Virus record (IMG/VR): IMGVR_UViG_2778261179_000003
Origin: a virus
Taxonomy: Duplodnaviria > Heunggongvirae > Uroviricota > Caudoviricetes
Length of the DNA stretch: 4,964 nucleotides
Direction: 5' to 3' (one strand)
Shown here: piece after piece, positions 1 through 4,964 of the stretch
How the letters are laid out: the number at the start of each line of letters is the position of its first letter
Position numbering within the stretch: position 1 is the first letter of the stretch
The notes under the pieces: model-generated
Told to the model about the DNA's origin: nothing
What the model saw: only the letters and a program-made list of their open reading frames with translations
Database searches by the model: none
Made by a program: the position numbers and the translations under genes

Positions 1-71
1 CCGTTCATTTTACGGATTGCTTTCGTCGCGTCGCTGATAACGAGAATATCGTCTTTAAGGTCGCGGTCTGA
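1..71 (-). other. Predicted start of a C-terminal intramolecular chaperone / self-cleaving peptidase S74-type domain of the tail fibre (continues beyond the window)
   Basis: In the stf frame, codons at 71..54 read S-D-R-D-L-K followed by DDILVISDATKAIRKMN. This gives a Ser and a Lys five residues apart inside an SDxxLKxxI-type motif, which matches my recollection of the catalytic Ser-Lys dyad signature at the start of endosialidase-chaperone (S74) domains in phage tail fibres and tailspikes. Recognition is from memory only. Confidence 0.45.
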
Positions 72-3000
72 TGACTGATTCAGCGTTGTGCAATTAATAG
101 CGCCATTTACATCAAACAACTGGCCTGCTGATGTTTTTTGCGCATAAAACAGATACGCAGCAGACGTTCCAACCTCAAAAACGTTTTGTCGATCACTTGA
201 TCCCCATACTTTTGCGGCAAATGATAGTTCTGTATTACCTAAGTTCTGTAAAATAAAACGATTGCCAGTCCCTGTTTGTTTTGTAAGGGTTAAATCAACA
301 GTTGAGTTAACCTCATCCTTGTTGATAGTGAGCGCCTGCGCTTTAGCCCCGTTAACAGCACCTGTTTTGAGTTGAACCGCGCCGTCATTACCATTTAGCA
401 GTATCTCAGCTCCGCTAAAGAAATTTTTTAGCGACAGCATCTTACTTACGCCGACTGATGAACCCAACGCCCACGCGAGAGAATTACCGGTGCTATCAAA
501 CCCACGTACAAAGCAATCCATTTTGCTATAGTCTGACGTGCTTCCAAGGACATCAATTCGCCCTCCGCCAGATTTTACCGGGTTAGATGTGGTTAATGAC
601 CTGACAGCAAGATCGGTAGATGAATTGAGATCGTCTACTGTTAATAGTCGTTTCCATCCCTTATCAACCCCAGCCTCAAAGCTTCTTGCCCAAAATTTGG
701 AGTTGCGACCGGCGAATTGTGTGACGTAATTACCGCTAAATTGAGCATGGAACCCGCCAACAACCATTGTTCCGTCAGGACCGCCTGCGCTCCCTGCTAT
801 TGGCTTAAACTTATTTACATTCTCTGTATGTTGAGTGCTCCAGTTTTGCCCTGTGTGAACAACCAATCCCTGATAAGAACTGAAGGTACCATCAAGGTTA
901 AAATTAAAGAACTTGCTGTTCCCTGAATTATTTATGTCCCTGACAACAATTTCACCAGAAGCGTTAGCGGCCCTTAGTTCAGTTTGATCGACAACCGGAC
1001 CGCCTTCGGATTGTAATCTTTGAGAAACAAATGTTCTGTTTGAAACTTCCGTACCATACGCGGTGAAAGATTGTGTTGCTTTAATCTGACCATTGTTTAC
1101 AAATATAGGAATAGTGACGGTAAAATTTTTGTCAAAACTCAGGCCATTTGTTAATGCAATCCTTTCTGACACCCCTTGTCTGAACGGAAGGTTGCTGTAG
1201 AAGCCATGTTCACCGCCAGTGAAGTCAAGAACATTTTTAACAAAGTTCTTGTCGTTATCCTCCGTTGACGTTGATACACCAAACTTATATCTAACCCCGT
1301 TGTCACCAATTACGTAGTCTTCTGTTGGTACAGTAACTCGCGCTTTAAAGCCTGTTTGCAATAATATCGGGAAAGCGGATTTATGGATATAGAACGCTAC
1401 ATATTGCTGGTAATCTTTCTTCGATACTTTAAGGCAAAGTATCCCTAGCTCATTTTTGTCATAGGCAACAAATGAGCCGCAAGCTATGCCACCGCATCGA
1501 AAATATCCACTAAATGTATTGCTATTCATCGGGTCTGATGCTGAACGCCCTGCTGTTTTTATATCAATAGGACATGCCAGGTTGCCGTAACCTTCCATTG
1601 CGGATGTGTCTATTATGACAGGGTAGTATTTGCCATCCTCTGCACCTTCTGGCGCTTGCAAGGTTATAGCTTTGGTTAATCCACCCTCAGGGATTTGCAA
1701 ATTAGTTTTGGCGTCATTAAGGCTATTTGCGCCAGTGCCACCCTGGGCTAAACCTAACGGAGACCATTTTCCAGAAGAAGAATTATAAACCCCCCAATTC
1801 CCGTTTGTATGGATTTCAAGGAAACGATCACCAGTTGGGCCATATACGCGAGTTGTTGATTCATTTTGACTAAAGCGGCTTACTTCATCCTTTCTTGCGT
1901 GACGGGTCCATTGCGGGCCAGAACTTTGGCTGTAAATGTACGAATACAATGATTTTGTATCTGAACCAACAAATAGACCGGAATATCTTTTTGTTGACAC
2001 TTCTGATCTAACTATATAACCAGAAATAAGATTATCCCCGGCACTAGACGCTACTGATGGATAACCTTTCGCTGAGATGTAAATCCTGACAAATCCAATA
2101 TAACCTGATGGCTCAACAGAGATATCAGTGCAGGTCATGGCAACTTCACCAAGACCAATATTGTTACCAACAACGGATTGTGCCTGGTTGCGATAATTAA
2201 GTGCGTCCGCCGCAGATTTCGCCGCGTTTGTTTCACTGGATTTAGCATTAGTTTCGCTGGCTTTAGCGTTTGTTTCGCTGCTCTTTGCTGCTGCCTCGCT
2301 ATTTTTCGCGTTGGTTTCTGATTTTTTGGCTGCTGTCGCGGAGTTTGCCGATGCAGTTTGTGAGTCTGCTGCCGCCTGTGCGCTGTTATCCGCATTCGTC
2401 TCAGACGTTTTTGCGGCCTTCGCGGAATTTCCTGCCGCCGTTGCCGAGGAAGCGGCATTACTGGCGCTCGAGGCTGCGCTCGTTTCTGATGATTTCGCTG
2501 CCTCTTTTGAGGCCGCCGCATCCCGGGCTGAGGTGGCAGCTTCTGACGCTTTCGTGGTCGCGGTGGATGCAGAAGTGGCTGCAGATTTTTGTGACGCTGC
2601 AGCATTCGTTTCTGACGTTTTCGCCGCACCGGCACTGGTAGCCGCCGCGCTTTTTGAGGACTCTGCAGCGGCAGCACTTTTTGATGCTTCAGTAGCCTTT
2701 GTTGATGCCGTTCCTGCGCTGGAAGACGCTGACTGAGCCGACGTCGCGGCCTGCCCGGCTGATGTGCTGGCTGCACGTGCTGAGCCTGCAGCATCAGTCG
2801 CATGGGTTGCCGCCTCACGGGCTGATGTGCCGGCATCGCTGGCTGACTTCTTCGCGGCTGCCGTGTTCTGTTCCACTGCGGACGCGTTACGCGCCACCTC
2901 TTCCACCATCAGTTCAAAGCGGCGCAGTGCCTCCGGACGGGCATCATCCTCCGTCATGGCACCGAGAAAATCATTCAGCGTACCCGGTTGTGAGTCTTCA

Positions 3001-3233
3001 TACACGGTGATGATCCCGGCATGCGATGGCGGGAAGCCTTCCACCAACAGAATAACGCTGTACTGACCGTACTCAACGTCCATGCTGTAACGCCCGGCTT
3101 CATCCGGATTTTCAGATGCCACCGTGTTCACCACCACCGTGGTGCTGTTACGTTTTGCTTTCAGCTGGATTGTGCAGTTCTGTACCGGTTTACCTGCACC
3201 GTCTTTCAGTACACCTGAAATCTTTACTGCCAT
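1..3233 (-). CDS. stf: Side tail fibre protein (Stf-like), 5' end complete, 3' end truncated by the window edge; more than 1070 codons in the window
   Basis: Minus-strand ATG at 3233..3231, preceded by an in-frame stop at 3275..3273 and a G-rich stretch (GTGGGGTG, complement of 3237..3244) just upstream. Hand translation begins MAVKISGVLKDGAGKPVQNCTIQLKAKRNSTTVVVNTVASENPDEAGRYSMDVEYGQYSV..., which I recognise as the conserved N-terminus of lambda-family side tail fibres. Frame checked by codon at 3233, about 2100-2160 (IGLGEVAMTCTDISVEPSGY), about 1680-1760 (PLGLAQGGTGANSLNDAKTNLQIPEGG), about 1503-1535 (DPMNSNTFSGY) and 3-80 (NQSSDRDLKDDILVISDATKAIRKMN); no stop met in this frame. Absent from the ORF track only because there is no stop within the window. 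Positions 1-2 are a partial codon. Confidence 0.88.
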   Translation of the reverse strand, partial: MAVKISGVLKDGAGKPVQNCTIQLKAKRNSTTVVVNTVASENPDEAGRYSMDVEYGQYSVILLVEGFPPSHAGIITVYEDSQPGTLNDFLGAMTEDDARPEALRRFELMVEEVARNASAVEQNTAAAKKSASDAGTSAREAATHATDAAGSARAASTSAGQAATSAQSASSSAGTASTKATEASKSAAAAESSKSAAATSAGAAKTSETNAAASQKSAATSASTATTKASEAATSARDAAASKEAAKSSETSAASSASNAASSATAAGNSAKAAKTSETNADNSAQAAADSQTASANSATAAKKSETNAKNSEAAAKSSETNAKASETNAKSSETNAAKSAADALNYRNQAQSVVGNNIGLGEVAMTCTDISVEPSGYIGFVRIYISAKGYPSVASSAGDNLISGYIVRSEVSTKRYSGLFVGSDTKSLYSYIYSQSSGPQWTRHARKDEVSRFSQNESTTRVYGPTGDRFLEIHTNGNWGVYNSSSGKWSPLGLAQGGTGANSLNDAKTNLQIPEGGLTKAITLQAPEGAEDGKYYPVIIDTSAMEGYGNLACPIDIKTAGRSASDPMNSNTFSGYFRCGGIACGSFVAYDKNELGILCLKVSKKDYQQYVAFYIHKSAFPILLQTGFKARVTVPTEDYVIGDNGVRYKFGVSTSTEDNDKNFVKNVLDFTGGEHGFYSNLPFRQGVSERIALTNGLSFDKNFTVTIPIFVNNGQIKATQSFTAYGTEVSNRTFVSQRLQSEGGPVVDQTELRAANASGEIVVRDINNSGNSKFFNFNLDGTFSSYQGLVVHTGQNWSTQHTENVNKFKPIAGSAGGPDGTMVVGGFHAQFSGNYVTQFAGRNSKFWARSFEAGVDKGWKRLLTVDDLNSSTDLAVRSLTTSNPVKSGGGRIDVLGSTSDYSKMDCFVRGFDSTGNSLAWALGSSVGVSKMLSLKNFFSGAEILLNGNDGAVQLKTGAVNGAKAQALTINKDEVNSTVDLTLTKQTGTGNRFILQNLGNTELSFAAKVWGSSDRQNVFEVGTSAAYLFYAQKTSAGQLFDVNGAINCTTLNQSSDRDLKDDILVISDATKAIRKMN
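2200..2890 (-). repeat. Low-complexity, G+C-rich Ala/Ser/Thr/Lys/Glu/Asn-rich coding region within stf (predicted fibre shaft)
   Basis: Hand translation of the stf frame here is dominated by motifs such as AAKTSETNA, SAATSASTATTKASEAATSA and KSSETNAKASETNAKSSETNAAKS. The GCN-rich composition also generates the long spurious ORFs seen in other frames and on the plus strand in this interval. Confidence 0.75.
2226..2288 (-). repeat. Three tandem imperfect 21-nt repeats, in frame with stf, encoding heptads AKSSETN / AKASETN / AKSSETN
   Basis: Plus strand: gtttgtttcactggatttagc (2226..2246), attagtttcgctggctttagc (2247..2267), gtttgtttcgctgctctttgc (2268..2288). The reverse complement of each unit translates in the stf frame to a 7-residue unit. 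Confidence 0.7.
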
Positions 3234-3244
3234 ATTCACCCCAC

Positions 3245-3271
3245 AAAAAAGCCCGCCTGAACCGGCGGGCT
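3245..3271 (-). terminator. Rho-independent terminator downstream of lom, immediately upstream of the stf start
   Basis: Plus-strand GCCCGCC (3251..3257), 6-nt loop, GGCGGGC (3264..3270), a perfect inverted repeat; on the minus-strand transcript the hairpin is followed directly by a U6 tract (complement of A-run 3245..3250). About 27 nt downstream of the lom stop. Confidence 0.6.
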
Positions 3272-3297
3272 GTCATAACACTGTGTTACCTGGCTAA

Positions 3298-3897
3298 TCA
3301 GAACTTATAACCGACACCCACGATGAAACCGTCAGTGCGCCAGTCGCCACTGCCGGAGCCTTCATAAGCAATATCAATGGCCACGGATTCGGTCGGGTTA
3401 AACTGCACGCCAGCCCCCCACGCCAGAGACGTGTTGCTGCGGCGACCGTCATCACTTCCGGTCAGCACTTCGTGCGTTTTCCCCTTGTTGTCAGTTACGC
3501 GGAGATAATCCCCGGAGAAAGTCGAAATACGGCTGTAAGCCACACCCGCCATCGCATACGCGCTGAACCATTCATTCACGCGCACAGACGGCCCCGCCAT
3601 CACGCTGAACCAGCGGTTACGCACGGAATCTTCATGCCAGCGGGTATCGCTGTAATGAGTCAGCTGGCGATTCTTGTCTTCTGCATAGCTGAATGACGTC
3701 ACCATCCCCAGCGTGTCCGTAAACTCATAACGGTATTTCACGTTAATCCCGTTAAGATCATCGCTGCCGGGAACGTTCGTCGAGGCATGAAGATACCCCG
3801 CGCTCAGCGAGGACTGATGTTCAGACGCCCATGCAGGCGCACCGGATACGACCAGACAGATGGCTGCGGACAAAATGGCTGCACAAACTTTACGCAT
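3298..3897 (-). CDS. lom: Lom outer-membrane protein (Ail/Lom/OmpX family 8-stranded beta-barrel), prophage lysogenic-conversion (moron) gene
   Basis: 199-aa ORF from the track: MRKVCAAILSAAICLVVSGAPAWASEHQSSLSAGYLHASTNVPGSDDLNGINVKYRYEFTD...GFIVGVGYKF. Near-identical along its length to lambda Lom as I recall it. N-terminal signal peptide with AWA-SE cleavage-type site; C-terminal aromatic residue (F) typical of outer-membrane beta-barrels. Shine-Dalgarno-like GAGAGG (complement of 3903..3908) 5 nt upstream of the ATG. Confidence 0.93.
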   Translation of the reverse strand: MRKVCAAILSAAICLVVSGAPAWASEHQSSLSAGYLHASTNVPGSDDLNGINVKYRYEFTDTLGMVTSFSYAEDKNRQLTHYSDTRWHEDSVRNRWFSVMAGPSVRVNEWFSAYAMAGVAYSRISTFSGDYLRVTDNKGKTHEVLTGSDDGRRSNTSLAWGAGVQFNPTESVAIDIAYEGSGSGDWRTDGFIVGVGYKF

Positions 3898-3902
3898 AAT
3901 TA

Positions 3903-3908
3903 CCTCTC
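3903..3908 (-). promoter_or_regulatory. Shine-Dalgarno-like ribosome-binding site for lom
   Basis: Minus-strand GAGAGG, 5-nt spacer, then ATG at 3897..3895. Confidence 0.5.
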
Positions 3909-3921
3909 GCTTTTCTGCAAT

Positions 3922-3945
3922 AAAAAAGGCGTCATTCCTGACGCC
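3922..3945 (-). terminator. Rho-independent terminator downstream of J, upstream of lom
   Basis: Plus-strand GGCGTCA (3928..3934), loop TTCC, TGACGCC (3939..3945), a perfect 7-bp inverted repeat; on the minus-strand transcript it is followed by U6 (complement of A-run 3922..3927). Lies 22 nt downstream of the J stop. The plus-strand side has an interrupted T-run (CTTTATT), so weak bidirectional activity is possible. Confidence 0.55.
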
Positions 3946-3967
3946 CTTTATTGGGGTTATAACAATT

Positions 3968-4964
3968 TCAACGAATACTGATGCCGGAAGCAGCCTTTTT
4001 GGTCACAATCACCGTACAGTCGGTGATATTGCCTGCCCCCTGATTGCCTTTCTGGAAAATCTTAAACTCCAGAGTGACGCTTCCCCTGCCACTCGGCATA
4101 TCAATAACCGCACTGTAACTACCGGGAATGGCCCCTTTAGTTTCTCTGGATGCGATTAATACGCCGTTTTTGCGAACTTCAAAACCATACCCCGTGTACC
4201 TTGTACCTCCCGGGTTATCACCACTTCCCGGATCGTCATACGCTATACCGTTAAAGATAATGGGCGGAATAATGATTTGACGGTCAAAGTTATGATCATC
4301 GCTGATGGTGACTGTAACCGTCCCGTCTGGTGTTTCCGTGTTACCCCACGTACCAGCCTTTTTCGGGAATGATTTGGATACTGTTTTAACAAAATCACCT
4401 CTGACCTGATTCGCCTCCAGCATGCCCTTAATCGTACAGTTTTCATTTATCGTGACGTTGTTGAGCGTCCCGGAGTTCGCATTCACACTGCCACTGATAT
4501 CCGCATTTTTAGCGGTCAGCTTTCCGTCCGGTGTCAGGGAAAATACCGGTGGATTTCCACCACTGGTAATGGTGGGGGCCGTCAGGCGTTTGAGGAACAC
4601 GTCGTTCATGAATATCTGGTTGCCCTGCGCCACAAACATCGGCGTTTCATTCCCGTTTGCCGGGTCAATAAACGCGATACGATTGGCGGCAACCAGAAAC
4701 TGGCTCAGTTTGCCTTCCTCTGTATCCTCCATGCTGAGGCCAAGCCCCGCGACATAATGCTTACCGTCTTCGGTCTGCTCAATTTTGACGCCCCACATGG
4801 CATTCCATTTATCGTTGGCGTCTTTCCACTCTTTCGAAAACTCATCCAGTCTGCTGGCGTTATCCTCCGTCAGGTCGACTTTTTCCAGCAGCTCCTTGCC
4901 GAGATGGGATTCGGTTATCTGGCCTTTGAAAAAATCCAGGTAACCTTCCGCATCATCGCTCGCC
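3968..4964 (-). CDS. J: Host specificity protein J / central tail fibre, C-terminal part (5' end outside window), including the receptor-binding C-terminal domain
   Basis: ORF-track entry 3968..4798 starts at an internal Met; the same frame stays open upstream to the window edge (hand translation of 4799..4963: [55 protein letters not shown], then [84 protein letters not shown]...). This is closely similar to the C-terminal region of lambda J as I recall it; the last roughly 150 residues are clearly more divergent. Position 4964 is a partial codon. Confidence 0.92.

What the first reader, a model, noticed from the sequence alone, without database searches (positions are those of the whole stretch)
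1..3233. Mosaic side tail fibre with a compositional break at about 2150-2200
The N-terminal third (3233 to about 2200) is G+C-rich and, by my recollection, lambda-Stf-like, comprising the tail-attachment N-terminus and an Ala/Ser/Thr-rich shaft. Below about 2150 the same open frame becomes visibly A+T-richer and encodes sequence with no resemblance to the lambda Stf distal part. A sharp change in base composition inside one continuous ORF is the usual footprint of modular exchange of receptor-binding regions between phages, possibly from a lower-G+C donor.
Basis: partly seen in the sequence, partly recalled or inferred. Interest (0 to 1): 0.55.

Follow-up and report, generated by a model that had tools for sequence, protein, structure and literature searches.

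The report
Chimeric lambda-type prophage side tail fibre
This is an ordinary, already catalogued E. coli prophage side tail fibre gene: a lambda-type attachment end and shaft joined to a host-recognition end of the kind carried by T5-like and Nonagvirus phages.

Summary
The window is a 4,964-bp E. coli contig carrying, on the minus strand, the end of J, lom, and the first 1,077 codons of a side tail fibre gene (stf, 3233..1).

The compositional break is real. G+C is 0.58 in codons 1-302 and 0.43 after. GC3 falls from 0.54 to 0.37 (0 of 1,000 permutations reach the observed value). It sits at about 2330-2390, not 2150-2200, and part of it comes from the Ala/Ser/Thr-rich shaft (GC2 0.81).

The synonymous-site change point (2372) coincides with the homology break at 2392-2398. 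Lambda and most E. coli prophage stf genes stop matching there.

Beyond that point the gene resembles lateral fibres of virulent phages. DNA identity over 46-1745 is 86% to Nonagvirus FritzHoffmann and 78% to T5-like slur09. The window ends 23 residues into an S74 self-cleaving chaperone domain (Ser1055/Lys1060 align with T5 pb1 Ser1264/Lys1269).

Full-length relatives (mEp460, Ayreon, E. coli C8) keep a remnant of tfa just downstream, which looks like the scar of the replacement.

Interest is low.

The parts
1..3233 (-). stf, side tail fibre gene. It starts at the ATG at 3233-3231 and is cut by the contig end after 1,077 codons. Full-length relatives are 1,202-1,204 aa.
   Evidence: Translation. 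The identical protein is on record as a partial E. coli protein on a 4,964-bp contig (P0001). Relatives: mEp460 gp20 at 87% aa identity and E. coli C8 WP_073533751 at 95%.
2832..3233 (-). Module A1: N-terminal tail-attachment domain (aa 1-134).
   Evidence: Pfam PF08400 phage_tail_N, E = 4.1e-71. Residues 1-94 are 92.6% identical to lambda Stf residues resolved on the Ur-lambda tail in PDB 9e7m (PMC12617516). GC3 is 0.60.
2394..2831 (-). Module A2: lambda-type Ala/Ser/Thr-rich shaft (aa 135-280).
   Evidence: 81.5% aa identity to lambda orf-401. It belongs to the 2392-3425 block that is 86.6% identical to lambda DNA. GC2 is 0.81 and GC3 0.47.
2392..2398 (.). Main recombination joint: the end of the ubiquitous lambdoid N-terminal module.
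   Evidence: Lambda homology ends at 2392. Most phage hits start at 2392-2398. In 60 E. coli records sampled evenly down the ranking, 41 matches start at 2392-2398 (38 of them spanning 2392/2395/2398-3233), including stfR of K-12-type strains. The GC3 change point is at 2372.
2172..2393 (-). Module B: non-lambda end of the shaft (aa 281-354), with SETNAK-type repeats ending in ...ALNYRNQAQS.
   Evidence: Shared with mEp460 (part of its 97% block, 2091-4964) and with Ayreon down to 2260. T5 ltf matches 2262-2399 at 78% DNA identity, and the C8 relative's shaft aa 234-331, which spans the A2/B joint, is 77% identical to T5 pb1. There is a 21-nt tandem repeat at 2230-2280.
1746..2171 (-). Module C: small all-beta domain (aa 355-496). 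Its DNA from 1746 to 2090 is a divergent allele.
1689..1760 (-). Conserved hinge motif (W)xPLxxxxGGTGAN..DAKTNLQIPEGG (aa 492-515), which lies on the border between modules C and D.
   Evidence: P492, L493 and G498-G501 are invariant in 24 aligned fibres. Relatives with extra inserted domains have one copy of the motif after each insertion (alignment A2). DNA homology to mEp460, FritzHoffmann and slur09 resumes at 1745.
72..1745 (-). Module D: distal cassette (aa 497-1054), the presumed receptor-binding end of the mature fibre.
   Evidence: DNA identity is 93.3% to mEp460 over 1-1745, and over 46-1745 it is 86.3% to FritzHoffmann (Nonagvirus) and 78.0% to slur09, whose gene sits next to the collar protein for L-shaped fibre attachment. 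phrog_6578 matches at E = 1.6e-281. GC3 is 0.35-0.38 in all carriers. No Pfam, NCBIfam or PDB sequence match for this module itself; the only weak PDB hit touching its last residues (6f45, from about aa 1034) belongs to the approach to the S74 cleavage site.
3..71 (-). First 23 residues of the S74 intramolecular chaperone domain (aa 1055-1077). The Ser1055 codon is at 69-71 and the Lys1060 codon at 54-56.
   Evidence: Pfam PF13884 Peptidase_S74 begins at the equivalent residue in mEp460, and is also found in Ayreon (E = 1e-12 and 2e-12). The C8 relative's SSDRDLK, identical to the window's, aligns with T5 pb1 TSDARLK (scissile Ser1264, Lys1269) (PMC4690869).
3250..3271 (-). Intrinsic-terminator-like hairpin plus T-run between lom and stf.
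   Evidence: 8-bp stem with 7 G-C pairs, followed by TTTTTTG. The same site is annotated as a terminator in mEp460.
3298..3897 (-). lom (context gene).
   Evidence: Pfam Ail_Lom, E = 5e-123.
3968..4963 (-). C-terminal 331 codons of the tail tip protein J (context gene).
   Evidence: Pfam Phage_Tail_Tip and Ig_GpJ_C. 99.4% aa identity to mEp460 J and 66% to lambda J.

Best explanation
The gene encodes a chimeric side tail fibre of a lambdoid (mEp460-like) E. coli prophage, built from exchangeable blocks.

Build. Residues 1-280 are the standard lambda-type module: an anchor domain that docks on the tail tip, followed by an Ala/Ser/Thr-rich shaft. From window 2392-2398 onward the gene belongs to a different pool. 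It has a T5-pb1-like shaft end, a small beta 'knob', a roughly 560-residue distal cassette, and a C-terminal S74 intramolecular chaperone. This pool is shared with lateral fibres of virulent T5-like and Nonagvirus phages.

Origin (inferred). Homologous recombination within the repetitive shaft, which lambda Stf and T5 pb1 share at about 78% DNA identity, replaced the original distal stf together with the first ~146 codons of tfa. The separate Tfa chaperone became dispensable because the incoming cassette carries its own. Later exchanges at short invariant motifs reshuffled the knob and parts of the distal cassette.

Function (inferred from T5 pb1 and K1F endosialidase). The chaperone drives trimer folding, then cleaves itself off at Ser1055. 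This exposes the tip, which binds a surface glycan, most likely an O-antigen or another LPS structure, for reversible first adsorption. J provides the irreversible receptor step.
For: Shown:
- The composition break survives control for amino-acid content.
- The homology break at 2392-2398 recurs in lambda, most lambdoid phages and 41 of the 60 evenly sampled E. coli records. The N-module is present in 4,897 of 5,426 genomes, the whole gene in only 85.
- The distal part matches T5-like, Queuovirinae and rV5-like phages. DNA identity over 46-1745 is 86% to FritzHoffmann and 78% to slur09.
- T5 ltf matches the shaft at 78% DNA and 77% aa identity.
- The same distal cassette sits behind at least four different N-terminal anchors.
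- Module borders fall on invariant motifs.
- Full-length relatives carry the S74 domain, and the Ser/Lys dyad aligns with T5 pb1 Ser1264/Lys1269.
- A remnant of lambda Tfa (aa 147-194, 74-81% identity) lies directly after stf in mEp460, Ayreon and C8, and none has an intact tfa there.
- Cassette GC3 is 0.35-0.38 in all carriers.
- The anchor is 92.6% identical to the Stf residues seen on the Ur-lambda tail (PMC12617516).
Against: - The direction of transfer (virulent phage to prophage) is inferred only from composition and the tfa relic. The reverse flow of the cassette is not excluded.
- The window lacks the last ~125 codons, so the S74 domain and the tfa relic are seen only in relatives that are 93-97% identical.
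- No receptor is known for any member of the family. The hosts recorded for FritzHoffmann (E. coli K-12, no O-antigen) give no information about the fibre's ligand.
- The monomer AF2 model of aa 351-1077 was poor (pLDDT 42), so the fold of the distal tip is unknown.
- Shaft versus distal synonymous composition differs only weakly (p = 0.034).
Confidence: 0.88

Rival explanations
1. No exchange took place. The G+C change merely reflects amino-acid composition: an Ala/Ser/Thr-rich shaft followed by an ordinary beta-rich domain within a vertically inherited gene.
For: GC2 is 0.81 in the shaft and 0.44 distally. The all-base change point (2327) lies inside the shaft's compositional decline. Shaft versus distal synonymous usage differs only weakly (OR 1.49, p = 0.034).
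Against: With amino acids held fixed, G/C-ending codons are still twice as likely in aa 1-280 (p = 2.7e-6). The GC3 change point at 2372 coincides with a homology break used by most sampled E. coli prophage stf genes. The distal part is 86% identical in DNA to a virulent Nonagvirus. A tfa relic lies downstream in relatives.
Confidence: 0.03
2. The exchange is real, but the flow ran the other way. The S74 cassette is native to E. coli prophages, and virulent T5-like and Nonagvirus phages picked it up from prophages during infection.
For: The cassette is abundant in E. coli genomes: clusters with hundreds to more than a thousand members, and 85 complete genomes carry the whole gene. The type-1 knob allele is found only in prophages and in no phage record. 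Cassette GC3 (0.35-0.38) is higher than the rest of the slur09 fibre gene (0.11 in its shaft, 0.29 overall).
Against: The tfa remnant shows that in lambdoids the S74 cassette displaced an older stf-tfa arrangement. Cassette G+C of 0.42-0.44 fits genomes of 40-43% G+C better than lambdoid 50-51%. S74-type fibres are widespread among virulent phages. Flow in both directions is possible and would not change the mosaic conclusion.
Confidence: 0.08
3. The window's gene is a decayed, non-functional remnant of a cryptic prophage, so the mosaic has no present function.
For: The contig is only 4,964 bp and stops inside the gene. Related E. coli proteins include obvious deletion fusions (J C-terminus fused to the S74 fibre, P0116 and P0118).
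Against: The frame is open for all 1,077 codons. The gene is 93-97% identical to that of the plaque-forming phage mEp460. Invariant motifs and the Ser/Lys dyad are intact. The contig end most likely reflects assembly breaking in repeated prophage sequence.
Confidence: 0.1

Closest known systems
Side tail fibre of phage mEp460 (NC_019716 gp20, YP_007112094); the PGAP product class 'prophage tail fiber N-terminal domain and S74 family endopeptidase-containing protein'; phrog_6578
   Same: Same gene order (J, lom, terminator, stf). Same architecture end to end, with 87% aa identity. DNA identity is 97% over 2091-4964 and 93% over 1-1745.
   Different: The knob block at 1746-2090 is a different allele (35-55% aa identity), shared instead with E. 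coli C8 and about 136 E. coli genomes. There are further small patchwise differences within the distal cassette.
Bacteriophage lambda Stf (orf-401 + orf-314 in lambda PaPa, intact in Ur-lambda) with its chaperone Tfa
   Same: The anchor domain (93% identity over aa 1-94) and shaft to aa 280. Position after lom. Presumed role as an accessory fibre for reversible adsorption (PMC12617516).
   Different: The distal half is unrelated: lambda's is gp37-like and binds OmpC. Lambda needs the separate Tfa chaperone. Here an S74 intramolecular chaperone replaces it, and only a 45-48-codon tfa relic remains in relatives.
T5 L-shaped tail fibre pb1 (Ltf) and T5-like lateral fibres such as that of slur09
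   Same: SETNAK-type shaft (77% aa and 78% DNA identity to T5). C-terminal S74 chaperone with the Ser...Lys (i, i+5) dyad. The slur09 fibre shares the distal cassette at 78% DNA identity and 78% aa identity over the aligned cassette (PMC4690869).
   Different: The N-terminal anchor is different, because T5 fibres attach through a collar protein. T5's own bullet-shaped polymannose-binding tip shows no sequence similarity to this distal cassette.
Lateral tail fibre of Nonagvirus FritzHoffmann (Bas20, QXV79286)
   Same: PF08400-type anchor, S74 end, and the distal cassette at 86% DNA identity and up to 100% aa identity in 40-residue windows.
   Different: The anchor is only about 31% identical, the shaft is much shorter, and the knob is the other allele. 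The phage is virulent with a 7-deazaguanine-modified genome (PMC8594841).

Membership tests
Lambda-type side tail fibre (Stf; Pfam phage_tail_N family) | N-terminal PF08400 domain that docks on the tail tip | tested here: met
   PF08400 at E = 4.1e-71 over aa 1-134. 92.6% identity to lambda Stf 1-94, resolved in PDB 9e7m.
Lambda-type side tail fibre (Stf; Pfam phage_tail_N family) | Genomic position directly downstream of J and lom in a lambdoid tail module | tested here: met
   J C-terminus at 3968-4963, lom at 3298-3897, stf from 3233, all on the minus strand. The order is the same in lambda and mEp460.
Lambda-type side tail fibre (Stf; Pfam phage_tail_N family) | gp37-like distal receptor-binding region folded with a separate Tfa chaperone | tested here: not met
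   No similarity to lambda orf-314 beyond the low-complexity shaft. Relatives have only a tfa C-terminal relic. The gene is therefore a member by its anchor and shaft only.
S74 intramolecular-chaperone fibres and spikes (K1F endosialidase, T5 pb1 type) | C-terminal Peptidase_S74 (PF13884) domain | tested here: inconclusive
   The window stops 23 residues into the domain, so Pfam does not call it on the window protein. The domain is called in mEp460 and Ayreon at E = 1e-12 and 2e-12. The C8 gene carries the PGAP S74 product name and is 96.8% identical to the window in DNA.
S74 intramolecular-chaperone fibres and spikes (K1F endosialidase, T5 pb1 type) | Scissile Ser with Lys five residues downstream | tested here: met
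   S1055-D-R-D-L-K1060 (window 71-54). The C8 relative's identical SSDRDLK aligns with T5 pb1 S1264-D-A-R-L-K1269 (PMC4690869).
S74 intramolecular-chaperone fibres and spikes (K1F endosialidase, T5 pb1 type) | Autoproteolytic release of the chaperone after trimer folding | not testable with these tools
   This needs expression of the wild type and an S1055A mutant.
T5-type L-shaped tail fibre (pb1) | Attachment through the T5 collar protein; T5-type N-terminus | tested here: not met
   The N-terminus is lambda-type PF08400. The slur09 and T5 N-termini do not align with aa 1-100.
T5-type L-shaped tail fibre (pb1) | Bullet-shaped polymannose-binding tip (pb1 970-1263) | tested here: not met
   No significant alignment between the distal cassette and T5 pb1 outside the shaft and the S74 site. 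No PDB sequence hit to 4UW7 or 4UW8.

The most novel reading that the evidence does not exclude
The small beta 'knob' (aa 355-496) could be a second, independent glycan-binding domain, making the fibre bivalent. That would resemble the dual-RBD T-shaped fibres described in the extended BASEL collection. Three observations make this possible. The window carries a type-1 allele that matches no sequenced phage at the DNA level and occurs only in about 2.5% of E. coli genomes. It has the lowest GC3 in the gene. It swaps independently of the distal tip at invariant flanking motifs. On this reading, lambdoid prophages would tune two specificities combinatorially.
Probability: 0.15. Interest if true: 0.4.

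Novelty: already known. Interest (0 to 1): 0.2.

Why it matters
The main value is as a clean worked example. Tail fibre genes have long been known to be mosaics, and this one shows the anatomy clearly:
- a universal anchor-plus-shaft module found in about 90% of complete E. coli genomes;
- a repeat-rich shaft that serves as the crossover zone between temperate and virulent phage fibres;
- cassette borders that fall on invariant motifs;
- a tfa scar that records replacement of a two-gene fibre-plus-chaperone unit by a single self-chaperoning gene.

This has practical use for people engineering lambda-based particles with swapped Stf tips, because the natural joints (aa 280, about 381, about 497) are candidate fusion points. 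It does not reveal a new kind of system.

Tried and rejected
- AF2 monomer model of aa 351-1077 with a 25-sequence alignment gave mean pLDDT 41.9. It was unusable except for aa about 364-450, so no fold can be claimed for the distal tip.
- Sequence searches of PDB, by single sequence and by profile, found nothing for aa 355-1030. J-protein hits came from J::fibre fusion rows in the alignment and were disregarded.
- NCBIfam had no family for the full-length relative.
- Pfam found nothing between aa 135 and the S74 site.
- Tandem-repeat search found only two short arrays, so the shaft is compositionally repetitive rather than a clean tandem array.
- Promoter-like sites are not enriched (3 found against 5.6 expected). 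I therefore do not propose an internal promoter at the joint.
- I considered that the G+C break is purely an amino-acid effect and rejected this on the stratified codon test and the homology map.
- A literature search for a paper describing this specific lambda-anchor/S74 chimera found none. Only general statements on lateral-fibre allelic variation and horizontal transfer turned up (PMC8594841; 10.1101/2024.09.12.612763).


Full report
**What is in the window**

All real genes lie on the minus strand. They are the last 331 codons of the tail tip protein J (4963..3968; Pfam Phage_Tail_Tip and Ig_GpJ_C), then lom (3897..3298; Ail_Lom, E = 5e-123). A terminator-like hairpin follows at 3271..3250. 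After it comes one open frame from the ATG at 3233 to the contig end, 1,077 codons long.

The identical protein is on record as a partial E. coli 'prophage tail fiber N-terminal domain-containing protein' on a contig of exactly 4,964 bp (P0001). The window is therefore a whole short contig from a draft assembly.

The closest records are phage mEp460 and a prophage of E. coli C8. mEp460 covers 91% of the window at 96.3% identity. C8 covers 100% at 96.8%.

**Checking the observation**

G+C is 0.583 for codons 1-302 and 0.434 afterwards, with a maximum-likelihood change point at window 2327. Third-position G+C falls from 0.54 to 0.37. The best change point is codon 287 (window 2372), on a plateau from 2255 to 2381, with a near-equal second optimum near 2708-2717. 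None of 1,000 permutations reached the observed likelihood ratio.

Much of the visible jump is an amino-acid effect. The Ala/Ser/Thr-rich shaft (aa 135-280) has GC2 = 0.81, against 0.44 distally.

I therefore compared G/C-ending and A/T-ending codons within each amino acid. Residues 1-280 have about twice the odds of G/C-ending codons compared with residues 351-1077 (Cochran-Mantel-Haenszel (CMH) OR 2.05, p = 2.7e-6). The synonymous shift is stepwise rather than sharp: 0.60 in the anchor, 0.47 in the shaft and 0.37 distally. The minimum, 0.29, is in aa 355-496.

So the break is real and not due to chance. The position 2150-2200 marks the end of the low-complexity shaft, not the joint.

**Homology map**

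DNA comparisons give recurrent breakpoints:
- Lambda matches 2392-3425 at 86.6% and nothing below that.
- Ayreon matches 2260-4799 and 1-605.
- mEp460 matches 2091-4964 (97.0%) and 1-1745 (93.3%), with 1746-2090 diverged.
- The virulent Nonagvirus FritzHoffmann matches 46-1745 at 86.3%.
- The T5-like slur09 matches 46-1745 at 78.0%.
- T5 ltf itself matches the shaft at 2262-2399 at 78%.

In E. coli, 4,897 of 5,426 complete genomes match some part of the gene, but only 85 hold at least 80% of it. Of 60 records sampled evenly down the ranking, 41 have matches that start at 2392, 2395 or 2398, and 38 of these run through to 3233. These include stfR of K-12-type strains.

The main joint is therefore at 2392-2398 (aa 280). 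This agrees with the GC3 change point at 2372.

**Do the two halves come from different lineages?**

Yes. The N-part matches lambdoid phages and Stx phages. tblastn with the distal 727 residues finds mEp460 (82.6%). After that the hits are FritzHoffmann (Queuovirinae, 76%), slur09 (Tequintavirus, 64%) and hundreds of T5-like, Queuovirinae and rV5-like virulent phages of Escherichia and Salmonella. In slur09 the gene lies right after the 'collar tail protein for L-shaped tail fibre attachment', so it is the T5 Ltf equivalent.

Over the aligned cassette (aa 497-1062) every carrier has nearly the same composition (GC 0.42-0.44, GC3 0.35-0.38). This is close to the local G+C of the FritzHoffmann and slur09 loci (0.43 and 0.40). 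It is far from the mEp460 locus (0.51) and from lambda J (GC3 0.68).

**Finer anatomy**

An alignment of 24 relatives (A2) shows that block borders lie on invariant motifs:
- PSGYIGF(V/M)RI at aa 375-384, where mEp460 DNA homology stops.
- GPQWTRHARK(D/N)EV.
- (W)xPLxxxxGGTGAN..DAKTNLQIPEGG at aa 490-515, where homology to mEp460, FritzHoffmann and slur09 resumes.

Relatives with extra inserted domains carry one more copy of the PL....GGTGA motif after each insertion.

The same distal cassette is found behind at least four anchors:
- lambda-type PF08400;
- Nonagvirus PF08400 (about 31% identical);
- the T5-type N-terminus;
- an 'MIYTTGTIAINGNTVTG...' N-terminus.

The block aa 355-496 comes in at least two alleles about 46-50% identical to each other. 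The window's allele has no DNA match in 50,697 phage records. It occurs in 136 E. coli genomes, in fibres with various distal ends.

**The C-terminal end and the scar**

The window ends with ...NQSSDRDLKDDILVISDATKAIRKMN. In mEp460 and Ayreon, Pfam Peptidase_S74 is called, and in mEp460 it starts at the residue equivalent to Ser1055. The C8 gene carries the PGAP S74 product name.

The C8 relative's SSDRDLK, identical to the window's, aligns with T5 pb1 TSDARLK. In pb1, Ser1264 is the scissile, catalytic serine and Lys1269 activates it. The 133-residue chaperone is released after trimer folding, and this unmasks the receptor-binding tip (PMC4690869).

None of the relatives has a tfa gene. However, directly after stf in mEp460, Ayreon and C8 there is a remnant matching lambda Tfa residues 147-194 at 74-81% identity. 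In C8 it is annotated as an incomplete pseudogene. This is the right-hand scar of an event that replaced distal stf and most of tfa with a self-chaperoning cassette.

**Mechanism**

Shown: the modular structure, the joints, the shared cassettes, the S74 motif and the tfa relic.

Inferred from lambda (PMC12617516): the anchor (92.6% identical over the 94 residues resolved on the Ur-lambda tail) docks the fibre on the tail tip.

Inferred from T5 pb1 and K1F endosialidase: the chaperone folds the trimer and cleaves itself off at Ser1055.

Inferred from the biology of lateral fibres (PMC8594841; 10.1101/2024.09.12.612763): the tip binds a surface glycan, probably an O-antigen or LPS structure, for reversible first contact. 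The receptor itself is unknown.

Inferred mechanism of exchange: homologous recombination in the shaft that lambda Stf and T5 pb1 share, and at the invariant motifs. The direction of flow, from a low-G+C virulent pool into the prophage, is likely but not proven.

**Comparison with what is known, and novelty**

The gene is a member of the lambda-type Stf family by anchor, shaft and position. It fails the family's distal/Tfa feature. It belongs to the S74 chaperone class by motif, and by domain in near-identical relatives. It is not a T5 pb1 orthologue, because both the anchor and the tip differ.

The whole architecture already exists as mEp460 gp20, as phrog_6578 (E = 1.6e-281) and as a dedicated PGAP product name. 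Mosaic tail fibres with conserved 5' ends and variable distal parts are described in the literature (PMC8594841). The finding is therefore correct but ordinary.

The modestly useful details are the precise natural joints, the lambda/T5 shaft homology as a crossover substrate, the tfa scar, and the prophage-only knob allele.

Noticed in passing
L001 3466-3600, L002 3457-3600, L004 5463-5600 (just downstream of stf in mEp460, Ayreon and E. coli C8; outside the window): A remnant of the last 45-48 codons of lambda-type tfa (lambda Tfa aa 147-194, 74-81% identity) follows the S74-type stf, and no intact tfa is present. It looks like the right-hand scar of the cassette replacement.
   Followed up: yes
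window 3968-4411 (J C-terminal receptor-binding part): The end of J is 99.4% identical to mEp460 J but only about 66% identical to lambda J. DNA homology to lambda stops at 4412. The central-fibre specificity module is therefore also non-lambda, so the receptor is probably not LamB.
   Followed up: partly
window 2135-2836 (minus strand, other frame), 2311-2736 (+), 2270-2641 (+), 2764-3066 (+): Long overlapping ORFs of 100-233 aa lie in other frames and on the opposite strand of the Ala/Ser/Thr shaft, like lambda's annotated orf206b. They are most likely stop-free artefacts of the repetitive GCN/TCN/ACN codons and not genes.
   Followed up: no
window 3250-3271 (minus strand): A strong terminator-like hairpin with a T-run sits between lom and stf. 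The same site is annotated as a terminator in mEp460, so stf expression presumably depends on antiterminated late transcription.
   Followed up: partly
proteins P0116 and P0118 (1,134 aa, E. coli): These proteins join J C-terminal domains (PF09327 + PF12421, aa 54-319) to the S74 distal fibre. They are probably deletions fusing J to stf in decaying prophages; P0118 is seen on 5 contigs.
   Followed up: partly
proteins P0008, P0012, P0086, P0089, P0094, P0096, P0064 (alignment A2): The same distal cassette is attached to a quite different N-terminus (MIYTTGTIAINGNTVTGTGTNF..., no PF08400). This implies another phage group that uses the cassette. The source phages were not identified.
   Followed up: no
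window 2230-2280: A 21-nt tandem repeat (2.4 copies, 86% matches) encodes the SETNAK(A/S) heptad of the shaft. The repeat number differs among relatives: there are indels in the shaft between the window, Ayreon and the T5-like fibres.
   Followed up: no
L005 (slur09 Ltf) and P0095, P0008, P0086, P0011 in alignment A2, columns 517-830: Some relatives carry one or two extra domains of about 100-200 aa inserted after the knob, each ending in another copy of the PLxxxxGGTGA motif. The motif appears to act as a universal cassette boundary.
   Followed up: partly

Follow-up and report, generated by a model that had tools for sequence, protein, structure and literature searches.

The codons for SDRDLKDDI at 71..45, on the minus strand of the 4,964-nucleotide stretch of viral DNA analyzed here (the window), very probably encode the start (nine residues) of a peptidase S74 intramolecular chaperone that is fused C-terminally to the side tail fiber protein (Stf) and that, by homology, would cleave itself off; the mechanism is taken from the endosialidase, T5 pb1 and S16 gp37. 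A previous sequence-only reading had proposed that the motif marks such a chaperone at the end of the fiber, and the proposal is borne out by the match to PF13884, the alignment of the catalytic dyad and the predicted fold in near-identical relatives. The architecture is already known: it is named in RefSeq, its domain belongs to a large, well-characterized family, and nothing in it is conceptually new.

A side tail fiber gene at the window edge

The window is the J-lom-stf end of a lambda-like (mEp460-type) prophage of Escherichia coli, and the ORF list and the translation place the end of J, lom and stf in this order on the minus strand (Table 1). The full-length match to PF08400 at the N terminus of the last of these proteins identifies its gene as a side tail fiber gene of the lambda type. 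The ATG of stf is found at 3233..3231, within a single long open frame (3272..3), and minus-strand translation gives 1077 complete and unbroken codons before the frame leaves the window at position 1. Against the phrog_6578 profile ('tail fiber protein') Stf scored 1236 bits with a match that stops at profile position 1102 of 1210, so that about 108 profile positions fall beyond the window and the protein is cut by its edge. Full-length relatives of Stf have 1200-1204 amino acids.

Table 1. Position of the genes, domains and predicted sites discussed in the text (window coordinates, except for the last line).
Feature	Coordinates	Strand	Basis
J (tail-tip host-specificity protein), C-terminal 331 codons	3971..4963	-	translation; annotation of relatives
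lom (Ail/Lom outer-membrane protein, 199 aa), upstream of stf	3298..3897	-	ORF list; annotation of relatives
stf (side tail fiber gene)	1..3233	-	six-frame translation; Pfam phage_tail_N; phrog_6578
phage_tail_N domain (PF08400) of Stf, residues 1-134	2832..3233	-	237.7 bits, E 4e-71, profile positions 1-134 of 134
Distal fiber module, also present in lateral tail fibers of lytic phages	46..1157	-	megablast, protein identity
Last ~57 predicted mature residues (~998-1054), fiber repeat motif	72..242	-	A2 profile match to T4 gp34; coordinates derived from the alignment
Predicted scissile bond Ser1054 (74..72) / Ser1055 (71..69), Ser1055 being the predicted nucleophile	69..74	-	alignments with T5 pb1 and S16 gp37
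Lys1060, five residues past the Ser and predicted to be the general base of the Ser/Lys dyad	54..56	-	alignment, conservation
Predicted start of the S74 domain; ~121 more codons past the window	1..71	-	sub-threshold Pfam match; 27 loci; PF13884; predicted fold
tfa remnant, last ~40 codons, directly after stf	L001:6616-6747 (E. coli Q5; counterpart beyond window position 1)

Some other characteristics of this region were apparent. Between lom and stf, at 3250-3271 of the minus strand and directly upstream of the stf start codon, there is a GC-rich hairpin followed by a run of T that resembles a terminator, and the annotation of mEp460 gives a rho-independent terminator there. Behind the N-terminal domain, Stf residues ~135-375 (2109-2831, minus strand) form a long low-complexity stretch rich in Ala, Ser, Thr and Lys with repeats of the SETNAK type, inside which a 21-base tandem repeat is found at 2230-2280. 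Several long ORFs that the same stretch produces in other frames or on the complementary strand are spurious, for example 2135..2836 (minus) and 2270-3066 (plus).

Near the edge the translation of stf reads ...GAINCTTLNQSSDRDLKDDILVISDATKAIRKMN, and then the window ends. Minus-strand translation placed SDRDLKDDI in the stf frame and at exactly the codons that had been reported for it, the Ser being residue 1055 and the Lys residue 1060 counted from the initial Met. Both the spacing of Ser and Lys and the residues around them had been taken as a signature of the S74 domain, and only the second of these elements stood up to a chance estimate based on 2000 shuffles of the Stf protein. The bare S-x4-K spacing is uninformative since it occurs 13 times in Stf, a protein rich in Ala, Ser and Lys, with 7.8 occurrences expected from the shuffles. 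The more specific SD-x3-K is found once in Stf and at least once in 30% of the shuffles, SDR-x2-K is present in 1.25% of them, and the extended pattern SDR-x-[LIVM]-K-x2-I in none (0/2000). The Pfam model Peptidase_S74, searched against the 66 C-terminal residues of the window, aligned profile positions 1-24 of 58 with residues 44-66 (23 residues), with a score of 12.3 bits (E 0.22) that lies below the cut-off of 22. The motif is real and correctly placed; by itself, within the window, it suggests the domain, and its weight comes from the extension of the gene in the relatives.

The C terminus of the fiber in close relatives

The last 71 bases of the window recur with two mismatches at most in 27 fetched loci, belonging to E. 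coli prophages, IMG/VR contigs and phage mEp460, and the match is exact in 24 of them. An end of the ORF close to the edge, one of the outcomes that had been singled out for checking, was not observed in these near-identical relatives: the distance from the Ser to the stop was exactly 144 codons at all 27 loci. Over its last 1200 bases the window has 99.6% identity to E. coli strain Q5 and 98.8% to phage mEp460, both of which have the last 71 bases identical, and coverage of this 1200-base query reaches 80% or more in at least 104 complete E. coli genomes.

A second check, the search for an S74 match in the extension, was positive. PF13884 (Peptidase_S74, 'chaperone of endosialidase'), with a gathering cut-off of 22 bits, scored 48.1 and 48.6 bits on two full-length relatives (1200 and 1202 aa) and 49.7 bits on the 144-residue tail alone, and in these relatives position 1 of the profile is the Ser of the motif. 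The C-terminal location and the length of 144 residues from Ser to stop, seen in the relatives beyond the end of the window, fit what is expected of S74 domains (~100-150 residues). At each of the ten loci that encode an identical Lom, Stf carries both PF08400 and PF13884, and in E. coli chromosomes, at least 104 complete genomes among them, RefSeq gives the gene the name 'prophage tail fiber N-terminal domain and S74 family endopeptidase-containing protein'. The domain belongs to a large family, for which tblastn found 526 phage records and which spans 3981 clusters at 50% identity; in the full-length relatives listed from these clusters the match generally ends at the C terminus of the protein or within a few residues of it. 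An NCBIfam search of one full-length Stf relative gave no family match. The S74 identity is established for the gene family, and for the genome studied here we infer the body of the domain from the relatives that are identical over the last 71 bases.

These data bear on the possibility that the motif is a chance match, or else a truncated or pseudogenised remnant whose ORF stops or breaks in the source genome just past the edge. The few residues that are visible, their sub-threshold Pfam score and the frequency of SD-x3-K among the shuffled proteins would agree with such a reading, as would the facts that a contig break may lie at the edge of the window and that many of the related database entries are 'partial' proteins cut within stf. 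We consider it highly improbable, given that the full 144-codon domain was present at all 27 loci with the 71-base tail, that the phrog_6578 match stops as truncation by the window predicts, that the extended motif never appeared among the shuffles and that all the upstream codons are intact.

The closest counterparts of the gene are the Stf of mEp460 (JQ182728, AFM76057.1) and RefSeq proteins such as WP_353074708.1, which represent the same gene in the same J-lom-stf context, have last 1200 bases 98.8-99.6% identical to those of the window (the last 71 identical) and share the phage_tail_N and S74 domains. In comparison with these full-length relatives, the window leaves the last ~121 codons of stf outside and has a different mosaic middle part, with a best match over the whole window of 96.8%, while others match in two separate pieces. 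The literature matches listed for mEp460 included no work on its fiber.

A match to the whole window was not found among the fetched loci, the best megablast match to E. coli genomes and phages having the 96.8% identity mentioned above, and none of the ten loci with an identical Lom contains it entire. A 57-base pattern covering two window-specific SNPs had no exact counterpart in 26 IMG/VR loci and was found in 0 species-representative genomes. As a whole the window appears to be absent from the collections searched and to be a mosaic of known pieces. Along J, lom and the 5' part of stf its relatives are 97-99.6% identical, up to a point between ~2149 and ~1897, varying with the relative, where the alignment stops; most of them realign only at ~1750 or lower, with 87-94% identity, leaving a break in the middle of stf (~1750-2150, minus strand).

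The structure of the domain was predicted with AlphaFold2 from a relative (P0094) that is 100% identical to the last 60 residues of the window and has 121 more, using an alignment with 52 diverse homologues. The model has a mean pLDDT of 91.2 and a pTM of 0.72, and in it residues 89-118 form a beta-hairpin and residues 120-180 a helix. In a Foldseek search of the PDB its only matches at E 0.0016 or better were 7dc3 (MyRF ICA domain, E 4.5e-5) and 3gw6 (endoNF chaperone, E 2e-4), the next one having an E of 0.55. On the basis of this model, the fold characteristic of S74 domains is present, with an alpha/beta body, a beta-hairpin 'tentacle' and a C-terminal coiled-coil helix, and the confident prediction matches the solved structures of intramolecular chaperones (MyRF ICA, GA-1, T5 pb1 and endoNF). 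A previous AlphaFold2 model, built from a shallow alignment of close relatives, had a mean pLDDT of 66, with values <50 across the N terminus of the chaperone; its Foldseek search retrieved T4 gp34 for the fiber part and 3gw6 at E 0.3, which is uninformative for the chaperone. Using phmmer, the 144-residue domain alone gave only weak matches to PDB sequences (coiled-coil, MyRF and S16).

The predicted cleavage site and the proposed maturation of the fiber

The Ser, Asp and Lys of the SDxxxK motif are invariant in the 42 close relatives compared. Among 52 diverse homologues the Lys is always present, the Asp is found in 51 and the Ser also in 51, the remaining sequence having Cys, and this position is preceded by Thr in 23 sequences and by Ser in 14. 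The sequence with Cys is the distant S74 homologue P0208, in which the nucleophilic Ser is replaced (CDRDEK) and the Lys is kept; judging from its sequence, this protein could represent a variant of the domain that cleaves itself with a Cys nucleophile.

Ser and Lys are described as the catalytic dyad of the endosialidase chaperones (PMC3742443). In T5 pb1 the bond Thr1263-Ser1264 is cut after the trimer has folded, the mutation S1264A blocks processing, and only the processed fiber competes for the receptor (PMC4690869). For S16 gp37 the published autocleavage site is DLNVS^SDRRIKK (PMC7917993). Ser1055 and Lys1060 of Stf align with Ser1264 and Lys1269 of T5 pb1, and the Stf sequence TLNQS^SDRDLKD closely resembles the S16 site. 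The positions of these two sites lead to a predicted cut of Stf between Ser1054 and Ser1055. The end of the mature fiber had been put at about residue 1054 from the motif alone, a figure that is numerically consistent with a Ser at 1055 and agrees with the sites of T5 pb1 and S16 gp37.

Among proteins of solved structure, the distal long tail fiber gp37 of S16 (6F45) is the best match by sequence (E 7e-5 with a single sequence, 2.8e-7 with a profile), and its cleavage context LNVS^SDRRIKKDI is nearly identical to LNQS^SDRDLKDDI of Stf. The two systems differ in that Salmonella phage S16 is a T4-like myovirus in which the surface uncovered by the release of the chaperone serves to dock another protein, the adhesin gp38, and nothing resembling a gp38 gene is found after stf in the relatives. 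K1F endoNF (3GW6) and the eukaryotic MyRF ICA (7DC3) have sequence identities to Stf of 12-24% and different clients, a tailspike sialidase in the first case and a membrane-bound transcription factor in the second, whereas that of the domain described here would be a lambdoid side tail fiber.

The similarity to T5 pb1 is more distant, with ~26% identity over the last ~200 residues and an hhalign probability of 21.7% over 42 columns. Compared with pb1, Stf has six additional residues (CTTLNQ) just before the site and a longer C-terminal helix. The residues that assist cleavage in pb1, Arg1250, which comes from the neighboring chain, stabilizes the oxyanion and senses folding, and Asp1239, are not visibly conserved and fall on Thr in Stf, in an alignment that is unreliable at 26% identity; in the same unreliable alignment, Lys1033 of Stf adjoins the column of Arg1250. 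Homology to the 'bullet' of pb1 (residues 970-1263) was not found in the tip of Stf: hhalign aligned just the 42 columns around the cleavage motif, and a PDB profile search did not return 4UW7 or 4UW8 and hit T4 gp34 with the last ~57 mature residues. A bullet domain of the T5 pb1 type is not claimed for the Stf tip, given this marginal hhalign result; the tip is homologous to the fibers of slur09 and FritzHoffmann, not to that of T5.

The lack of visible conservation of the helper residues, the insertion before the site and the marginal similarity to T5 pb1 would all fit a domain that is S74-like and stays uncleaved, either remaining permanently on the fiber to cap it or to serve for docking, or needing another factor for its release. 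We regard this as improbable. The Ser and the Lys are almost universally kept in the diverse homologues and invariant in the close ones, the site is closely similar to one for which autocleavage has been reported, and a permanently capped fiber would probably be nonfunctional, because the uncleaved form of the T5 fiber cannot compete for the receptor.

Under the preferred reading, that of a self-cleaving chaperone, the ~144-residue domain would consist of a short helix/strand body, a tentacle made of a long beta-hairpin and, at its C terminus, a long helix building a trimeric coiled coil. The domain would trimerize through this helix while the hairpins embrace the fiber tip, bringing the three Stf chains into register and templating the folding of the tip. 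Once the trimer is correctly folded, Lys1060 would activate Ser1055 and the predicted bond would be cut in each chain. The three chaperone chains, of about 16 kDa each, would then be released as a trimer, and the mature fiber, with Ser1054 as its last residue, would have its receptor-binding tip uncovered; a separate Tfa chaperone would be unnecessary.

Probable replacement of tfa and exchange of the distal fiber module

The Stf of phage lambda has the same PF08400 attachment domain and its gene the same place after J and lom, and the relatives of the window have a remnant of a lambda-type tfa. The lambda fiber, however, lacks an S74 domain and uses Tfa as a separate protein, whereas here there is a distal part of the self-cleaving type with its chaperone, and tfa is reduced in the relatives to its last ~40 codons. 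The remnant is an ORF of 39-43 codons located downstream of stf, corresponds to positions 91-131 of 131 of the Caudo_TAP profile, is flagged by RefSeq as a tail fiber assembly pseudogene missing its N terminus, and has 89% identity to the final ~110 bases of the lambda gene (lambda 22426-22535). It is followed directly by DinI and the integrase in the relatives, and is missing from the gene calls of some of them (L005, L006, L008 and L010). A tfa-like gene after stf had also been listed among the things to look for; apart from this fragment, no intact tail fiber assembly gene (Caudo_TAP, about 190 aa) was found directly downstream of stf in the relatives.

Since only the 3' scar of tfa is kept in the relatives, the ancestral stf-3'/tfa module would have been replaced by a distal module of fiber plus chaperone such as those of the lateral tail fibers of T5-like phages and Nonagvirus. 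The remnant has the appearance of a right-hand scar from the recombination in which the 3' end of stf and most of tfa gave way to the self-chaperoning distal module. We infer that Stf is independent of Tfa. The opposite could be argued from the strong Caudo_TAP match of the small ORF directly downstream, and from the E. coli genomes themselves, which usually have several lambdoid prophages bearing an intact tfa and which contain a median of 2 places matching the window DNA; the fiber would then still depend on Tfa, provided by the remnant or in trans by another prophage, and the S74 domain would be an accessory. This has very little probability in our view: the remnant covers just the end of the profile, is a pseudogene for RefSeq and is not even called at several of the loci, S74 chaperones suffice for folding in the characterized cases, and the FritzHoffmann and slur09 fibers combine a homologous tip with an S74 domain and have no assembly gene annotated alongside. 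Three readings were considered and rejected: that the motif arose by chance, that the ORF is truncated, and that a functional Tfa is encoded downstream.

The DNA of the distal module has 87.0% identity by megablast to the lateral tail fiber gene of Nonagvirus FritzHoffmann and 78.3% to that of Tequintavirus slur09; over the last ~300 amino acids the protein identities are 74% and 67%, respectively. Both of these fibers carry PF13884. At the sequence level, the similarity indicates a relatively recent exchange of the distal module between temperate and virulent phages.

At the end of the predicted mature fiber, the final ~57 residues (VWGSSDRQNVFEVGTSAAYLFYAQKTS...VNGAIN) match the proximal long tail fiber gp34 of T4 (4uxe, 5nxf and 9x3r, E ~3e-9); in the A2 profile the match covers positions 297-353 and ends at ...LNQS. 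T4 gp34 is absent from the S74 chaperone matches found here. Among the alleles of E. coli there is a break in similarity at the predicted cleavage site S^SDRDLK (window 1-305, alignment A2), the first 100 residues of the chaperone being 84-91% identical and the 78 residues upstream 28-50%. This pattern is consistent with a chaperone that behaves as a conserved cassette joined to divergent tips. More tentatively, and with somewhat less than even confidence, the S74 chaperone and the tfa scar may together provide a conserved 3' recombination arm by which lambdoid prophages exchange entire receptor-binding tips, both among themselves and with the lytic T5-like phages and Nonagvirus. If this were true, the tfa remnant would record a one-time switch from a two-gene system (stf plus tfa) to a one-gene, self-chaperoning system.

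For the biology of these prophages, the results place Stf in the self-chaperoning, predicted self-cleaving class of fibers and set the probable end of the mature protein at Ser1054. In practical terms, expression of the fiber tip for work on host range or receptors should include the C-terminal domain rather than co-expression of Tfa.

Follow-up and report, generated by a model that had tools for sequence, protein, structure and literature searches.

A phage 434-type receptor-binding domain, predicted to use OmpC, at the tip of J in an mEp460-like lambdoid element

The tail-tip protein J encoded at the right edge of the window, the whole 4,964-nt stretch of viral DNA analysed here, ends in a receptor-binding domain (RBD) that alignment identifies as the phage 434-type (h434) allele and not the lambda allele. 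Phage 434 is the classical example of a phage using OmpC ('protein Ib'). At the tip of a trimeric central fibre, the 434-allele RBD would most likely bind OmpC as its porin and not LamB, a reading to which we assign a probability of roughly 0.8. A 434-type J tip in an mEp460-like element is long known and common, and is therefore ordinary rather than new.

Gene content of the window

All genes of the window lie on the minus strand, in the order J, terminator, lom, terminator and stf (Table 1), and J-lom-stf is the standard lambdoid arrangement. The J frame exits at the right edge, leaving the 5' end of the gene outside the window, and closes with a stop codon at 3968-3970; mEp460, 434 and RefSeq E. 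coli genomes all carry a J annotation for this gene. Pfam Phage_Tail_Tip (PF09327) matches the shaft at approximately 4466-4846, corresponding to residues 40-166 of the window's J fragment (E 1.3e-34). A rho-independent terminator is annotated at the matching J/lom site in both mEp460 and 434. The closest phage record to the whole window is mEp460, with 96.3% identity over 91% of its length, and among complete E. coli genomes strain C8 comes closest (96.8% over 100%).

Table 1. Features of the 4,964-nt window, with the basis for each assignment.
Feature	Coordinates	Strand	Basis
J, 3' part (tail-tip / host-specificity protein)	3968..4964	-	Translation; last 331 aa plus stop
J shaft of central fibre, residues 807-986	4424..4963	-	94% identical to lambda, 95% to 434
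J receptor-binding domain (RBD), residues 987-1137, 151 aa	3971..4423	-	434 J identity, PF12421, AlphaFold2 model
Intrinsic terminator between J and lom	3919..3945	-	Hairpin GGCGTCA-GGAA-TGACGCC, then T-run
lom, Ail/Lom outer-membrane beta-barrel protein, 199 aa	3298..3897	-	ORF; PF06316, E 5e-123
Intrinsic terminator 3' of lom	3240..3271	-	8-bp stem with 7 GC pairs, T-run; annotated in mEp460 and 434
stf, side tail fibre, first 1077 aa; 3' end outside window	1..3233	-	Open frame, blastp; PF08400, E 4e-71

The N-terminal 284 residues of the stf product are 85% identical to lambda orf-401 (blastp). Residues ~120-345 of Stf (window ~2135-3066) form an Ala/Ser/Thr-rich low-complexity stretch, which also gives rise to several long but spurious ORFs in other reading frames of both strands, such as 2135-2836(-) and 2311-2736(+), that are not genes. 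Stf leaves the window at ...NQSSDRDLKDD..., which looks like a possible beginning of an S74 intramolecular-chaperone domain, and S74 is annotated by RefSeq in homologues. A tandem-repeat scan of the window returned a single short array inside stf (2230-2280; 21-nt unit, 2.4 copies), and an Rfam scan of the window gave no match. The prophage sRNA svsR (PMC12803456) was considered and dismissed, as its place is at cI and it has no bearing on this region.

Similarity to lambda J breaks at the receptor-binding domain

Residues 1-180 of the window's J fragment, equivalent to lambda J 807-986, are ~94% identical to lambda J (NC_001416) by pairwise alignment. Over the last 151 residues, identity is 34% with four indels in a global alignment and 35.2% by tblastn (E 2e-15), the drop beginning with J codon 987 (window nt 4423). 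An earlier note on this DNA had described a J protein that follows lambda closely before diverging at its C-terminus, and the alignments bear this out. Its estimate of the break, 4432, was three codons away from the actual position, and the two peptides that it compared are both real: the window encodes the 15-residue one, and lambda J contains DMPAGRGNVILTFTL. An identity above 90% to the lambda C-terminal domain would have spoken against divergence, and the 34-35% returned by alignment to lambda J is clearly below this figure. With four indels as well, the domain falls outside the lambda-type, LamB-binding allele, for which close identity to lambda J 987-1132 would be expected.

The divergent region matches PF12421 (Ig_GpJ_C, the gpJ C-terminal receptor-binding domain) with a score of 90.4 bits (cutoff 26.2; E 1.4e-25), across residues 195-330 of the J fragment and profile positions 1-134 of 135. 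This match lies at the extreme C-terminus of J, directly after the PF09327 shaft, and reaches the last residues before the stop. At this score, the scattered similarity to the lambda C-terminus mentioned in the earlier note is true homology and not chance. A monomeric AlphaFold2 model of the RBD, built on 38 homologues, is all-beta with a pLDDT of 80.7, and its best PDB match in Foldseek is 9wcb, the A8 gpJ with OmpC (TM 0.72, E 1.7e-15). The structural comparison with lambda that had been proposed for this region gave a superposition of the last 151 residues on the lambda gpJ tip (8xcj, gpJ with LamB) at TM 0.70. Together, the gpJ tips 9wcb, 8xcj, 8xck and 9wca, closed states included, score TM 0.70-0.72 with E about 1e-15, while other structures reach TM ~0.4 or less.

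Because of the PF12421 match, the all-beta model and the gpJ tips as best structural matches, the RBD is, as modelled, an ordinary representative of the gpJ receptor-binding-domain family with an Ig-like fold. The domain match and the fold match to solved gpJ tips likewise support the proposal that the divergent part is the receptor-specificity domain of J. The RBD of lambda gpJ, a LamB binder (8xcj, 8xck), has the same Pfam domain, the same predicted Ig-like fold and the same place on a 94%-identical shaft, and its differences from the window lie in overall identity, in the loops that carry the four indels and in its receptor.

The J tip belongs to the phage 434 allele class

To assign the allele, the J tips of representative phages were compared over the region aligned to residues 181-331 of the window's J fragment. 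The RBD is identical to that of 434 J (OL657226) at 142 of 151 residues (94%) with zero gaps, and at 91.7% of nucleotides. It is closer still to mEp460 J (149/151 residues, 99%; 99.1% of nucleotides), and shares 95% of residues with WGPS6. All other allele classes are 34-44% identical to the window RBD, namely lambda, phi330 (= YYZ-2008, with 1H12 and BP-4795), PPompW/WGPS2/PhiR5_1, and 1720a-02.

The classical 'h434' host-range allele, which is associated with OmpC, is that of 434 J (UMO75286), whose total length of 1137 residues is the same as that of mEp460 J. There are no indels between the 434 and window RBDs, a long 14-residue loop and a DDPGSGxNPGG loop included, and the differences amount to nine substitutions (N991T, T1000A, S1004A, A1009V, D1055N, R1099G, I1108V, Q1110H and G1115R). 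The layout of J, terminator, 600-nt lom and stf is also common to both, whereas the downstream side tail fibre of the window is of a different and much longer type, unrelated to 434 Stf past the N-terminal ~247 residues despite the common J allele. In mEp460, the match extends across the locus: J (JQ182728, AFM76055) is identical at 329 of 331 residues over the window's J fragment, with only D1055N and I1108V differing in the RBD, lom is likewise 600 nt, and the lom and stf context is alike, with Stf 87% identical.

Two OmpC-targeting tips engineered by Eligo were considered as possible counterparts of the window RBD and rejected. The 'A8' gpJ (phi330/YYZ-2008 allele; 9wca, 9wcb), for which OmpC binding via the RBD is proven, belongs to the same domain family and provides the best structural match, but at ~42% identity and with shorter loops it represents a separate class. 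The A8 tip, whose structure with OmpC has been solved, has near-identical natural counterparts in Stx phage phi330 and in YYZ-2008; in the alignments shown, about two positions separate it from phi330. The second tip, '1A2', is closest to the PPompW/WGPS2/PhiR5_1 class, a best match read from an OCR-noisy supplement that does not yield an exact identity.

OmpC is the most likely receptor

OmpC is predicted as the receptor because 94% of the RBD residues are shared with 434, the indel-bearing loops are all kept, and 434 uses OmpC. The suggestion in the earlier note that the phage uses a receptor other than that of lambda is supported by this close match to a phage whose receptor is OmpC and not LamB, and is the best-supported reading of the tip. 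OmpC has been identified as the 434 receptor, and lambda carrying the 434 tail-fibre gene binds OmpC (PMC3509688; PMC11101478); OmpC use by 434 is also attributed to Hantke 1978 in a paper citing that work. A 2025 study treated the 434 central fibre as OmpC-targeting and modelled its docking (PMC12502783). Among lambdoid mEp phages, OmpC is reported to rank second to FhuA in receptor use. In papers other than the primary mEp receptor study, no usable receptor experiment was found for this exact RBD variant, for mEp460, for the PhiR phages or for other carriers.

Work on sister alleles shows how such a domain can determine receptor choice. When gpJ was exchanged only beyond residue 964, with stf replaced, lambda was retargeted from LamB to OmpC by the sister alleles A8 and 1A2 (PMC11338833), and the A8 gpJ-OmpC complex has been solved (9wcb). 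Lambda gpJ is a trimer whose bottom loops enter the trimeric porin, triggering tail opening (PMC11101478). In the element studied here, the last 151 residues of J would form an Ig-like RBD that caps the trimeric central tail fibre. By analogy with the lambda gpJ-LamB and A8 gpJ-OmpC complexes, three RBD copies would reach with their bottom loops into the mouths of the porin trimer on its extracellular side, and porin binding would then spread the RBDs apart, leading to fibre rearrangement and tail opening.

Two further lines of evidence were set aside. OmpC use by phi330 has been shown by knockout and complementation, and its closest relative was named as WGPS6 (PMC12502783), which carries the RBD allele of the window. 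However, the phi330 receptor cannot be transferred to the window via WGPS6, as the phi330 RBD is another allele (42% identical to the window), with a tip identical to that of YYZ-2008 and near-identical to that of A8. The hybrid phage lambda h434 imm21 (OM418627) was likewise rejected as proof that OmpC specificity resides in the J tip alone, as it also carries the lom, stf and tfa genes of 434. In the hybrid, lambda sequence extends to J codon ~705 and 434 sequence takes over by ~711, with this left crossover at locus 3120-3138. The 'h434' marker is therefore far wider than the J tip, and classical genetics does not separate the tip from the side fibre. The 434 DNA of this hybrid runs on through lom, stf, tfa and NleB/NleC-like effector genes, and its J also has D1050N.

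The receptor-binding domain moves as a module

Tip alleles and J backbones were compared across phages. WGPS6 has a 434-type tip (95-97% identical) on a J backbone that is only 57% identical over the preceding 180 residues. Conversely, 1H12 and PPompW share a common J backbone (96%) with tips of different classes (63% identical), and phi330, BP-4795 and WGPS2 have a common backbone (93-94%) with differing tips (61-77% identical). On these alignments, the RBD is a mobile module, with tip alleles and J backbones assorting independently among lambdoid and Stx phages. Both lambda- and Stx-type J backbones show strong conservation in the stretch directly upstream of the break (window ~4424-4560), where the shaft ends in a 16-residue junction motif, and this conserved junction is a plausible site of homologous exchange, where recombination could swap the tip. 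The fusion point of the Eligo chimeras, at lambda J position 964 just upstream of the RBD, fits such a role for the junction (PMC11338833).

Selection, variation and alternative readings

The RBD is under strong purifying selection within the 434 class, since its dN/dS against 434 is 0.083 (at dS 0.34), like that of the shaft (0.091); against WGPS6 it is 0.068. Within this class, 20 of 64 loop positions are variable compared with 15 of 87 strand positions, a marginal enrichment (Fisher p = 0.05) in a noisy set that includes fragmentary database sequences. Manual alignment to phi330 places substitutions 1055, 1110 and 1115 in loops homologous to its predicted OmpC-contact hairpins, while 1009 falls in the extra long loop of 434. 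Residue 1115 (window 4037-4039) is Gly in the window and mEp460, Arg in wild-type 434 and Trp in lambda h434 imm21. This site, in a loop homologous to the phi330 hairpin predicted to contact the OmpC rim, may be a hotspot of host-range adaptation.

These positions bear on how far the 434 receptor can be extrapolated. The nine substitutions could shift a 434-class domain towards a subset of OmpC variants or towards another trimeric porin (OmpF or LamB), given that the alignment places four of them (1009, 1055, 1110 and 1115) within or next to loops with predicted OmpC contacts, and that residue 1115 takes a third state in the laboratory hybrid. There is precedent for such fine changes: in lambda and phi21, a single J mutation or a few can be enough to extend or alter the range of porins used, phi21 gaining both OmpC and OmpF in this way, and the 1A2 allele uses EDL933 OmpC but not K-12 OmpC (PMC11338833). 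Against this, 94% identity without indels and a dN/dS of ~0.08 point to conserved function, the loop enrichment is weak, and the allele carriers Ayreon, PhiR26_1 and phi458 are recorded as propagated on K-12, as was 434. We consider it rather unlikely, although worth keeping in mind, that the specificity differs from that of 434; on the same tentative footing, the loop substitutions at 1055, 1110 and 1115 (G/R/W) in the window and mEp460 might retune the use of OmpC variants or add a second porin. If so, the widespread 434-class allele would represent a family of fine-grained host-range variants and not one specificity.

A different explanation assigns the OmpC dependence of 434-type phages to their side tail fibres, leaving the J tip to bind some other receptor. 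The h434 hybrid, which has 434 stf and tfa along with the J C-terminus, would allow this, and the Stf of lambda itself binds OmpC. Yet the Stf of Ur-lambda merely speeds adsorption, with equal titres on ompC mutants, whereas OmpC is described as the receptor of 434 for infection (PMC3509688; PMC11101478). Furthermore, sister-allele RBDs bind OmpC directly, both in chimeras without the native Stf (PMC11338833) and in the solved complex 9wcb, and the J allele is common to 434 and the window even though their side fibres are largely unrelated. A leading role for the side fibre is consequently very improbable. It is more improbable still, to the point of being hardly credible, that the divergent J tail is a decayed, non-functional remnant of a defective prophage. 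Many homologous database entries are indeed draft-assembly fragments, but the J frame is intact to a stop shared with the viable phages 434 and mEp460, the dN/dS of 0.08 is that of a constrained domain, and the terminator, lom and stf that follow are likewise intact. Binding of OmpC by a functional 434-type tip is therefore the reading that we prefer.

Prevalence and significance

The RBD allele was found in 2,112 of 5,426 complete E. coli genomes (~39%) at a nucleotide identity of at least 90%; single genomes carry as many as seven copies, and three of the matches are exact. At the same threshold it occurs in 74 phage records, and its carriers include WGPS6, other Stx-converting phages and cdtI phage. 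As a discovery this carries little weight, since it adds a further prophage or phage to the textbook case of host-range modularity among lambdoid phages, lambda h versus h434. In practical terms, the J tip should be annotated as '434-type, predicted OmpC-binding' and not as 'lambda-like, LamB'. The allele matrix, with its lambda (LamB), 434 (OmpC), A8/phi330/YYZ-2008 (OmpC), PPompW/WGPS2 (best match 1A2, OmpC) and 1720a-02 classes, offers a quick way to the likely receptors of lambdoid J proteins. With ~39% of complete E. coli genomes carrying this allele, OmpC-type tips would be dominant among resident lambdoid prophages.
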